Virus genome (UHGV): UHGV-2157276
Source of the DNA: a virus
Strand: one strand, 5' to 3'
Length of the DNA stretch: 11,904 nt
Part shown: positions 1-11,904 of the stretch, one piece after another
How positions within the stretch are numbered: position 1 is the first letter of the stretch
Layout of the letters: every line of letters begins with the position of its first letter
Translations under genes and position numbers: made by a program
Notes under the pieces: model-generated
What the model was told of the DNA's origin: nothing
What the model saw: only the letters and a program-made list of their open reading frames with translations
Database searches by the model: none

Positions 1-1284
1 TTACTTCTTCGCCTCTGCAACCACTTTACTACCCACGCCGCGGTTATTGTATTCCCACATGCGGTTGTAGTTAGTGTCATTCAGATTGCGCTGTATTTCG
101 TCGTTATCATCTACGCTGCCGGTATTACCCGCAAACGGACGATTAGAGATCACCGCATCGGCCCACGGTTTAGCCGTGTTAAAACCTTCGTTGATGGCGC
201 TATCACGGATCACCACCTGACCGTTGGTATTGGCATCAACATCCAGCGAGCGGCCCAGTTGCGCCACACCATCACCGAAAGCATTGAAACGGCTGTTTAC
301 GGCGAGGAAACCGTAGTAAATGTTGGACAGCGTAGCCGGTGCAAACACATACGCTTCTTGCTGAGTACGTGAGTTCACCACGCGGAATTCGGTGTTATCG
401 AACACCACTGCGCCGCGACCAGAAACGATATCCACATCCCCTTCAATGTAGCTGTTGGTCACCAGCGTACGCGGCTGACGATTTGTTTCCAGACGGTTCT
501 GCACACCGCTGTTGGTGACAAAGAAGGTGTTCTGACGACCGAGAATGTTAACGTTGTTAATCTGTACCTGGTCACCATCAGTACGCAGTGCCACCGCCGG
601 ATGGTTACCTGCATCTACGCTATCGCCCAGCGTGTTTTCGATGGTCAGATTTTGCAGTTGCAGGCCATTGTTTTGTGACCAGAAGACCGCAGAGCAGAGA
701 ACACCGATACTGTCGCTGCGTTTGCTCTGGCAGCTATCGTACATATACCACGCTGGTTTACCTGGCATATATTTGCCGCGCGGGTTGACGTCGTGACGCC
801 AGTCGGCAGGGCTCATGCCACCATCAAGGGAAAGCCCAATCTTCACATCAATCGGTTTTTCACCTGTACCGTACAGAGTAATTCCACCCGGAGCGGCAGG
901 GACATATACCGTTCCCTGATACTCACCAGGCATCACGGCAATATACTGGCGCTTGTTGGTACGCTTGATAATTGCCGCATCTACCGCCGCCTGAATCGTG
1001 GTATGCGTTACACCTTGAGTGCCCGCCGGGCCGACAACAAAGTCAGGTTGCGCAGGCAGGGTAATCGGGGAAGGATTCCACGCTGCAGCACCTGGTGTCA
1101 GGGATGCAAAATAGTGTTGAGCATCGAAATTCTGCGCTTCTTTTGCCGACAGAATCGGGCGAGAAGAGGTACCAGGCGCGGTTTGATCAGAAGGACGTTG
1201 ATCGGGCGGGGTTGAGCTACAGGCGGTCAGCGTCACGCCAAAAGCCAATGCCAGCGCCAGACGGGAAACTGAAAATGTGTTCAC
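1..1284 (-). CDS. ybhC: YbhC-type lipoprotein (pectinesterase-like / acyl-CoA thioesterase family); host gene flanking the lambda attachment site
   Basis: 427-codon ORF on the minus strand, GTG start at 1282-1284 with GGAG 6 nt upstream, stop at 1-3. N-terminal signal peptide with lipobox LTAC. Sequence recognised from memory as E. coli YbhC. Confidence 0.85.
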   Translation of the reverse strand: MNTFSVSRLALALAFGVTLTACSSTPPDQRPSDQTAPGTSSRPILSAKEAQNFDAQHYFASLTPGAAAWNPSPITLPAQPDFVVGPAGTQGVTHTTIQAAVDAAIIKRTNKRQYIAVMPGEYQGTVYVPAAPGGITLYGTGEKPIDVKIGLSLDGGMSPADWRHDVNPRGKYMPGKPAWYMYDSCQSKRSDSIGVLCSAVFWSQNNGLQLQNLTIENTLGDSVDAGNHPAVALRTDGDQVQINNVNILGRQNTFFVTNSGVQNRLETNRQPRTLVTNSYIEGDVDIVSGRGAVVFDNTEFRVVNSRTQQEAYVFAPATLSNIYYGFLAVNSRFNAFGDGVAQLGRSLDVDANTNGQVVIRDSAINEGFNTAKPWADAVISNRPFAGNTGSVDDNDEIQRNLNDTNYNRMWEYNNRGVGSKVVAEAKK

Positions 1285-1330
1285 AGGTTGCTCCGGGCTA
1301 TGAAATAGAAAAATGAATCCGTTGAAGCCT

Positions 1331-1345
1331 GCTTTTTTATACTAA
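1331..1345. other. attL: lambda-type att common core at the host/prophage junction
   Basis: Exact 15-bp core GCTTTTTTATACTAA. Left flank is ybhC upstream DNA (B arm); right flank 1346-1418 is A/T-rich lambda P'-arm-like sequence running directly into the int stop codon. Confidence 0.8.
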
Positions 1346-1418
1346 GTTGGCATTATAAAAAAGCATTGCTTATCAATTTGTTGCAACGAACAGGTCACTA
1401 TCAGTCAAAATAAAATCA

Positions 1419-2489
1419 TTATTTGATTTCAATTTTGTCCCACTCCCTGCCTCTGTCATCACGATACTGTGATGCCATGGTGTCCGACTTATGCCCGAGA
1501 AGATGTTGAGCAAATTTATCGCTTATCTGCTTCTCATAGAGTCTTGCAGACAAACTGCGCAACTCGTGAAAGGTTGGCGGATCCCCTTCGAAGGAGAGAC
1601 CTGATGCTTTTCGTGCGCGCATAAAATACCTTGATACTGTGCCGGATGAAAGCGGTTCACGACGAGTAGATGCAATTATGGTTTCTCCGCCAAGAATCTT
1701 TTTGCATTTATCAAGTGTTTCCTTCATTGATATCCCGAGAGCATCAACATGCAATGTTGTTGGGATGGCAATTTTTACGCCTGTTTTGCTTTGCTCGACA
1801 TAAAGATATCCATCTACGATATCAGACCACTTCATTTCGCATAAATCACCAACTCGCTGCCCGGTAACAACAGCCAGTTCCATTGCAAGTCTAAGCCAAC
1901 ATGGTGATGATTCTGCTGCTTGATAAATTTTCAGGTATTCGTCAGCCGTAAGTCTTGATCTCCTTACCTCTGATTTTGCAGCGCGAGTGGCTGCGACCGG
2001 GTTTGTTGTTATATGGCCTTCAGCCATAGCCTCTCGGAATGCATCGCTCAGTGTTGATCTGATTAACTTGGCTGATGCCGCCTTTCCCTCGTCTATGTAT
2101 CCATTGAGCATTGCCGCAATTTCTTTTGTGGTGATGTCTTCAAGTGGAGCATCAGGCAGACCCCTCCTTATTGCTTTAATTTTGCTCATGTAATTTATGA
2201 GTGTCTTCTGCTTGATTCCTCTGCTGGCCAGGATTTTTTCGTAGCGATCAAGCCATGAATGTAACGTAACGGAATTATCACTGTTGATTCTCGCTGTCAG
2301 AGGCTTGTGTTTGTGTCCTGAAAATAACTCAATGTTGGCCTGTATAGCTTCAGTGATTGCGATTCGCCTGTCTCGGCCTAATCCAAACTCTTTACCCGTC
2401 CTTGGGTCCCTGTAGCAGTAATATCCATTGTTTCTTATATAAAGGTTAGGGGGTAAATCCCGGCGCTCATGACTTCGCCTTCTTCCCAT
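1419..2489 (-). CDS. int: Lambda-type integrase (tyrosine recombinase), 356 aa
   Basis: ORF starts MGRRRSHERRDLPPNLYIRNNGYYCYRDPRTGKEF and ends REWDKIEIK, matching lambda Int as I recall it. ATG at 2487-2489; overlaps xis by 23 nt as in lambda. Confidence 0.95.
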   Translation of the reverse strand: MGRRRSHERRDLPPNLYIRNNGYYCYRDPRTGKEFGLGRDRRIAITEAIQANIELFSGHKHKPLTARINSDNSVTLHSWLDRYEKILASRGIKQKTLINYMSKIKAIRRGLPDAPLEDITTKEIAAMLNGYIDEGKAASAKLIRSTLSDAFREAMAEGHITTNPVAATRAAKSEVRRSRLTADEYLKIYQAAESSPCWLRLAMELAVVTGQRVGDLCEMKWSDIVDGYLYVEQSKTGVKIAIPTTLHVDALGISMKETLDKCKKILGGETIIASTRREPLSSGTVSRYFMRARKASGLSFEGDPPTFHELRSLSARLYEKQISDKFAQHLLGHKSDTMASQYRDDRGREWDKIEIK

Positions 2490-2685
2490 TTCTGATCCTC
2501 TTCAAAAGGCTACCTGTTACTGGTCGATTTAAGTCAACCTTTACCGCTGATTCGTGGAACAGATATTCTCTTCCATCCTTAACCGGAGGAGGGAATATCC
2601 TGCATTCGCGCACCCATCGACGAACTGTTTCAAGGCTTCTTGGGCGTCGCTGGCGAGCGTTCCACTCCTGAAGTGTCAAGTACAT
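2467..2685 (-). CDS. xis: Excisionase Xis, 72 aa
   Basis: ORF MYLTLQEWNARQRRPRSLETVRRWVRECRIFPPPVKDGREYLFHESAVKVDLNRP matches lambda Xis; ATG at 2683-2685; 3' end overlaps the int start. Confidence 0.9.
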   Translation of the reverse strand: MYLTLQEWNARQRRPRSLETVRRWVRECRIFPPPVKDGREYLFHESAVKVDLNRPVTGSLLKRIRNGKKAKS

Positions 2686-2712
2686 CGCAAAGTCTCCGCA
2701 ATTACACGCAAG

Positions 2713-2733
2713 AAAAAACCGCCATCAGGCGGC
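2713..2733 (-). terminator. Candidate intrinsic terminator on the leftward transcript just upstream of xis
   Basis: On the minus strand, stem CCGCC / loop TGAT / GGCGG followed by TTTTTTC. The plus strand has no U-tract after the stem. Confidence 0.35.
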
Positions 2734-2844
2734 TTGGTGTTCTTTCAGTTCTTCAATTCGAATATTGGTTATGTCTGCATGTGCTATCTGCGCCCATATC
2801 ATCCAGTGGTCATAGCAGTCATTGATGTTCTCTGCTTCGATATC

Positions 2845-2874
2845 TGGCTGAAAGAGGGGGTTATTAAGGCGTGA
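2845..2874 (+). pseudogene. 3'-terminal remnant (about 10 codons) of a ybcO/nin-region gene whose stop overlaps the rusA start
   Basis: Frame ending [13 protein letters not shown] (stop 2872-2874) overlapping GTG 2871 of rusA resembles the C-terminus of DLP12 YbcO as I recall it. Upstream of about 2845 the frame is antisense xis-flanking DNA with no coherent coding signal. Exact boundary is uncertain. Confidence 0.3.
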
Positions 2875-3233
2875 ATACCTACAGCATCACATTACCCTGG
2901 CCTCCGAGCAATAATCGCTATTACCGCCATAATCGCGGGCGCACACACATCAGCGCAGAAGGGCAGGCATACCGCGATAACGTCACCCGAATCATTAAAA
3001 ACGCAATGCTGGATATCGGCCTGGCTATGCCAGTGAAAATCCGTATTGAGTGCCACATGCCGGATCGCCGTCGCCGTGACCTGGATAATCTGCAAAAAGC
3101 CGCTTTTGACGCACTCACCAAAGCAGGTTTCTGGCTGGATGATGCTCAGGTCGTTGATTACCGCGTTGTGAAGATGCCTGTTACCAAAGGTGGGAGGCTG
3201 GAACTGACCATCACCGAAATGGGGAATGAATGA
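2871..3233 (+). CDS. rusA: RusA-type Holliday junction resolvase, 120 aa
   Basis: GTG start at 2871. Protein [26 protein letters not shown]...[12 protein letters not shown] is recognised as RusA (nin-region resolvase of lambdoid phages / DLP12). Confidence 0.9.
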
Positions 3234-3370
3234 TGTTTGAGTTTAATATGGCAGAACTTCTTCGCCACCGCTGGATGCGCCTGCGCTTATATCGTTTCCC
3301 CAGTTCTGTTTTGACCGATTACCGAATACTGAGGAATTACGCCAAAACCCTGACAGGAGCAGGAGTATGA
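3230..3370 (+). CDS. ylcG: Small protein YlcG-like, 46 aa; not in the supplied ORF track
   Basis: ATGATG at 3230-3235 overlaps the rusA stop (3231-3233). Hand translation gives [46 protein letters not shown], stop TGA at 3368-3370. Matches DLP12 YlcG from memory. Confidence 0.6.
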
Positions 3371-3455
3371 AGTCAGAGATAACAATCAACTAATACTGTT
3401 TTATTGATTTTTGCTTGTAATTGGCGTTCTGGTCTGATTTTTGTGGAGTAAGTTG

Positions 3456-3839
3456 ATGCGTGATATTCAGATGGTTCTTGAGCGTTGGGGAGCGTGGGCG
3501 GCTAATAATCATGAAGATGTGACCTGGTCGTCCATTGCCGCCGGTTTTAAGGGATTAATTACTTCAAAAGTAAAATCTCGCCCGCAATGTTGTGACGATG
3601 ACGCGATGATCATTTGCGGGTGCATGGCCCGTCTGAAAAAGAACAACAGCGATTTGCACGATTTATTAGTAGATTATTATGTAGTCGGTATGACATTCAT
3701 GTCACTGGCAGGTAAGCATTGCTGCTCTGATGGTTATATCGGGAAAAGGTTACAGAAGGCTGAGGGTATAATTGAAGGGATGTTAATGGCATTAGATATC
3801 CGGTTAGAGATGGATATCGTTGTTAATAACTCTAATTAA
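3456..3839 (+). CDS. quuD: Late-gene antiterminator Q (QuuD-type), 127 aa
   Basis: ATG at 3456 preceded by GGAG (3445-3448, 7-nt spacer). Protein [24 protein letters not shown]...[11 protein letters not shown]. The ORF track starts at an upstream TTG (3441), which is less likely. Confidence 0.85.
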
Positions 3840-3849
3840 TATGCCAATT

Positions 3850-3891
3850 GTTTACTAAAAATTATTAAAAATGGGGCGTTGAGACGCCCCC
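3850..3891 (-). terminator. Intrinsic terminator for the minus-strand porin transcript
   Basis: Stem GGGGCGT / loop TGAG / ACGCCCC at 3873-3890; on the minus strand it is followed by ATTTTTAATAATTTTT. Confidence 0.5.
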
Positions 3892-3978
3892 AAAAATAAA
3901 GGGTAATATATAACAGAAGGTTTATATAGTTAGAAGCAAGGTTGTGCTCCTAAAGGAAGTGGCTTGAGGGAGCCACTT

Positions 3979-4012
3979 ATATGTTGGGGAGGCAAAGCCT
4001 CCCGCAACATAT
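3979..4012. terminator. Long stem-loop between Q and the nmpC 3' end; possible plus-strand terminator or mRNA-stabilising hairpin
   Basis: ATATGTTG-GGGAGGC / loop AAA / GCCTCCC-g-CAACATAT, a 15-bp stem with one bulge, followed on the plus strand by CTTTTAG. A second hairpin AAGTGGCT-tgaggg-AGCCACTT lies at 3957-3978. Confidence 0.4.
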
Positions 4013-4027
4013 CTTTTAGTAATCAAA

Positions 4028-5110
4028 TTAGAACTGGTAAACCATACCTACAGCAACGATATCATCGGTAGCAACGCCAGATGCTTTCGTGAAATCGCTC
4101 TTATCAATCAGGTTGATTTTGTAATCAACAAAAGTGGACATATTTTTGTTGAAGTAATAGGTTGCACCTACATCAATATATTCAACCAGGTCCTGATCAC
4201 CCCACGCACCCAAGTCTTTTCCTTTAGATTGCAGGTAAGCAACGGACGGACGCAGACCGAAGTCGAACTGATATTGTGCAACTACTTCGAAGTTTTGTGC
4301 TTTGTTGGCAATATGGTTATTACCAAAAACAGTCATGTTCTGGGTTTCAGAATAGGTGGTAGCCAGATAGATGTTGTTCGCATCATATTTCAGACCAGCT
4401 GCCCATACTTCAGCATTTTGACCAGATGCATTCAGGCTGTTGTTACCGTAGATAACCTGATTATTAGTGCGGTCAGATTTAGCATAGGTTGCACCTACAC
4501 CGAATCCTTCATACTCATAAGTAGTGGAGAAACCGAAACCATCACCATTAGCTTCAGTTACGTCAGTGCGGTCATTTTTACCCTGATACTGAGCAGCAAA
4601 GTTCAGACCATCAACCAGACCAAAGAAGTCATTGTTACGATAAGTTGCAACACCTGTGGTGCGACCAGTCATGAATACATCTGTTTGGGTCCAGGTATCG
4701 CCACCGAATTCTGGCAGAACGTCGGTCCATGCACCAATATCGTATGCTACACCGTAGTTACGGCCATAATCGATGGAGCCGTAGTCACCGAATTTCAGGC
4801 CAGCGAAGGCAAGACGGGTTTTATCTTTGGAGGAACCTTGAGATTCAGCGCGGTTGCCTTTGAATTCATATTCCCACTGACCGAAACCAGTCAGTTGATC
4901 GTTGATTTGGGTTTCACCTTTGAAGCCAAGACGGGCATAAGTAGTATCACCATCATCTGCATCATTAGAGGAGAAGTAGTGCTTAGCATTAACTTTCCCG
5001 TACAGATCCAGCTTGTTACTGTCTTTATTATAAATTTCAGCTGCCTGAGCAGACATCGCCATCAGTACTGATGCAGCTACAGCAGAAATTGCCACTGTTA
5101 ATTTTTTCAT
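4028..5110 (-). CDS. nmpC: General-diffusion porin of the OmpC/PhoE/NmpC family, apparently intact (360 aa)
   Basis: Start ATG at 5108-5110 gives [23 protein letters not shown] signal peptide then [16 protein letters not shown]; C-terminus ends VAVGMVYQF with the terminal Phe typical of porins. The ORF track's upstream start (5185) adds 25 non-porin residues. No IS interruption. Confidence 0.9.
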
Positions 5111-5140
5111 CGTGAGCCCTTTTTTTGAACTATTATTAAA

Positions 5141-5170
5141 AAATGATGTCACTGCAAATGATGTCACTGC
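5141..5170. repeat. Perfect tandem direct repeat, 2 x 15 bp (AAATGATGTCACTGC), 31-60 nt upstream of the nmpC start codon
   Basis: Read directly: 5141-5155 and 5156-5170 are identical. Confidence 0.85.
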
Positions 5171-5356
5171 GCGATAAATATTCATCTAATCAATGTGATT
5201 ATTTCAAGATGTAAGTTTTGGTTTCTCATTTGATTTGTGAAGTAGATCTCTATTTTTATCTGAACTTTTTCTATCGAATCCTATTCATGGCTCTTGGCTG
5301 AATAAAAATAAATCTATTAGCCAATTTATATTAATGGCTGTTATTTATAAGTGCTC

Positions 5357-5362
5357 TATAAT
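5357..5362 (+). promoter_or_regulatory. Candidate -10 hexamer of the late promoter (pR'-like)
   Basis: Perfect TATAAT on the plus strand about 190 nt upstream of the terminator at 5552-5584, similar spacing to lambda pR'/tR' (about 194-nt 6S RNA). No convincing -35 found. Confidence 0.3.
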
Positions 5363-5551
5363 TTGAAGATTCAATTTAAACCAGCTAAAAATAACGCTGG
5401 AAATTATTTGTTGGTTATTTGTTGAGATTTGCTTATGTATTTGTAGTGGTGTTTTCAATACTCGGTAGCATTCTCGCAAATATCATTTAGTGGTTTACGT
5501 ACGTAAAAAATTGGTTATGCTGTTAAGAGTGGTTACTTCGTCACACAGCTT

Positions 5552-5584
5552 AAACCCGCCGTCGAGCGGGTTTTTCCATTTTTT
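5552..5584 (+). terminator. Intrinsic terminator upstream of the lysis genes (tR'-like)
   Basis: AAACCCGC / loop CGTCGA / GCGGGTTT followed by TTTTTCCATTTTTT on the plus strand. Confidence 0.6.
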
Positions 5585-5712
5585 GAGTCTCGATATTAGC
5601 TGATAACCCAATACCTGAGTTATTCACTGACTCCGAGTCTGTTACGTTTCTGCTTTTTTGCGATACGTTGTATTCCCTCAATTTACACCCGCTTTGTCTG
5701 CGAGGTGGGGTT

Positions 5713-5928
5713 ATGAAATCCATGGATAAGTTAACAACGGGTGTCGCCTATGGCACCTCAGCAGGTAGTGCCGGTTACTGGTTTTTACAGCTGCTCGATA
5801 AAGTCACGCCCTCACAGTGGGCAGCAATAGGTGTGCTGGGTAGCCTGGTATTTGGCCTGCTGACGTACCTGACAAACCTTTATTTCAAGATTAAAGAAGA
5901 TAAGCGCAAGGCTGCGAGAGGTGAATAA
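5713..5928 (+). CDS. essD: Phage-21-type pinholin with dual-start motif (antiholin/holin), 71 aa
   Basis: ATG at 5713 preceded by [80 protein letters not shown]; two TM segments, Met1-Lys-Ser-Met4 dual start, charged C-terminus. The ORF track start (5668) is upstream with no RBS. Confidence 0.9.
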
Positions 5929-6425
5929 TGCCTCCATCATTACGAAAAGCCGTTGCTGCTGCTATTGGTGGCGGAGCAATTGCTATAGCATCAGTGTTAA
6001 TTACTGGCCCAAGTGGTAACGATGGTCTGGAAGGTGTCAGCTACGTACCATACAAAGATATCGTTGGCGTATGGACTGTATGTCACGGACACACCGGAAA
6101 AGACATCATGCTCGGTAAAACGTATACCAAAGCAGAATGCAAAGCACTCTTGAATAAAGACCTTGCCACTGTCGCCAGACAAATTAACCCGTACATCAAA
6201 GTCGATATACCGGAAACAACGCGCGGCGCTCTTTACTCATTCGTTTACAACGTGGGTGCTGGCAATTTCAGAACATCGACGCTTCTTCGCAAAATAAACC
6301 AGGGCGATATCAAAGGCGCATGTGATCAGCTACGTCGCTGGACATATGCTGGCGGTAAGCAATGGAAAGGTCTCATGACTCGTCGTGAGATTGAGCGTGA
6401 AATCTGTTTGTGGGGTCAGCAATGA
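5928..6425 (+). CDS. rrrD: SAR endolysin (T4-lysozyme-like, phage 21 R-type), 165 aa
   Basis: Start overlaps the holin stop (TAATG). N-terminal Gly/Ala-rich weakly hydrophobic segment [18 protein letters not shown] (signal-anchor-release domain), followed by an E..D..T motif region ([17 protein letters not shown]). Confidence 0.9.
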
Positions 6426-6883
6426 ACAGAGTAACCGCGATTATCTCCGCTCTGGTTATCTGCATCATCGTCTACCTGTCATGGGCTGTTAATCATTACC
6501 GTGATAACGCCATTACCTACAAAGCCCAGCGCGACAAAAATGCCAGAGAACTGAAGCTGGCGAACGCGGCAATTACTGACATGCAGATGCGTCAGCGTGA
6601 TGTTGCTGCGCTCGATGCAAAATACACGAAGGAGTTAGCTGATGCGAAAGCTGAAAATGATGCTCTGCGTGATGATGTTGCCGCTGGTCGTCGTCGGTTG
6701 CACATCAAAGCAGTCTGTCAGTCAGTGCGTGAAGCCACCACCGCCTCCGGCGTGGATAATGCAGCCTCCCCCCGACTGGCAGACACCGCTGAACGGGATT
6801 ATTTCACCCTCAGAGAGAGGCTGATCACTATGCAAAAACAACTGGAAGGAACCCAGAAGTATATTAATGAGCAGTGCAGATAG
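6422..6883 (+). CDS. rzpD: Spanin inner-membrane subunit Rz, 153 aa
   Basis: ATG at 6422 overlaps the endolysin stop (ATGA). N-terminal TM segment [19 protein letters not shown] then coiled-coil-like sequence. From the start of this gene the DNA appears lambda-like. Confidence 0.9.
6642..6824 (+). CDS. rzoD: Spanin outer-membrane lipoprotein Rz1, 60 aa, embedded in the +1 frame of Rz
   Basis: [20 protein letters not shown] lipoprotein signal with lipobox, Pro-rich mature region [16 protein letters not shown]; entirely inside Rz. Confidence 0.85.
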
Positions 6884-6884
6884 A

Positions 6885-6906
6885 GTTGCCCATATCGATG
6901 GGCAAC
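6885..6906. terminator. Hairpin between convergent Rz and bor; possible bidirectional terminator
   Basis: GTTGCCCAT / ATCG / ATGGGCAAC, 9-bp perfect arms, 2 nt after the Rz stop and 9 nt before the bor stop. U-tracts are weak on both strands. Confidence 0.4.
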
Positions 6907-6914
6907 TCATGCAA

Positions 6915-7208
6915 TTATTGTGAGCAATACACACGCGCTTCCAGCGGAGTATAAATGCCTAAAGTAATAAAACCGAGCAATCCATTTACGAATGTTTGCT
7001 GGGTTTCTGTTTTAACAACATTTTCTGCGCCGCCACAAATTTTGGCTGCATCGACAGTTTTCTTCTGCCCAATTCCAGAAACGAAGAAATGATGGGTGAT
7101 GGTTTCCTTTGGTGCTACTGCTGCCGGTTTGTTTTGAACAGTAAACGTCTGTTGAGCACATCCTGTAATAAGCAGGGCCAGCGCAGTAGCGAGTAGCATT
7201 TTTTTCAT
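6915..7208 (-). CDS. bor: Bor outer-membrane lipoprotein, 97 aa
   Basis: MKKMLLATALALLITGC signal with lipobox, then AQQTFTVQNKPAAVAPKETITHHFFVSGIG...; matches lambda Bor from memory. Confidence 0.9.
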   Translation of the reverse strand: MKKMLLATALALLITGCAQQTFTVQNKPAAVAPKETITHHFFVSGIGQKKTVDAAKICGGAENVVKTETQQTFVNGLLGFITLGIYTPLEARVYCSQ

Positions 7209-7498
7209 GGTGTTATTCCCGATGCTTTTTGAAGTTCGCAGAATCGTATGTGTAGAAAATTAAACAAACCCTAAACAATGAGTTGAAATTTCATATTGTT
7301 AATATTTATTAATGTATGTCAGGTGCGATGAATCGTCATTGTATTCCCGGATTAACTATGTCCACAGCCCTGACGGGGAACTTCTCTGCGGGAGTGTCCG
7401 GGAATAATTAAAAACGATGCACACAGGGTTTAGCGCGTACACGTATTGCATTATGCCAACGCCCCGGTGCTGACACGGAAGAAACCGGACGTTATGAT

Positions 7499-7909
7499 TT
7501 AGCGTGGAAAGATTTGTGTAGTGTTCTGAATGCTCTCAGTAAATAGTAATGAATTATCAAAGGTATAGTAATATCTTTTATGTTCATGGATATTTGTAAC
7601 CCATCGGAAAACTCCTGCTTTAGCAAGATTTTCCCTGTATTGCTGAAATGTGATTTCTCTTGATTTCAACCTATCATAGGACGTTTCTATAAGATGCGTG
7701 TTTCTTGAGAATTTAACATTTACAACCTTTTTAAGTCCTTTTATTAACACGGTGTTATCGTTTTCTAACACGATGTGAATATTATCTGTGGCTAGATAGT
7801 AAATATAATGTGAGACGTTGTGACGTTTTAGTTCAGAATAAAACAATTCACAGTTTAAATCTTTTCGCACTTGATCGAATATTTCTTTAAAAATGGCAAC
7901 CTGAGCCAT
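7499..7909 (-). CDS. ybcV: YbcV-like protein (DUF1398 family), function unknown; 136 aa from the best-supported start
   Basis: ORF on minus strand; the ATG at 7907-7909 ([11 protein letters not shown]...) has AAGG 8 nt upstream. In-frame upstream starts at 7951 (ATG) and 8032 (GTG) lack an RBS. AT-rich gene. Confidence 0.7.
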
Positions 7910-8194
7910 TGGTAAAACCTTCCATGTGATACGAGGGCGCGTAGTTTGCATTATCGTTTTTATCGTTTCAATCTGGTCTGACCTCTTTGTGTTTTGTTGA
8001 TGATTTATGTCAAATATTAGGAATGTTTTCACTTAATAGTATTGGTTGCGTAACAAAGTGCGGTCCTGCTGGCATTCTGGAGGGAAATACAACCGACAGA
8101 TGTATGTAAGGCCAACGTGCTCAAATCTTCATACAGAAAGATTTGAAGTAATATTTTAACCGCTAGATGAAGAGCAAGCGCATGGAGCGACAAA

Positions 8195-8401
8195 ATGAAT
8201 AAAGAACAATCTGCTGATGATCCCTCCGTGGATCTGATTCGTGTAAAAAATATGCTTAATAGCACCATTTCTATGAGTTACCCTGATGTTGTAATTGCAT
8301 GTATAGAACATAAGGTGTCTCTGGAAGCATTCAGAGCAATTGAGGCAGCGTTGGTGAAGCACGATAATAATATGAAGGATTATTCCCTGGTGGTTGACTG
8401 A
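8195..8401 (+). CDS. ybcW: YbcW-like small protein, 68 aa, function unknown
   Basis: ATG at 8195 with GGAG 7 nt upstream; [68 protein letters not shown]. Confidence 0.7.
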
Positions 8402-8565
8402 TCACCATAACTGCTAATCATTCAAACTATTTAGCCTGTGACAGAGCCAACACGCAGTCTGTCACTGTCAGGAAAGTGGTAAAACTGCAACTCAATTACT
8501 GCAATGCCCTCGTAATTAAGTGAATTTACAATATCGTCCTGTTCGGAGGGAAGAACGCGGGATGT

Positions 8566-8760
8566 TCATTCTTCATCACTTTTAATTGATGTATATGCTC
8601 TCTTTTCTGACGTTAGTCTCCGACGGCAGGCTTCAATGACCCAGGCTGAGAAATTCCCGGACCCTTTTTGCTCAAGAGCGATGTTAATTTGTTCAATCAT
8701 TTGGTTAGGAAAGCGGATGTTGCGGGTTGTTGTTCTGCGGGTTCTGTTCTTCGTTGACAT
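8566..8760 (-). CDS. ylcI: YlcI-like small protein (64 aa) with predicted ribbon-helix-helix DNA-binding fold
   Basis: MSTKNRTRRTTTRNIRFPNQMIEQINIALEQKGSGNFSAWVIEACRRRL: basic N-terminal tail, beta-strand NIRFP, helix, G-x-N/S turn, second helix. This is the RHH (CopG/Arc/ParD-like) pattern. Confidence 0.7.
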   Translation of the reverse strand: MSTKNRTRRTTTRNIRFPNQMIEQINIALEQKGSGNFSAWVIEACRRRLTSEKRAYTSIKSDEE

Positions 8761-8959
8761 GAGGTTGCCCCGTATTCAGTGTCGCTGATTTGTATTGTCT
8801 GAAGTTGTTTTTACGTTAAGTTGATGCAGATCAATTAATACGATACCTGCGTCATAATTGATTATTTGACGTGGTTTGATGGCGTAGATGCACGTTGTGA
8901 CATGTAGATGATAATTATTATCATTTTGCGGGTCCTTTCCGGCGATCCGACAGGTTACG

Positions 8960-8971
8960 GGGCGGCGACCT
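8960..8971. other. cosN: lambda 12-nt cohesive-end site (GGGCGGCGACCT), flanked by cosQ-like and cosB-like sequence
   Basis: Exact GGGCGGCGACCT preceded by ...GATCCGACAGGTTACG (lambda right end) and followed by TCGCGGGTTTTCGCTATTTATGAAAATTTTCCGG (lambda left end). Confidence 0.85.
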
Positions 8972-9148
8972 CGCGGGTTTTCGCTATTTATGAAAATTTT
9001 CCGGTTTAAGGCGTTTCCGTTCTTCTTCGTCATAACTTAATGTTTTTATTTAAAATACCCTCTGAAAAGAAAGGAAGCGACAGGTGCTGAAAGCGAGCTT
9101 TTTGGCCTCTGTCGTTTCCTTTCTCTGTTTTTGTCCGTGGAATGAACA

Positions 9149-9694
9149 ATGGAAGTCAACAAAAAGCAGCTGGCTGACATTTTCGGTGCGAGTATCCGTA
9201 CCATTCAGAACTGGCAGGAACAGGGAATGCCCGTTCTGCGAGGCGGTGGCAAGGGTAATGAGGTGCTTTATGACTCTGCCGCCGTCATAAAATGGTATGC
9301 CGAAAGGGATGCTGAAATTGAGAACGAAAAGCTGCGCCGGGAGGTTGAAGAACTGCGGCAGGCCAGCGAGGCAGATCTCCAGCCAGGGACTATTGAGTAC
9401 GAACGCCATCGACTTACGCGTGCGCAGGCCGACGCACAGGAGCTGAAAAATGCCAGAGACTCCGCTGAAGTGGTGGAAACCGCATTCTGTACTTTCGTGC
9501 TGTCGCGGATCGCAGGTGAAATTGCCAGTATTCTCGACGGGATCCCCCTGTCGGTGCAGCGGCGTTTTCCGGAACTGGAAAACCGACATGTTGATTTCCT
9601 GAAACGGGATATCATCAAAGCCATGAACAAAGCAGCCGCGCTGGATGAACTGATACCGGGGTTGCTGAGTGAATATATCGAACAGTCAGGTTAA
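9149..9694 (+). CDS. nu1: Terminase small subunit Nu1, 181 aa, full length
   Basis: MEVNKKQLADIFGASIRTIQNWQEQGMPVLRGGGKGNEVLYDSAAVIKWYAERDAEIENEKLRR...; N-terminal winged-HTH. Overlaps the A start by 26 nt as in lambda. Confidence 0.95.
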   Translation: MEVNKKQLADIFGASIRTIQNWQEQGMPVLRGGGKGNEVLYDSAAVIKWYAERDAEIENEKLRREVEELRQASEADLQPGTIEYERHRLTRAQADAQELKNARDSAEVVETAFCTFVLSRIAGEIASILDGIPLSVQRRFPELENRHVDFLKRDIIKAMNKAAALDELIPGLLSEYIEQSG

Positions 9695-10730
9695 CAGGCT
9701 GCGGCATTTTGTCCGCGCCGGGCTTCGCTCACTGTTCAGGCCGGAGCCACAGACCGCCGTTGAATGGGCGGATGCTAATTACTATCTCCCGAAAGAATCC
9801 GCATACCAGGAAGGGCGCTGGGAAACACTGCCCTTTCAGCGGGCCATCATGAATGCGATGGGCAGCGACTACATCCGCGAGGTGAATGTGGTGAAGTCTG
9901 CCCGTGTTGGTTATTCCAAAATGCTGTTGGGTGTTTATGCCTACTTCATAGAGCATAAGCAGCGCAACACACTTATCTGGTTGCCGACGGATGGTGATGC
10001 CGAGAACTTTATGAAAACCCACGTTGAGCCGACCATCCGCGATATTCCGTTGCTGCTGGCGCTGGCTCCGTGGTATGGCAAAAAGCACCGGGATAACACG
10101 CTCACCATGAAGCGTTTTTCCAATGGTCGTGGCTTCTGGTGCCTGGGCGGTAAAGCGGCAAAAAACTACCGTGAAAAGTCGGTGGATGTGGCGGGTTATG
10201 ATGAACTTGCTGCCTTTGATGAGGATATTGAACAGGAAGGCTCTCCGACGTTCCTTGGCGACAAACGTATTGAAGGCTCGGTCTGGCCAAAGTCCATCCG
10301 TGGCTCCACCCCCAAAGTGAGAGGCACCTGCCAGATTGAGCGTGCAGCCAGTGAATCCCCGCATTTTATGCGTTTTCATGTTGCCTGTCCGCACTGCGGG
10401 GAGGAGCAGTACCTTAAATTTGGCGATAAAGAGACGTCGTTTGGCCTCAAATGGACGCCGGATGATCCCTCCAGCGTGTTTTATCTCTGCGAACATAATG
10501 CCTGCGTCATCCGCCAGCAGGAACTGGACTTCACTGATGCCCGTTATATCTGCGAAAAGACCGGGATCTGGACCCGTGATGGCATTCTCTGGTTTTCGTC
10601 ATCCGGTGAAGAGATTGAGCCGCCGGACAGCGTGACCTTTCACATCTGGACGGCGTACAGCCCGTTCACCACCTGGGTGCAGATTGTCAAAGACTGGATG
10701 AAAACGAAAGGGGATACCTTCTGCCCGTAA
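9669..10730 (+). pseudogene. A: Terminase large subunit gpA, N-terminal 350 of about 641 codons, truncated at a deletion junction
   Basis: MNISNSQVNRLRHFVRAGLRSLF...[14 protein letters not shown] then 3 unrelated codons (FCP) and stop. Walker-A-like KSARVGYSK is present; the C-terminal nuclease half is absent. Confidence 0.85.
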
Positions 10731-11904
10731 GGTGAATGGTAAGGCGCTTTCAGCGGATATAACACTGACGCCGAAAGATATTGGTACGCTTAACTCAACA
10801 ACAATGTCATTCAGCGGTGGTGCTGGTTGGTTCAAATTAGCAACGGTAACCATGCCACAGGCGAGTTCTGTTGTTTCAATTACGTTGATTGGTGGCGCGG
10901 GATTTAACGTGGGGTCACCTCAACAGGCAGGTATATCTGAACTTGTTTTGCGTGCAGGTAATGGTAATCCGAAGGGGATTACTGGTGCTTTATGGCAGCG
11001 CACATCGACAGGGTTTACAAATTTTGCCTGGGTCAATACATCTGGTGATACTTACGATATTTACGTTGCAATCGGAAATTATGCGACTGGTGTAAATATT
11101 CAATGGGATTATACCAGTAATGCCAGCGTGACGATTCATACGTCACCAGCATATTCTGCTAATAAGCCGGAAGGGTTAACGGACGGTACAGTTTATTCAC
11201 TCTATACGCCATCAGAGCAGTTTTATCCGCCTGGCGCACCAATCCCGTGGCCATCAGATACCGTTCCGTCTGGCTATGCCCTGATGCAGGGGCAGACTTT
11301 TGACAAATCTGCATACCCGAAACTTGCAGCCGCTTATCCGTCAGCCGTGATCCCTGATATGCGTGGCTGGACGATTAAGGGCAAACCCGCCAGTGGTCGT
11401 GCCGTATTGTCTCAGGAACAGGACGGCATTAAATCGCACACCCACAGCGCCAGCGCATCCAGTACGGATTTGGGGACGAAAAACACATCGTCGTTTGATT
11501 ACGGAACCAAATCCACGAATAACACCGGGGCGCATACCCATAGTATTAGCGGGACTGCAAATAGTGCCGGTGCGCACCAACACAAGAGTTCCGGTGCATT
11601 TGGTGGCACGAACACGAGCATTTTCCCTAATGGTTATACCGCGATTTCAAATCTAAGCGCGGGGATTATGAGCACAACAAGCGGTAGTGGCCAGACTCGT
11701 AATGCAGGGAAGACATCATCAGATGGTGCTCATACCCACTCGCTGTCCGGCACTGCTGCAAGCGCAGGCGCACATGCACATACTGTCGGTATTGGTGCTC
11801 ATACGCACTCCGTTGCGATTGGCTCACACGGACACACCATCACCGTTAACGCTGCTGGTAACGCGGAAAACACCGTCAAAAACATCGCATTTAACTATAT
11901 TGTG
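10720..11904 (+). pseudogene. stf: Side tail fibre (Stf-type) gene fragment, 5'-truncated, open to the end of the window
   Basis: Frame 1 is open from 10702 to 11904 and is not in the ORF track because it has no stop. Hand translation ends ...[60 protein letters not shown], the His-x-His repeat C-terminal region of lambda-family Stf. Possible internal starts are GTG 10732 and ATG 10804. Confidence 0.75.

Follow-up and report, generated by a model that had tools for sequence, protein, structure and literature searches.

Gene content of the element

The window, i.e., the whole 11,904-nucleotide stretch of DNA that was analyzed (UHGV virus genome UHGV-2157276), begins with the host gene ybhC and continues through an attachment site, a lambda-type integration module, a remnant of the nin region, late genes and cos before ending in a side tail fiber gene (Table 1). 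The first-pass annotation had placed a bona fide attL core with lambda int and xis next to ybhC, and this was borne out. The 15-mer GCTTTTTTATACTAA has a single match in the window, with 0.04 chance matches expected; to the left of this core, immediately downstream of ybhC, is the attB B arm of E. coli, and to its right is the P' arm, which in lambda carries the Int arm-type sites P'1-3 and the IHF H' site. Int contains the Arm-DNA-bind_1 and Phage_integrase Pfam domains and all of the catalytic residues (R212, K235, H308, R311, H333 and Y342). Genes of the nin type do follow soon after xis, as had been stated, but the gap is smaller than the proposed 350 bp or so, since only 186 bp separate the xis start codon (2685) from the rusA start (2871).

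Table 1. Features of the window. Positions are those of the window; identities are given as identical residues over protein length.
Feature	Position	Strand	Evidence
ybhC, host gene on gal side of attλ, flank outside element	1..1284	-	427-aa ORF; annotated ybhC in A14
attL common core (B-O-P')	1331..1345	+	exact 15-mer
P' arm of attL	1346..1418	+	100% identity to lambda, from lambda 27739 on
int, lambda-type tyrosine integrase, intact	1419..2489	-	356 aa, 351/356 lambda Int
xis, excisionase, intact	2467..2685	-	72 aa, 71/72 lambda Xis; Pfam Exc
3' fragment of lambda orf55 (lambdap35) homologue, cut by deletion 1	2725..2842	-	A14 gene at L001 14725-14892
Junction 1, deletion scar orf55'/ybcO'	2841..2842		5,879 bp fewer than A14
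ybcO, last ~30 nt, nin region remnant	2843..2874	+	A14 ybcO at L001 20465-20755
rusA, Holliday-junction resolvase	2871..3233	+	120 aa, 118/120 K-12 RusA; Pfam RusA
ylcG	3230..3370	+	46 aa, 43/46 K-12 YlcG
Q, late antiterminator, DLP12 QuuD type, not lambda Q type	3456..3839	+	127/127 K-12 QuuD; Pfam Phage_antitermQ PF06530
NmpC/OmpD-type porin (moron), uninterrupted	4028..5110	-	360 aa; Pfam Porin_1, E = 3e-153
15-bp tandem duplication, AAATGATGTCACTGC x2, upstream of porin start codon	5141..5170		15-bp insertion vs A14
S, holin, phage 21 type	5713..5928	+	71/71 K-12 EssD; Pfam 'Bacteriophage P21 holin S'
R, endolysin (RrrD / phage 21 type)	5928..6425	+	165 aa, 163/165 K-12 RrrD; Pfam Phage_lysozyme
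Rz spanin, Rz1 embedded at 6642-6824	6422..6883	+	Rz 151/153, Rz1 59/60 lambda
bor, lipoprotein (moron)	6915..7208	-	97/97 lambda Bor
ybcV / lambdap78 (DUF1398)	7499..8032	-	175/177 lambda protein; Pfam DUF1398
ybcW / lambdap79	8195..8401	+	68/68 K-12 and lambda
ylcI (DUF3950)	8566..8760	-	64/64 K-12 YlcI
cos region (cosQ, cosN, cosB)	8900..9140	+	aligned with lambda, DLP12, PhiR26_1, A14
Nu1, small terminase subunit, intact	9149..9694	+	181 aa, 180/181 lambda Nu1
A', truncated large terminase: gpA residues 1-349 + 4 foreign codons	9669..10730	+	353 aa vs 641 in lambda
Junction 2, deletion scar A'/stf'	10711..10717		terminase homology up to 10717, stf homology from 10711
stf', C-terminal ~400 codons of side tail-fiber gene, runs off window	10714..11904	+	open frame, 397 codons; Pfam Collar + Phage_fiber

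The 15 retained genes are all full length and free of internal stops, terminase A, which is cut short, being the exception; the lysis cassette had been called intact, and it is, as are cos, Nu1 and the cargo genes. Q of the window gave no alignment to lambda Q. The porin gene is collinear with nmpC of K-12 but lacks the IS5, and the 15-bp duplication upstream of it is found in the ENA metagenome scaffold L020 and is missing from L022 (GCA_017732875.1) and others. A mosaic block of lambda type starts exactly at 6422, equivalent to lambda 45966 (99.3% identity). In the cos region, the 12-nt cohesive-end sequence GGGCGGCGACCT is located at 8960-8971, and cosN, R3 and R1 are those of lambda, with R2 differing by one A-to-G change at 9077. 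The Pfam search of A' yielded the GpA_ATPase domain only and did not find a GpA_nuclease domain.

Integration site and extent of the element

The window stops inside stf', and the right end of the element and its attR were deduced from the near-identical contigs L020, L022 and A14. Window positions 1-2842 are 100% identical to strain A14, and L020, which is 99.975% identical to the window, holds the whole element from attL at 1663 to attR at 16075, i.e., 14.4 kb att to att. On the attR side, where the first-pass annotation had advised looking for a second core, an attR with a P arm and the bacterial B' arm adjoins ybhB in both L020 and A14; its P arm is the variant native to mEp332, a viable phage. 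We are highly confident that the window is the left four-fifths of a cryptic lambdoid prophage at attλ, between ybhC and ybhB/bio, and no observation spoke against this reading. A lambda-type int is present at attλ in 1,920 of 5,426 complete E. coli genomes, and defective prophages between ybhC and ybhB, namely lambdaB and lambdaCr, have already been described (PMC4395058, PMC3032704). The element is an ordinary dead lambda-like prophage, located where lambda classically integrates, and genomic fossils of this kind are well known.

Collinearity with lambda was found where it had been predicted. Lambda is collinear with 1331-2845 (98.0% identity), 6422-8959 (99.3%) and 8960-10717 (97.7%), the last two being joined across cos, with sharp breaks at 2841/2842 and about 10717. 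K-12 DLP12 is collinear with 2841-4069 (98.2%) and 4086-9976 (96.0%), in keeping with the proposal that the gene order from rusA onward mirrors that of DLP12, and the sole break is the IS5 in K-12 nmpC. Among viable phages, PhiR26_1 is collinear with 2841-10717 and mEp332 with the entire element, in four blocks (mEp332 1-1516, 14170-18575, 18864-21032 and 41693-46206).

Two named prophages were considered as the identity of the element and rejected. A lambda prophage would fit att, int and xis, but Q, S and R are unalignable with those of lambda and 99-100% identical to the DLP12 versions. DLP12 itself is incompatible with the attλ site and the lambda-type int, there being no DLP12 similarity left of 2841; nor are the deletion scars those of DLP12, the similarity to which stops at 9976 while A goes on to 10717.

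Two deletion junctions and stepwise decay

At junction 1, identity between the window and A14 stops at position 14842 of the A14 locus (L001), inside its orf55 homologue, and ORF55 of phage 434 matches the window as far as 2845. Only the two base pairs TA are common to both parental flanks. This junction is present in L020 and L022; of 5,426 complete E. coli genomes, not one has it contiguous, and its exact 37-mer had no match in GTDB representative genomes or JGI metagenome contigs. At junction 2, terminase A runs straight into a tail fiber fragment, as had been recognized. The flanks share TAC exactly, or as many as 7 bp (GGGATAC) if one gap is allowed, and the fusion is out of frame, meeting a 986-codon stf gene at about codon 589; stf' is 87.8% identical to residues 588-983 of an intact 986-aa Stf. 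Contiguous copies of this second junction occur in 11 complete genomes as well as in all of the loci retrieved (L020-L029). Neither junction is contiguous in any of 50,697 phage records, and the phage matches all stop at 2845 or 10717.

Approximately 12.7 kb (early, immunity, replication and left nin genes) and 20 kb (head and tail genes) are missing. The first-pass annotation had described the leftward operon, immunity and replication genes as lost between xis and the nin region, and the head and tail genes as lost between A and stf; accordingly, cI, cro, N, O, P, head and tail-shaft genes were found neither among the window ORFs nor in the whole element of L020. A14 and other sister genomes contain the same element plus 5,879 bp of early and nin debris, including a bet'(recT')/ren' fusion and nin genes. 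Because the sister genomes retain this fusion and these genes there, the left gap must have been opened by two or more deletions in succession.

The ancestor was not lambda itself; it was a lambdoid mosaic resembling mEp332 and made up of three blocks: lambda-type att-int-xis, DLP12/phage-21-type nin-Q-porin-S-R, and lambda-type Rz-bor-cos-Nu1-A. It probably decayed by successive illegitimate deletions, each at 2-7 bp of microhomology and with no IS element at the scars. One region, comprising the early-left, immunity, replication and left nin genes, was lost in at least two steps, the bet'/ren' fusion arising earlier and the 5.9-kb orf55'/ybcO' deletion later; the order of the older deletions is drawn from a handful of genomes and not from a phylogeny. 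The other loss took the head and tail genes in full, together with the adjoining 3' half of A and 5' part of stf.

Predicted remaining capacities

The 14.4-kb remainder cannot repress, replicate, cut cos or build particles, and, judging from its gene content, it would therefore not be inducible as a phage. The autonomous morons (porin and bor) can presumably still be expressed. Excision may be possible if Int and Xis are supplied or expressed, as their genes and both att sites look intact. Int and Xis are normally expressed from promoters with their activators (pL/N and pI/CII), and these are gone from the element. DLP12 (qsr') of K-12 gives alleles to infecting lambdoid phages by homologous recombination, and by analogy the Q-S-R-cos-Nu1 alleles of the element could probably pass to such phages in the same way.

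Alternative explanations

One alternative to a neutral fossil is domestication of the remnant, in which the host would keep the Q-lysis cassette, porin and bor by selection because they benefit it, e.g., in surface remodeling, serum resistance or lysis-linked biofilm formation and eDNA release, a role (biofilm and eDNA) that has been proposed for the DLP12 lysis genes. The 15 retained ORFs are full length though three deletions took everything around them, the porin is uninterrupted, unlike K-12 nmpC, and the A'-bearing remnant is widespread, with the exact A' protein indexed in 845 blocks of assemblies. However, sister lineages are damaged in the same genes, with an IS1 in ybcV (L024), a truncated Nu1 (L027) or a shortened porin and split Rz (L029), so that damage there looks random and ongoing, and the copies diverge by only about 0.2%, too little for purifying selection to be measured. 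From sequence, the intact state of the 15 genes would be compatible with recent decay and also with some selection for retention, and we consider domestication unlikely. Domestication and a cryptic prophage can both hold.

That the remnant is a unit which helpers exploit or the host retains, rather than a passive fossil, appears quite improbable. If true, a co-infecting lambda-type phage could use the intact Int, Xis, attL, attR, cos and Nu1 to excise the remnant and then either recombine with it or co-package it, and such helper-mediated transfer would spread the porin, bor and lysis alleles; alternatively, the host would keep the Q-lysis-porin-bor set under selection.

A helper-dependent satellite resembling a cos-PICI, which keeps int, xis, the att sites, cos and Nu1 for excision and packaging by a helper, would match the element in size (14.4 kb), in its intact Int, Xis, attL, attR, cos and Nu1, and in an attR P arm that is native to a viable phage. 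We nevertheless regard it as very improbable: the ORFs, Pfam matches and element gene tables contain no replication module, primase/helicase, Rep or alpA-type regulator, the element has no capsid- or terminase-redirecting gene, and graded intermediates (A14, lambdaCr and Res13) show an origin by random deletion of a full prophage. Moreover, under the packaging rules of lambda, a lone 14-kb circle that does not replicate and has one cos falls well short of the size that lambda packages.

Finally, although junction 1 is absent from the complete genomes and collections searched, the chance that faulty assembly or chimera formation produced either junction, or both, and hides a longer prophage is negligible, since junction 1 occurs in two independent public assemblies that differ by the 15-bp duplication (L020 and L022), junction 2 occurs in 11 complete genomes and every locus retrieved, and overlaps of only 2-7 bp are not repeat collapses.

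Comparison with known systems

The cryptic prophage at attλ shares its modules, and their order between the two att sites, with mEp332 (PV340541; relatives PhiR26_1, PhiR70_1 and ev099). Common to both are lambda-type int, xis and orf55; rusA, ylcG, QuuD-type Q, an NmpC-type porin, phage-21-type S and R, and Rz; ylcI, cos, Nu1 and A; and finally the stf C-terminus, tfa, b region, an AraC-type regulator, a transposase remnant and the P-arm variant. Identity over the four collinear blocks is 94-99%, and bor-ybcV-ybcW, lambda-like in the element, is different in mEp332. The phage is complete at 46.2 kb, and the element lacks the equivalents of its positions 1517-14169 and about 21033-41190. There is nothing unusual in a lambda int combined with DLP12-type late genes, since mEp332 and other viable lambdoid mosaics are natively built in this way.

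DLP12 (qsr') of K-12 has the same gene order from rusA to nohD (96-98% nucleotide identity) and, like the element, is a lambdoid remnant that is defective but keeps its lysis genes intact, its large terminase being truncated and fused towards tail fiber genes. However, it is located at argU with intD, whereas the element is at ybhC/attλ with a lambda-type int, and it has an IS5 in nmpC and an IS3 in renD. In DLP12, A is cut at 309 nt (aaaD, fused to tfaD), in contrast to 1,049 nt in the element, indicating that the two deletions were independent.

Two defective, internally deleted prophages with lambda-type int, xis and orf55 share the ybhC-ybhB site (PMC3032704, PMC4395058). In lambdaCr of E. 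coli Crooks (ATCC 8739), the Int, Xis and orf55 protein accessions are those of the A14 form of the element, but the decay pattern is different, exo, bet, gam, kil and cIII being kept and the late genes all lost through IS1. In lambdaB of E. coli B (REL606, BL21), the late and terminase module is unrelated to that of the element.

Finally, lambda has the same att core and P' arm as the element, and identity is 98.6% for Int, 98.6% for Xis, and 97.7-99.3% over Rz, Rz1, bor, lambdap78, lambdap79, cos, Nu1 and the 5' part of A. In contrast, Q, S and R come from families other than those of lambda, and the element has a porin moron and rusA where lambda has its ninG-Q region.

The element is a lambdoid prophage inserted at the lambda attachment site

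The first-pass annotation claimed a bona fide lambda attL, and the claim was upheld by the 15-bp lambda core GCTTTTTTATACTAA, which has a single, exact match in the window (chance expectation 0.04). The E. coli attB B arm lies to its left, 46 bp downstream of ybhC, and to its right is a P' arm 100% identical to lambda as far as the end of int. This arrangement, a B-O-P' hybrid, is what attL of a lambda-type prophage should look like on the gal side. The second core that the annotation sought on the attR side was found in a 265-kb ENA metagenome scaffold (L020), which reaches bioD and is 99.975% identical to the entire window. There the attR core, ACTTTTTTATACTAA, is followed by the bacterial B' arm (cttgagcg), and the core-to-core length of the element is 14,412 bp. 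Right of the window, the scaffold continues through the end of stf' (the C-terminal part of the side tail-fibre gene) into tfa, 1.5 kb of b-region DNA sharing 99% identity with the viable phages mEp332, PhiR70_1 and ev099, an AraC-family regulator gene with a counterpart in mEp332, IS3-family remnants and the P arm. This att-bounded element proved to lack cI, cro, O and P and any capsid or tail-shaft gene, as the annotation had anticipated. Our results thus establish a site-specifically integrated lambdoid prophage; the observation of a reduced prophage at the lambda site was confirmed and its interpretation supported.

The attR P arm differs from lambda across the Xis, Fis and IHF-H2 sites, and the first base of the core is A. 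We considered whether attR had decayed, given the A-for-G core mismatch and divergent P arm, and rejected this because viable mEp332 has the identical P arm and base; these variants are therefore native. In E. coli A14, which carries a sister copy of the element (L001), a second att-core-like 15-mer, GGTTTTTTATACTGA, with 2 mismatches, lies in the b region just upstream of the AraC-type gene and may be a chance match or a secondary site.

Coordinates of features in the window and in related sequences
Feature	Sequence	Coordinates	Strand	Remark
ybhC	window	1-1284	minus	host gene beside attL
attL core	window	1331-1345
Lambda-collinear stretch	window	1331-2845		lambda 27724-29238, 98.0% (BLAST)
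Junction 1 (orf55'/ybcO')	window	2841/2842
DLP12-collinear stretch	window	2841-4069		98.2% (BLAST)
DLP12-collinear stretch	window	4086-9976		96.0% (BLAST)
15-bp tandem duplication	window	5141-5170		31-60 bp upstream of porin start codon
Mosaic boundary	window	6422		R/Rz gene border
Lambda-collinear stretch	window	6422-8959		lambda 45966-48502, 99.3% (BLAST)
Cohesive-end 12-mer	window	8960-8971
Lambda-collinear stretch	window	8960-10717		lambda 1-1759, 97.7% (BLAST)
A>G in cosB R2	window	9077
Synonymous differences in Nu1	window	9442, 9448, 9500
Junction 2 (A'/stf')	window	10711-10717		stf homology from 10711, terminase homology up to 10717
Open frame of stf'	window	10714 onward		397 codons, extends past window end
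attL core	L020 (ENA scaffold)	1663
AraC-family regulator gene	L020	14334-15077		near attR
attR core	L020	16075
Counterpart of AraC-family gene	mEp332	44454-45206
Scars in early DNA	L001 (A14)	17569-18041
att-core-like 15-mer	L001	31787-31801
IS1 in ybcV	L024 (sister copy)	7180-7877
Truncated Nu1	L027 (sister copy)	9775-10026
Shortened porin and split Rz	L029 (sister copy)	4375-5409 and 6753-7215
A'/stf'-tfa remnant	L023	14319-21062
A'/stf'-tfa remnant	L028	13802-21062

Retained genes are intact and of mixed lambda and DLP12 type

All of the retained genes are full length, without internal stops. Int is identical to lambda Int at 351 of 356 residues, with six of six catalytic residues conserved, and Xis and Nu1 match their lambda counterparts at 71/72 and 180/181 positions; the Nu1 protein is indexed in 32,489 blocks, mostly intact prophages. 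RusA is identical to K-12 RusA at 118 of 120 residues, and Q (127/127), S (71/71) and R (163/165) match the proteins of DLP12, the K-12 cryptic prophage. Pfam agrees on the families (S, phage 21 holin type; Q, PF06530 type), indicating that late regulation and lysis rest on genes other than those of lambda. Rz, Rz1 and bor are lambda-type and intact, ybcV/lambdap78, ybcW and ylcI are also intact, and the 360-aa porin is uninterrupted.

BLAST recovered both lambda-collinear stretches forecast by the annotation (~1331-2845 and ~6420-10718), the latter as two matches joined across cos. The sole break in collinearity with the DLP12 region is the IS5 of K-12 in nmpC. A mosaic boundary falls exactly between R and Rz, with DLP12/phage-21-type sequence lacking lambda similarity on its left and 99.3% lambda identity from the Rz start codon.

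The cos region is essentially intact, with cosN, R3 and R1 identical to lambda. Terminase A ends after 353 codons, compared with 641, and has lost the nuclease domain while retaining the gpA ATPase domain; hence A' could not cut cos. The stf' frame aligns at 87.8% identity with residues 588-983 of an intact side tail fibre (986 aa). No RNA families (Rfam, entire window, E up to 0.1) and no tRNA or tmRNA were detected in the window, and neither a late promoter nor a qut site was located by consensus scan and sequence reading.

Several small differences were seen among the copies. The cosB R2 terminase-binding repeat carries a single substitution shared with A14 and not found in lambda, DLP12 or viable PhiR26_1. 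A tandem duplication of AAATGATGTCACTGC upstream of the porin gene, which might alter porin expression, is present in the window and the ENA scaffold and absent from A14, L022 (GCA_017732875.1) and the other loci. Finally, the window and the ENA scaffold differ only by three synonymous changes within 59 bp of Nu1, where the window has the K-12 DLP12 base at each position and also the lambda base at 9500; this cluster suggests gene conversion over a short tract, with another lambdoid prophage of the same genome as donor.

The retained genes may have been domesticated, but this reading is unsupported: although they are intact here, damage in sister copies is random, and divergence is too low for testing. 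The fresh damage seen in those copies, affecting ybcV, Nu1, porin and Rz, indicates ongoing neutral decay. In two other loci (L023 and L028) the A'/stf'-tfa remnant has a right flank other than ybhB/bio, namely the zinT region in one and a Rac-like integrase with exonuclease VIII in the other, which suggests chromosomal rearrangements via prophage homology.

The element arose by stepwise deletion from an mEp332-like phage

The annotation remarked on a lambda int at attλ joined to a DLP12-type late region. The combination is real but not an oddity, because the viable phage mEp332 (46.2 kb) is organised in the same way between its att ends; such a mosaic is thus native to living lambdoid phages. 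The element is collinear with mEp332 in four blocks (1-1516, 14170-18575, 18864-21032 and 41693-46206; 94-99% identity). Missing on this scale are about 12.65 kb (early-left, immunity, replication and left nin) and about 20 kb (the 3' half of A, heads, tails, J and the 5' part of stf). The element thus has no repressor, replication or morphogenesis genes and a nuclease-less terminase, and it reached its present state by at least three illegitimate deletions. A satellite or PICI-like element, as might be proposed for so small an att-bounded unit, fails as an explanation, since the replication module and regulator are missing and origin by deletion is documented.

At junction 1 the parental flanks have only TA in common, and no IS element is present. 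A14, the best complete genome, is 100% identical over window positions 1-2842 and 99.8% over 2841-11904, with 5,879 bp more in between that comprise decayed early-left genes, a recT'/ren' (bet'/ren') fusion, two hypothetical genes, ybcN, ninE and ybcO. One A14 scar joins lambda 30737 to 32001, removing orf61 through exo, and the bet'/ren' fusion joins 32473 to 40449, removing gam through P; none of this scarred early DNA is in the window. The fusion implies that the immunity and replication region was already gone in the shared ancestor, and the window's lineage would later have shed the remaining early/nin debris by one further deletion. IS insertions activate rusA in K-12. A rusA promoter created by junction 1 was unsupported, as no sigma-70-like match was found upstream of rusA on the plus strand, where promoter-like sites are fewer than in shuffled sequence (consensus scan).

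At junction 2 the overlap is TAC if exact, or as much as GGGATAC with one gap; the A'/stf' fusion is out of frame, and A' stops four codons on. The annotation had named natural contiguity in an intact phage as evidence against deletion, and neither junction is spanned by any of 50,697 phage genomes, in which matches end at 2845 or 10717. Eleven complete E. coli genomes have junction 2 as contiguous sequence, and a protein identical to A' occurs in 845 indexed blocks of public assemblies. Of 5,426 complete genomes, none has a contiguous junction 1, and an exact 37-mer across it had no match in GTDB representative genomes or JGI metagenome contigs. After these 37-mer negatives we considered junction 1 private or artefactual, and rejected this once exact-protein look-up of A' revealed it in two independent assemblies, the ENA scaffold, which shares the porin-upstream duplication, and NCBI GCA_017732875.1, which lacks it. 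An assembly artefact is excluded because independent assemblies carry the junctions, which are therefore inherited deletion scars.

Consequences and comparison with other cryptic prophages

From established lambda biology, phage production by induction would not be possible, and the loss of pL/N and CII probably leaves int and xis silent. Since attL, attR, Int and Xis look competent, excision could follow if the proteins were expressed or supplied by a related phage. Porin and bor have their own promoters in lambdoid lysogens, and both may be expressed here. Cryptic prophage remnants are known to serve as reservoirs of alleles that can pass to infecting lambdoid phages by recombination, and DLP12 (qsr') of K-12 is a documented case; by analogy, the Q-S-R-Rz-cos-Nu1 block could recombine in the same way.

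The locus has little importance beyond bookkeeping: it should be annotated as the remnant of a cryptic prophage, not as a prophage, and its porin, bor and lysis genes as phage-derived cargo. It does provide a clean, fully traceable case of a prophage decaying step by step at the textbook lambda site, and it can be compared both with mEp332, a living relative of the ancestor, and with several intermediate stages of decay.

A lambda-type int adjoins ybhC in 1,920 of 5,426 complete E. coli genomes, and prophages at attλ show differing states of decay. Res13-Lact-EB12-05 retains a complete head and tail operon and lost the early region via IS1. The defective prophages lambdaB and lambdaCr have been named in ybhC-ybhB (PMC4395058; PMC3032704, Table 2). 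In REL606 (lambdaB), the retained int, xis and orf55 are joined to what is left of a different late module, whereas ATCC 8739 (lambdaCr) has Int, Xis and orf55 proteins as in A14 and kept exo through cIII, with all late genes lost. In the b region near attR, the AraC-family gene of the remnant is analogous in position to AppY of DLP12 but only 29% identical to it. The element is thus a cryptic lambdoid prophage of an ordinary sort, an allele that has decayed further within a lineage related to lambdaCr.

Follow-up and report, generated by a model that had tools for sequence, protein, structure and literature searches.

A lambda-type int-xis module at the edge of a DLP12-like cryptic prophage, probably cut off from its regulators

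Whether an integrase-excisionase gene pair that is still full length can be expressed after the surrounding prophage has lost its regulatory region is the question raised by the left part of the DNA analyzed in the present study, a stretch of 11,904 nucleotides from the viral genome UHGV-2157276 (hereafter, the window). In lambda, int is regulated by pI with CII and by pL with N (PMC2951348, PMC5300877). Considering the anatomy of the locus and its relatives, we regard the region, with a probability of approximately three in four, as the relic of a lambda-type module for site-specific recombination, comprising attL, int, xis, pI, and the upstream terminator, on the left border of a DLP12-like cryptic prophage of 14.4 kb that occupies the ybhC-ybhB attachment site. 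As far as may be judged from the sequence, the int-xis module is most likely silent or nearly so, being left with a promoter that depends on CII and with two upstream terminators in the absence of N.

A lambda-type left end in a 14.4-kb remnant

The int gene, which encodes a lambda-type heterobivalent tyrosine integrase of 356 aa, occupies positions 1419-2489 on the minus strand, and xis, which encodes an excisionase of 72 aa, occupies 2467-2685 on the same strand (both from the list of open reading frames). The first-pass annotation had described the two genes as full length with a 23-nt overlap, and its coordinates and description were correct; the shared nucleotides are 2467-2489, and the overlap is the same as that between lambda int (27812-28882) and xis (28860-29078). 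Gene order, gene lengths, and the overlap are shared with the modules of phages lambda, 434, HK97, and mEp332, to which Int is 98.6-99.7% and Xis 98.6-100% identical, and no base differs from lambda in the attachment core, in the P' arm, in pI and its CII site, or in the terminator upstream. The window differs from these phages in that its module is integrated, in the attL form, in that pL, N, cIII, and cII have been lost, and in a private I155M substitution in Int.

Regarding the attachment sites, the attL core GCTTTTTTATACTAA, the B-O-P' junction, is found at 1331-1345 on the plus strand as a single exact match in the window. The P' arm of attL, with arm-type Int sites that run into the 3' end of int, follows at 1346-1461 on the plus strand and is 100% identical to lambda 27739-27854, in which the Int-binding region "int 4" (27814-27854) corresponds to window positions 1421-1461. 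In an alignment with lambda, 434, and the prophage remnant A14, identity to lambda extended over positions 1331-1480 of the window, starting at the core, including the P' arm, and reaching into int, and the sequence diverged leftward. The attL of the window is, thus, canonical, with a bacterial arm beside ybhC on the left and the lambda P' arm on the right. The chromosomal gene ybhC, which adjoins the lambda attachment site, forms the left boundary at 1-1284 on the minus strand as an open reading frame of 427 aa, and is annotated at the equal position relative to int in A14, REL606, and ATCC 8739.

The right end of the element was read from collinear copies because the window ends approximately 3.8 kb before it. 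A scaffold from a metagenome deposited at ENA (L010) aligned with the window over 11,904 of 11,904 bases with three mismatches. The distance between the attL and attR cores in this scaffold is 14.4 kb, which represents the whole element, and to the right of the window it carries a tail-fibre fragment, a tail-fibre assembly gene, an AraC-family regulator, and IS fragments, followed by attR adjoining ybhB. An attR with the full lambda-like P arm (sib hairpin, P1, H1, P2, and X1) is present outside the window in L010 and in a second collinear copy, L012. Its core is CAACTTTTTTATACTAA, in which CAACTTT stands where lambda has CAGCTTT and the 7-bp overlap region is unchanged. This single change presumably brings the C site nearer to the published core-site consensus CAACTTNNT. 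The X2/F/H2 stretch of attR is unlike that of lambda and resembles 434 and HK97, and the variation in attR lies within the range of these two phages. The cis requirements for excision appear to be in place in the collinear copies. attR is located at 15815-16115 in L010 and at 27400-27640 in the A14 locus (L001), and the stem of the sib hairpin in L010 carries a C-to-T change relative to A14.

The remaining gene content is that of a cryptic lambdoid prophage: attL and attR flank an element from which the immunity region, the replication region, and most morphogenesis genes are missing, and which has no head genes. All of the other sizeable open reading frames of the window could be assigned, namely, to RusA, YlcG, a Q-type antiterminator, an OmpC/NmpC-type porin, a phage-21-type holin, lysozyme, Rz/Rz1, Bor, DUF1398 (YbcV), YbcW, DUF3950 (YlcI), Nu1 (NohD), and a terminase large subunit (gpA) truncated at 353 aa. 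Neither an Rfam scan nor a tRNA scan produced a match in the window. The terminase large-subunit gene ends after these 353 aa in a fusion to a tail-fibre gene fragment at approximately 10714-10730, and this fusion is another internal deletion, which took all head and most tail genes and is common to A14-type elements. The only three differences between the window and L010 (9442, 9448, and 9500) fall within 59 nt inside nohD, and this cluster may have come from recombination with a different Nu1 allele over a short patch. An exact lambda cosN, GGGCGGCGACCT, was found at 8960-8971, 178 nt upstream of the intact Nu1 homologue nohD (9149-9694); a 12-mer with no more than two mismatches is expected by chance approximately 0.5 times, and the match here is exact and correctly placed.

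Loss of the regulators and expression of int-xis

The statement in the first-pass annotation that neither pL/N nor cII is present was borne out for the window and also for the entire 14.4-kb element of L010. A tblastn search of the window with lambda N, CII, CI, Cro, CIII, O, P, Q, Exo, and Bet returned nothing (best E = 0.045), and the same ten queries, run as a positive control, matched the lambda locus at 100%. Proteins of the N or CII type that are very divergent would be missed by this search, and no unassigned open reading frame of a suitable size is left. No lambda early regulator was found in the complete element of L010, and no candidate activator was present in the Pfam content of the window or L010. 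Regulators encoded elsewhere in a host genome, for example, by other lambdoid prophages, could act on pI.

Upstream of xis, lambda-like sequence is confined to the 3' part of orf55 (lambda p35) at 2725-2844 on the minus strand (tblastn with lambda orf55, E = 2e-23), which consists of the last 39 codons and the stop codon without a start when compared with the intact copy in A14. The deletion junction lies at 2841-2842, with a 2-bp microhomology (TA), and accounts for the loss of 5,879 bp relative to an A14-type element; the lost stretch starts with the 5' end of orf55 and ends inside ybcO, and the first 16 codons of orf55 are gone. Positions 1-2842 of the window correspond to A14 L001 6001-8842 with 0 mismatches, and the window from 2841 onward corresponds to L001 from 14722. 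This match on both sides of the 5,879-bp gap indicates that the window arose from an A14-type structure by one further deletion. The approximately 5.9 kb between orf55 and rusA in A14 contain DUF2513, an ea22 fragment, a TraR-like gene, a recT'/ren' fusion, nin-region genes, ybcN, ninE, and ybcO. Since recT' and ren' are already fused in A14, pL, N, cI, cro, cII, O, and P were deleted earlier, in the A14-type ancestor. The larger version of the element is present in 20 complete E. coli genomes. The exact xis/rusA junction of the window was absent from 5,426 complete E. coli genomes, and an exact-protein look-up placed it in L010 and in the draft genome GCA_017732875.1 (L012).

As an observation on another strain, E. 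coli C1 (L009 7770-9753) carries a remnant at the same site in which xis abuts 'ninX and 'ybcO-rusA through a different junction. The fusion in C1 is independent, and, therefore, the loss of the whole early region with the retention of int-xis happened more than once.

Of the promoters described for lambda, pI is retained at 2679-2711 on the minus strand and is identical to that in lambda and 434. Its CII site, TTGCGTGTAATTGC (2711-2698), is a TTGC-N6-TTGC repeat that straddles a poor -35 element, GTGTAA (2707-2702), and is placed for a transcript start inside xis. A -10 element, TGTACT, is assigned to 2684-2679 on the minus strand from a 17-nt spacer and overlaps the xis ATG (2685-2683). Neither the CII site nor the -35 or -10 differs from lambda, and the phage 434 record annotates "pI promoter; CII-controlled," a CII binding site, and a -35 signal at the equivalent place. 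Previous studies placed pI in xis and reported that it transcribes int independently of xis (PMC2951348, PMC5300877), and the assigned -10 agrees with this published position.

Immediately upstream of pI and xis, an intrinsic terminator consisting of a hairpin and a T-run is located at 2716-2735 on the minus strand (dG -16.1 kcal/mol, z = -3.3); it is identical in lambda, the phage 434 record lists its counterpart as a terminator (PMID 6305007), and a putative terminator is annotated at this place in HK97. The nearest upstream gene oriented in the same direction as xis-int is that for the nmpC/OmpC-type porin, which is intact at 4028-5110 on the minus strand (360 aa, Pfam Porin_1, E = 3.9e-153) and also encodes 360 aa in A14 and L010. 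Between this gene and xis stand two intrinsic terminators, that before xis and another after the porin gene at 3873-3890 on the minus strand (7 pairs, 6 of which are G-C, and a T-run; dG -14 kcal/mol, z = -3.45).

Taken together, these features fit a reading in which the module has been orphaned. Successive deletions have removed every phage function that normally drives int-xis, the earlier at the recT'/ren' junction taking pL, N, cI, cro, cII, O, and P, and the later 5.9-kb deletion fusing orf55' to ybcO'/rusA. The pL/N route, which produces Xis and Int on induction, has been lost, and pI is the only dedicated promoter left, with a poor -35 that needs CII, a protein that the element does not encode. 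The sequence itself shows the anatomy, the identities, the missing regulators, and the history of deletions, from which silence, the activity of the proteins, and a response to CII are inferred. Transcripts that enter on the same strand from upstream would have to cross the two terminators without N and should largely stop before xis.

The first-pass annotation had further proposed that a superinfecting lambdoid phage could activate the module in trans by supplying CII or Int/Xis. This idea needs correction because the CII route is only half sufficient. The -10 of pI overlaps the xis ATG, so that a pI transcript lacks the start of xis and yields Int without Xis, and CII in trans alone should not cause excision. 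If a lambdoid phage, whether superinfecting or co-resident, makes CII, pI should be turned on and with it the synthesis of Int only. Excision needs Xis. A superinfecting phage of the lambda-int type would bring Xis together with its own Int, both of which could act on the intact attL and attR, and the resident genes would be redundant in that scenario.

An alternative that we consider unlikely is that the module is not fully silent, and that basal activity of pI or leaky read-through of the two terminators provides enough Int, and a little Xis, for rare spontaneous excision. Rare spontaneous excision occurs in other cryptic prophages of E. coli K-12. All the cis elements for excision are available, with attL in the window and attR with its full P arm in the collinear copies, and KplE1, a 10-kb remnant without a repressor, still excises in vivo (PMC2951348). 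Basal, CII-independent activity of pI is conceivable, but pI is of the wild type and unchanged from lambda, and pI transcripts lack the xis start, which would make Xis wholly dependent on read-through of the hairpin of -16 kcal/mol and T-run that separate any upstream promoter from xis. A promoter-like site on the minus strand also speaks for leakage: a sigma-70-like match at 3705-3676 (GTGACA, an 18-nt spacer, and CATAAT; 10/12), which is antisense within quuD and faces rusA and xis. This site lies between the two terminators, so the one at 2716-2735 still stands before xis. Moreover, the scan of 1285-5700 found four promoter-like matches against 9.7 expected in shuffled sequence, and the site at 3705-3676, therefore, carries little weight; the same scan flagged no new promoter at the deletion junction. 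The open-access literature on int-constitutive mutants, basal pI activity, and heteroimmune curing yielded nothing usable.

Integrity of Int and Xis

The module may also be considered from the side of its proteins. Int is identical to lambda Int at 351 of 356 residues without gaps, the differences being I155M, H164P, A245T, I248V, and E264K, and Xis is identical to lambda Xis at 71 of 72 residues, with G59S as the single difference. The Xis of the window is 100% identical to those of phages 434, HK97, and mEp332, which makes lambda the outlier at residue 59. Pfam recognizes an arm-binding domain in residues 1-69 of Int (PF09003 Arm-DNA-bind_1, E = 7e-33), SAM-like core-binding domains (PF02899 and PF22022), and the catalytic domain (Phage_integrase, E = 2.5e-40); Xis, as a 72-aa winged-helix excisionase (a recombination directionality factor) encoded upstream of int and overlapping it, matches Exc (PF07825, E = 3.9e-41).

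Inactivating substitutions in the catalytic residues of Int had been named in the first-pass annotation as evidence that would speak against a functional module, and none were detected. In an alignment of the window protein with those of lambda, 434, HK97, the isolated phage mEp332, and two other prophage remnants, R212, K235, H308, R311, H333, and the nucleophile Y342 were all retained, and these six residues were invariant against lambda, 434, HK97, and mEp332. Among the five differences from lambda, H164P and I248V are common to 434, HK97, and mEp332, A245T is shared with 434 and mEp332, and E264K with mEp332. I155M is, thus, the sole difference between the Int of the window and that of mEp332. 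It is a conservative change in the core-binding domain and also occurs in the remnants A14 and ATCC 8739, to the Int proteins of which that of the window is identical. No identical Int was found among 50,697 phage records, in which the best match was 99.7%.

With both coding sequences and the cis sites intact, the module should be biochemically competent, although M155, which the remnant lineage carries and the phage records lack, may leave Int with less than full activity. This distribution (the window, A14, and ATCC 8739 against none of the phage records searched, with the best phage matches at 99.7%) might suggest that the module is intact in looks only, and that I155M cripples Int and makes the gene a functional pseudogene. 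We consider this to be very unlikely because the replacement of Ile by Met is conservative, its position is remote from the catalytic residues and not part of the catalytic domain, and no other residue distinguishes this Int from that of an isolated phage. The Int/Xis pair is probably competent and, if ever expressed, could complement lambda derivatives defective in int or xis, or recombine with phages of the lambda-int type that enter the cell.

Relatives of the element and the retention of int-xis

Objects of this kind, in which lambda int-xis has been left behind within a DLP12-like cryptic prophage at attλ, are already known and common. Contiguous ybhC-attL-int-xis, at a coverage of at least 80%, was present in 1,887 of 5,426 complete E. 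coli genomes. The closest relatives are the A14-type remnants (A14, NCTC9041, FORC_081, and others), which are 99.8-100% identical across the window, have the same attL and attR, and represent its direct precursor structure; they differ from the window in that they keep the 5,879 bp between orf55 and ybcO and do not have a 15-nt duplication upstream of the porin gene.

The body of the element resembles DLP12 of E. coli K-12, with which positions 2841-9976 of the window are 96-98% identical from ybcO to aaaD. The shared genes are rusA, ylcG, quuD, nmpC, essD, rrrD, rzpD/rzoD, borD, ybcV, ybcW, ylcI, nohD, and the truncated terminase gene, and both elements are devoid of the immunity and replication regions. 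In contrast to the window, which is at attλ with an intact lambda-type int and xis, DLP12 is located at argU and has a different integrase gene, intD, with xisD and exoD as pseudogenes. The nmpC gene of DLP12 is split by IS5, whereas the porin gene in the window is uninterrupted (the region is 96% identical).

The λB remnant of E. coli B and λCr of the Crooks strain (ATCC 8739) share with the window the ybhC-ybhB site and a left end composed of ybhC, attL, int, xis, and orf55, and none of these elements has N, cI, or cII. The Xis proteins of λB and λCr are identical to that of the window, and so is the Int of ATCC 8739. A 12.1-kb remnant designated λB was described in the B lineage (PMC4395058), and λB and λCr at ybhC-ybhB were included in a table of large mobile elements, in which ATCC 8739 was entered as Crooks (PMC3032704). 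To the right of orf55, REL606 carries genes for an ASCH protein, DUF4752, LysC, a different terminase, and acyltransferases, unlike the window, and Crooks/ATCC 8739 differs in that it keeps exo-bet-gam-kil-cIII and has an IS1-bounded end. The identification of the window with the λB prophage of E. coli B was considered and rejected on these grounds, because REL606 has the same int-xis-orf55 left end followed by entirely different genes rightward.

Regarding the reason for which int and xis have remained intact, the 2,842 bp that include both genes match A14 without a single difference, and an alignment with ATCC 8739 over 2,845 bases showed 3 differences. This degree of identity among remnants, 0 to 3 differences in approximately 2.8 kb, points to a recent common ancestry and gives no evidence of selection for the module, the intactness of which would, thus, reflect recent decay. 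The opposite proposal, that selection has preserved int-xis to make a helper-dependent island mobile, which a superinfecting lambdoid phage would excise and package, spreading porin and bor as cargo, may draw on the exact cosN at 8960-8971 upstream of an intact nohD, on the intact porin and bor genes, and on the retention of int-xis in several independently decayed remnants. It appears highly improbable because the recency of decay already explains the identity of int-xis, int is truncated or IS-interrupted at the same site in other E. coli genomes, the 14.4 kb of the element fall far short of the roughly 37-51 kb that lambda packages, neither a replication module nor a primase or a satellite-type, helper-sensing regulator is found among the genes of the window or L010, and nothing beyond the co-occurrence of att sites, int-xis, and cos supports it. 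If selection were nonetheless involved, the 14-kb element would be a mobilisable island that spreads porin and bor on superinfection by a phage of the lambda-int type.

On the preferred reading of a recently decayed, unplugged module, the locus has little importance beyond annotation and introduces no new biological principle. It provides a clean case, resolved to the base, of the stepwise decay of a lambdoid prophage in which the regulators disappear first and the recombination module at the margin survives them. A strain that carries the element has attλ occupied, which is relevant to strain engineering.

A further observation concerns the porin gene. A 15-nt tandem duplication, AATGATGTCACTGCA / AATGATGTCACTGCG, is located at 5143-5172, 33-62 nt upstream of its start codon. 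It is present in the window and L010 and absent from A14 and L012, and could alter the function of the porin promoter or leader.

Follow-up and report, generated by a model that had tools for sequence, protein, structure and literature searches.

The int-xis module at the left of the window

The window, that is, the whole stretch of 11,904 nucleotides of virus genome UHGV-2157276 which was analysed, opens with ybhC (1-1284, minus strand) and continues with a lambda-type integration module, the two being annotated as neighbours also in A14, AST198 and C1. Between ybhC and int lies an exact copy (0.01 expected by chance) of the 15-mer GCTTTTTTATACTAA, at 1331-1345 and with no strand assigned, which we take to be the core of the lambda attachment site and which marks the left end of a prophage. 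The integrase gene (1419-2489, minus strand) is intact and encodes a tyrosine integrase of 356 aa carrying the Pfam Phage_integrase domain and the lambda Arm DNA-binding domain; its DNA is 100% identical to that of A14. The excisionase gene xis (2467-2685, minus strand), also intact, encodes 72 aa (Pfam Exc, E = 3.9e-41) and matches lambda xis at 28860-29078.

Just beyond xis, the minus strand carries a putative pI promoter region (2680-2711) with a CII site of the form TTGC-N6-TTGC at 2698-2711, the assignment of pI and CII function being suggested by identity to an annotated stretch of phage 434 (OL657226). A terminator scan places an intrinsic terminator at 2710-2735 on the same strand, made up of a stem-loop (2716-2735) and a T-run (2710-2715); the hairpin, which folds with -16.1 kcal/mol (z = -3.3) and holds the stop codon of orf55 within its loop, is real, and the position given for it in a preliminary description of this DNA (2713-2733) was close. 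The same hairpin is found in lambda, while phage 434 has in this position a different hairpin with a terminator annotation; this annotation, together with the identity to lambda, indicates that the element probably acts as a terminator here too.

With the attachment core, an arm-binding Int, Xis, the pI site and the terminator, all parts of a lambda-type int-xis module at att-lambda are present, and the native transcription of this DNA is leftward. The likeness to lambda beyond xis, already suspected, is borne out by alignment, since window positions 2450-2842 match lambda J02459 28843-29235 at 97.2%, the match ending at 2842. The last element on this side is the 3' remnant of orf55, the small lambda ORF beyond xis (2725-2842, minus strand), which lacks its start codon and its first ~17 codons: in A14 and in lambda-type phages the complete ORF has 55 aa (a complete CDS at 2725-2892 of the A14 locus), and what is left of it in the window is a 25-aa ATG ORF at 2725-2802. 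In annotations, 2725-2842 should accordingly be labelled as a truncated small ORF.

The rusA-ylcG-quuD block and the remainder of the window

On the plus strand, 2842-2874 reads ATC TGG CTG AAA GAG GGG GTT ATT AAG GCG TGA, the last 10 codons and the stop of ybcO as read from the window and from the comparison with its parents; the TGA overlaps the GTG start of rusA at 2871 (GTGA, a 4-nt overlap), an arrangement found identically in the DLP12 prophage of E. coli K-12. A C-terminal ybcO peptide whose stop overlaps the rusA start had indeed been described here. The purine-rich GAGGGGG at 2854-2860, 10 nt upstream of the GTG, is retained and would be the ribosome-binding site of rusA. The gene itself (2871-3233, plus strand) is intact and encodes a Holliday-junction resolvase of 120 aa (Pfam RusA, E = 1.6e-22), identical to K-12 RusA at 118 positions out of 120 and carrying D70, D72 and D91. 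It is followed, on the same strand, by ylcG (3230-3370; 46 aa), annotated under this name at the matching position in A14 and in K-12, and by quuD (3456-3839; Pfam Phage_antitermQ, E = 4e-53), whose product is a Q-type antiterminator of 127 aa, all 127 of them shared with K-12 QuuD. The block thus represents a DLP12-type module, with an intact RusA carrying its catalytic aspartates, YlcG and the Q antiterminator in that order, and the DNA is 98.3% identical to K-12 (NC_000913.3) over window positions 2841-4066, a stretch that takes in the final 34 nt of ybcO and then rusA, ylcG and quuD.

A full-length ybcO (96 aa, PF07102) is absent directly upstream of rusA, where only the 10 codons remain, and no full-length ybcO-like ORF exists in the interval between xis and rusA. 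The RusA protein identical to that of the window is listed in 19,244 blocks of the collection; among the places listed, a full ybcO precedes it in 9 of 10 contexts, and xis adjoins rusA in none of the 10.

The plus-strand reading frame which runs from 2554 to 2874, antisense through xis and into the ybcO remnant, was considered as a chimeric gene of 106 aa or as a translation coupler into rusA, and rejected: it has no Pfam match, its likeness to YbcO is limited to the last 10 residues, and downstream of the one weak promoter-like site (see below) its frame contains no canonical start. Positions 2842-2874 are therefore best annotated as a ybcO remnant, neither the 106-aa nor a 61-aa plus-strand ORF being a gene.

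In other copies of the family (L001, 4300-4414; L002, 3630-3744; L011, 2794-3001) only the tail of ybcO, 90 nt, is kept before rusA, and in L011 the order is ninX, a 207-nt spacer and then rusA; it appears that the 3' end of ybcO moves together with rusA and forms the boundary of a module. AST198 and C1 were considered as independent deletions at the same position of ybcO, which would make of it a hot spot; this was rejected, since a shared stretch of ~25 nt (ending in GGGCATGCCAAGCAA), absent from A14 and K-12, precedes their 90-nt tails, and they represent a different mosaic allele.

Downstream of quuD, the window contains a minus-strand porin gene, lysis genes, bor, ybcV and nohD. The porin gene (4028-5110), of the OmpC/NmpC type, is intact (Pfam Porin_1, E = 3.9e-153), and its K-12 DLP12 counterpart nmpC is split by IS5. 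At 5141-5170, 31-60 nt upstream of the porin start codon, in what is likely the promoter or leader of this gene, the window carries a 15-bp tandem duplication (two copies of AAATGATGTCACTGC) that is single in A14. Further downstream, at about 10714-10718 (coordinates obtained by shifting the A14 annotation by 5,866), an older deletion joint shared with A14 makes a terminase large-subunit gene without its C-terminus (9669 onward) run into a tail-protein fragment without its N-terminus.

The joint and its parental sequences

The two flanks described above match lambda and the K-12 ybcO-rusA region separately, and they meet at 2841-2842 (no strand), in a TA dinucleotide common to both parental sequences: the identity to the left parent ends at 2842 and that to the right parent begins at 2841. 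The switch point had been put at about 2843-2845; the junction is real, and its earlier placement was accurate to about 3 nt.

Both parents are found in a single genome, E. coli A14, and the proposal that xis-proximal DNA has been fused by deletion to the last ybcO codons upstream of rusA is upheld by collinearity with it. Window positions 1-2842 are 100% identical, with 0 mismatches, to positions 1-2842 of the A14 locus, and positions 2841-11904 are 99.8% identical to 8722-17770 of the same locus (position 8722 corresponding to 2841 in the window, where the identity to the right parent starts), with three substitutions and one 15-bp indel; between these collinear blocks A14 has 5,881 bp more than the window. 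The polarity of the event can be read from the two genes cut by the joint: in A14 each has its full length (2725-2892, minus strand, for the 55-aa ORF; 8465-8755 for ybcO), and in the window they are truncated, to 2725-2842 and 2842-2874, respectively, so that the window represents the derived, deleted form. Besides the 5' part of the 55-aa ORF and 86 of the 96 codons of ybcO, the lost segment comprises ybcN, ninE, a 33-aa ORF (ylcH in K-12), a DUF2513 gene, two hypothetical genes, pseudogene fragments, Ea22', TraR/DksA and a recT'/'ren joint.

As for the mechanism, the microhomology at the joint amounts to 2 bp (TA), the adjacent bases differing in both parents, and the parental comparison reveals no IS end, att site or long repeat there; the loss of the 5,881 bp would then have occurred in a single event, by illegitimate recombination at the microhomology level, in an E. 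coli lambdoid prophage which resided at the lambda attachment site and was defective beforehand. Such a short overlap bears also on whether the joint could be an artefact of sequencing or assembly, i.e., two contigs of one prophage wrongly put together: the uniqueness of the junction among all the collections searched (see below) is what such an error would leave, but assemblers make their joins at long overlaps, which a 2-bp TA is not, the sequences at the two breakpoints do not repeat one another, and private deletions are common in cryptic prophages, which makes this explanation very improbable. The best explanation of the locus as a whole, held with high confidence, is a single 5,881-bp deletion scar in an already defective att-lambda prophage, with the consequences for expression inferred below; no observation speaks against the deletion as such. 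On the minus strand, the deletion would have left the terminator, pI, xis and int untouched and inactivated the small ORF beyond xis.

Order of the deletions

The segment missing from the window is informative on the history of the prophage. At 5593-6161 of the A14 locus (L003) it carries a recT'/'ren fusion, and the undeleted relatives (A14, NCTC9041, FORC_081 and others) have no N, cI, cro, cII, O or P; because they already carry this fusion, pR was lost before the 5,881-bp deletion took place. The recT'/'ren joint of A14 shows that the immunity and replication region, from N to P and including pL and pR, was missing already in the common ancestor.

The preliminary description, according to which the rusA-ylcG-Q block had been deprived of its pR-proximal context and placed behind DNA transcribed in the opposite direction, is thus to be amended in one respect: the block has no pR and does lie behind leftward-transcribed DNA, but pR was not lost at this joint, having disappeared with the earlier recT'/'ren fusion seen in the relatives. 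The joint under study is a second, nested deletion in an already dead prophage. The locus therefore offers a clean, datable case of stepwise prophage erosion, in which an older recT'/'ren deletion was followed by a nested one, leaving int-xis on one side and rusA, Q, porin, lysis genes and bor on the other; beyond annotation its significance is little.

Distribution of the joint

The occurrence of the joint was surveyed by megablast against complete E. coli genomes and phages, using as queries 2300-3400, 2600-2900 and the whole window, and by exact-pattern scans, with a 34-mer (GTTCTCTGCTTCGATATCTGGCTGAAAGAGGGGG) and a 22-mer, of JGI metagenome contigs and of the GTDB representatives. The joint is crossed by no sequence among 5,426 complete E. 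coli genomes and 50,697 phage records; in particular, the interval 2686-2870 has no uninterrupted counterpart in either set. In the GTDB species representatives and the JGI metagenome contigs nothing but one chance match was found. An identical 23-mer (2831-2853) in Haloquadratum walsbyi J07HQW1 (KE356560.1) and in contig KB659956.1 was dismissed as fortuitous, the flanks being unrelated. The window as a whole is covered at 99.8% by A14, NCTC9041, NCTC9100, FORC_081, RM10410 and CM2010-0578/1, in all of which additional DNA separates the two matching pieces.

The same survey bears on the reading of the joint as a natural mosaic boundary in a viable lambdoid phage, produced by recombination between two phages and not by deletion within a prophage. 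Lambdoid phages are mosaic, and a ybcO 3' tail without the remainder of the gene does precede rusA elsewhere (AST198, C1, and L011 with ninX and then a spacer); yet both flanks occur together in none of the 223 matching phage records at >=80% coverage, the layout with xis next to rusA is devoid of every early, immunity and replication gene, and both flanks are essentially identical to one prophage which carries the intervening 5.9 kb. The phage mosaic reading is effectively excluded. The allele appears to be private and of a familiar kind, a case of ordinary prophage decay and no new system.

Expression of rusA, ylcG and quuD

What can be said about expression rests on consensus scans, which are weak evidence. 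A standard promoter scan, with a threshold of at least 9 of 12 consensus positions, finds no plus-strand promoter upstream of rusA in 2300-2870. A relaxed scan finds a weak sigma-70-like site, TCTGCA-17-TATCAT (8/12), at 2774-2802 on the plus strand, inside the orf55 remnant; the last base of the site (2802) lies 69 nt upstream of the rusA GTG (2871), and no other plus-strand candidate is present between xis and rusA. Promoter-like matches in the region are no commoner than in shuffled sequence. A promoter created by the joint itself, with a -35 element from the left and a -10 element from the right, was also considered and rejected, TTGATG at 2823-2828 having, by eye, no usable -10 at 15-19 nt. 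In the segment deleted from the window, the best plus-strand promoter-like site of A14 is GTGATA-16-TATAAT at 6590-6617, before two hypothetical genes; since matches in this segment are no more frequent than in shuffled sequence, nothing is concluded about promoters lost with it.

In K-12, the rusA gene of DLP12 has been described as "normally quiescent" and is switched on only by upstream insertions of IS2 or IS10 (PMC1636454), while the DLP12 lysis operon is reportedly under a Q-type antiterminator, RpoE and Hha, according to a passage of PMC7918800 citing Rueggeberg et al. 2013 and 2015. K-12 DLP12 is also without pR. By analogy, and because no convincing plus-strand promoter is found upstream, rusA and ylcG in the window are most likely silent or expressed at background level, as is K-12 rusA; quuD is probably expressed as weakly as in K-12, its protein being identical to K-12 QuuD and its local context the same. 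Some plus-strand transcript could nonetheless arise from the 8/12 site at 2774-2802 or from antisense read-through from int/xis. The question of what drives rusA and Q at such a locus, raised in the preliminary description, is fair but not new.

The K-12 precedent suggests a further explanation, namely that the deletion was selected because it activates rusA, in analogy with the rus-1 and rus-2 suppressors of ruv mutations, either because a weak plus-strand promoter of the lambda-derived DNA came to lie no more than ~70 bp from the gene or because terminators in front of it were lost. The start codon of rusA and its purine-rich leader are kept right up to the joint, the weak TCTGCA-17-TATCAT site is present at 2774-2802, and rearrangements upstream of rusA are known to switch it on (PMC1636454). 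The site, however, scores only 8/12 and falls under the threshold of the standard scan, promoter-like matches are no more common than in shuffled sequence, a search for promoter capture of the rus-1/rus-2 type found no IS or other outward-promoter DNA upstream of rusA, and the allele, present in no other genome searched, shows no sign of spread. Selection for rusA activation is thus unlikely, and there is correspondingly little chance that adaptive rewiring, with rusA (and ylcG-quuD) placed under the weak plus-strand promoter or under antisense read-through of int-xis, and not neutral decay, accounts for the joint. Were it to apply, the lineage would have a constitutive low level of RusA resolvase and of Q activity, and a deletion changing rusA expression would be the equivalent in nature, without an IS, of the laboratory rus suppressors; nothing here points that way.

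Comparison with known systems

The closest relatives of the locus are the A14-type defective prophages inserted at att-lambda on the ybhC side, which share with it the site, int, xis, rusA, ylcG, quuD, the porin gene, the lysis genes, bor, ybcV and nohD, and differ from it by the extra DNA, measured for A14 at 5,881 bp, between the start region of orf55 and the tail of ybcO; the window, for its part, has the 15-bp tandem duplication before the porin gene and the three substitutions relative to A14. Phage lambda shares the left flank, with its CII site and the terminator hairpin that follows xis, but continues into the complete small ORF and ea8.5, whereas the window leaves lambda at 29235 and joins ybcO. 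The rus-1 and rus-2 alleles of K-12 also result from a rearrangement directly in front of a rusA gene that would otherwise be silent (PMC1636454), but they bring an IS with an outward promoter, and the deletion in the window brings no IS and no convincing promoter. With K-12 DLP12 the window shares the ybcO-rusA-ylcG-quuD region, with a near-identical RusA and an identical QuuD; DLP12 differs in its argU site, in its integrase, in having a complete ybcO and nin region and in its IS-disrupted nmpC, whereas the prophage in the window occupies the att-lambda site, has ybcO reduced to 10 codons and keeps an intact porin gene. Its layout combines a lambda-type int-xis region, at the left, with a nin/late region of the DLP12 type, at the right.

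Follow-up and report, generated by a model that had tools for sequence, protein, structure and literature searches.

The question raised by this locus is whether a deletion that ends directly in front of an intact rusA gene has switched the gene on or has cut it off from its control. RusA is a homodimeric, Mg2+-dependent Holliday-junction resolvase and one of the best-characterised resolvases, and viable lambdoid phages express rusA from pR through the nin region. In E. coli K-12, rusA stays quiescent until an upstream insertion of IS2 or IS10 activates it, and it then suppresses ruv mutations (PMC1636454, PMC2265524). Adequate expression of the rusA operon requires an active promoter supplied upstream (PMC4118853), and no mapped promoter of K-12 rusA was found in the literature searched. 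The original prediction, which called K-12 rusA normally silent, agrees with these studies on activation by upstream insertions and on substitution for ruv functions, while the silence itself has to be qualified by HusR-dependent expression in stationary phase (PMC12844172).

The window, meaning the whole stretch of 11,904 nucleotides analysed here, comes from the E. coli chromosome, where a decayed DLP12-like defective lambdoid prophage occupies the lambda attachment site. As shown in Table 1, the gene order is ybhC, attL core, int, xis, deletion, rusA, ylcG and quuD. The 15-bp lambda att core between ybhC and int, for which 0.01 exact matches were expected by chance, places the prophage at att-lambda and not at the DLP12 site of K-12. 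All of the 2.8 kb upstream of rusA is coded on the opposite strand (ybhC, int, xis and the remnant of a gene for a 55-aa protein), and xis is the closest intact gene upstream. On the 3' side of quuD lie a porin gene, which is intact, and the lysis cassette essD-rrrD-rzpD, followed by bor, ybcV, ybcW, ylcI, nohD and a terminase gene that is truncated and joined to a tail gene. The order ybcO'-rusA-ylcG-quuD-porin-lysis agrees with that in E. coli A14, K-12 and phages. No known RNA family was found in the whole window with Rfam at the gathering threshold.

Several other features of the prophage were recorded. The porin gene (4028-5110, minus strand) is annotated as ompC-like, is intact and occupies the nmpC position; the K-12 copy has an IS5 alongside. 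A hairpin at 3873-3890 resembles a terminator of this porin gene. The terminase-tail fusion (window 10714-10718, or 17080-17084 of the A14 locus L001), in which the 5' portion of the gene for the terminase large subunit runs into the 3' portion of a tail protein gene, is due to an older deletion that is common to A14-like genomes. A second junction common to these genomes, recT'/'ren, falls within the segment that was deleted in the window.

Table 1. Positions of the features discussed in the text, in window coordinates
Feature	Position	Strand	Details
ybhC	1-1284	-	
Lambda att core (attL), between ybhC and int	1331..1345	+	Exact match to GCTTTTTTATACTAA, 15 bp
int, lambda-type tyrosine integrase gene	1419..2489	-	Pfam Phage_integrase and lambda Arm-DNA-binding domain; integrase in A14 annotation
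xis, excisionase gene	2467..2685	-	Pfam Exc PF07825, E=3.9e-41; excisionase in A14 annotation
G+C-rich hairpin	2716..2735		Terminator scan, both strands; 136 nt upstream of rusA GTG
55-aa hypothetical gene, 3' remnant (WP_000545728.1 in A14)	2725..2842	-	5' end lost
Deletion junction, TA microhomology (2 bp)	2841..2842		BLAST against L001; three sequences side by side
ybcO, last 10 codons and stop	2842..2874	+	Right breakpoint within ybcO
rusA	2871..3233	+	120 aa, GTG start; encodes Holliday-junction resolvase; Pfam RusA
HusR-box-like sequence CGGGTGACGTTATCGC	2974..2989	-	1 mismatch to CGGGCGACGTTATCGC; inside rusA coding sequence
ylcG	3230..3370	+	46 aa; ATG overlaps rusA stop as ATGA
Untranslated spacer, ylcG to quuD	3371..3455	+	85 nt
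quuD, Q-type antiterminator gene	3456..3839	+	127 aa; Pfam Phage_antitermQ, E=3.5e-53

It is virtually certain that the open reading frame at 2871-3233 is rusA, and the gene is full length with a GTG start, as had been predicted. The frame of 363 nt was uninterrupted in the ORF listing of the window. Its product matched Pfam RusA (PF05866) with E=1.6e-22 and 80.9 bits against a cut-off of 22.8, and residues 9-114 covered positions 1-123 of the 124 in the profile. The structure of E. coli K-12 RusA (PDB 1Q8R) was matched over residues 1-120 without gaps (E=1.2e-79); 118 of the 120 residues were identical and the two differences, V27I and A39T, were both conservative. This match is far beyond chance. 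Residues D70, D72, K76, D90/D91 and R69 are critical for catalysis and binding by RusA (PMC1636454), and in the alignment with 1Q8R the catalytic residues D70, D72, K76 and D91 and the DNA-binding residue R69 were all conserved. The rusA DNA differed from that of K-12 MG1655 by 7 substitutions (5 synonymous and 2 conservative), the nucleotide comparison showed no indel or frameshift relative to K-12, and the GTG start is also used in K-12. A rusA pseudogene was considered and rejected, as the frame is full length and every catalytic residue is present.

The RusA protein of the window is identical to the A14 allele, which is annotated as rusA in that genome. The index of the assembly collection had the exact protein in 19,244 blocks, thousands of E. 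coli assemblies carry the allele, and rusA-ylcG DNA was found in 3,535 of 5,426 complete E. coli genomes. The gene is an already known one, and every hallmark of the RusA family that can be read from sequence was present. Because it is 98% identical to the characterised enzyme, the window RusA is expected to cleave Holliday junctions symmetrically in the presence of Mg2+ and to suppress ruv mutations in a RecG-dependent manner.

Comparison with the A14 locus located the deletion. In BLAST, L001 501-3342 matched window 1-2842 with 100% identity and L001 9222-18270 matched window 2841-11904 with 99.8% identity. Relative to the closest complete genomes, such as A14, the window lacks the 5,879 bp of L001 3343-9221, and rusA does lie just downstream of a deletion junction, as first proposed. 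The rusA GTG is 28 nt past the last ambiguous junction base and not 26 bp, as had been estimated; the shorter distance arose because the left-parent sequence matches 2 of the next 3 bases past the junction by chance, so that similarity reaches 2845. On the left side, the gene for the 55-aa protein (A14 CDS, L001 3225-3392) was cut at L001 3342. On the right side, 86 of the 96 ybcO codons were deleted, and the retained ybcO stop still forms a GTGA overlap with the start of rusA. Besides most of ybcO, the deletion took ybcN, ninE, two hypothetical genes, recT'/'ren and leftward remnants of the early region.

None of 5,426 complete E. coli genomes contained this exact junction, nor did the GTDB representative genomes or the metagenome contigs, and an exact-protein look-up of RusA returned only full ybcO or NinX as upstream contexts. 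The deletion is strain-specific as far as the collections searched show, and this private deletion in an ordinary decayed prophage is the only new item at the locus. Its absence from every other genome or metagenome collection searched would also be seen if the junction were an assembly artefact and the true genome carried the full A14-like prophage. Such an artefact is extremely unlikely, since the breakpoints share only 2 bp and offer no repeat for an assembler to collapse, the flanks are 100% and 99.8% identical to A14 up to the junction, and a similar independent deletion is found in the complete genome of E. coli strain C1. In C1 (NZ_CP195942.1; L002 6040-6410), the xis region (L001 3266) is joined to a 90-nt ybcO stub (L001 9166), with ~187 bp of other sequence, part of it a ninX fragment, between the two. 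The C1 deletion is different from and independent of the one in the window, and the early and nin regions beside rusA have therefore been lost more than once; such decay recurs.

The junction also creates a GATATC (EcoRV) palindrome at 2839-2844, which is probably a coincidence. An engineered deletion made by restriction and ligation was considered and rejected, since GATATC is in neither parental sequence.

The original prediction made RusA and Q levels depend on whether the new upstream context provides a promoter. We examined whether the deletion might have activated rusA, ylcG and quuD by fusing them to a fortuitous rightward promoter antisense to xis or to the truncated 55-aa gene, which would mimic the IS2 and IS10 insertions rus-1 and rus-2 and would give a RuvABC-independent resolvase and higher Q levels. 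In a position-weight scan built from rough classical sigma-70 frequencies, two weak promoter-like sites were identified upstream on the plus strand. The best was TTTACC-18-TATTCT at 2540-2569 with a score of 8.0, and the second was TCTGCA-17-TATCAT at 2774-2802 with a score of 5.1. The second candidate lies downstream of the G+C-rich hairpin and 69 nt before the rusA GTG, and may therefore still be active. No terminator-like site was found on the plus strand from 2740 to 3795 in the terminator scan, which also speaks for activation. Furthermore, an open reading frame of 106 codons at 2554-2874 (plus strand) runs antisense to xis and is fused in frame to the ybcO tail. This frame matches no Pfam family and probably arose through the fusion without being a gene, but it ends in the native GTGA overlap and, if transcribed, could keep translational coupling to rusA.

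However, these candidate sites do not stand out from dozens to hundreds of comparable ones in the same 12 kb: 34 sites in the window reach a score of 8.0 or more, and 249 reach 5.0 or more. The stricter consensus scan gave no plus-strand promoter-like site in 2300-2885, the nearest match being within rusA at 2886-2915, and it returned 3 sites in total for 2300-4100 against 3.4 expected from shuffles; consensus prediction of this kind is weak evidence and would miss weak or activator-dependent promoters. The better candidate (2540-2569) is separated from rusA by the hairpin, whose surroundings (2700-2760) fold with -15.0 kcal/mol and which is followed by a T run on the minus strand, making a good terminator there, and by a weaker T-rich tail on the plus strand. 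No candidate promoter spans the junction in the position-weight scan, no -35 or -10 element was created there, and no IS element or foreign promoter was brought in upstream of rusA. Between xis and rusA there appears to be no sigma-70-like promoter better than background. The in-silico answer to whether the new context supplies a promoter is thus mostly negative and leaves activation unsupported. Activation by the deletion is unlikely, and it is very unlikely that rusA-ylcG-quuD under a fortuitous rightward antisense promoter, for example that at 2774-2802, forms a natural, IS-independent equivalent of rus-1.

The native control of rusA was then compared between the window and its relatives. 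HusR (YnfL), a LysR-type regulator, gave its strongest gSELEX peak at the ybcO/rusA region of K-12 in a 2026 paper, and rusA-ylcG mRNA was more than 5-fold higher in stationary phase in a HusR-dependent manner in K-12 (PMC12844172). Two HusR boxes, CAGGTAAGAATCCCTG and CGGGCGACGTTATCGC, were given for the K-12 rusA region (Table 1 of PMC12844172). The first lies within ybcO, at -248 to -233 from the rusA GTG, in both K-12 (L013 2253-2268) and A14 (L001 9004-9019). This upstream box is absent from the window because it belongs to the deleted segment. The only window match to it at 3 mismatches was CAGGTAAGCATTGCTG within quuD (3709-3724), and since 16 of 200 shuffles gave at least one such match, it is likely due to chance.

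The second published box is kept inside rusA with 1 mismatch (Table 1). The mismatch is the A39T codon, and the same variant is found in A14, so that it does not stem from the deletion. This retained box raises the alternative that expression of rusA-ylcG-quuD is essentially unchanged, driven by the internal HusR-like box or by quuD signals in the 85-nt spacer. The independent loss of nearly the same segment in strain C1 is consistent with this, as is the K-12 DLP12 prophage, where the lysis operon is under the control of a Q-type antiterminator according to work cited in PMC7918800 and where, on that account, the Q gene is presumably expressed though the early region is lost. However, a box that lies within rusA cannot place RNA polymerase in front of the start codon, the 28 nt of native DNA that remain there are too short to hold a -35/-10 promoter plus leader, and no promoter-like site scoring above 4.8 was found in 3150-3460 in the position-weight scan. 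Unchanged expression is therefore unlikely.

The genes downstream of rusA were retained in their native arrangement. The prediction of a Q antiterminator gene downstream of rusA was correct, and QuuD has 100% amino-acid identity to K-12 QuuD, while YlcG differs from K-12 YlcG by 3 substitutions. Both ylcG and Q had also been described as translationally chained behind rusA. This holds for ylcG, whose ATG at 3230 overlaps the rusA TGA (3231-3233), but the untranslated gap of 85 nt between ylcG and quuD makes translational coupling to Q implausible. Scans of this spacer gave neither a terminator-like site nor a strong promoter-like one. Co-transcription of rusA, ylcG and quuD is plausible from the sequence, since the spacer contains no terminator-like site.

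The best consensus promoter-like site of the region was found at 3676-3705 on the minus strand (GTGACA-18-CATAAT, 10/12), a consensus match only. It lies within quuD in antisense orientation, facing ylcG and rusA, and its position recalls the lambda antisense promoter paQ.

Taken together, the lack of a promoter at the junction, the upstream hairpin and the loss of the native region including a HusR box make lower expression of rusA likelier than activation. An illegitimate deletion of 5.9 kb, at 2 bp of microhomology, in an already defective prophage brought the int-xis end, whose transcription runs away from rusA, to within 28 nt of the rusA start codon. It removed ybcN, ninE, most of ybcO, the HusR box in ybcO and all native promoters or operators farther upstream than about -30, and it brought in no recognisable promoter. 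Since the native DNA in front of the GTG has shrunk to 28 nt, no native promoter can remain. The RusA protein is almost certainly still functional, while its gene would be transcriptionally orphaned. Probably, then, the intact rusA has been orphaned of its upstream control by the deletion and is silent or very weakly expressed, and it would probably no longer be activated by HusR. Expression of quuD would then depend on weak signals in or near the retained sequence. Compared with K-12, rusA is likely to be silent or weaker, and not newly activated.

The finding has little importance beyond annotation as far as the gene is concerned, its allele being identical to one in thousands of E. coli assemblies. 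The deletion itself amounts to a natural promoter/operator knockout, in which an intact rusA retains 28 nt of native upstream sequence and no upstream HusR box, and through it rusA expression has likely been lost rather than gained. A comparison of the window strain with an A14-like strain could test the claim of HusR-driven stationary-phase expression of rusA-ylcG, and could show whether quuD depends on upstream transcription. If the fusion did express rusA, the strain would be a natural counterpart of the rus-1 suppressor; a fortuitous promoter would mean constitutive RusA and a bypass of RuvABC, as well as raised Q-dependent expression of the porin and the lysis cassette.

Among known systems, the undeleted form of the prophage was found in six complete genomes (A14, NCTC9041, NCTC9100, FORC_081, RM10410 and CM2010-0578/1), which cover 100% of the window at 99.8% identity, in two pieces over ~17.8 kb. 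They have the same rusA allele, the same att-lambda location and the same older deletions (recT'/'ren and terminase'/'tail), but they keep the 5,879 bp, including a full-length ybcO directly upstream of rusA. The RusA of K-12 DLP12 (PDB 1Q8R, 2H8C/2H8E; PF05866) likewise has 120 aa, a GTG start, the same catalytic residues and 118 of 120 residues in common with the window protein. The ybcO-rusA-ylcG-quuD order, the GTGA and ATGA overlaps and an identical QuuD are also common to both prophages. In contrast to DLP12, the prophage of the window lies at att-lambda beside ybhC with a lambda-type int and xis, and it is without ybcN, ninE, 86 of the 96 ybcO codons and one HusR box.

The K-12 alleles rus-1 (IS2) and rus-2 (IS10) resemble the window in that a rearrangement directly upstream of an intact rusA replaces the native context (PMC1636454, PMC2265524). 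In those alleles the IS element activates rusA, whereas the window has antisense DNA from the int-xis side, no IS element and no promoter above background, and no new promoter reading into rusA was detected in silico. In the viable lambdoid phages ev099, mEp332 and PhiR34_1 (phage 82 type), the rusA-ylcG-Q module is present over all 969 bp with 98% nucleotide identity. These phages have a complete genome with a driving early region, while in the window the early region is gone.

Follow-up and report, generated by a model that had tools for sequence, protein, structure and literature searches.

The window analyzed here is a stretch of viral DNA of 11,904 nucleotides (UHGV virus genome UHGV-2157276). 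In the segment under study, an antiterminator gene Q of the QuuD type (3456-3839, plus strand) is followed by a general porin gene of the NmpC/Lc type on the opposite strand (4028-5110) and by a P21-type holin gene on the plus strand (5668/5713-5928), the latter identified from the list of open reading frames and from Pfam. The Q product matches PF06530 (E 4e-53) and shares 78% of its residues with the Q protein of phage 933W; the same Pfam family includes Q21, and the window Q is a distant match to the Q21 structures. The order Q, porin on the opposite strand and holin is common to K-12, 434B, A14, 4A7, PhiR29_1 and PhiR63_2, and among 5,426 complete E. coli genomes the segment as a whole was found in approximately 2,370; it is also present in 36 sequenced phages. 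The prophage that carries it here is defective: early genes amounting to about 5.9 kb in its closest relative are missing from it, and it has a truncated terminase gene.

Late Promoter and Direction of Late Transcription

In phage 933W, the Q gene overlaps the late promoter pR', and stx is located downstream of the terminator tR', inside the late transcript. The sole homologue in the window of the 933W pR'-tR' segment (annotated in Y10775) was detected at 5493-5575, with 77% identity over 83 nt including the terminator. This location is past the 5' end of the porin gene; going downstream from Q, it is reached 1.65 kb after the stop codon. Hence, pR' neither follows Q directly nor overlaps it: the porin cassette lies in between, as is also the case in all porin-carrying relatives. 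Because the consensus promoter scan did not call pR', the promoter was placed by homology with the annotated promoter of 933W. The putative pR' (5494-5521, plus strand) has the hexamers TTTACG and TATGCT separated by a 16-nt spacer; these hexamers are weak (8/12), below the threshold of the promoter scan, and their assignment is our own reading, made by homology only. The terminator tR' (5552-5580, plus strand) is formed by AAACCCGCCGUCGAGCGGGUUU followed by a U-run. It was detected by the terminator scan as well as by homology to tR' of 933W, and it is conserved in SfII and K-12.

The gene order suggests at first sight that Q-dependent late transcripts cross the porin gene in the antisense direction, with interference as a result, and a preliminary description of this DNA had indeed considered the porin gene to be antisense to the late operon. 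This claim does not survive the mapping of the pR'-tR' homologue past the porin start. From such a position, the late transcript would start near 5528, pass tR' (5552-5573) and diverge into the holin gene. Furthermore, no promoter-like call was obtained between 3840 and 4030. Late transcription across the porin gene is thus extremely improbable, and antisense transcription of the porin gene could occur only by read-through from upstream of Q. The resemblance to 933W in Q and in pR'-tR' is therefore accompanied by a difference in architecture: unlike stx, the accessory cassette of the window lies upstream of pR' and would be transcribed independently and in the opposite direction.

The Porin Gene Is Intact

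The porin gene was identified from the list of open reading frames, from Pfam, from its identity with the Lc porin of phage PA-2 and from its continuity at the site where K-12 carries IS5B. Its product has 360 amino acids, with a 23-residue signal peptide, a mature N-terminus that reads AEIYNK and a C-terminus (MVYQF) that ends in phenylalanine; the stop codon is found at 4028-4030. The Pfam family Porin_1 (PF00267) matches the protein from end to end (profile positions 1-337 of 337, E 3e-153), with a score of 510.6 bits against a curated cut-off of 23.7. Neither a frameshift nor an internal stop was found between 4028 and 5110. These data uphold the preliminary view of a complete porin of the OmpC/PhoE family, encoded on the minus strand between Q and the lysis genes, with a signal peptide and a C-terminal phenylalanine. 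By homology, the product is expected to be a 16-stranded, trimeric outer-membrane beta-barrel; the mature protein would have a mass of 37 kDa.

A longer open reading frame (385 amino acids) that begins at ATG 5185 was considered as the porin gene and rejected. The length of an A-run varies, so that the upstream ATG is in frame in some relatives only; 5110 is thus taken as the real start.

Porins of the NmpC/Lc type are well known from lambda-like prophages of E. coli, and the one described here is such a porin. It is 90% identical to the Lc porin of PA-2 (protein 2; J02580), whereas identity to chromosomal porins of Salmonella, Citrobacter and Enterobacter reaches 76-79% at best. Its signal peptide is identical to the 23-residue sig_peptide annotated for Lc in J02580. 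The differences from Lc amount to 36 substitutions and two short indels, clustered at residues 181-235 and 263-268, which probably correspond to surface loops. A search of the literature for receptor use by PA-2 and for superinfection exclusion by NmpC yielded nothing usable on either subject.

A close counterpart is the nmpC gene of the K-12 prophage DLP12 (qsr'), located between quuD and essD in the same orientation and with flanks that are 95-98% identical to those of the window. However, nmpC of MG1655 (b0553) carries a pseudogene annotation and is interrupted by IS5B approximately 55 nt short of its stop codon. In the window, the corresponding site falls between 4069 and 4086, and the gene runs through it without a break; the preliminary description was therefore right that the K-12 gene is disrupted by an insertion sequence and the window gene is not. 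The window copy also differs from that of DLP12 in carrying an extra 15-bp repeat in its leader. In addition, the window prophage adjoins ybhC and has a lambda-type integrase, and hence is distinct from DLP12.

The Upstream Region of the Porin Gene

The region upstream of the porin gene (5111-5492, minus strand) is A/T-rich, with 27-31% G+C, and is regarded as a putative promoter region; the consensus promoter scan found no sigma-70 site for the porin gene in it. A block at 5233-5253 corresponds, through alignment, to a CRP site annotated in the lc record of PA-2. The proximal upstream block, including this homologue of the CRP site, is shared with that record and conserved as far as E. albertii.

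The extra leader repeat is a perfect 15-bp tandem duplication at 5141-5170 (minus strand), which places it 31-60 nt ahead of the porin start codon, and reads GCAGTGACATCATTT on the porin strand. The 15-bp motif is single-copy in all five aligned relatives and in 78 of 85 loci examined, and none of the 85 carries a double copy. A query that spans the junction of the duplication had no match in the 5,426 complete E. coli genomes.

An intact porin gene is a necessary but not sufficient condition for expression. One may thus envisage that the gene is silent in its host, that neither porin nor 3' small RNA is made under ordinary conditions, and that the cassette is a mere passenger of a decaying prophage. 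The loss of early genes and the truncated terminase gene are in line with this possibility, as is an A/T-rich upstream region in which a consensus promoter is not called. The CRP sites annotated in PA-2 imply that expression is conditional, and nmpC of E. coli B is called 'quiescent' in the title of Prilipov et al. 1998. On the other hand, expression of Lc has been reported for PA-2 lysogens (in a review), ipeX RNA has been measured by RT-qPCR in 20 clinical isolates in published work, and the proximal block with the CRP-site homologue is conserved to E. albertii. Altogether, a silent gene seems to us a serious but rather doubtful explanation.

The 3' Untranslated Region Corresponds to IpeX

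The 3' untranslated region of the porin gene (3864-4027, minus strand) begins directly after the stop codon, ends with the U-run of the terminator and measures about 164 nt; homology with E. albertii also stops at 3864. It shows only four differences from the ipeX region of K-12 DLP12, and is 97.3% identical to the lc record of PA-2. Judged by this near-identity, the hairpin-rich flank is the region of the small RNA IpeX, published by Castillo-Keller, Vuong and Misra in 2006 (J Bacteriol 188:576), which likewise extends from the porin stop codon to an intrinsic terminator; no structural difference from it was seen. According to a review, IpeX has 167 nt and is processed from the mRNA of the porin; a lowering of OmpC and OmpF by IpeX is published for DLP12 and PA-2. 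The length of the window region is consistent with a processed RNA of about 165 nt from this copy as well. The preliminary description had left the three-hairpin stretch anonymous.

The element accompanies the porin gene: all 36 phages that carry the 3' element also carry the porin, and a search for the element in the 3' flanks of OmpD-like porin genes on the chromosomes of Salmonella, Citrobacter and Enterobacter did not find it. A search of the whole window against Rfam 15 (E ≤ 1) gave no match; Rfam appears to have no IpeX model, so this result does not count against the assignment.

Folding of the 191-nt 3' region yielded -67.4 kcal/mol, compared with -33.9 ± 3.8 kcal/mol for 200 dinucleotide shuffles, none of which was as good (z -8.8); hence the region is structured well beyond chance. 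The three stem-loops noted in the preliminary description were recovered by the fold exactly where they had been placed. Hairpin 1 (3979-4012) consists of a 15-bp stem, with a single bulge, capped by a UUU loop, and hairpin 2 (3957-3978) has 8 bp and a 6-nt loop; both are present in the minimum free energy and centroid structures. The third of those stem-loops (3873-3890) is an intrinsic terminator that ends the porin/IpeX transcript; it reads GGGGCGU-CUCA-ACGCCCC, with the U-run AUUUUUAAUAAUUUUU behind it on the porin strand, and is supported by the terminator scan and the fold. Its stem is invariant among relatives, with variation confined to the loop. The fold also revealed a hairpin absent from the preliminary description (hairpin 3, 3930-3953, 9 bp) and a weak hairpin made of A/U pairs only (3907-3928). 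All these elements are on the minus strand.

Sequence variation in the hairpins is scarce. One compensatory change (C-G to U-A) was found in hairpin 1 of E. albertii, and the 4A7 and PhiR63_2 variants lose two pairs of hairpin 2; a single compensatory pair was equalled by 180 of 500 shuffles. The absence of a covariation signal and of an Rfam family, together with the strong terminator and the very stable stems, would fit a purely structural role in which the hairpins terminate and stabilize the porin mRNA and keep the convergent Q and porin genes insulated from each other, without any activity in trans. Read on the plus strand, hairpin 1 is followed by CUUUU and, as we interpret it, could weakly stop transcripts that leave Q. 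However, the region is nearly identical to those of DLP12 and PA-2, for which repression of OmpC and OmpF is published. Moreover, conservation is best not in the stems but in a mostly unpaired, A/U-rich stretch (3897-3922, minus strand; AACCUUCUGUUAUAUAUUACCCUUUA) which is invariant in all eight aligned relatives, E. albertii included, and which matches the translation initiation regions of ompC and ompF, precisely the targets that have been reported. A function limited to structure is therefore unlikely, and the window IpeX may be expected to lower OmpC and OmpF, as published for its counterparts and as the predicted pairing would allow.

Predicted Pairing of IpeX with ompC and ompF

The unpaired stretch is a candidate antisense seed against the ribosome-binding sites of ompC and ompF. 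Fifteen contiguous pairs, one of them G-U, are predicted between 3908-3922 and positions -21 to -7 of ompC, in the Shine-Dalgarno region, together with 6 further pairs. This run is the longest one complementary to ompC within the window, on either strand; the longest run of pure Watson-Crick pairs between IpeX and ompC is 10 nt. The target is itself highly conserved: 5,365 of the 5,426 genomes have an ompC leader with 99% identity or more.

When the energies of pairing were corrected for accessibility, values of -14.4 kcal/mol for IpeX-ompC and -12.0 kcal/mol for IpeX-ompF were obtained. The same calculation gave -17.4 kcal/mol for MicC-ompC and -13.0 kcal/mol for MicF-ompF, two validated pairs used as controls, and recovered the known sites of both. 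No match of IpeX was obtained with ompA (+0.7 kcal/mol) or with the leader of the porin gene itself (+9.4 kcal/mol). The unpaired region was also tested separately: against the ompC initiation window its energy was -26.7 kcal/mol, compared with -13.6 ± 2.8 kcal/mol for shuffles, and 0 of 2,000 shuffles reached the observed value, a statistic that rests on a test limited to the unpaired region, itself defined after the fold had been seen. The match with ompF was weaker, and its value was reached by 85 of 2,000 shuffles. When 28 real initiation regions were ranked, ompC came first and ompF second; the remaining 26, used as controls, averaged -11.2 ± 2.9.

Not all the calculations gave the same picture. 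With shuffles of the whole RNA, 15 of 2,000 reached the length of the run complementary to ompC, and the local IpeX-ompC duplex energy was unexceptional (z -0.2). Folding of full-length duplexes between IpeX and the ompC or ompF mRNA was dropped as a method, as even the positive control MicF-ompF was not significant. Accessibility-corrected energies and tests on the unpaired region took the place of the local duplex energy of the whole RNA.

The predicted sites overlap those of known regulators. On ompC, the IpeX site (-29 to -6) overlaps that of MicC (-31 to -14), and both RNAs contain GUUAUAU; on ompF, the predicted site overlaps that of MicF. MicC and MicF are chromosomal antisense RNAs against ompC and ompF, respectively, and their computed energies are similar to those of IpeX. 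In contrast, IpeX is the 3' untranslated region of a phage porin mRNA and not a separate, divergent gene, shows no sequence homology to MicC or MicF beyond the short seed, and pairs with its targets by prediction only. The plus strand of the segment is identical to the ompC leader at 17 of 19 positions, which suggests that the seed may have arisen by inverted capture of a porin leader, as proposed for micF.

A different reading is that IpeX acts as published, without base pairing (for instance, by titration of a protein or at a step other than initiation), and that the complementarity is a coincidence. A review states that IpeX does not act by base pairing, and it is on mechanism alone that our reading of this RNA departs from the literature. 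The weak statistics with whole-RNA shuffles also speak for a coincidence. The abstract of the primary paper is said to report a lack of complementarity and an effect on ompC that is independent of Hfq, and its authors may have tested and excluded the ompC site. Against this stand the failure of any shuffle of the accessible region to equal the ompC duplex, the first and second ranks of ompC and ompF among real initiation regions, and energies on a par with those of the validated MicC and MicF pairs. Two of the objections also admit an answer: a Watson-Crick run of 10 nt is shorter than the default word size of blastn (11), so that a search made in 2006 could, we infer, have missed it; and independence from Hfq is compatible with a long duplex. 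We consider action without pairing a strong contender, if somewhat short of an even prospect. That IpeX is a conventional antisense RNA, in which 3897-3922 pairs with ompC (15 + 6 bp) and with ompF and spares ompA and its own leader, is in our estimation an evenly balanced proposition. The antisense match to the ompC ribosome-binding site is possibly a new point of this analysis.

Discussion

The observations above are very probably explained by an accessory cassette ('moron') of about 1.7 kb, made of an NmpC/Lc porin gene and IpeX, which is located between the body of Q and pR' and does not involve the late operon. The cassette would extend from approximately 3789 to 5492, inside a lambda-like prophage in decay, which occupies the lambda attachment site adjoining ybhC. 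It would possess its own A/T-rich promoter region, an intact porin gene and the 3' untranslated region of about 164 nt (IpeX) that ends in an intrinsic terminator. Transcription of the porin gene would provide the cell with a phage porin, and IpeX, freed from the porin transcript and presumably protected by its stable 5' hairpins and its terminator, would lower host OmpC and OmpF, so that the phage porin would replace them. Both the porin gain and the lowering of OmpC and OmpF are published for DLP12 and PA-2; for the window they are extrapolated from sequence identity. In our interpretation, the unpaired segment that separates hairpin 3 from the terminator would base-pair directly with the ompC and ompF initiation regions, in the manner of MicC and MicF. 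The late operon would take no part, as pR' and tR' are placed past the 5' end of the porin gene and point away from it.

As a genome feature, the cassette is ordinary: it is present in nearly half of the complete E. coli genomes, and NmpC/Lc and IpeX were described decades ago. What changes is the map. The cassette lies between Q and the late promoter that belongs to Q, outside the late transcript, and can thus be viewed as a putative accessory unit expressed by the lysogen, in contrast with toxin genes such as stx, which are downstream of tR' and depend on Q. In turn, the 15-bp match with ompC makes testable the mechanism of IpeX, which in the accessible literature is 'not base pairing'. If pairing proved true, it would overturn a description (no base pairing, a novel mechanism) in place since 2006. 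Provided that the match is real, a single mRNA would bring in the phage porin and, by blocking the ribosome-binding sites of the host porins, turn these off; such an exchange of surface porins would be relevant to phage receptor exclusion and to the entry of antibiotics that depends on porins.

Genomic context of the porin gene

The stretch covers one end of a lambda-like prophage in decay. It opens with a ybhC-type pectinesterase gene (1-1284, minus strand); the next genes are a lambda-type integrase gene (1419-2489, minus strand), xis, rusA and ylcG (both plus strand) and the antiterminator gene Q (3456-3839, plus strand). Then comes the porin gene (4028-5110, minus strand) and, in this order, a P21-type holin, lysozyme, Rz/Rz1, bor (minus strand), a DUF1398 gene, nu1 and a truncated terminase gene. 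ORF and domain annotation thus agrees with the preliminary description in placing the porin on the minus strand between Q and the lysis genes. The same prophage occupies the same place in the closest complete genome, that of E. coli A14, and in five others (99.8%). A14, NCTC9041 and other closest complete genomes carry about 5.9 kb extra between xis and the 3′ end of ybcO, and the window's copy has therefore been further deleted. The deletion lies at about window 2686-2841, with the right breakpoint near 2841, and has removed a TraR-like gene, ybcN, ninE and fragments of recT and ren; hence, no early control region exists upstream of Q in this prophage. At the other end, the terminase large-subunit ORF (9669-10730) ends prematurely, and positions 10731-11904 contain short ORFs only, in a region where fragments of a ‘phage tail protein’ are annotated in the closest genomes. 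Both features represent further prophage decay.

The porin ORF is intact: it encodes 360 amino acids, and the Pfam domain Porin_1 is covered end to end (E 3e-153). The signal peptide and C-terminal Phe attributed to it are borne out, as the protein begins with exactly the signal peptide that is annotated for PA-2 Lc and ends in Phe. The nmpC gene of K-12, which the preliminary description gave as interrupted by an IS element, is in fact broken up by IS5B; the window has no break at the equivalent position, 4069-4086. Protein identity with PA-2 Lc is 90%, with differences clustered at residues 181-235 and 263-268, whereas the nearest chromosomal porins (Salmonella, Citrobacter, Enterobacter) reach only 76-79%. 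Judged by sequence, the gene is an NmpC/Lc phage porin. Of 5,426 complete E. coli genomes, 2,371 contain the Q-porin-holin segment at a coverage of at least 80%. So do 36 sequenced phages, among them ev243, PhiR68_2, 4A7, mEp332 and a 434 recombinant.

Leader and upstream region of the porin gene

An upstream in-frame ATG at 5185 (minus strand) would give a 385-aa ORF. Its frame is set by an A-run of unequal length among relatives, which makes it improbable as a true start.

In the leader, a 15-bp motif (GCAGTGACATCATTT, porin strand) is perfectly duplicated in tandem at 5141-5155 and 5156-5170, 31-60 nt ahead of the porin ATG. Five aligned relatives have a single copy each, two copies occur at none of the 85 fetched loci, and a junction-spanning query found no match in 5,426 complete E. 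coli genomes. The repeat probably lies within the transcribed leader, since its motif GCAGUGACAU resembles GCAGUGGCAU of the ompC leader and GGCAGUGGCA of the ompF leader.

The 380 bp upstream of the porin have a G+C content of 27-31%, and a promoter scan of this region called no consensus promoter. A block at about 5233-5253, conserved as far as E. albertii, is the counterpart of what the PA-2 record annotates as a CRP site. With regard to expression, the title of one paper names nmpC of E. coli B as quiescent, and ipeX RNA was measurable in 20 clinical isolates.

Position of the late promoter

The preliminary description held that late-operon transcription is antisense to the porin, and homology refutes this view. 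The Q protein belongs to a Pfam family shared with Q21 and has 78% identity with its 933W counterpart. In phage 933W, the Q gene overlaps the segment annotated as the late promoter pR′, with the terminator tR′ next. The sole homologue of this pR′-tR′ segment in the window is found at 5493-5575 (77% identity over 83 nt), past the porin 5′ end, and the segment is conserved in SfII and K-12 too. Alignment predicts pR′ at 5494-5521 (TTTACG-16-TATGCT), and a terminator scan independently called tR′ at 5552-5573. Homology with 933W is lost at 3788, inside Q, and comes back at 5493; hence, a cassette of about 1.7 kb separates Q from its promoter. By this comparison, the cassette is made of a new Q C-terminus, IpeX (the small RNA published for the 3′ UTR of nmpC/lc), the porin and its A/T-rich upstream region. 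Late transcripts would begin past the porin 5′ end and diverge from the porin. Antisense transcription would be possible only by read-through from upstream of Q, and the early region is deleted in this copy.

The distal ‘CRP binding site’ of the 1986 PA-2 lc record (J02580 1067-1087) corresponds to window 5526-5550, within a block (GAGTGGTTAC...CACACAG) that is conserved in the initially transcribed late regions of 933W and SfII. Q loading or pausing is a likelier reason for this conservation than CRP.

A similar pR′-tR′-like segment is found just upstream of the holin in SfII (locus L004, 1501-1687), preceded by two minus-strand genes of unassigned function (421-1443). Because of these genes, the slot upstream of pR′ may be a home for accessory genes in other phages as well.

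The porin 3′ region and IpeX

Three hairpins on the porin strand were confirmed at 3979-4012, 3957-3978 and 3873-3890, and the last is a canonical intrinsic terminator. Folding reveals one more good hairpin at 3930-3953, besides a weak one of A/U pairs at 3907-3928. The folding energy of the region, -67.4 kcal/mol, lies far below the -33.9 ± 3.8 kcal/mol expected by chance (z -8.8), a sign of strong structure. Variation in the stems is too low for covariation analysis, and the single compensatory pair was equalled in 180 of 500 shuffles. On the plus strand, hairpin 1 (3979-4012) is followed by CUUUUAG; the terminator scan did not call it, and it might weakly terminate transcription that comes out of Q.

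The corresponding region is known in the literature as ipeX, whose RNA lowers OmpC and OmpF. The 3′ UTR of the window, of about 164 nt, is consistent with published IpeX, differs at 4 positions from that of the K-12 cryptic prophage DLP12, and has 97.3% identity with the PA-2 lc record. It is found in exactly the 36 porin-carrying phages and also in E. albertii (87%), where homology ends together with the terminator U-run, at window 3864. It was not found downstream of chromosomal OmpD-like porins, and Rfam gave no match. On sequence grounds, the porin and its 3′ UTR make up an already known element, the NmpC/Lc porin plus IpeX.

Predicted pairing of IpeX with porin mRNAs

In the accessible literature, IpeX is said not to act by base pairing. 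A scan of the ompC leader (-85 to +60) against both strands of the whole window found its longest complementarity in IpeX: AACCUUCUGUUAUAU (3922-3908) forms 15 pairs, one of them G-U, with ompC -21 to -7, spanning the Shine-Dalgarno GAGGG. With opening energies included, pairing amounts to -14.4 kcal/mol with ompC and -12.0 with ompF, through the same IpeX stretch. The same computation gave -17.4 for MicC-ompC and -13.0 for MicF-ompF, validated pairs whose known sites were recovered, +0.7 for ompA and +9.4 for the porin's own leader. When the unpaired region of IpeX, chosen after the fold was known, was used for shuffling, its energy with the ompC initiation window (-26.7 kcal/mol) was reached in none of 2,000 dinucleotide shuffles (z -4.6) and that with ompF in 85 of 2,000, and pairing with ompA was not significant. 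When the whole RNA was shuffled, pairing energy was not significant and run length only modestly so (15/2,000). Among 28 real initiation regions, ompC ranked first and ompF second. No relative differs in the IpeX seed (about 3897-3922), and the ompC leader hardly varies within E. coli.

The abstract of the primary IpeX paper reportedly also speaks of no base pairing. Uninterrupted Watson-Crick pairing extends over no more than 10 nt, too short a run for default blastn to seed, and this could explain an earlier negative result.

The plus strand at 3904-3926 (ATATAACAGAAGGTTTATA) is identical at 17 of 19 positions to the ompC leader around the Shine-Dalgarno (ATATAACAGAGGGTTAATA), which suggests that the seed originated as an inverted copy of a porin leader.

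Transcription of the cassette would yield the phage porin, and IpeX made from it would lower OmpC and OmpF; both steps were shown elsewhere and are extended to this copy by identity. OmpC serves as receptor for phage PA-2, and the exchange of porins would accordingly keep related phages out. The only lead of wider interest is the antisense seed predicted in IpeX.

Follow-up and report, generated by a model that had tools for sequence, protein, structure and literature searches.

A strain-private, probably neutral 15-bp tandem duplication in the 5' leader of a prophage nmpC porin gene

Contingency loci, as found in Neisseria, Haemophilus and others, contain many repeat units of 1-8 nt that are located in a promoter spacer or in an ORF and are polymorphic both between and within strains. 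The systems closest to the locus analysed here are the nmpC/lc porin genes of lambdoid prophages, whose gene, promoter, CRP control and leader have been known since 1986. According to the text on PnmpC in Onstead et al. (PMC11677980), 5' RACE assigns the transcription start of K-12 nmpC to the G in ...atcGcGcag, and this is, according to the same text, also the G given by Blasband 1986 and Coll 1994. Moreover, the homology arm of primer PnmpC-T-P1, with which a terminator was placed "downstream of PnmpC" and whose sequence is given in the same source, ends in ...gaatatttatcgcg(c)agtg. Finally, the E. coli nmpC mRNA has been noted as a target of the sRNA RybB (PMC3333887). The duplication allele that we report here is itself undescribed.

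The DNA in question is a stretch of 11,904 nucleotides from the UHGV virus genome UHGV-2157276, which we refer to as the window. It is a defective DLP12-like lambdoid prophage that adjoins ybhC. The closest complete genome is that of E. coli A14, which is 100% identical over positions 1-2842 and 99.8% identical over 2841-11904, and whose annotation was mapped onto the window to obtain the gene coordinates (Table 1). A full comparison with A14 reveals a 15-bp insertion, three SNPs (9442, 9448 and 9500) and one 5,879-bp deletion, and no other differences. The deletion, whose junction at 2841/2842 lies just upstream of rusA, removes the segment from just past the excisionase gene through ea22, recT, ren and the ybcN/ninE/ybcO region. 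The prophage is therefore further degraded than its A14 counterpart, and an ORF running across the junction looks spurious. The three SNPs are grouped within 59 bp of nohD, the Nu1-like small terminase gene, and could have come in together, as a small recombination patch, instead of by three separate mutations. As a lineage marker the Nu1/NohD protein is much too widespread, with 32,489 blocks in an exact look-up. On the plus strand at 5552-5573, approximately 140 nt upstream of essD, AAACCCGCCGTCGAGCGGGTTT is a strong hairpin that resembles an intrinsic terminator, with a run of T after it; weak Rfam matches to Trp_leader and sroH coincide with it. The late operon probably has its tR'-type terminator here; if so, the intergenic region of PnmpC would also contain a late promoter, divergent from PnmpC.

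The porin encoded in the window reaches the NCBIfam cut-off of the OmpC porin subfamily and, over its full length, shares 90% of its residues with Lc of phage PA-2. Its gene is oriented opposite to the late antiterminator Q gene on one side and the holin/endolysin genes on the other, an arrangement that is a feature of nmpC/lc loci. All defining features that we tested are present, and the locus belongs to the nmpC/lc prophage porin family. Moreover, the approximately 100 nt upstream of the ATG, which comprise the -35 and -10 elements, the start-site zone and the RBS, are those of K-12 nmpC except for an extra 15 nt. The identity to PA-2 Lc and to the K-12 upstream region justifies the name nmpC, which the gene had been given in an earlier note made from the sequence alone.

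Table 1. Features of the nmpC promoter and leader and genes of the surrounding prophage, in window coordinates.
Feature	Position	Strand	Basis or remark
A/U-rich stretch and Shine-Dalgarno (AGGG 5117-5120)	5117..5140	-	unchanged; comparison with K-12 and other alleles
ATG-proximal second copy	5141..5155	-	effectively a 15-nt insertion at ~+16/+18 of the mRNA; missing in all relatives
Promoter-proximal (5') copy of GCAGTGACATCATTT	5156..5170	-	probably ~first 15-17 nt of the nmpC mRNA; start site by way of the PnmpC text of PMC11677980
Probable transcription start zone, G at 5172 or 5170	5170..5172	-	PnmpC text and primer in PMC11677980, identity to K-12
Probable -10 hexamer GAATAT of PnmpC	5178..5183	-	position relative to start G and -35; invariant in six divergent alleles
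Probable -35 hexamer TTGAAA of PnmpC, 18-nt spacer	5202..5207	-	invariant across compared alleles; TTGAA core common to ompD orthologues
CRP site TGTGAAGTAGATCTCT, centre ~72 bp upstream of start, class I-like position	5236..5251		annotation of PA-2 lc record J02580.1
ybhC	1-1284	-	A14 mapping
integrase	1419-2489	-	A14 mapping
excisionase	2467-2685	-	A14 mapping
rusA	2871-3233	+	A14 mapping
ylcG	3230-3370	+	A14 mapping
quuD (Q antiterminator)	3456-3839	+	A14 mapping
porin nmpC/lc-type, intact, 360 aa, without IS5 interruption	4028-5110	-	A14 mapping, PA-2 Lc identity
essD	5713-5928	+	A14 mapping
rrrD	5928-6425	+	A14 mapping
rzpD	6422-6883	+	A14 mapping
bor	6915-7208	-	A14 mapping
ybcV, ybcW, ylcI, nohD	7499-9694	mixed	A14 mapping
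truncated large terminase fused to tail-protein fragment	from 9669	+	A14 mapping

On the plus strand, positions 5141-5170 read AAATGATGTCACTGC AAATGATGTCACTGC, two identical copies arranged head-to-tail. For this interval Tandem Repeats Finder reports a period of 15, 2.0 copies, 100% matches and a score of 60; the repeat consists of exactly 2.0 copies, as the flanking bases extend it on neither side. It is the sole perfect tandem duplication with a unit of at least 10 bp in the 11.9-kb window, and the 15-bp unit does not recur elsewhere in the window, even if three mismatches are allowed. The chance expectation for perfect duplications with a unit of at least 15 bp is approximately 1.6e-5 per window for the composition of the window and approximately 1.1e-4 per window for an AT-rich intergenic composition, and none of 200 shuffled windows produced a tandem unit longer than 10 bp. 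The sequence, Tandem Repeats Finder and the shuffles thus agree on the perfect 2 x 15-bp tandem repeat that the earlier note had described, and the repeat is real and far beyond chance. Other tandem repeats are present in the window. In the same intergenic region as the nmpC repeat, at 5404-5424, TTATTTGTTGG is perfectly repeated 1.9 times; since the K-12 version differs by a SNP, this does not look like a recent duplication. A further repeat inside ylcI (8721-8750) has a 15-nt period, 2.1 copies and 87% matches.

The porin gene is encoded on the minus strand, its ATG being the reverse complement of 5108-5110. On the mRNA strand the repeat reads GCAGTGACATCATTT GCAGTGACATCATTT, with the two units at -60 to -46 and -45 to -31 from the ATG, and the mRNA continues 3' of the second unit as UUUAAUAAUAGUUCAAAAAAAGGGCUCACG-AUG. 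An A/U-rich stretch and the AGGG thus follow directly 3' of the second copy, which confirms the position immediately upstream of the nmpC RBS region that had been assigned to the repeat. Since the upstream region of approximately 100 nt is identical to that of K-12, the K-12 start-site data transfer directly. The start would be the G at 5172 or the one at 5170, the latter being the first base of the unit, and in either case the unit would represent the first 15-17 nt of the mRNA. Hence, the location of the repeat in the porin leader is supported by the K-12 5' RACE start, as given in the PnmpC text of PMC11677980, together with the sequence identity by which we infer the start site in the window.

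Further upstream, the CRP annotation of J02580.1 (1363-1383) corresponds to window positions 5236-5251, where the sequence is the same. A simple sigma-70 scan of 4900-5800 detected no promoter; PnmpC itself (TTGAAA, 18 nt, GAATAT) is below the threshold of the scan, which is hence uninformative. Inspection of the duplication junction for a new promoter revealed no -10 hexamer that is suitably spaced from the duplicated GTGACA. As for a new CRP site, the junction offers AGTGA-N6-TTGCA, a poor half-site match which is missed at two or fewer mismatches. In the -35 region, the block GAAACTTATTATTGAA is common to prophage nmpC and to ompD of Salmonella, Citrobacter, Enterobacter and Lelliottia, and from about -10 onward these chromosomal ompD genes have an unrelated, longer leader. 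This suggests that the prophage gene may have kept the promoter of its chromosomal ancestor, combined with a different leader.

The survey of copy number covered the complete genomes of E. coli, a single representative genome for each species, and contigs from viruses and metagenomes. Neither megablast nor word-11 blastn detected a 50-mer across the junction (10 + 30 + 10 nt) in the 5,426 complete RefSeq E. coli genomes; a control showed that the BLAST low-complexity filter leaves this 50-mer unmasked. The exact 30-mer GCAGTGACATCATTTGCAGTGACATCATTT had 0 matches in the GTDB species-representative genomes, 0 in IMG/VR and 0 in the JGI metagenome contigs. The single-copy 55-mer is found at 2,411 places in 2,380 complete E. 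coli genomes, with 2,249 records at least 99% identical. Over a comparison of 561 nt the best intact matches reach 97.3%, corresponding to 546 of 561 positions, and the 15-nt gap is therefore the only difference. Strain TA8571, which at 99.1% appeared to be a closer match, was rejected, as the target duplication of an IS1 element inflates its identity and the strain is single-copy. All 25 phage records listed of the 36 that match (434, PA-2, mEp332, ev243 and others) are single-copy as well, and one invariant copy each is present in the alleles of K-12, A14, TA8571, PA-2, BL21 and E. coli W and in the yedK-linked allele. Since the junction has no match in the genomes and contigs searched and A14 is nearly identical, the duplication is a very recent change confined to the source genome. 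Some of the single-copy alleles are only approximately 80% identical further upstream, yet their unit is invariant, which suggests that the leader is under constraint at its 5' end.

The same core promoter and leader, including an identical 15-mer, are also found outside the lysis cassette, in E. coli Z1323HEC0475, where they drive a porin gene beside yedK. In E. coli W only the promoter, the leader and the first approximately 15 codons are left; this remnant carries no annotation and is flanked by a partial IS200/IS605 tnpA gene on one side and by ybcM on the other.

These results bear directly on the proposal of the earlier note that the repeat might be a phase-variation-like copy-number switch, that is, a contingency repeat whose frequent changes in copy number toggle the porin. 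The perfection of the tandem repeat and its proximity to a gene for a surface protein fit this idea. However, the repeat has just two copies of a long unit, and it lies between the probable start site and the RBS, where it leaves both the -35/-10 spacing and the reading frame unaltered. Most importantly, a single copy is present at 2,411 of 2,411 other loci, and none of the other genomes, phages, viral contigs and metagenome contigs searched has the two-copy junction. The earlier note had itself proposed a comparison of copy number across strains and had named an invariant repeat number, along with equal reporter expression, as the outcome that speaks against the switch; an invariant single copy is what this comparison returned. 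The population survey effectively refutes phase variation, which we consider exceedingly improbable. It is also very unlikely that the duplication is a sequencing or assembly artefact and that the true genome has one copy. The two-copy form is known from a single sequence only, but errors of short- or long-read assembly do not typically take the form of a perfect 15-bp tandem duplication in unique, non-homopolymer sequence, and the rest of the window is clean when compared to A14, with three SNPs and no stray small indels.

Concerning its origin, a recent slipped-strand event had been suggested for the duplication as one of two options. The age part of this claim stands, as the copies are identical and the one-copy relatives have otherwise identical flanks. 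The mechanism does not fare as well: inspection of the duplication boundaries (CGC/GCAG...ATTT/TTT, with slashes marking the boundaries) revealed no microhomology, so that slipped-strand mispairing in its simple form does not suggest itself as the mechanism. Alternatively, the two copies could be the footprint of an insertion sequence, namely a target-site duplication left after entry and excision of the element. The nmpC promoter region does receive IS insertions, as illustrated by IS1 in TA8571 and JNEC-KY204. However, we know of no common E. coli IS element that makes 15-bp target duplications, and loss of an IS in bacteria rarely leaves both target copies perfectly abutted. Furthermore, there is no IS remnant between the copies, and among the records inspected none has an element at this exact site flanked by the 15-mer. 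A footprint of this kind is thus extremely improbable.

The IS1 element of TA8571 (L001 6365-7135) is inserted just after the nmpC -35 hexamer, is accompanied by the 9-bp target duplication gaaataatc, and splits the promoter, with the CRP site and the -35 on one side and the -10 on the other; IS1 is also present in JNEC-KY204. Such insertions show that the nmpC promoter is a recurrent target of IS elements.

Could the duplication have been selected? It might be an adaptive cis-regulatory mutation, in which the extra 15 nt would alter the fate of the nmpC mRNA and would have been selected for an altered porin level, either because a new 5'-terminal hairpin slows 5'-end-dependent decay or because the RybB-seed-like GCAGUG is doubled. 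We consider such a mutation, by either route, unlikely. The porin ORF is intact here, so that its expression could matter, and the invariance of the unit among divergent alleles is also in line with a function. Moreover, the fold of the leader alone is predicted to gain a weak 5'-terminal hairpin of approximately -3.4 to -4 kcal/mol through the duplication, with -8.3 kcal/mol for two copies versus -4.9 kcal/mol for one, and -8.9 versus -4.9 kcal/mol in a second run. However, this hairpin is no better than what shuffled sequence provides: the z-score of leader folding is approximately -0.1 with or without the duplication, and no significant structure is detected. RBS accessibility is likewise unaltered in ViennaRNA partition function calculations on the leader together with 75 coding nt. 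The unpaired probability, 0.39 for the Shine-Dalgarno sequence and 0.47 over -20 to +15 around the AUG, does not differ between one, two and three copies. In Rfam no family reached the gathering threshold, and a relaxed threshold yielded sub-threshold matches on the terminator hairpin only.

For the RybB route, the 16-nt 5' domain of RybB from MG1655 was scanned against the porin mRNA. Each copy of the unit offers a 6-bp match, GCAGUG, to RybB nt 3-8, with predicted energies of -10.7 and -10.5 kcal/mol, which would favour a doubled site. The match is one pair shorter than the seven contiguous seed base pairs at least that we looked for in a RybB target, and GCAGUG is at chance level, with 8 occurrences in the window versus 5.8 expected. 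Furthermore, the best predicted RybB site of the mRNA is not in the unit but in the coding sequence, where the 7-nt seed complement CAGUGGC in codons 5-7 (5091-5097, minus strand) pairs more strongly (7 bp, -13.9 kcal/mol). In the nmpC allele of E. albertii, however, the leader begins with a complement to all 8 nt of the RybB seed, GCAGUGGC (-17.4 kcal/mol), in the position that is occupied by GCAGUGAC in E. coli. The start of the leader may be an auxiliary RybB site in some species. A duplication that occurs once carries no selection signal.

The same data speak against the other suggestion of the earlier note, that the two copies are paired binding sites for a regulator or an sRNA. Whereas both sites of a tandem operator should be conserved in homologous loci, every homologous locus examined has a single copy. 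An evolved two-site design is unsupported because the pair exists in one genome only; in addition, there is no significant RNA structure, and the best sRNA match of the unit is the 6-nt RybB seed. That a 5' hairpin and a second RybB-seed-like motif together alter mRNA stability or sigma-E/RybB control, and that this change was selected, is in our estimate distinctly unlikely. If it were true, the conserved 15-mer would be a previously unrecognised post-transcriptional control element.

With good confidence, we favour a strain-private, recent and probably neutral tandem duplication, of which neutrality and the exact start site are the parts that we infer. A replication or repair error would have generated the 15-bp tandem duplication in the 5' untranslated leader of nmpC. 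Through the first copy, the promoter, the start of transcription and the first transcribed nucleotides would be retained, while the second copy would amount to a 15-nt insertion at approximately +16/+18, extending the leader from approximately 45-47 nt to approximately 60-62 nt. The CRP-promoter geometry upstream is unaltered, and so are the A/U-rich stretch, the Shine-Dalgarno sequence, the start codon and the early coding region downstream. Little or no change in porin expression is likely, because the upstream geometry and the downstream RBS and start codon are untouched. Nevertheless, the predicted hairpin or the second RybB-seed complement could modestly alter mRNA stability or sRNA control.

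The contribution of the window is one strain-private indel allele of little significance. The duplication can serve to mark the lineage, and the alleles with one and two copies provide a natural pair for probing the role of the first 15 nt of the nmpC leader in mRNA stability and in control by RybB. The useful result is a negative one: there is no evidence of repeat-based phase variation of the nmpC porin in E. coli.

How does the locus compare with the known systems? With contingency loci such as those of Neisseria and Haemophilus it shares no more than a superficial feature, the proximity of a tandem repeat to a gene for a surface protein. Here, two 15-nt copies are located in a leader, and no polymorphism is seen in approximately 2,400 loci. 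Of two hallmarks of contingency loci, copy-number polymorphism among isolates and a placement that affects spacing or frame, neither was found, the placement being judged from a start site taken from the literature. The ompD genes of Salmonella and their orthologues in Citrobacter and Enterobacter are closer. They encode an orthologous type of porin (74-79% identity) and share the -35 region with nmpC, and early in their coding sequence, much as in nmpC, they contain (G)CAGUGGC, which is complementary to the RybB seed. However, their 69-nt leader (PMC3333887) is unrelated and the 15-nt unit is absent from it. PA-2 lc (J02580.1; Blasband et al. 1986), whose protein is 90% identical, has the same promoter-proximal CRP site and the same leader, but contains the unit only once and differs by a few substitutions further upstream. 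Finally, the K-12 DLP12 nmpC locus has the same gene order (rusA, ylcG, quuD, the porin on the opposite strand, essD, rrrD, rzpD) and an identical sequence over the approximately 100 nt upstream of the ATG. Unlike DLP12, the prophage of the window resides beside ybhC and not at the DLP12 site, and whereas the K-12 porin gene is interrupted by IS5, the ORF in the window is intact and its leader unit is doubled.

Follow-up and report, generated by a model that had tools for sequence, protein, structure and literature searches.

In phage lambda, the late promoter PR' lies directly after the Q gene and is constitutive; its transcripts end at the terminator tR' as a short RNA, the 6S RNA of 194 nt, and Q makes RNA polymerase read through this terminator into the lysis genes. 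The Q protein of lambda belongs to a family (PF03589) that is unrelated to the one treated here. Phage 21 (structure 6p18 and others; genome OL657228) has a Q of the family PF06530, and transcription from its promoter, PR'21, begins 7 nt past the stop codon of Q. An intrinsic terminator, annotated from +3 to +50, is found within about 50 nt of this promoter, the binding site of Q21, between -35 and -10, is a direct repeat, ATTGAGCA/AATGAGCA, and a pause element, TAAGCT, occupies +2 to +7. In the Stx phages (933W, and Sakai Sp5/Sp15), the promoter overlaps the end of Q, with 21 nt from the stop codon to the start site, and the start was mapped by dRNA-seq at 258 nt upstream of the 3' end of the transcript, which was found at tR' by Term-seq (Sy et al., PMC7547250). 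This unit is the source of the StxS RNA, the 258-nt leader contains a 74-nt Hfq-binding 3' fragment, and RNase E cuts the RNA at +173 within the sequence GUAUU, between GU and AUU (PMC7547250). Phage 82 was considered as one more model for Q and PR' and was dropped, since the papers give positions without sequence and the family assignment is dubious: a bioRxiv text gives PF06530 for both the Q21 and the Q82 families, which looks like a typing error.

How does a late-gene switch look when Q is no longer beside its promoter? The window analysed here, a stretch of 11,904 nt from the virus genome UHGV-2157276, includes the region that controls the late genes of a lambdoid prophage of the DLP12/PA-2 type, as judged from Pfam assignments, open reading frames and gene order. 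The genes are rusA (2871-3233), ylcG, Q (3456-3839), a porin gene on the opposite strand, an S21-type pinholin, a SAR endolysin, Rz and bor, and the same order is found in DLP12, a cryptic prophage of K-12, in phage PA-2 and in many complete lambdoid phages. Many E. coli chromosomes carry a 99.4% identical sequence over 3300-5720. K-12 is identical to the window over the PR' module and the terminator, and its DLP12 prophage (qsr') is the same element, with an IS5 in the porin gene and without a 15-bp duplication that is found in the window. In the genome of a mutant phage 434 (isolate 434B, OL657227.1), the own Q-to-holin region has been replaced by a DLP12 block, consisting of quuD, nmpC::IS5 and the spacer, so that Q and PR' are 2.9 kb apart. 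The features to which the following text refers are given below, the promoters, terminator and binding element being predictions.

3456-3839, + strand: quuD, Q antiterminator of the Q21/Q933W family, 127 aa (PF06530, 4e-53; RefSeq name quuD)
3816-5492, - strand: cargo cassette between the Q core and PR' (homology to Stx-phage Q stops after LEMD and resumes at 5493)
4028-5110, - strand: porin gene nmpC/lc (PF00267, 3.9e-153)
5127-5159, + strand: sigmaE-type promoter candidate, GAACTA (5127-5132), 16 nt, TCACT (5149-5153), start at about 5159 (read from the sequence)
5494-5528, + strand: putative late promoter PR', -35 TTTACG (5494-5499), 16-nt spacer (5500-5515), -10 TATGCT (5516-5521) (homology to Stx-phage PR')
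5495-5506, no strand: perfect 12-bp dyad TTACGTACGTAA, candidate Q-binding element, overlapping the -35 and the spacer, centre at about -27.5
5528, + strand: predicted PR' start, A5528 (+/-1) (transferred from the dRNA-seq-mapped Stx-phage start)
5528-5551, + strand: predicted initial transcribed region AGTGGTTACTTCGTCACACAGCTT, conserved (Stx alignment and folds)
5552-5584, + strand: predicted intrinsic terminator tR', stem-loop 5552-5573 and T tract TTTTTCCATTTTTT to 5584 (consensus scan)
5585-5712, + strand: leader from tR' to the lysis genes, no further terminator predicted (scan)
5713-6883, + strand: lysis cassette (PF04971, PF00959, PF03245; RefSeq and phage annotations)
5713-5928, + strand: essD, S21-type pinholin with a dual start, Met1/Met4 (PF04971, 3.5e-35)
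5928-6425, + strand: rrrD, SAR endolysin of the cassette
6422-6883, + strand: rzpD, spanin of the cassette

QuuD is a member of the PF06530 family (178.8 bits against a cut-off of 26). To the Q21 structures 6p18 and 6jnx it shows 32 bits (E 7.6e-7) over residues 8-87 only, that is, the N-terminal 80 residues alone can be aligned, while its residues 1-126 are 78-81% identical to the 144-aa Q of Stx phages. The conserved core stops at the residues LEMD (nt 3815), and the last seven codons differ from those of Stx-phage Q. As Q cores of the related loci end at this conserved LEMD and their tails vary, we take the end of the core for the left edge of insertions; their right edge is found immediately upstream of the dyad. 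The Stx phages have a promoter that overlaps the end of Q, whereas the window has a shorter Q tail and a 1.7-kb porin cassette, which appears to be opposite-strand cargo inserted at the point where the Q core ends, with the PR' -35 on its other side. This cassette holds the porin gene, a structured 3' UTR, a minus-strand terminator (3890-3873) and an upstream region (5111 to about 5490). An earlier note on this DNA had stated that the porin gene separates Q from its target, and indeed 4028-5110 lies on the minus strand between Q and the terminator region. The porin 3' UTR (3840-4027, minus strand) can form several hairpins in addition to the strong terminator at 3890-3873 and gave no Rfam match. 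This is the site at which the IpeX RNA of DLP12/PA-2 has reportedly been described.

The upstream part of the cassette has a history of its own. Next to the porin gene, the segment from 5114 to about 5465 is found even at chromosomal sites without Q and lysis genes, and all porin-less relatives lack it. In strain 2A, the porin gene, together with some 350 bp upstream of it, is located between ybcM and yedK without Q, PR' or lysis genes; in strain 3502, a homologous upstream segment is present in the same neighbourhood, where no porin gene is annotated. These two loci indicate that the porin upstream segment can exist apart from a phage late region. A tandem direct repeat, TTATTTGTTGG/TTATTTGTTGA, at 5404-5425 in this region was considered as a binding element in the manner of Q21 and rejected, because it is porin-cassette DNA that is absent from relatives.

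Where, then, is the promoter on which QuuD would act? The segment of Stx2 phage II (locus L005) that runs from the last Q codons through the first hairpin (2922-3003) aligns with 5493-5575 of the window at 77% identity (E 7e-12), and the -35, the dyad, the -10, the start region and the first hairpin all have homologous counterparts in the two. The distance of 258 nt to the mapped 3' end and the RNase E cleavage at +173 place the Stx-phage start at A2957 of L005 (TAAG-A-GTGG), which corresponds to A5528 in the window. The -10 of Stx2 phage II is TATCAT, and its -35 is TTTACG and overlaps the end of the Q gene. The target promoter of Q is therefore most likely to be sought about 170 bp downstream of the TATAAT (5357-5362) that the earlier note had proposed, with a start about 25 nt before the terminator. 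Among the matches listed, partial matches in E. coli genomes begin at 5494-5498 and end at 5575, which are the edges of this module, and the window contains no second copy of it. Both hexamers are modest (4/6 and 4/6, with a 16-nt spacer), and an A-tract found upstream of the -35 in relatives is missing in the window. Of 128 loci sampled, 122 have TAnnnT at positions -12 to -7 and the remaining six have CAGTAT there. It is to be noted that the consensus promoter scan of the window listed neither the TATAAT site nor this PR' defined by homology, and so could not separate the two. The earlier note had also supposed that Q-dependent promoters are commonly without a good -35; this is at variance with TTGACA in PR' of phage 21 and with TTTACG or TTAACG-like hexamers in the present family. 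In K-12, the predicted PR' start corresponds to 577229 of NC_000913.3, and a search of literature texts by such coordinates gave nothing relevant.

In the initial transcribed region, we found no convincing sigma-dependent pause element, and the TAAGCT of phage 21 has no clear counterpart in the window. 933W has TACATT at +7 to +12, and the window and most relatives have TACTTC, without the final T. [quoted passage not shown]

If transcription starts at A5528, the hairpin spans +25 to +46, and the terminated RNA is predicted to be about 50 nt long, instead of the RNA of about 200 nt that the earlier note expected. The site at 5552-5584 is the predicted first terminator of the late transcription unit under Q control. 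Its stem has eight pairs, five of them G-C, with a loop of six and the tail TTCCATTTTT in the consensus scan. The earlier note had called it a strong intrinsic terminator; the site is indeed present, and the word strong goes too far for a hairpin of about -11.7 kcal/mol (z = -1.9 against shuffles). A hairpin and a T run at about +25 to +50 are found in nearly all of 57 distinct leaders, with changed stem sequences. RNAalifold detected only weak covariation among 23 leaders, since their hairpins are put out of register by indels, and folding of each sequence was more informative. PA-2 and 17 other loci have a G-to-T change at the position equivalent to 5566 in the 3' arm of the stem (GAGCTGG vs GAGCGGG), by which the predicted stability falls from about -11.7 to about -6.5 kcal/mol. 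This change suggests that control of the late genes may be leakier in PA-2-type phages.

Downstream of the terminator, the pinholin gene follows after about 130 nt, as the earlier note had noticed, and the leader between them has its homologue in the DNA that precedes the holin gene in SfII/SfIV. The homology to Stx phages stops after the first hairpin (5575 = L005 3003), and there the two systems part: the Stx phages have 200 nt of additional leader (StxS), the second, mapped terminator at +258, and then tRNAs and stx, while in the window the pinholin is 130 nt away. The StxS locus (the 258-nt PR' leader, the 74-nt fragment and tR' at +258) has no match in the window beyond 5575. Read-through of the homologous first hairpin in Stx phages is evidently frequent enough for the 258-nt RNA to be made. 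Judged from these comparisons, the switch of the window would work like those of phage 21 and the Stx phages, with a promoter of the same family as the mapped Stx PR'. With phage 21, it shares the Pfam family of Q, the S21-type pinholin/SAR endolysin cassette, a terminator close to the promoter and a candidate Q-binding site in the interval from -35 to -10. With lambda, it is predicted to share the logic of the switch, and differs in an RNA of about 50 nt as against 194 nt; it is neither a lambda-type unit of 200 nt nor one with a StxS leader.

Displacement of PR' from Q is not peculiar to this prophage. We scanned IMG/VR with the leader motif TAAGAGTGGTTNCNTNGNCAC and obtained at least 120 loci; as the scan was seeded with this motif, invariance of the leader in the set is partly by construction and the set has an ascertainment bias. 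Outside the forced positions, the loci share a dyad at about -34 to -22, an A run, TAnnnT, and the hairpin with its T run. A Q homologue is found upstream in 106 loci. Q ends 9-44 nt before the start in 25 of these 106; the distance is 630-2889 nt in the remaining 81, which have cargo between. This cargo is very diverse and almost always encoded on the opposite strand, so that a porin between Q and PR' is just one instance of a common arrangement. Diverse cargo was noted in L004, L024, L027 and about 80 other loci, a lipocalin in phage 1H12 among them, and of ten cargo proteins tested, three have matches among the candidate defence families of PADLOC (PDC-S20, PDC-S42 and PDC-M53A).

The perfect dyad at 5495-5506 deserves attention in this context. 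The window and the Stx phages share the class TTACGnnCGTAA together with the promoter type, and other loci have GCGTACGC, GCGGTCCGC, GGAATTCC, GTTATAAC or TTCGTTACGAA. The class of the dyad agrees with the clade of Q in 42 of 42 representatives of the 106 loci, with or without cargo. As the dyad thus changes in step with the clade of Q, it is a candidate for the element to which Q binds, and we regard this as fairly probable, the evidence being correlative. In our literature search, no paper was found that names both QBE and 933W.

Three places can be proposed for the rightward promoter of this region, and their merits are quite different. According to the earlier note, PR' is the TATAAT at 5357-5362, with a start near 5369 and an RNA of about 200 nt ending at 5584, on which Q acts. 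The hexamer is present on the plus strand, its spacing to the terminator is 190 nt, like the length of the lambda 6S RNA, and it is conserved in 31 of 35 distinct spacers despite variable flanks. Yet the window has six perfect copies of TATAAT against 7.09 +/- 2.56 in shuffles, and six or more occur in 140 of 200 shuffles; its occurrence is no more than chance, and by itself it is no evidence for a promoter. At 17 bp upstream stands ATGGCT, which matches a -35 in three of six positions, and there is no TGn. Moreover, the segment that contains the TATAAT is missing in all porin-less relatives and is found by the porin even without Q or a lysis cassette, which makes it cargo DNA instead of a part of the Q switch. 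The TATAAT segment does not show the link to Q specificity that is expected of a lambda-type promoter some 190 nt before tR'; it is at 5495-5506 that an element varies with the Q clade, and 5494-5528 is the stretch with homology to the PR' mapped in the closest relatives of this Q. That PR' is the TATAAT is therefore very improbable, and of the lambda-like layout in the earlier note, the terminator and the displacement of Q from its target stand, and the assignment of the promoter and the RNA length do not. Still less credible is a PR' directly after Q at 3840-3900, from which transcription would cross the porin gene in antisense. A PR' in this canonical position is what phage 21 and the Stx phages have, but neither the promoter scan nor the search for the conserved module found a promoter-like site or a copy of the module there, as the earlier note had implied, and the segment is the 3' flank of the porin gene with its minus-strand terminator. 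Could the TATAAT be a promoter of another sort? The 6-9 nt on either side of CTATAAT are hypervariable (patches 5349-5354 and 5364-5372), CTATAAT is kept in the same 31 of 35 distinct spacers, and relatives of 77% identity in porin loci without Q have CATAAT. A conserved hexamer between hypervariable flanks is the pattern of a functional -10, from which a Q-independent sigma-70 promoter of the porin cassette may be imagined, giving low-level rightward RNAs of about 215 nt that end at tR', or interfering with transcription of the porin gene. In one variant, the weak -35 ATGGCT becomes ATGACA, and a SELEX peak of sigma-S RNA polymerase, of low resolution, falls in the insH-essD spacer of K-12 (PMC5493296). 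Against it, such hexamers are common by chance in AT-rich spacers, no conserved RNA fold was found 3' of the TATAAT and the downstream hairpin is not conserved, and Rfam gave no match at E <= 1 in the whole window, including the interval from the TATAAT to the terminator. We hold a promoter of this kind to be possible but rather unlikely. Strain 3502 has an (ATTT)n expansion at the hypervariable spot near 5349-5372. We return to PR' at 5494-5528.

Two further doubts concern what the parts of this PR' module do. The hairpin at 5552-5573 might be mainly an element for pausing or RNA stability, with the effective block of late transcription elsewhere. This would suit the homologous Stx hairpin, which is followed by 200 nt more of RNA before the mapped tR', as well as a stem of only moderate stability that is weakened by G-to-T in 18 loci. 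On the other hand, the scan found no other plus-strand terminator between 5528 and the start of the holin gene, all Q clades retain a hairpin and a T run after it, although the sequence changes, and phage 21 has its terminator at the same place, so we consider this reading improbable and keep that of a terminator. As for the dyad, it might be the operator of some other phage regulator, or its match with the Q clade might come from linkage alone: Q21 binds a direct repeat while the window has a dyad, 8-12 bp are short for two helix-turn-helix protomers, and Q and PR' are linked, so that shared ancestry could produce the correlation. However, the match is one to one in 42 representatives, even across up to 2.9 kb of unrelated cargo, and the leader types just downstream of the hairpin are shuffled among the dyad classes. 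In a natural chimera, the L038 clade, Q is 81% identical to QuuD in its N-terminal half and 44% in its C-terminal half, and the dyad differs, that is, the class follows the C-terminal half of Q. The position of the dyad, between or over the -35 and the -10, is also that of the elements of lambda and phage 21. Such an operator, or such linkage, seems to us the distinctly weaker of the two explanations, and the dyad as the binding element of Q is preferred.

K-12 work adds another candidate upstream. Control of K-12 essD-rrrD-rzpD by Q and RpoE has already been reported (Rueggeberg 2013, 2015, cited in PMC7918800), and PMC7918800 gives the primers Pdlp12Fw/Rv as spanning -121 to +650 of the regulatory region of the DLP12 lysis operon (citing Rueggeberg 2015). 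From the primer span, the implied +1 would be at 5159, just downstream of GAACTA-16-TCACT. This sigmaE-type candidate reads toward the lysis genes, and as it starts some 20-50 nt past the start codon of the porin gene, it is antisense to the porin leader. At 5142-5171, 15 bp are duplicated in tandem, AATGATGTCACTGCA/AATGATGTCACTGCG, which doubles the TCACT of the sigmaE-like promoter in the window; this duplication is absent from 34 other distinct porin-type spacers examined. RNAs from 5159 or from the TATAAT at 5357 would have to cross the same terminator at 5552-5584.

The switch can now be pictured as follows, and we consider this model probable to a high degree. QuuD, encoded at 3456-3839, would act in trans on a sigma-70 promoter PR' at 5494-5528, with the porin cargo between them. 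When Q is not present, PR' transcripts are supposed to end at the hairpin and T tract of 5552-5584 (+25 to about +57), leaving an RNA of about 50 nt; when Q is present, RNA polymerase would pass the terminator and transcribe essD-rrrD-rzpD with the remainder of the late operon, for which the 434B genome with its DLP12 block is the one piece of indirect support. The homology, the positions, the conserved hairpin and the recurrent order of Q, cargo and PR' were observed directly, and from these we infer the start site (by homology), termination at this hairpin, read-through with Q and the role of the dyad. The TATAAT at 5357 would belong to the porin cassette and would not be PR'. A wider proposal is offered tentatively, as we would not quite call it probable as a whole: Q proteins of the QuuD/Q933W branch may read a dyad at the -35, in at least six specificity classes set by the C-terminal half of Q, unlike Q21 with its direct repeat; the junction between the Q core and the dyad may be a general hot spot for opposite-strand cargo, porins and candidate anti-phage systems among it, that leaves a working switch, which we propose to be because Q works in trans; and the TATAAT at 5357 may be a promoter of the cargo that feeds the same terminator.

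The interpretation in the earlier note is thus partly supported: right for the terminator and the displacement, wrong for the promoter. The region itself is ordinary and largely known already, and what deserves to be followed up is the co-variation of the dyad with Q, together with the slot for cargo. Of 5,426 complete E. coli genomes, about 3,700 have a match to the module at 5494-5584 or to something closely related, a count that includes matches to flanking sequence since the query was 5440-5720, and no annotated feature lies under the module in the RefSeq and phage records inspected. Correct placement of PR' affects how late operons of prophages are annotated. [quoted passage not shown] The candidate dyad offers a direct way to test which late operon responds to which Q, and the recurrent slot between Q and PR' is a useful place for porins and defence genes carried by prophages.

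Follow-up and report, generated by a model that had tools for sequence, protein, structure and literature searches.

Why should a prophage that can no longer make virions carry a complete set of lysis genes, and is that set a new combination of parts or an old one? The question is raised by a DNA stretch of 11,904 nucleotides, presented as UHGV virus genome UHGV-2157276 and called here the window, in which positions 5713–6883 hold a holin gene, an endolysin gene and the overlapping genes Rz and Rz1. An earlier sequence-only reading described this segment as a fully intact mosaic cassette, in which a pinholin and a SAR endolysin of the phage 21 type are joined to lambda-type Rz/Rz1, and proposed that its presence in a defective prophage points to retention for a host-level role.

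By its sequence and BLAST matches, the window derives from the E. coli chromosome, where it covers the ybhC side of the lambda attachment site (att-lambda). The ybhC gene occupies positions 1–1284 on the minus strand and is followed by the genes of a lambda-type integrase (1419–2489) and a lambda-type excisionase (xis, 2467–2685), both on the same strand, and then by rusA (2871–3233), ylcG (3230–3370), a late antiterminator gene, a porin gene and the lysis cassette. Beyond the cassette lie bor (6915–7208, minus strand) and nohD/nu1 (9149–9694), which encodes the small terminase subunit; the genes between bor and nohD are ybcV, ybcW and ylcI. An Rfam scan of the whole window returned zero families.

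The prophage is indeed defective, as the earlier reading had it. The gene for the large terminase subunit (terminase A) starts at 9669, is truncated at about position 10716 and is fused there to a tail-fibre fragment that continues to the end of the window. In the best complete-genome match, strain A14 (99.8% identical), the matching element is located between ybhC and ybhB/bioA, and head and tail genes are absent from this sister element. Lambdoid elements at ybhC–ybhB have been catalogued for E. coli B and Crooks (PMC3032704). Compared with A14, the window is missing 5,881 bp, from just beyond xis to the 3′ end of ybcO. The junction of this deletion is a 5-bp microhomology at 2841–2845, and the deletion boundary is 26 bp upstream of rusA. 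A search of 5,426 complete E. coli genomes and of species-representative genomes turned up no other carrier of the junction.

The first gene of the cassette, S, encodes a holin of the EssD/S21 type (plus strand; Pfam family PF04971, E = 2e-35). The match to PF04971 covers residues 5–67 and scores 121 bits (cut-off 26), which places the protein within the S21 family. Its N-terminus reads MKSMDK, so that the 71-residue antiholin form starts at Met1 (5713–5928) and the 68-residue pinholin form starts at Met4 (5722–5928), in keeping with the Met1-Lys2-Ser3-Met4 dual-start motif that the earlier reading had recognised together with two transmembrane segments. Of these, TMD1 is weakly hydrophobic (the maximum of the Kyte–Doolittle index in a 15-residue frame is about 0.6) and consists of Gly, Ala, Ser or Thr by 63%, while TMD2 is strongly hydrophobic with a corresponding maximum of 2.1. 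All three small residues that we take to be characteristic of a pinholin TMD2, G40, S44 and G48, are found there. The protein is 100% identical both to EssD of E. coli K-12 and to S of the live phage PhiR34_1, and both products, S71 and S68, are annotated in the curated records of phages 21 and 434B. The Met1-Lys2-x-Met4 motif gives rise to an antiholin with an extra positive charge, while S21 68 forms heptameric channels of about 2 nm, which depolarise the membrane without letting a cytoplasmic endolysin out (PMC9636201). By analogy with S21, the window protein would likewise be a pinholin that makes small channels.

The second gene, R (5928–6425, plus strand), encodes a 165-residue SAR endolysin, a GH24 lysozyme of the RrrD/R21 type (PF00959, E = 8.4e-46). 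The product is identical to the RrrD structure 4ZPU_A in 164 of 165 positions, and it matches the R21 structures 3HDE and 3HDF at E = 4e-111 (3.7e-111 for 3HDE, which is full-length R21). Residues 7–26, the SAR segment, are composed of Gly, Ala, Ser and Thr by 60%, which bears out the earlier description of a Gly/Ala-rich SAR N-terminus. E35, D44 and T50 are all present, positions which we take to form the catalytic Glu-Asp-Thr triad. With 98.8% identity to R21 and RrrD, the protein is expected to be tethered to the membrane in a Sec-dependent manner and to be released and activated upon loss of the proton-motive force. Thus, the gene identities behind the proposed pairing of a pinholin with a SAR endolysin were correct (PF04971 and PF00959, with near-identity to EssD and RrrD).

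The third gene, Rz (6422–6883, plus strand), encodes an i-spanin of 153 residues that matches the family of the periplasmic coiled-coil domain (PF03245, E = 2.6e-54) and whose N-terminal transmembrane domain reaches a hydropathy of 2.8 over residues 4–20, as expected for this class. The gene of the o-spanin lipoprotein Rz1 (60 residues; 6642–6824, plus strand; PF06085, E = 2.9e-20) lies entirely within Rz at an offset of 220 nt, i.e., in the +1 frame (the offset modulo 3 is 1), just where it had been noticed before. Rz1 possesses a VVGC lipobox with the lipidated position at Cys20 and a proline-rich mature part, the hallmarks of an o-spanin. C99 and C152 of Rz and C29 of Rz1, presumably the periplasmic cysteines that form intermolecular disulfides, are all present in the translations; the sole cysteine change, C18Y, falls within the transmembrane domain of Rz. 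The reading frames are tightly coupled: the stop of S overlaps the start of R in GTGAATAATGCC (TAATG), and the stop of R overlaps the start of Rz in CAGCAATGAACAG (ATGA), both overlaps having been pointed out previously. There are no internal stops or frameshifts in the lysis cassette. With all the reading frames at full length and the catalytic, transmembrane and lipobox residues kept, the cassette is fully intact, as claimed.

Whether it is also a mosaic of phage 21 and lambda genes is another matter. In BLAST comparisons, lambda homology begins at 6422, which is the first base of the Rz start codon, and extends to the lambda right cohesive end at 8959 with 99.3% identity, so that the switch to lambda-like sequence is located exactly where the sequence-only reading had put it. 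From this exact start, one could suppose that the junction between phage-21-type S/R and lambda-type Rz/Rz1 was made in this very prophage and is distinctive for it. However, lambda homology likewise begins at the own Rz ATG of phage 21, of K-12 DLP12 and of PhiR34_1; the junction is the same in the window and in phage 21 base for base over the 56 nt compared; and the arrangement is common to thousands of genomes. The comparison of the Rz-ATG joint thus refutes a recombination event of the prophage's own, to which we give next to no credence, and the idea of phage 21 genes having been joined to lambda genes falls with it. In the genome collection, many partial matches begin at query position 710, which is again the Rz ATG, with another lysozyme gene upstream; therefore, the R/Rz boundary is a general recombination joint among lambdoid phages. 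The joint at Rz is an old, shared and ancestral module boundary.

The alignment to phage 21 S/R and lambda Rz, proposed earlier as a means of locating the recombination point, places the lambda joint at 6422 and reveals an extra joint near the 3′ end of S. Mismatches between the window S and phage 21 S are dense in 5721–5907, mostly three bases apart, and sparse afterwards. The holin is therefore an S21-family protein of the EssD allele, and a second joint is located close to the 3′ end of the gene. The true departure from phage 21 is S, which the sequence-only reading had not noticed.

The genes and signals upstream of S bear on how the cassette might be expressed. The late antiterminator gene Q (3456–3839, plus strand) is of the quuD type and encodes a protein of 127 residues (PF06530, E = 3.5e-53) which is 100% identical to QuuD of K-12 and to the Q proteins of 434B and PhiR34_1, and 29% identical to Q21. 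This Q presumably activates the lysis operon. It is separated from the lysis genes by a moron on the minus strand, an intact NmpC/OmpD-like porin gene (4028–5110; PF00267, E = 3e-153). The porin is 100% identical to that of PhiR34_1, whereas the K-12 copy is broken by IS5.

The region between the porin and holin genes (5111–5712) is 93% conserved across six sequences and, from mapping in K-12, appears to comprise a divergent promoter region and, on the plus strand, a lysis leader of about 540 nt. The K-12 reporter fragment 'PDlm' extends from −121 to +650 (PMC7918800), and it maps to positions 5038–5839 of the window. Its forward primer is found at 5038; the reverse primer Pdlp12Rv has no match within 3 mismatches and resembles 5818–5839 with small indels, and this placement was adopted because the 772-bp K-12 amplicon agrees with the span from −121 to +650. 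By this indirect primer mapping, the K-12 start site would correspond to position 5174, or to 5159 if the proximal copy of the repeat is taken. Position 5174 precedes S by about 540 nt, and the start codon of the divergent porin gene is only about 64 nt away. The repeat in question is a perfect 15-bp tandem duplication in the promoter region, two copies of AAATGATGTCACTGC at 5141–5170. The unit is single-copy in K-12 and in the live phages PhiR34_1, ev207, Kati and 4A7, and the duplication was absent from the 5,426 complete E. coli genomes and the species-representative genomes, one of these searches being possibly affected by a low-complexity filter. Among the compared sequences, both the 15-bp duplication and the 5.9-kb deletion are private to the window. 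Lying in the mapped promoter region, the duplication could alter or abolish expression.

Within the leader, a terminator scan detected an intrinsic terminator on the plus strand (5552–5586), about 130 nt upstream of S, with the stem AAACCCGC...GCGGGTTT followed by a T-run. Its RNA folds with −12.2 kcal/mol (z = −1.97), and the element is invariant in five of the six aligned sequences, ev207 having one stem change. An intact Q gene and an intrinsic terminator on the way from promoter to S are thus both present. A start site followed by a conserved terminator within the leader is the layout expected of a Q-antiterminated late operon. The curated records examined annotate no pR′, Q-binding element or pause site for a QuuD-type Q, and neither a Q-binding element nor a pause site was found in the window leader. 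TATAAT at 5357–5362, which precedes the leader terminator by about 190 nt, was considered as a lambda-like pR′ and rejected, the hexamer being unconserved (TGTAAT in PhiR34_1, TATGAT in Kati).

The same features may be read differently, namely as those of a transcriptionally inert relic, in which quuD has become promoterless through the deletion, the leader terminator blocks read-through, and/or the duplication damages the promoter. The 5,881-bp deletion, which stops so close to rusA, is in line with such silence, the window containing neither the early promoter nor the N/nut region; so are the conserved terminator within the leader and the position of the duplication at the mapped K-12 start-site region, and a consensus scan of the plus strand from 3680 to 5712 detected no sigma-70 promoter-like site. 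However, K-12 also lacks the early region, and its operon is reported to be transcribed and Q-responsive (PMC7918800). Moreover, the proximal repeat copy keeps its spacing to an upstream GAACT motif, so that a sigma-E-type promoter could survive the duplication. Taken together, silence of the cassette is possible, though rather doubtful.

Does the intactness of the cassette tell of a function for the host? The earlier reading had reasoned that an intact cassette in a prophage without virions suggests retention at the host level, and for the window this reasoning does not hold. None of the 15 genes that survive is shortened, not even nohD/nu1, a gene that is useless without the large terminase subunit, and the remnant has decayed by deletion and not by point mutation. 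Divergence amounts to about 0.2% or less from sister remnants and to about 1% from live phages. Since a stop would arise or a start be lost through only 5.75% of the single substitutions that the cassette can undergo, under neutrality it would stay intact with a probability of 0.84 given 3 hits and of 0.49 given 12. The ratio dN/dS, tried as a test of host-level selection, was uninformative: in R it is 0.04–0.06 and is alike whether measured against a live phage or against the K-12 remnant, and the purifying selection, being equal in both comparisons, therefore reflects the phage-phase history of the gene. The intactness of the cassette in the window is thus no evidence of host-level retention: its neighbours are equally intact, Q, the porin and S are identical to the proteins of a live phage, and a cassette under no selection would stay intact with a high probability, about 0.5–0.85.

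A host role is not a new hypothesis for such a cassette either. For the DLP12 module of K-12, it has already been published and partly tested (PMC7918800, with its refs 17, 19, 27 and 28; PMC2408971); the topics covered are biofilm, a Q-like regulator, RpoE, Hha, loss of the module in Shigella and production of outer-membrane vesicles. Deletions of DLP12 lysis genes are reported to have phenotypes in K-12 (PMC7918800). By the same token, the host might select for low-level expression of the cassette in the window, which would serve murein turnover or the envelope and thereby affect biofilm, curli and vesicles. The K-12 phenotypes, together with the reported regulation (a Q-like factor, RpoE, Hha and environmental signals; PMC7918800, PMC2408971), speak for such domestication, as do the identity of S to EssD and the difference of R from RrrD by only two residues. 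The best argument is that two prophages which have different attachment sites, different integrases and different terminase breakpoints have both kept the block that starts at ybcO, includes the lysis genes and ends at nohD. Yet nohD, ylcI and ybcW, which are without plausible host value, are equally intact, and selection and recency are inseparable in the window. The identity of the proteins to live-phage ones, the equal dN/dS against live phage and remnant and the high neutral expectation weigh against domestication as well, and the K-12 phenotypes were obtained in a single laboratory lineage and concern DLP12, not an att-lambda element. We therefore regard domestication as unlikely in the present case.

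A bolder form of the argument would treat the block ybcO-rusA-Q-porin-S-R-Rz/Rz1-bor-...-nohD, which is present in two independently decayed prophages (at argU and at att-lambda), as a natural replicate of selection for a Q-controlled lysis/porin block, with the 15-bp duplication as a host-side regulatory adjustment of the domesticated operon. This we hold to be distinctly improbable. The att-lambda element nevertheless offers a second, independent locus at which the domestication idea may be addressed.

The reading that very probably applies is the plainest one: the cassette represents a standard late lysis operon, that of a DLP12-like lambdoid phage, and it is situated in an att-lambda prophage that has been cut down by a few large deletions, and no special selective explanation is required. 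The cassette would be intact because the remnant is young, because it decayed by deletion and because modules exchange freely with live lambdoid phages. If the operon works as its relatives do, transcription would begin in the porin–holin intergenic region, a placement taken from the K-12 mapping, and would have to pass the terminator at 5552–5586, high expression presumably needing the QuuD antiterminator. S would then yield the S68 pinholin and the S71 antiholin with its additional lysine. The pinholin would build up in the inner membrane and trigger, whereupon the weakly hydrophobic TMD1 would exit the bilayer and TMD2 would form small heptameric channels, so that the proton-motive force would collapse. 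The membrane-tethered SAR endolysin would be freed into the periplasm in an active state to cut murein, and the Rz/Rz1 spanin complex would then disrupt the outer membrane. The pinholin/SAR-endolysin/spanin mechanism is summarised in PMC9636201; the steps from the dual S products to outer-membrane disruption are established for phages 21 and lambda and may be transferred to the window by near-identity of the proteins. The cassette is thus a textbook operon of its kind, already studied in K-12 DLP12, and is of little value beyond its correct annotation. A more general lesson is that, in a prophage which is young and has decayed by deletion, intact lysis genes call for a control on the neighbour genes before they are taken as a sign of domestication.

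Among the known systems, lambda shares with the window the 99.3%-identical stretch that begins at the Rz ATG and reaches the right end (6422–8959), in which bor is 100% identical at the nucleotide level, Rz is 99.1% identical in nucleotides and 98.7% in amino acids, and Rz1 differs by 1 nt. In contrast, lambda S, a class I holin that makes large holes, and lambda R, a cytoplasmic transglycosylase, have no relationship to their counterparts in the window, the 21–22% amino acid identity being that of a forced global alignment. Phage 21 (S21-R21-Rz-Rz1) resembles the window in its four genes, their overlaps, the dual start and the joint at the Rz ATG, with nucleotide identities of 97% in R, 99.1% in Rz and 100% in Rz1. 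It differs in S (76% of nucleotides and 86% of amino acids identical, with 10 substitutions, none of which affects G40, S44 or G48) and upstream of S, where the two sequences have no homology: phage 21 has Q21, pR′, a terminator and two tRNAs, while the window has a QuuD-type Q and the porin gene.

The live phages PhiR34_1, PhiR68_2, ev243 and 434B share the whole Q-porin-leader-S-R-Rz/Rz1 module at 97–99% nucleotide identity; for the first three, identity is about 99% in the cassette and 97–98% in the part made up of Q, the porin gene and the leader. They differ from the window in being complete, plaque-forming genomes with full terminase and morphogenesis genes and with a single 15-bp unit. 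According to curated records, 434B arose from a crossover with DLP12 and is a viable 434 recombinant that carries Q-nmpC::IS5-S-R; therefore, the DLP12 version of the module supports lytic growth. Of the 5,426 complete E. coli genomes, 3,587, or about two-thirds, contain the cassette over at least 80% of its length, and so do dozens of plaque-forming phages.

The closest likeness is to the DLP12 (qsr′) prophage of K-12 with its essD-rrrD(ybcS)-rzpD/rzoD lysis genes. The gene order is the same (ybcO-rusA-ylcG-quuD-porin-S-R-Rz/Rz1-bor-ybcV-ybcW-ylcI-nohD), and BLAST shows collinearity with K-12 over 2841–4069 at 98.2% and over 4086–9976 at 96.0%, which establishes synteny of the late region. 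Overall, the stretch from ybcO to the terminase fragment is collinear with DLP12 at 96–98% nucleotide identity, aaaD being the other end of the syntenic stretch. Protein identity is 100% for EssD and QuuD, 98.8% for RrrD, 98% for RzoD and 96% for RzpD. At the same time, the two elements differ in several respects: the porin gene of the window is intact, whereas that of K-12 is nmpC::IS5; terminase A is truncated at about residue 349 in the window and at residue 103 in K-12; and the window leader has an extra 17 bp in addition to the 15-bp duplication. Finally, DLP12 resides at argU with intD, while the element in the window is at att-lambda, with ybhC followed by lambda-type int and xis; therefore, the window carries a DLP12-like late module in another prophage, and not DLP12 itself.

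Relative to the sister-strain reference A14, a deletion of 5,881 bp has removed the span from just beyond xis through the 3′ end of ybcO, leaving only ~26 bp of native sequence upstream of rusA-ylcG-quuD. The deletion junction (2841-2845) bears a 5-bp microhomology (TATCT) and is matched neither by any of 5,426 complete E. coli genomes nor by species-representative genomes.

Downstream of the antiterminator gene Q (quuD), an NmpC/OmpD-like porin gene encoding 360 aa occupies the minus strand (4028-5110), opposite to the flanking Q and the holin gene S. The window copy is intact, whereas those of K-12 DLP12, a cryptic E. coli prophage with the same late module, and of 434B, a 434 recombinant carrying that module, are interrupted by IS5; its protein product is 100% identical to the porin of the live phage PhiR34_1. 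Were late transcription to begin immediately downstream of Q, it would cross the porin gene in the antisense direction. The stretch downstream of this gene, up to the Q stop codon, contains a strong minus-strand terminator (3873-3890; GGGGCGTCTCAACGCCCC with a T-run after it) and additional hairpins at 3958-4000, which presumably protect Q from antisense transcripts of the porin gene.

The divergent porin/lysis-operon promoter region contains a perfect tandem duplication of 15 bp (two copies of AAATGATGTCACTGC, 5141-5170), at the position to which the start site of the K-12 lysis operon maps. K-12 DLP12 and four live phages have one copy of this unit as opposed to two in the window, and searches of the same 5,426 complete genomes and of the species-representative set returned no match to the duplication. 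An upstream TGAACTA motif is still spaced 16 nt from the proximal copy, from which we infer a putative sigma-E-like geometry. Further downstream, between the leader terminator and the ribosome-binding site of S, there is a 17-bp segment (5653-5669; CTGCTTTTTTGCGATA plus one base), which is shared by the phages PhiR34_1, ev207, and 4A7 but is missing from K-12 DLP12 and phage Kati; the segment is thus an indel polymorphism.

Compared with phage 21, the lysis cassette has a second mosaic joint, at 5721-5975. The window holin gene differs from that of phage 21 (S21) at 51 nucleotides, mostly at three-base spacing, with synonymous sites saturated and a dN of 0.08, while phage 21 and the window share 97-99% identity from ~5908 onward, so the history of the S allele goes back much further than that of R (the SAR endolysin gene) and Rz. 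Many genomes in the ecoli_genomes collection match the cassette only from the Rz ATG on (window 6422, query position 710) and carry a different lysozyme upstream, either GH24 or lambda-type. Other matches in this collection stop at query positions 708, 826, 954-957, or 1099, and all these edges look like recurrent, population-scale recombination joints in lambdoid lysis cassettes.

At the right end of the window, the small terminase subunit gene nohD/nu1 (9149-9694; 181 aa) is fully intact although it has no partner, and its product shares 98-99% identity with both K-12 NohD and the Nu1 protein of a live phage. It thus serves as an internal control: intactness by itself is no evidence of selection. 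The large-subunit gene (9669-10730) ends prematurely after ~349 codons, where a tail-fibre fragment (10714-11904) is fused to it, and one deletion at this fusion took out all head and tail genes. In K-12 DLP12, the terminase breakpoint is different, with aaaD retaining 103 codons instead of ~349; therefore, the morphogenesis genes were lost independently or stepwise in the two remnants.

Follow-up and report, generated by a model that had tools for sequence, protein, structure and literature searches.

The lambda moron genes bor and lom are among the closest described counterparts of the genes considered here; like ybcV, ybcW and ylcI, they are dispensable for plaque formation, low in GC and variable between related phages. 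The genes ybcV and ybcW have themselves long been known as uncharacterised open reading frames at the right end of lambda, and the feature described below is in this respect an ordinary one. Several published studies of regulators have touched this locus in E. coli: PdhR gives a binding peak with a box, and the mRNAs of ybcV and ybcW are about 10-fold lower in a pdhR mutant (PMC7660256); an FNR ChIP-chip peak lies at ybcW (PMC1802558), which is also listed as FNR-activated (PMC2634741); Hha binds the region and induces ybcW 17-fold (PMC2408971); overexpression of T4 MotB raises ybcV and ybcW more than 1000-fold in BL21(DE3), which the authors tied to H-NS repression (PMC7827196); and ybcW and ylcI are listed as a convergent overlapping transcript pair (PMC12288877). 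The mRNA changes published for K-12 show that transcription of ybcV and ybcW occurs. For ybcV, a paralogue has a solved solution structure, YdfO (PDB 2HH8), a structural-genomics entry that is named 'hypothetical protein' and carries no functional information.

The right end of a defective lambda-type prophage

The window, by which we mean the whole stretch of 11,904 nucleotides that was analysed (UHGV virus genome UHGV-2157276), is a lambda-type prophage, defective and located beside ybhC at the lambda attachment site. Its landmarks are as follows.

1419-2685: lambda-type integrase and excisionase genes
After int/xis, in window order: rusA, a Q-type antiterminator gene and a porin gene
5668-6883: lysis genes
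6410-6883: Rz/Rz1
6915-7208, minus strand: bor lipoprotein gene (Pfam Lambda_Bor, E 1.9e-30), a separate transcription unit and the left neighbour of the locus
7499-7909, minus strand: ybcV (lambdap78), 136 aa from an ATG at 7909, DUF1398 (Pfam PF07166)
8195-8401, plus strand: ybcW (lambdap79), 68 aa, with a Shine-Dalgarno sequence GGAG at 8184-8187
8566-8760, minus strand: ylcI, YlcI/YnfO family (DUF3950), in a short 64-aa form (Pfam DUF3950, E 1.9e-20; NCBIfam YlcI_YnfO_N)
8960-8971, plus strand: cosN cohesive-end sequence GGGCGGCGACCT, an exact match
9149-9694: small terminase gene
After the small terminase gene: large terminase gene, truncated

The defect of the prophage is visible at 1419-3233, where int and xis abut rusA and the early region between them is missing. 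The large terminase open reading frame (9669-10730) ends at 353 aa, and in E. coli NCTC9104 the same gene is annotated as a fusion with a tail-protein fragment. This strain also provides the closest chromosomal match to the window (L003, 8300-9487), in which an IS1 in ybcV leaves a shortened DUF1398 reading frame.

A sequence search showed that positions 7200-8800 are 99.8% identical to positions 46744-48343 of phage lambda (J02459). As judged from this identity to the right end of lambda, the two genes are lambda's lambdap78 and lambdap79 and the counterparts of ybcV and ybcW in the K-12 prophage DLP12. The first-pass annotation, which had been made from the letters alone, had regarded the pair as the best candidate in the window for undescribed biology; it had missed that the DNA is lambda's own right end. 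Its descriptions of the genes themselves were accurate. The AT-rich DUF1398-type gene on the minus strand is ybcV, with a GC content of 33-35%, and its product matches the entire 119-position profile of DUF1398 with 157.8 bits (gathering cut-off 22; E 1.5e-46). The 68-aa gene on the plus strand is ybcW: the protein falls over its entire length (positions 1-68 of 68, E 7.5e-48) into PHROG 657, labelled 'unknown function', and where E. coli genomes have a 100%-identical stretch, the gene there carries the annotation 'ybcW: protein YbcW', with the RefSeq name of the protein. That neither protein has an assigned function was also correctly stated, as YbcW belongs to this PHROG and the sole solved relative of YbcV is the structural-genomics entry.

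YbcV matches the YdfO NMR structure with all 136 residues (E 4e-71), and its predicted secondary structure is helix-helix-three strands, twice; a single-sequence structure model was too poor for use. The gene has a dN/dS of 0.16-0.35. In the NC_001416 annotation, lambdap78 is a 177-aa reading frame with a GTG start (window 7499-8032), whose Pfam domain begins at residue 49, and the 136-aa ATG start has a good ribosome-binding site. The longer reading frame cannot be the real product, because ylcI fills the additional 5' part in the related locus L006. The labels 'head protein' (PHROG, phrog_413) and 'putative envelope protein' (RefSeq) for lambdap78 are likewise without visible basis, the gene being oriented against the late operon and dispensable.

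The gene ybcW keeps its length and frame in all alleles (dN/dS 0.36-0.6), and residues 17-55 of its product are nearly invariant. The AlphaFold2 model is a three-helix bundle (helices 10-21, 25-38 and 43-59; pLDDT 71.7), to which only generic structure matches were obtained, and by sequence count the protein is acidic, with 11 Asp/Glu to 7 Lys/Arg. A Pfam search assigned YbcW to no family, and an NCBIfam search gave no meaningful matches for YbcV or YbcW. The structure prediction and remote-homology search that had been proposed for both proteins gave a solved relative for YbcV (2HH8), a generic three-helix bundle for YbcW, and a function for neither. Deep protein searches of 5.8 billion sequences and 1.8 billion representatives found four natural YbcW types, the most distant of which (P0198) is 54% identical and retrieved no relatives of its own when used as query. 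It is encoded at positions 273-464 of a 26-kb contig (L044, Logan SRR35261337) and is the only clearly diverged relative; its neighbours (UCP030791, DUF7828/Zn_ribbon_11 and a weak REP_ORF2-G2P replication-protein match) point to a different kind of mobile element. In a scan of bacterial genomes, genuine YbcW hosts were Escherichia only, and the protein is confined to Escherichia lambdoid phages and prophages. The gene is carried by about 2,010 of 5,426 complete E. coli genomes, 948 at an identity of at least 99% and about 1,030 at 80-90%.

Homology searches of this stretch are swamped by lambda control DNA that contaminates public data. Supposed genomes of Pseudomonas, Streptomyces, Cohnella, Flavobacterium and others (L007-L043) have a ybcW of 100% identity that sits on a contig of either about 3.5 kb or 48 kb, and ENA contigs of about 3.5 kb contribute thousands of frameshifted ybcW copies that pass for separate protein clusters (P0001-P0120, alignment A3). 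Almost all YbcW 'variants' of the deep searches were error-ridden copies of lambda control DNA. A further entry, MW057783.1 ('Campylobacter phage CJLB-4', 48,361 bp and thus near the length of lambda), is 99.8% identical over the full 1,601-nt query, the same as lambda, and by this comparison looks like lambda under another name.

Mosaic cassettes between bor and cos

The first-pass annotation had located the pair between the lysis genes and cos, and the positions of Rz/Rz1 and cosN bear this out, as does the interval from bor to cos the further description as an accessory or moron slot: it is low in GC, variable in gene content and in part transcribed against the late operon. The GC fraction is 0.33-0.43 across 7450-8650, compared with 0.47-0.55 in the lysis and terminase genes. 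Between the lysis and terminase genes of related phages, the three genes occur in five combinations, namely ybcV, ybcW and ylcI together (lambda, DLP12), ybcV with ybcW, ybcW alone, ybcW with ylcI, and a ylcI-ybcV operon without ybcW; therefore, none of the three genes needs another. Signals of the moron type are uneven, with a terminator-like site after ybcV and none after ybcW, no promoter in the spacer at the threshold of the consensus scan, and weak candidates in the weight-matrix (PWM) scan. The terminator-like site, the ylcI relic and the ybcW cassette lie as follows.

7417-7442, minus strand: predicted intrinsic terminator just downstream of ybcV, a 9-pair stem with an 8-nt loop followed by CGTTTTTAAT (consensus match)
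7969-7991, minus strand: relic of the 3' end of a longer ylcI; the homologous bases of L006 encode the end (...QVRPD-stop) of a 77-aa YlcI
7992-8597, plus strand: ybcW cassette, in place of 46 bp of the ylcI-ybcV operon

The genes ylcI and ybcV stand side by side on one strand in L006, and likewise in all rows sampled from the commonest class of related loci. The BLAST alignment of the window to L006 breaks at 7991 and resumes at 8598, and the alignment of the junctions places the ybcW cassette between these positions. On the ybcV side of the break, positions 7969-7986 are homologous to the final codons and the stop of the long ylcI, and on the other side the YlcI of the window is 64 aa long, with a C-terminus unlike that of the 77-aa YlcI of L006. 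The cassette core (8036/8086-8547) recurs in five other contexts among related prophages, as found by BLAST, and in these five independent contexts its end lies at 8547 and its start at 8036-8086.

These alignments are most simply read as the insertion of the ybcW cassette into an operon of ylcI and ybcV. The opposite direction, in which the ylcI-ybcV form arose by deletion, seems less likely; insertion is favoured on grounds of parsimony because the window retains an open-reading-frame relic of ylcI. In the history that we propose, a ybcW cassette of about 600 bp would have entered the two-gene operon that many other prophages have, making ybcV and ybcW neighbours by accident, and the insertion would have removed the 3' end of ylcI, leaving a short relic beside ybcV. 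The right end from bor to cos would then be built of single-gene cassettes that move independently, namely bor, ybcV (DUF1398), ybcW and ylcI. The published PdhR box at 7971-7987 is a piece of this leftover ylcI 3' end (...QVRPD-stop), from a gene that is intact in other prophages.

Two claims of the first-pass annotation are affected. The shared control region that it had assigned to the divergent genes is a composite junction between two mosaic modules, and ybcV and ybcW can hardly be treated as a pair, as each is found without the other. Taken together, we consider it probable that the interval from bor to cos is an accessory right end made of independent cassettes, in which the adjacency of ybcV and ybcW is accidental, ybcW is a late gene and the inverted repeat between the two genes is incidental. 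The two genes are thus best studied as separate cassettes, and the natural partner of ybcV is ylcI.

The inverted repeat upstream of ybcW

The spacer between the two genes measures 285 bp (7910-8194), as had been reported, and the perfect 9-bp inverted repeat that the first-pass annotation had seen about 50 bp upstream of ybcW is also there, with dyad symmetry at 9/9 complementary pairs. Together with the published and predicted sites around it, it is arranged as follows.

7943-7971, minus strand: best candidate sigma-70 promoter for ybcV (TTGAAA-17-CAAACT; PWM 8.4), predicted
7971-7987, inside the ylcI relic: published PdhR box AtcTGGTctgACCtcTT (PMC7660256)
8001-8014: predicted FNR site TGTTGATGATTTATGTCAAATATT, published with its centre at K-12 position 578,914.5, which is window position 8007.5 (PMC1802558)
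8121-8129 and 8138-8146: 9-bp inverted repeat TCAAATCTT / AAGATTTGA, with 8 nt between the arms and 48 nt before the ybcW ATG
8128-8157, plus strand: weak candidate promoter for ybcW (TTCATA, then the TAATATTTT block; PWM 6.0, not distinctive), predicted

The candidate promoter of ybcV abuts the published PdhR box, and its PWM score ranks in the top 18 of the roughly 119,000 window positions scanned. The candidate for ybcW, although weak, is the best that was found for this gene; it is overlapped by the repeat and contains GATTTGAnGTnATATTTT, which is invariant in 8 alleles. A consensus promoter scan found none in the 285-bp spacer. On the bor side, a promoter is annotated in phage HK629 at the position matching window 7338-7364 (minus strand).

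Dinucleotide shuffles of the spacer produce a perfect repeat this long or longer (9 bp or more, loop 0-20 nt) in 2% of cases, and shuffles of the whole 11.9-kb window contain 1.2 such repeats on average, so that one is expected somewhere; the chance test is weak. The window holds three other perfect repeats of this kind, one at the attachment core (1330-1365, spanning GCTTTTTTATA), one inside the porin gene and one as a GC-containing stem between Rz and bor (6883-6908). The spacer between bor and ybcV has inverted repeats of its own, a perfect one of 10 bp (TATTCCCGGA / TCCGGGAATA, 7342-7351 / 7397-7406, 45 nt apart), which overlaps the site where HK629 has its annotated bor promoter, and one of 9 bp (7213-7221 / 7399-7407). 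Since the sequence by itself left the repeat undecided, its conservation was compared between alleles.

Lambda-type allele: 9/9 pairs, spacing 8 nt
K-12-type DLP12 copy, 99.4% identical, left arm TCAAACCTT (strain gw25, ybcW at 579,104): 8/9 pairs, spacing 8 nt
CREC_5, a lambda-type strain: 9/9 pairs, spacing 24 nt
Allele class at about 89% identity: 7/9 pairs, spacing 24 nt
Allele classes at about 83-85% identity: 2-4/9 pairs, spacing 16 nt

The mismatch in DLP12 is one of three substitutions in 301 aligned bases. The loop is a tract of the 8-bp unit CTTTCAYN in one, two or three copies, and it is this variation in copy number that sets the arms 8, 16 or 24 nt apart. Across the alleles, compensatory changes were found in none of the pairs (0 changed on both sides), and pairing showed no excess over shuffled or slid controls. 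Among 79 viral-contig loci with a YbcW 99-100% identical to that of the window (78 of them at 100%), the repeat is perfect in 68 and has 8/9 pairs in 11. Of the approximately 2,010 E. coli genomes that carry ybcW, about 611 contain the 66-nt stretch around the repeat without change and 382 with a single-base difference. Conservation within the cassette is lowest upstream of the gene, where the repeat lies (74-88%); the coding sequence reaches 87-95%. The right arm of the repeat lies partly inside a block that is invariant across alleles.

The repeat is thus degraded or absent in orthologous loci, which the first-pass annotation had itself named as evidence against a control element. From the allele comparison, the repeat is most likely incidental, an allele-specific by-product of the variable repeat tract; no allele but the lambda type has it in perfect form. 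A lineage-specific use in lambda may exist, because the right arm falls partly in the invariant block. As an experimental handle, the repeat is not promising.

An operator is the alternative that fares best, and we consider it unlikely. A dimeric regulator, from the phage (for example YlcI) or from the host, would bind the repeat and control ybcW, ybcV or both; the perfect dyad symmetry that only 2% of spacer shuffles reach, the overlap with the candidate -35 element and spacer of the putative ybcW promoter, and the perfect form in about 611 E. coli genomes are all consistent with this. However, half-sites and spacing are not kept in orthologous control regions: every diverged allele, like the DLP12 copy of the K-12 type, has mismatched arms with no compensating change, and a spacing of 8, 16 or 24 nt puts the half-sites on different faces of the helix. 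To our knowledge, none of the Cra, FNR, NarL or LysR-type sites fits the repeat. The published regulator sites (PdhR, FNR, Hha/H-NS) are at least 100 bp away, those for PdhR and FNR at 7971-8014. YlcI, whose binding to the repeat had been put forward, is a poor candidate for the regulator of ybcW, as ybcW cassettes occur without ylcI. It also matches no DNA-binding family in Pfam, where a search at E up to 10 gave only DUF3950, and a PDB sequence search for a ribbon-helix-helix fold gave noise only; a strand-helix-helix pattern can be read from the YlcI sequence and is a lead at most.

Still less probable is an RNA hairpin in the ybcW leader or in the late transcript that would act as a signal for processing, stability or translation. 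It would be transcribed from the late promoter, and also from an FNR-dependent start near 8049 if such a start exists, and the isolated 34-nt form has a folding energy of -9 kcal/mol in lambda (z -3.3 against shuffles). This value falls to -4.3 kcal/mol in the DLP12 copy, however, the diverged alleles fold differently from lambda, and the hairpin is absent from the best fold of 8100-8200, which is itself not unusual (z -1.2). Neither the leader nor the 146 bp that follow ybcW folded with unusual stability, and an Rfam scan of 6800-9200 (E up to 1) gave two noise matches, neither of them on the repeat. With no covariation between the arms and no described family, the repeat does not behave as a structured RNA element.

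Late orientation of ybcW and comparison with known systems

Of the genes from Rz to cos, ybcW alone shares the orientation of the late operon, both in the window and at each related locus that was inspected. In a CRISPRi (dCas12a) screen of lambda, a block on lambdap79 cut plating about 10,000-fold (EOP about 1e-4), whereas blocks on bor and lambdap78 had no plating effect (PMC10695390). The gene was accordingly scored 'essential', against older genetics that found it dispensable; the authors demonstrated roadblock polarity for the nin genes and did not discuss lambdap79 (PMC10695390). We infer that the late transcript runs through ybcW in the sense direction, and the likeliest explanation of the screen result, by analogy, is a block of this transcript and not a need for the protein, because the effect fits the roadblock polarity of the nin genes. 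In an intact phage, ybcW would be transcribed late together with the lysis and head genes, and it is best viewed as a late gene, whereas bor, ybcV and ylcI, with the opposite orientation, would be candidates for expression from the resting prophage.

What YbcW does can be narrowed to a best guess from its model: it may be a small, acidic, cytoplasmic three-helix protein that binds another protein late in infection. A more specific and rather doubtful idea is that this late-made protein meets bacterial immunity, being sensed as a trigger or blocking a host factor. It comes from a bioRxiv preprint (September 2026) on NADase defence of the DUF4062 ('NIR') type, in which lambdap79 is named six times and the phrase 'expression of lambdap79' occurs, together with the words 'escaper', 'trigger', 'co-express', 'toxic' and 'activator' (10.64898/2026.09.04.749371); the link to immunity is a lead at most. 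If it were true, the perfect repeat found only in lambda could be a lineage-specific tuning element.

An anti-phage function of the pair, which had also been suggested, finds no backing in the PADLOC defence profiles, whose best matches are at noise level (E 0.001 for YbcV against part of a restriction-enzyme model, 0.017 for YbcW, none for YlcI). Least probable of all is that ybcV and ybcW form a two-part system (toxin-antitoxin, superinfection exclusion or anti-phage) with a shared divergent promoter region, for although the two genes adjoin each other in divergent orientation in lambda, in DLP12 and at 42 of 47 sampled viral loci, and although both mRNAs fall about 10-fold in the pdhR mutant (PMC7660256) and rise strongly on T4 MotB overexpression (PMC7827196), each gene occurs without the other, their adjacency would stem from the cassette insertion, the PADLOC matches are to unrelated models and the knock-down of lambdap78 has no plating effect (PMC10695390).

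The genes lambdap78 and lambdap79 are among the last lambda genes without an assigned function and are found in about 2,000 of 5,426 complete E. coli genomes; a real function for them would be worth knowing, and our analysis supplies none. It does show where the locus stands among known systems. Compared with lambda and DLP12, nothing of substance differs: YbcW is 100% identical to that of lambda (tblastn for lambdap79) and YbcV 99.3%, the identity to K-12-derived strains such as MC4100 is 98.9% over 7200-8800, and that to MG1655 is 99.4% over the ybcW stretch. The K-12 DLP12 repeat has the one mismatch in its left arm, and the prophage of the window lies at the lambda attachment site, whereas DLP12 lies at its own K-12 position. 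Compared with the lambda morons, bor runs against late transcription, as do ybcV and ylcI, whereas ybcW runs with the late operon; and for bor and lom, unlike ybcV, ybcW and ylcI, both the class of the product and expression in lysogens are known. A further counterpart is the ynfO-ydfO (ylcI-ybcV) operon of the Qin type, which encodes the same two families, YlcI/YnfO and DUF1398, and in which ybcV and the 82 bp upstream of it are homologous at 82%. In that operon, ylcI and ybcV adjoin on the same strand and ylcI encodes 77 aa, whereas in the window the ybcW cassette lies between them and ylcI encodes 64 aa with another C-terminus.

Follow-up and report, generated by a model that had tools for sequence, protein, structure and literature searches.

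A defective lambda-type prophage at attB-lambda that retains cos and nu1 beside a truncated terminase gene

Gene order and sequence of the cos region

By gene content and order, the window (the whole stretch of 11,904 nucleotides that was analysed) belongs to a defective prophage of the lambda type, which sits at attB-lambda with ybhC on one side and ybhB-bioA on the other. The genes follow each other in the order ybhC, int, xis and, further on, rusA, ylcG, quuD, a porin gene, essD, rrrD, rzpD, bor, ybcV, ybcW and ylcI; after ylcI come the cohesive-end site (cos), nohD, a truncated large terminase gene (A'), a side tail fibre remnant (stf'), tfa and, beyond these, ybhB and bioA (see Table 1 for coordinates). 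Q, the lysis genes essD, rrrD and rzpD, cos and nohD were present and head and tail-shaft genes were absent, which places the element among the defective lambdoid prophages of the DLP12/Qin kind. It is a new example of an E. coli remnant type that has already been studied under the names nohD and nohA. An att core, GCTTTTTTATACTAA, which we take to be the lambda att core sequence, was found at position 1331 beside intact int and xis genes. Because gal side, int, Q, lysis genes, cos, nu1 and bio side succeed each other as they do in a lambda prophage, packaging from this cos would be expected to run toward bio.

The best-matching genome was that of strain A14, which showed 99.8–100% identity but carried an additional 5.9 kb of early-region DNA, relative to which the early region of the window is reduced. 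The idea that the element is locked in place for want of an attR was discarded, as an attR-like core, with one mismatch, lies beside ybhB in A14. The size of the element, ~12.6–18.5 kb, is far below the lambda packaging minimum, and no replication module or replication genes were found in the window. An Rfam scan of the whole window returned no family above threshold. Promoter and terminator counts over positions 3300–10900 were not above shuffled expectation, although one promoter-like match overlapped the Fur-box region; with counts at chance level, there was no independent signal for nohD expression beyond that match.

Table 1. Features of the cos region, the terminase genes and the deletion junction, with positions in the window.
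Feature	Position	Strand	Observation
cosQ, GGGTCCT, packaging-termination subsite	8930..8936	+	Equals lambda 48473-48479
cosN, 12-nt cohesive-end sequence GGGCGGCGACCT	8960..8971	+	Exact; flanking bases identical to lambda
cosB R3 (lambda bp 50-65), critical TerS-binding site	9009..9024	+	Identical to lambda
I1 region, IHF bend site between R3 and R2	9025..9067	+	No lambda/DE3 difference
cosB R2, inverted	9068..9083	-	One private substitution, 9077 G (lambda bp 118 A)
cosB R1, exact 16-mer CTGTCGTTTCCTTTCT	9109..9124	+	As in lambda
nu1 / nohD, full-length small terminase, 181 aa	9149..9694	+	Pfam Phage_Nu1, E=9e-101
A', truncated large terminase	9669..10730	+	gpA codons 1-350 + FCP-stop
stf', C-terminal ~400 codons of side tail fibre	10714..11904	+	Pfam Collar + Phage_fiber repeat
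Deletion junction, 3-bp microhomology TAC	10715..10717	+	Three-way alignment of lambda A, window and intact stf

The cohesive-end 12-mer of cosN occurred only once in the window, against a chance expectation of 0.02 with one mismatch allowed. It sits inside a segment (8560–10717) that is collinear with lambda 48103–48502 followed by lambda 1–1759, with 49 mismatches in 2158 bp and no rearrangement, so that the 2.2 kb around cos are 97.7% identical to lambda. This unique, exact match within a long collinear segment confirms the first-pass annotation, made from the letters of the sequence, in its description of a cosN with lambda-like flanks. The cosQ subsite, whose definition is reportedly that of Wieczorek and Feiss in 2001, lies at the lambda distance from cosN with no insertion or deletion between them. 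The cosN sequence itself was invariant in lambda/DE3, Turner, PhiR11_1, Kati, DLP12 and Qin, and its flanks matched those of lambda and three isolated phages. Downstream of cosN, the spacer up to R3 was identical to lambda, and the cosB elements followed in the order R3, I1, R2 (inverted) and R1 with their spacing from cosN unchanged. Subsites were defined according to Murialdo and Feiss 2022 (PMC9026076), which gives the extent and importance of R3, and Feiss et al. 2015 (PMC4669245), which describes the role of cosQ; the role of I1 is described in both. Compared with the plaque-forming isolates Turner and PhiR11_1, the only difference in the interval 8900–9160 was at position 9077 in R2. An apparent 1-bp deletion in cosB between R2 and R1 (lambda bp 138) was dismissed as a change in the window; the same gap was common to DE3, DLP12, Qin and all other copies examined, and it is therefore a quirk of the old lambda reference.

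Immediately downstream, nu1 (named nohD by PGAP in strain A14) is an intact open reading frame. Its product matched PF07471 over model positions 1–164 of 164, differed from lambda Nu1 only by L132I and was 100% identical to the TerS proteins of phages ev099, Turner, PhiR26_1 and PhiR47_2. The gene had been called complete in the first-pass annotation, and its length, the full Pfam model and the identity with phage TerS proteins leave that description intact. Judged by these identities, the resident Nu1 should be fully competent as a TerS. Relative to lambda, nu1 showed a pS of 0.02, compared with a pS of 0.14 and a pN/pS of 0.04 for the adjacent A', and this difference suggests that the cos-nu1 block has been homogenised among lambdoid elements. 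Over 9 kb, the window and A14 differed at only three positions (9442, 9448 and 9500), all of them synonymous and all in nu1. Across this 59-bp patch the window has DLP12/Qin-type bases and three sister lineages agree with each other. The patch is a short gene-conversion tract, and its DLP12/Qin-type alleles show that exchange between copies is ongoing. We also considered the NohA/NohD "mutations" of PMC11297538 and rejected them as such, since the changes at residues 48 and 70 are swaps to the allele of the paralogue and look like paralogue exchange or read mis-mapping.

The gene that follows, A', starts at the GTG used by lambda, overlaps nu1 as in lambda and encodes 353 aa, compared with 641 for lambda gpA. 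The two proteins are collinear over 350 codons with four amino-acid changes. The ATPase domain (GpA_ATPase, PF05876; residues 47–285) is complete in A', whereas only residues 322–349 remain of the nuclease domain (GpA_nuclease, PF20454), which spans residues 322–600 in lambda gpA; this remnant scored 17.2 bits against a cut-off of 22.5. A' is thus not a full gpA, which combines an ATPase, an endonuclease and a C-terminal portal-binding end, and PGAP labelled it 'incomplete; missing C-terminus' in A14. The statement from the first reading of the sequence that gpA lacks its C-terminal half was correct, as a stop follows shortly after codon 350 and the nuclease domain is lost. A PDB sequence search with lambda gpA found no solved relative, so these domain limits are those of Pfam. 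The N-terminal segment of lambda gpA binds Nu1, and this segment is present in A'. The differences between A' and lambda A comprised 32 synonymous and four non-synonymous changes, a predominance of synonymous change which indicates that the divergence arose under purifying selection, while the gene was still in working phages.

The deletion junction and its relatives in other genomes

At the junction, gpA codon 350 is joined out of frame to approximately codon 589 of a 987-aa side tail fibre, and ~19–20 kb of head and tail genes are missing. The tail fibre remnant is read in a different frame from A' and continues past the end of the window; in A14 it is annotated as 'phage tail protein, missing N-terminus'. 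No match to head or tail-shaft proteins was found anywhere in the window, which agrees with the earlier observation that capsid genes are absent. With its short microhomology, the junction between A codon 350 and stf (A350|stf) has the form of an ordinary illegitimate deletion, and A' is probably an inert by-product of where that deletion ended.

The distribution of the region was examined in 5426 complete E. coli genomes. A 770-bp cos-nu1 block was found (at ≥80% coverage) in 3916 of them (72%), with a median of two matching places per genome having any, and the 3' half of a lambda-type A was found in 3245 genomes. It follows that at least 671 genomes carry the block without any lambda-type nuclease half. 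The A350|stf junction was present in 11 of the 5426 genomes. The junction probe matched a single place in each of these 11 and detected no second lambda-type gene A in any of them, so the cognate terminase must come from outside. For comparison, the DLP12 junction occurred in ~366 genomes and the Qin junction in ~372.

Relatives at the same locus ranged from those with a complete late region (Res13 and F95) to at least five different deletion junctions, which were A350|stf, A350|J, A519|stf, A81|tfa and Nu1-120|stf. In VE-V10-F, APEC O78 and at least 20 others, A350 was joined to codon ~821 of J at a GATA microhomology. In E24377A, A519 was joined to a short stf'; in VG48B2, A81 was joined to tfa; and in 23CRST021, Nu1 ended at codon 120, where a longer stf fragment followed. 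Of 28 loci in viral contigs, which had been chosen by the 9077 G allele of R2 alone, 11 had full-length gpA; among the rest were junctions in Nu1, at codons 18, 61 and ~170, and in A, at codons 350 and 539. We considered whether the window junction derived from the A350|J type of VE-V10-F. A synthetic probe made of the window A' allele and J' detected the J junction at 97.0% in at least 22 genomes, always on the other A' allele, and the A' allele of the window continues to codon 519 in E24377A. This derivation was therefore rejected, and the two A350 events are independent.

Because the sister elements carry such varied junctions, the combination of an intact Nu1 with A' reads as a snapshot of decay and not as a selected module. 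Any implication in the first-pass annotation that an intact Nu1 was specially retained is not sustained by sister elements, at this locus and elsewhere, in which the gene is cut at codons 18, 61, 120 or ~170.

It had also been proposed that the resident Nu1 and the N-terminal part of gpA could titrate or otherwise interfere with the terminase of an incoming phage. Under such a scheme, incoming Q would trans-activate the resident late operon, and NohD and gpA(1–350) would form dead-end protomers that sequester phage TerS or occupy cosB, thereby lowering phage yield with an outcome like that of the Rpp protein of phage-inducible chromosomal islands (PICIs). A' does combine the N-terminal segment with which lambda gpA binds Nu1, and a complete ATPase domain, with the loss of the nuclease and portal-binding end, and the overlapping nu1 and A' genes keep a translationally coupled arrangement and their native start codons. 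TerS-binding hijackers also have a precedent in E. coli islands (PMC9026076). A single-copy locus without replication genes would, however, face a replicating phage at a very unfavourable stoichiometry, and in sister elements A' or part of nu1 is gone (A81, Nu1-120, Nu1-61 and Nu1-18). The rarity of the junction, with nothing that points to selection for the pair, its out-of-frame fusion at a microhomology and the chance-level frequency of promoter-like sites likewise argue against a dedicated function. In classical complementation, A amber fragments are recessive, and K-12, which has both NohD and NohA, is the standard permissive host of lambda; both facts count against interference. We consider it extremely unlikely that the pair forms such protomers, and just as unlikely that they lower the yield of an incoming phage in this way.

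The R2 allele and predicted cutting of cos in trans

The G at position 9077 occupies the R2 position equivalent to bp 55 of R3, within the conserved CGTTTCC core; by the limits set for R3, this is the edge of the segment contacted by TerS (PMC9026076). It was found in 179 of the 5426 complete genomes and in 0 of 87 matching records of an isolated-phage collection. In the first set of loci compared, all five truncated-A elements had the G allele and none of the eight others did (four phages, two late-complete prophages and two K-12 remnants). This pattern would fit a dead cos, in a block of inert sequence that no terminase uses because the substitution cripples TerS binding. When viral contigs were scanned for exact matches, the allele nevertheless lay beside full-length gpA in 11 of the 28 loci. 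Wherever these contigs reach far enough, the W, portal, protease, D, major capsid, FI, U and V genes were complete as well, and the proposal that 9077 G marks a dead clade was rejected on these grounds. The allele was also common to elements with different left arms (E24377A and A14), as expected of an allele that once circulated in viable phages. Furthermore, this transition does most harm in R3 and less in R2 or R1, and R3 alone suffices for packaging in phage N15 (PMC9026076). We therefore regard a dead cos as very unlikely. The cos site of the window is very probably functional, perhaps at slightly lower efficiency, since the position of 9077 at the TerS contact edge and its absence from isolated phages make some loss of initiation efficiency possible. 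The description of cos as "functional-looking" in the first-pass annotation was thus apt; the site is one base removed from those of plaque-forming phages, and that base also occurs beside complete terminase, portal and capsid genes.

The reading that we favour, and consider likely, is that the element is an inert remnant with a cos that can be cut in trans by a terminase of lambda specificity, that packaging would then proceed rightward without termination and that the consequence is recombination. As far as can be read from its sequence, the region represents the end at which a lambda-type prophage at attB-lambda would start packaging. A single illegitimate deletion, from gpA codon 350 to the middle of stf, would have removed the head and tail genes; most of the early region would also have been lost in this strain, leaving an element with no autonomous function. 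Any terminase with the cosB specificity of lambda, brought in by an infecting phage or made by a co-resident one, would recognise its cos. TerL would nick cosN, and the terminase would remain on the nu1 side and move rightward through nohD, A', stf' and tfa toward ybhB-bioA. As no downstream cosQ-cosN is evident in the same orientation, packaging could not terminate and would yield one-ended 'docL-like' heads without tails instead of transducing particles. Classical lambda doc particles provide a parallel, as they too are packaged from a chromosomal cos toward bio. The cut cos, together with 2.2 kb of lambda identity, would be a hot substrate for exchange with lambdoid phages and with the nohD/nohA paralogues.

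For this strain, we infer the cutting, the direction of packaging and the lack of termination from the arrangement of the locus. That a helper phage of lambda specificity could cut the chromosomal cos, as suggested in the first-pass annotation, is plausible and has good precedents in DLP12 and in helper-packaging strains. Its further suggestion of productive packaging and transduction of flanking DNA is unlikely to hold, as lambda needs a second cosQ-cosN downstream and none was evident. Whereas initiation requires cosN and cosB, termination requires cosQ and cosN (PMC4669245).

A different view of the same region is that the orphan cos was kept as a packaging origin, because it lets helper phages move the element or neighbouring chromosomal DNA, either from cos to cos with a second cos located 38–51 kb downstream or by satellite-like packaging. 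The persistence of cos in every decay variant examined, even where nu1 is cut to 18–120 codons, would be expected under this view, as would the abundance of the cos-nu1 block, including the genomes that lack the A 3' half. The int and xis genes are intact and att cores flank the element. The variants were, however, all found through homology that includes or adjoins cos, and deletions that removed cos went unsampled; to our knowledge, Rac in K-12 has no cos-nu1, which also counts against selection for it. The element lies below the lambda packaging minimum and has no replication module, its lysis genes and its lack of alpA, primase and rpp set it apart from PICIs, and no second downstream cos is known. 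Both routes by which a selected origin might operate appear quite improbable, and we retain the reading of an inert remnant cut in trans.

The positions of the endpoints bear on what such remnants may mean more generally. In independent defective prophages, the head-tail deletion has repeatedly stopped a short way to the right of cos. Within Nu1 its endpoint was codon 18, 61, 120, ~170 or 176; within A it was codon 81, 102, 519 or 539, or codon 350, which was hit twice at positions 1 bp apart. Throughout, cosQ-cosN-cosB was intact in the seven defective copies that were compared base by base, and cosN was present in the others. It is conceivable, but unlikely, that cos is kept, by selection or by a terminase-linked mechanism, as a chromosomal entry point for helper-phage terminase. 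If that were true, the retained cos would promote the swapping of modules with incoming phages and, occasionally, the packaging of host DNA from cos to cos, and the textbook position, in which cos phages leave chromosomal DNA unmobilised, would need to be qualified. The cos-nu1 reservoir also bears on the assumption that cos phages cannot package chromosomal DNA since two cos sites are never suitably spaced (PMC6687093). On its own, the present locus carries little weight, being another nohD/nohA-type remnant of a kind known in K-12 for decades. Its modest value lies in a well-resolved decay series, from late-complete relatives to at least five head-tail deletions, and in its place within a very large cos-nu1 reservoir that is relevant to the acquisition of packaging modules through lambdoid phage recombination.

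Comparison with known packaging islands, helper strains and K-12 remnants

Cos-type PICIs resemble the element in that a winged-helix TerS-like gene follows a lambda-like cosQ-cosN on the chromosome, and in their dependence on the TerL of a helper (PMC9026076). By the criteria of that study, the element is not a member of this group. PICIs have no R3-I1-R2-R1 array and encode Rpp, which lacks a TerL-binding tail (PMC9026076), whereas the window has a full lambda-type cosB, a bona fide Nu1 identical to phage TerS and tail fibre remnants. Lysis genes, absent from PICIs, are present in the window, and the replication module that PICIs possess alongside alpA is not; alpA, pri and rpp were not among the genes annotated in the element.

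A closer functional parallel is offered by the helper-packaging strains of the Feiss laboratory, in which the cos of a partial prophage is cut in situ by helper terminase (PMC4669245). Strains MF532 and MF713 have a chromosomal cos at attB-lambda without a terminase or head genes of their own (PMC4669245), and in these strains, as in lambda doc particles, packaging runs from cos toward bio, the direction expected here. These strains were engineered, however, and a second cos downstream ends packaging, whereas the window element has one cos. With a single cos in a natural element, productive packaging is not expected.

Among the natural remnants of K-12, Qin shares an orphan lambda-type cos and a Nu1 homologue followed directly by tail fibre genes. 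It differs in that its endpoint lies inside nu1 (codon 176), so that NohA is fused to stfQ and has a foreign C-terminus, in that no fragment of A is left and in its other chromosomal site.

The closest likeness is to DLP12 of K-12. The two have the same order of quuD, porin gene, essD, rrrD, rzpD, bor, ybcV, ybcW, ylcI, cos and nohD, followed in each case by a truncated A, a tail fibre remnant and an AraC-type gene; DNA identity was 96% over window positions 4086–9976 (from the porin gene to A codon ~102), and DLP12 also has a full-length Nu1 homologue with L132I. Differences were found in location and in detail. DLP12 lies at ~0.56–0.59 Mb of K-12, far from the ybhC-bioA site, and has its own integrase; its A is cut at codon ~102 (309 bp, aaaD') and joined to tfaD, compared with codon 350 and mid-stf in the window; its R2 has the lambda base, with several other changes in cosB; and its porin gene, which is intact in the window, is disrupted by IS5 in K-12. 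In crosses of lambda with DLP12, a 3.35-kb patch recombined ~100-fold more than Qin or Rac, and 10 of 19 sequenced junctions lay directly beside cos (PMC3945230). De Paepe et al. 2014 proposed that double-strand breaks are made at cos in both lambda and DLP12, and recombinants in which DLP12 nu1 replaced lambda nu1 were viable (PMC3945230).

Probable exchange between nu1 copies

Compared with A14, the best-matching genome, the window carried only three base differences over ~9 kb, all of them within nu1 (the small terminase gene, also nohD), where they were synonymous and grouped in 59 bp. At these positions (see table, in order) A14 and its relatives 23CRST021 and VG48B2, which represent three sister lineages, had A/G/T, whereas the window had G/A/C, the alleles of the K-12 cryptic prophages DLP12 and Qin. 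Judged from these alleles, the 59-bp patch looks like a short gene-conversion tract, with a paralogous copy of the nohD/nohA type as its putative donor. It was previously reported that phage-surviving K-12 colonies carried the mutations R48K and R70L in NohA, and that NohD was also altered at residues 48 and 70 (PMC11297538, Table 2). When NohA and NohD were compared, we observed that these changes go toward the allele of the paralogue. They probably stem from gene conversion between the two cos-nu1 copies, or from reads mapped to the wrong copy, and not from new mutations.

Features discussed, with their positions
Feature	Sequence	Position	Strand	Source
Absence of A14 early-region DNA	window	2841/2842		
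The same segment where present	A14 locus	11843-17721		
OmpC/NmpC-like porin gene, intact	window	4028-5110	minus	PGAP
15-bp insertion relative to A14	window	5141-5155		
FNR-site 24-mer	window	8816-8839		
Fur-box-like stretch	window	about 8897-8927		
Sigma-70-like match	window	8897-8924		
cosB R2 A-to-G allele (lambda bp 118)	window	9077		
Synonymous differences in nu1	window	9442, 9448, 9500		
Gene A deletion junction	window	10716/10717		
Gene A deletion junction	L013	32474		
att-core-like, two mismatches	A14 locus	28787-28801		
att-core-like, one mismatch	A14 locus	30609-30623		

With a pS of 0.02, nu1 showed about one-sixth of the synonymous divergence from lambda seen in the neighbouring A', the truncated terminase gene A (pS 0.14; window 9149-10717). 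In K-12 DLP12, A codons 1-102 are identical to lambda. These patterns point to a mosaic boundary, or else to recombinational homogenisation that would be centred on cos.

Deletion junctions to the right of cos

Gene A was broken at points within 1 bp of each other by two independent deletions, one in the window and one in L013. In the window, codon 350 of A is joined at TAC to the side tail fibre gene stf, while in VE-V10-F, APEC O78 and a further 20 genomes or more, A codon 350 is joined at GATA to codon 821 of J; the A' alleles of the stf-joined and J-joined junctions were 2.8% apart. Given ~10 junctions in ~1.7 kb, such near-coincidence of breakpoints could be due to chance (probability about 0.08); alternatively, AAAGGGGATAC could be a hot spot of microhomology.

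Deletions to the right of cos do not always run from terminase to tail fibre. Two IMG/VR contigs kept cos with nu1 cut at codon 18 (L027) or at codon 61 (L033), the latter joined to the middle of the protease gene C and followed by D and the capsid gene. Res13 and F95, at the same att site, had IS-disrupted early regions and a complete late region (cos, nohD, a 641-aa A, portal, capsid and tail genes), such that a chromosomal cos lies beside genes for an apparently intact terminase in a prophage whose early region is lost.

Regulator sites upstream of cosQ and the cosB R2 allele

The 24-mer TTAAGTTGATGCAGATCAATTAAT, found in the window, is a predicted FNR site in the upstream region of K-12 nohA/nohB, which is bound by FNR in vivo and in vitro (PMC1802558). 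The window also has a Fur-box-like stretch, GATGATAATTATTATCA, at a distance of ~233 bp upstream of nu1; for nohA, Fur binding was shown at the corresponding position (PMC2189734). Thus, host regulators bind directly upstream of cosQ. A sigma-70-like match (GTGACA, 16 nt, TATCAT) overlaps the Fur-box-like stretch; promoter activity is reported to be low.

The G allele in cosB R2 was present in 179 of 5426 complete genomes and in none of all the isolated phages checked. In prophage contigs, it adjoins complete terminase and head modules.

Early region, att site and porin gene

A14 carries 5.88 kb of early-region DNA that is missing from the window; this segment begins just past xis, includes the ea22-like gene, recT', ren', ybcN and ninE, and extends to ybcO. 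In the window, rusA thus follows almost directly after int and xis. On the right-hand side of its prophage, A14 has two att-core-like sequences that flank an AraC-family gene and IS remnants beside ybhB. This arrangement suggests that the att site holds a second small insert and that attR is possibly still usable. The 15-bp insertion in the window is just upstream of where PGAP places the start of the porin gene. This gene is intact, whereas its K-12 DLP12 homologue, nmpC, is disrupted by IS5.

Follow-up and report, generated by a model that had tools for sequence, protein, structure and literature searches.

Recurrent endpoints at a terminase–tail fibre deletion junction in a DLP12-like cryptic prophage

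The prophage, its truncated genes and their junction

The 11,904-nucleotide stretch of DNA analyzed here (the window) begins within ybhC, and its relatives are flanked by ybhC and bioA, the position of the lambda attachment site. Annotation of loci that are 99.8–99.9% identical to the window gives the gene order quuD-ompC/nmpC-essD-rrrD-rzpD-bor-ybcV-ybcW-ylcI-nohD-A'...appY-like regulator that characterizes DLP12-type prophages, although the integration site is not argU beside ompT, as in DLP12 itself. The prophage is therefore a DLP12-like lambdoid cryptic prophage at ybhC/bio and not Rac. The packaging site is kept, with an exact match to the cosN cohesive-end 12-mer GGGCGGCGACCT at 8960–8971 (+), and it is followed by an intact 181-residue open reading frame for a Nu1-type small terminase subunit (9149–9694, +), annotated as nohD in identical loci. 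The window also carries another internal deletion, separate from the one described below.

The next gene, A' (9669–10730, +; 353 codons plus stop), is a truncated large terminase gene that PGAP labels 'missing C-terminus'. Its reading frame follows lambda-type terminase A until 10717 and then encodes FCP before a TAA stop at 10728–10730; stf DNA supplies these last three codons and the stop, and the translation bears out the three unrelated codons and stop noted at the outset. Intact A is 1926 nt long and encodes 641 aa with an ATPase domain and a nuclease domain, the latter at residues 322–600. In a Pfam search A' matches GpA_ATPase (PF05876, E = 1.2e-50, residues 47–285) but not the GpA_nuclease endonuclease domain (PF20454). 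Its relatives being 641 aa long and its nuclease domain missing, 9669–10730 is not a natural full-length gene, and from its domain content and length (353 aa against about 641) A' is predicted not to act as a functional gpA.

The tail fibre frame has a stop at 10699–10701 and stays open from 10702 until 11904, the last position of the window, as originally described, and no upstream start for it lies in the window. The C-terminal part of stf ('stf; 10718–11904, +, extending about 15 nt past the window end) corresponds to the receptor-binding module and matches, at 98–99% identity, the final (3') 1.2 kb of an intact stf (2961 nt, 986 aa), of which it retains the last ~398 residues (~40%). It carries Collar (E = 4e-12) and Phage_fiber domains in Pfam and lacks the N-terminal attachment domain (PF08400) and the shaft repeats (PF03406), both of which are present in the intact Stf of relative L126. 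In identical loci 'stf is a 1203-nt PGAP pseudogene 'missing N-terminus' followed by an intact tfa, which itself lies outside the window. Two potential start codons that had been pointed out are present in the fibre frame: a GTG at 10732–10734 (+), one nucleotide after the A' stop (TAA-G-GTG), and the first in-frame ATG at 10804–10806 (+). Judged from the sequence, the TAA-G-GTG arrangement would allow termination–reinitiation, and it is the only feature that favours translation of the fibre fragment; there is no promoter-like site nearby in 10400–11000. Neither A' nor 'stf can do its original job.

Similarity to phage A genes stops precisely at 10717 in a megablast comparison, and identity to intact stf begins at 10715. 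Three-way comparison of the window with intact A and intact stf thus places the breakpoint in a 3-nt overlap, TAC (10715–10717), a microhomology common to both parents of which one copy is kept; the estimate of ~10718 in the original prediction agrees closely. Codon 350 of A is joined out of frame to codon 588/589 of stf, which supports the proposed fusion of A to the interior of a side tail fibre gene with loss of all head and tail genes between them. On L126 the two breakpoints are separated by 22.4 kb, or ~19.7 kb after subtraction of its IS66 insertion. The A' segment of the window is identical over 1000 nt to the intact A of another relative, L151, and the same A'|'stf junction is present in 11 complete Escherichia coli genomes, two IMG/VR contigs and two metagenome contigs. 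Because PGAP already labels both halves as pseudogenes in these 11 genomes, the junction itself is ordinary prophage decay.

Recurrence of both endpoints

The intact stf site reads GGTCGGG/TA/CC and is located where the shaft repeats give way to the receptor-binding module. In this allele (stf1, in which the 22-mer to the right of the site is CTTCTGCCCGTAAGGTGAATGG) 26 distinct foreign sequences are fused, on the left, to one and the same TA, which in the window is at 10715–10716 and is the invariant crossover dinucleotide. The partners lie in the early region, ylcI, Nu1, A, portal, E, K, J and lom, and within stf itself; of these, 20 are in direct orientation, three more are probably direct from the orientation of their open reading frames, and one is inverted. 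A second allele, stf2, has the same 9-mer (GGTCGGG/TA) with an unrelated right flank (site GGGTAACC; the 22-mer to its right starts [A/G]CCGCGCTGACAGA) and adds 11 further partners, including the K-12 Qin nohA|stfQ junction, so that at least 37 distinct rearrangements (26 plus 11) end on this TA in the two alleles. These alleles encode unrelated C-terminal modules and share the 9-mer right at the constant/variable boundary. The sequence GGTCGGGTA is essentially confined to the two stf boundaries, and A and J carry opposite-strand copies of GGTCAGGTA that are not hot. Nearly all of the rearrangements keep the receptor-binding module and tfa and lose everything leftward. Among the 31 left flanks that can be aligned to a reference prophage there are 29 collinear deletions, one inversion and one unmapped flank, but counts of distinct junctions reflect surviving lineages, and deletions are inflated relative to other outcomes because selection for disarmed prophages acts on those lineages.

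An unbiased control probe placed 431 nt downstream of the site identifies 129 loci, of which 25 break at the site, and only seven distinct deletion junctions are spread across the 431 nt between site and probe. The right-hand haplotypes vary between junction types (92–99.5% identity to the reference), and these are therefore independent events. One explanation would be random microhomology-mediated illegitimate recombination, the recurrence of TA being a coincidence or a product of shared ancestry or assembly artefacts. Other stf junctions do lie at scattered positions with ordinary microhomologies (AA, TTAT), and the aaaD|tfaD junction of K-12 DLP12 likewise has a 3-nt overlap. We nonetheless find this explanation highly improbable, given about 37 left partners at one dinucleotide in two alleles against seven junctions in the adjacent 431 nt, the variation of the right-hand haplotypes, the presence of several junction types in finished long-read genomes from unrelated laboratories, and the inability of overlaps of 0–3 nt to create assembly chimeras. 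The stf endpoint is non-random. An L284-type allele with the same protein motif and different DNA is present in 44 genomes only, too few to serve as a control, and the phage-plasmid that carries it has no invertase. A literature search found no described hot spot at the stf site.

The requirements at the other end of the rearrangements appear to be modest. Comparison with undeleted partner sequences reveals 0–8 nt of microhomology, and in every case the TA falls within the permitted crossover interval or borders it. The TA itself is present at the crossover in 19–20 of 21 undeleted partners, the exceptions differing by one base, and the extra matches are mainly at +3/+4. Partner left flanks are enriched for CGGN/TA (6/31, compared with about 3% expected), although beyond the TA partner-site preference is weak when measured against the local background around TA. 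Within the fibre fragment there is also a minor recurrent TA breakpoint at 10980–10981 (GGGGAT/TA/CTGG; L126 position 45032), which is joined to two different left partners at other loci (L247 and L261) and sits in the 3' arm of a 9-bp hairpin.

The left endpoint of the junction is also recurrent; neither recurrence features in the original prediction. The same nucleotide of A, in the site GGGGA/TA/C (10710–10717, +), is joined to six right partners: stf1 in the window, stf2 in the Qin type (L005), the portal gene B at 24536 (L281), and J at 39492 (L282), ~41151 (L283) and 41319 (L280). TA sites are reused in different pairings, as in A with J39492, J39492 with stf, and A with stf. The original prediction attributed loss of the entire morphogenetic region to a single event; the loss is clear and a single step is plausible, but, with five other right-hand partners known for this A endpoint, a stepwise deletion from a fixed left end is also conceivable. 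An earlier A-site deletion (A'|'J as in strain VE-V10-F, or A'|'stf2 of the Qin type) would then have been followed by a second event, either from the same left end to stf1 or by import of stf1-tfa with a fixed end through homology-facilitated illegitimate recombination. VE-V10-F has its A'|'J junction in the same attLambda prophage, and the A' segments of L281 (A'|B) and L280 (A'|J) differ at 1/1000 nt, which is compatible with successive deletions. We regard this two-step origin as unlikely, since the window A' matches the intact A of L151 and differs at 29/1000 positions from VE-V10-F and 16/1000 from the Qin type, the C-terminal stf allele of VE-V10-F is a different one, and a single event is more economical.

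Candidate origins of the stf endpoint

The recurrence at the stf TA suggests that DNA is broken or recombined there by a site-directed process not previously described, and several familiar processes were considered and set aside. There is nothing within seven mismatches of a Din-invertase site (26 bp with an AAACC-NN-GGTTT centre and imperfect dyad symmetry) at the junction, the real pix sites of e14 having been recovered for comparison, and the stf site has neither dyad symmetry nor a Din-invertase (gix/pix) consensus; the only Din-like core in L126 is downstream of tfa at 46637–46662. A transposon-like element is rejected, with no terminal inverted repeat of the left end of the cassette downstream of tfa, and so is an invertible or shufflon-like segment, with no second or inverted copy of the 9-mer nearby. 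No recombinase is encoded downstream of tfa in L001 or L126, and pinQ follows tfaQ only in Qin. A hairpin or cruciform at the site is no better than in shuffled sequence. KpnI-type restriction at GGTACC fails to account for the TA requirement at the partners and for the stf2 site, and a pseudo-att site for lambda Int or DLP12 Int (argU anticodon loop ACCTTCT) was dropped, since the stf2 site does not share the right flank. RusA cleavage 5' of CC is mispositioned for stf2. The cassette's right edge, which follows IEWP in Tfa, comes in many forms; the variants there are natural C-terminal tails and not deletion scars.

The only inversion found is represented by two contigs from a single metagenome (L040 and L286). 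It took place between the stf site and a TA in a portal gene, and its two junctions are exactly reciprocal, with no base lost or gained; the metagenome is a short-read one, one of the contigs begins only 61 nt before its junction, and none of the complete genomes searched carries this inversion. These reciprocal junctions suggest conservative site-specific recombination, in which the stf site would be the true site and the upstream TAs quasi-sites, with the intervening DNA excised as a circle or inverted. The exchange could involve a 2-bp TA core, as with serine recombinases, or a single scissile bond 3' of GGTCGGG, as with tyrosine recombinases or topoisomerases. The TA in 19–20 of 21 undeleted partners, the reuse of TA sites in varied pairings and the CGGN/TA enrichment agree with this, as does the position of the site at the fibre constant/variable boundary, like the invertase sites of e14; the invertase sites of Mu and P1 are likewise at such a boundary. 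However, the site is without symmetry and without similarity to gix, cix, pix or hix, it has no nearby second 9-mer in either orientation and no recombinase gene next to tfa, 29 deletions to one inversion is unlike an invertase, and the reciprocal pair is a single metagenomic one. We therefore consider conservative recombination possible but somewhat doubtful.

The alternative is that DNA is nicked, broken on both strands or arrested in replication specifically at GGTCGGG/TA, which would leave a 3' end (...GGTA, on the leftward-copied strand) that re-primes at an upstream TA with 0–8 nt of pairing. This would fit an endpoint that is fixed on one side only, the right side always being the one retained, as well as the collinearity of the deletions, the microhomologies anchored on TA with their extra matches mainly at +3/+4, and the location of the shared 9-mer on the lost side, as expected of an obstacle or cleavage signal. 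It leaves the exact reciprocal inversion unexplained; furthermore, the site has no unusual DNA secondary structure (z-scores of +0.9 and +0.5), there is no Chi site in the window, and some jumps reach 44 kb, a long distance for template switching. We know of no protein that binds the 9-mer. Breakage or arrest is a credible source of the endpoints, though we would stop short of calling it probable.

We conclude that the scar in the window very probably derives from an internal deletion of ~20 kb in a DLP12-like prophage, the stf end of which was made by a process acting at GGTCGGG/TA. The deletion would have crossed over in the TA (overlap TAC), joining A codon 350 to stf codon 588/589 and removing W, B, C, D, E, the tail genes, J, lom and the N-terminal 60% of stf. 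We infer that a process specific to GGTCGGG/TA yields a fixed DNA end or a strand exchange, and that this end may be joined to an upstream site needing little beyond a matching TA, helped by a few extra matching bases. Such an end or exchange could come from a site-specific strand-transferase, from a nick or double-strand break, or from arrested replication. Two kinds of mechanism are thus conceivable, conservative exchange of the recombinase type and microhomology-based repair of a site-specific break or a stalled fork; no recombinase or nuclease that can be linked to the stf site was found. The predicted outcome is a prophage disarmed in one step with its host-range cassette retained.

We tentatively raise the further possibility that GGTCGGG/TA is the recognition and crossover signal of an undescribed site-directed activity, encoded by E. 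coli or its lambdoid prophages, that breaks DNA or exchanges strands so as to swap receptor-binding cassettes, and whose off-target reactions with upstream TAs turn active prophages into harmless remnants. Its normal role would then be exchange of the stf C-terminus and tfa at the shaft/receptor-module boundary, and the retained host-range cassette would be a reservoir for incoming phages. Such a dedicated activity would explain the persistence of fibre C-termini and tfa in DLP12, Qin and related cryptic prophages, the targeting of modular host-range exchange to one boundary, and one-step prophage domestication. Prophage decay is usually viewed as random deletion filtered by selection. The recurrence is of more interest than the junction itself, which only documents how the window prophage was disarmed: dozens of independent lineages broke at one dinucleotide beside a 9-mer conserved between otherwise unrelated fibre alleles, and the receptor-binding cassette was kept every time.

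Relationships to known junctions and deletion hot spots

Among the closest described counterparts is the junction of the aaaD/tfaD pseudogene pair (b4634/b0561) of K-12 DLP12, which belongs to the same prophage type with the same order essD-rrrD-rzpD-bor-ybcV-ybcW-ylcI-nohD-A', and has a truncated A fused to DNA of the tail fibre region with the morphogenetic genes deleted. It differs in that A at L126 coordinate 21666 is joined to tfa at 46111, the stf fragment also being lost, and in its location at argU, whereas the window prophage is at ybhC/bio and its junction is on the recurrent stf TA. The K-12 Qin nohA|stfQ junction resembles that of the window in ending on the homologous GGTCGGG/TA of the second stf allele. 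The Qin-type A'-'stf2 fusion, present in many strains, begins at the same A nucleotide as the window, but it uses the other stf allele, is in frame (601 aa), has an 8-nt microhomology (GGGATACG), and crosses over 190 nt downstream of the stf2 hot site. Two 'terminases' of 601 aa and 1002 aa are annotated as intact proteins, and both are chimeras, the in-frame products of deletions.

Two classes of systems show a comparable asymmetry of endpoints. Int-promoted deletions of lambda reportedly have one end fixed at att (Parkinson, 1971), and Cin and Gin are said to recombine at secondary 'quasi' crossover sites (Iida and co-workers, 1980s). Like the stf rearrangements, these have one fixed specific end and variable ends that share a few crossover bases, and deletions and inversions both arise; with Cin and Gin the true site is also at a tail fibre constant/variable boundary. 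They are unlike the stf rearrangements in that the stf site has no att-like or gix/cix/pix-like sequence and its deletions far outnumber inversions. Deletion hot spots have also reportedly been described at terB (Bierne, Ehrlich and Michel, 1991) and at the origin nicks of M13 and pC194 (Michel and Ehrlich, 1986). The stf site is without a recognizable Ter or rolling-circle origin and has given one apparently conservative inversion, in which it departs from these hot spots, but it shares with them one fixed endpoint, short homologies at the variable end, and deletions that run in one direction.

The A-stf junction

The window holds a lambdoid cryptic prophage that starts within the host gene ybhC and continues into int, with an exact 12-mer match to cosN at 8960-8971 and nohD/Nu1 at 9149-9694. 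The original prediction was that at 10690-10810 a deletion has fused the terminase gene A out of frame to the interior of a tail-fibre gene, and translation bears out every statement it made about the sequence. The truncated gene A' (9669-10730) encodes terminase large subunit sequence and then reads three foreign codons (FCP) and a stop at 10728-10730, and the tail-fibre frame, preceded by a stop at 10699-10701, is open from 10702 to the end of the window with in-frame GTG (10732) and ATG (10804) codons. Megablast matches to A genes among 50,697 phage records stop at position 10717, and intact side-tail-fibre (stf) genes match a junction-spanning 80-mer from 10714/10715 onward. Because the window reads ...GGGGATAC-CTTCTGCCCG, intact A reads ...GGGGATAC-GGGAAAAC and intact stf reads ...GGTC(G/A)GGTAC-CTTCTGCCCG, the crossover is placed within the common TAC at 10715-10717.

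In L126, an intact reference prophage of the same type in strain 2013C_3678, the two breakpoints (A position 22407 and stf position 44767-44770) are separated by 22.4 kb, of which 2.7 kb is an IS66 insertion. Pfam analysis finds only the ATPase domain of gpA in A', the nuclease domain being gone, and only the Collar and Phage_fiber domains in the C-terminal fragment 'stf; the intact 986-residue Stf additionally has an N-terminal attachment domain and shaft repeats. The predicted deletion junction is thus real and was rightly interpreted, and it is a known kind of object: both halves carry PGAP pseudogene annotations in strain RM10410 and in ten further genomes. Of 5426 complete E. coli genomes, only 11 have the whole 80-mer.

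The closest relatives of the window (NZ_CP028760, NZ_CP042350 and others, 99.8% identity) align to it in two pieces across 16.4-17.8 kb, and there is therefore an additional internal deletion of ~4.5-5.9 kb elsewhere in the window, presumably the left junction of the original prediction.

Recurrent TA breakpoints in stf and A

The same stf nucleotide is joined to the capsid gene E in strain VE-T10 and to a J fragment in strain PapRG-04-4, both complete genomes. Searches of IMG/VR, metagenomes and complete genomes with the sequence immediately right of the junction returned ~100 natural copies, in which ...AATGCGAATGGTCGGGTAC lies to the left, together with 26 distinct foreign left flanks, every one ending in (T)AC. 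Placement of the 26 on three reference prophages showed 20 to be collinear with the phage map and therefore deletions; three more are probably direct as judged by ORF orientation, and one is inverted. The mapped left endpoints are spread over the early region, ylcI, Nu1, A of two terminase types, portal, E, K, J, lom and stf as well. The right-hand sequences vary among junction types (92-99.5% identity to the reference), so the events occurred independently on separate alleles. With a control probe 431 nt downstream, chosen independently of the site, the site was broken in 25 of 129 loci; only seven distinct deletion junctions lay across the 431 nt separating site and probe, and one additional break there is a natural allele boundary. 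Within the window, a 9-bp hairpin at 10962-10984 (TGGTAATCC..GGATTACTG) includes a second recurrent TA breakpoint (10980-10981), at which two different left partners are joined in other loci.

We found no description of the recurrent GGTCGGG-TA breakpoint in the searchable literature, outside which older subscription papers lie. Of 5426 complete E. coli genomes, 1335 have the stf1 allele that carries this hot site (intact at L126 44710-44829), yet the allele has zero megablast matches in the 50,697 deposited phage records; phages with it seem never to have been isolated.

A second allele, stf2, is broken in the same manner. The K-12 Qin junction nohA-stfQ reads ...GAGTGAATA-TA-ACCGCGCTG, and the intact allele reads ...AAAAGGTCGGG-TA-ACCGCG. 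Among ~120 stf2 loci retrieved with a probe 190 nt downstream, this TA is joined to 10 further distinct foreign left flanks, and all nine that could be mapped are direct. The two alleles have only the 9-mer GGTCGGGTA in common, which codes for the terminal Gly-Arg-Val of the shaft and is essentially absent elsewhere in the ~300 loci compared; they are unrelated to its left and throughout the right side. The breakpoint therefore goes with a short conserved sequence and not with the retained DNA, and its determinant is on the lost side, where the shaft meets the exchangeable receptor-binding module.

At the left endpoint of the window junction, GGGGA-TA-C in A, five other junction types begin as well. 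These join A' to portal B (L281), to J at 39492 (L282), ~41151 (L283) and 41319 (L280), and, with an 8-nt overlap (GGGATACG), to stf2 in the Qin-type fusion, an in-frame product of 601 aa annotated as an intact terminase. This A/Stf C-terminus chimera is widespread in E. coli, for example at 5670-7475 of the Qin locus L005 in strain W5-6, where its PGAP label is intact 'terminase large subunit family protein'; another in-frame chimera, of 1002 aa (L278 706-3714, strain JKHS016), is labeled intact 'terminase gpA endonuclease subunit'. The L280 locus (strain VE-V10-F, 3229019-3235812) is the same attLambda prophage with stf intact: A' passes at the same nucleotide into the J C-terminus, followed by an IS1-split lom and a different, intact stf allele, and it is a less deleted sibling of the prophage in the window. 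Every right partner of the A site with known undeleted sequence has TA. Other sites are likewise reused, with the TA at J 39492 acting as right partner in L282 and as left partner in PapRG-04-4, and that at J 40633 as left partner of two different stf positions.

The original prediction attributed loss of the morphogenetic region to a single event, and a single deletion is the simplest history, the window A' being identical over 1000 nt to the intact A of L151. A less likely two-step history may apply instead, since the A endpoint is common to other junctions; the A' shared by L281 and L280, with one difference, would fit successive deletions from one fixed left end. In metagenome contig OEQO01001004.1 (L268) the window's A-stf1 junction lies on an A' with 27 differences in 1000 nt (2.7%), nearer the Qin-type A', which means either that the identical junction arose independently or that gene conversion followed. 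Both ends of the window deletion lie at recurrent TA sites, that in stf defined by the conserved 9-mer at a module boundary.

Crossover anatomy and candidate mechanisms

Undeleted sequence was obtained for 21 partners, which share between 0 nt (Nu1) and 8 nt of microhomology with the stf site. The TA of GG-TA-CC lies within, or directly next to, every permitted crossover interval, and the partners have T at +1 in 19 of 21 and A at +2 in 20 of 21, the exceptions (TG, CA) being one base off. Compared with the composition around 756 TA dinucleotides of the reference, likeness to the stf site outside TA is modest (C at -4, G at -2 and C at +4), and exact CGGN-TA occurs in 6/31 partners against ~3% expected. 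The stf site shows no unusual DNA secondary structure, the window lacks a Chi site, and the junction has no invertase site of the Din type. In L126, tfa is directly followed by a good Din-invertase-like core (GTACCTTGAACC TT GGTTTTAACA; 46637-46662), with no invertase gene nearby; its first 7 nt (GTACCTT) are those of the hot site, and the core may be what is left of an invertible segment.

Events at the stf site are overwhelmingly leftward and collinear, retaining the stf C-terminus and tfa. One search pattern gave no case of the natural left flank with a foreign right side, and an unbiased left probe gave one in 105 loci. This junction (L286, ...GGTCGGG-TA-AGTGCCGTTATAG) is the exact reciprocal of that in L040 (...GGGCGCTG-TA-CCTTCTG), the contigs are from one metagenome, and the undeleted partner (...GCGCTG TA AGTGCCG) is in a portal gene in opposite orientation. 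The pair defines an inversion with zero bases lost or gained, the signature of conservative exchange, in a single case from short-read data; no inversion junction was found in complete genomes.

We infer that some activity works specifically at GGTCGGG-TA. Two families of mechanism account for the bulk of the data, the first only slightly more likely than the second. Tentatively, the activity may be a site-specific nick, break or replication arrest from which a 3' end (...GGTA) re-primes upstream on TA and a few bases, as this accounts for the restriction to one side, the collinear order and the range of microhomology, but it leaves the inversion unexplained. Conservative strand exchange between the hot site and quasi-sites requiring a matching TA would explain the reciprocal inversion, the site reuse and the near-absolute TA; against it stand that no cognate enzyme was found, that the site has no symmetry and that deletions are in excess, although selection for disarmed prophages could yield such an excess. 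Other or combined mechanisms take up the probability that these two leave.

The retained cassette and the relationship to DLP12

The 'stf fragment is without all virion-attachment parts, and no promoter-like site is present near the junction. The A' stop and next in-frame GTG are arranged as TAA-G-GTG, and reinitiation there is conceivable. Infecting lambda acquires stf-tfa DNA of Qin and Rac through recombination (PMC3945230), and the retained cassette most plausibly serves for pickup of this kind by an infecting phage. Tfa is hypervariable in its final 4-7 codons: across ~190 loci the conserved IEWP motif (after GATATTGAGTGGCC) has 33 different continuations immediately behind it, and it marks, on the right of the cassette, a natural and sharply defined module boundary.

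In RM10410 and the ten other genomes 'stf is followed by an intact tfa and then an appY-like regulator, and ybhC and bioA flank the element. In L001, tfa and the regulator are separated by 1.5 kb of AT-rich unannotated DNA, in which the translation of 16276-16419 resembles that of the 3' part of a tRNA gene (..GGFEPP..); this is possibly an old argU-type attR of DLP12 that moved along to the attLambda site. The K-12 DLP12 prophage has the same gene order as that in the window, but the window prophage is at the lambda attachment site, and the K-12 scar aaaD-tfaD is another deletion, extending from A 21666 to tfa 46111.
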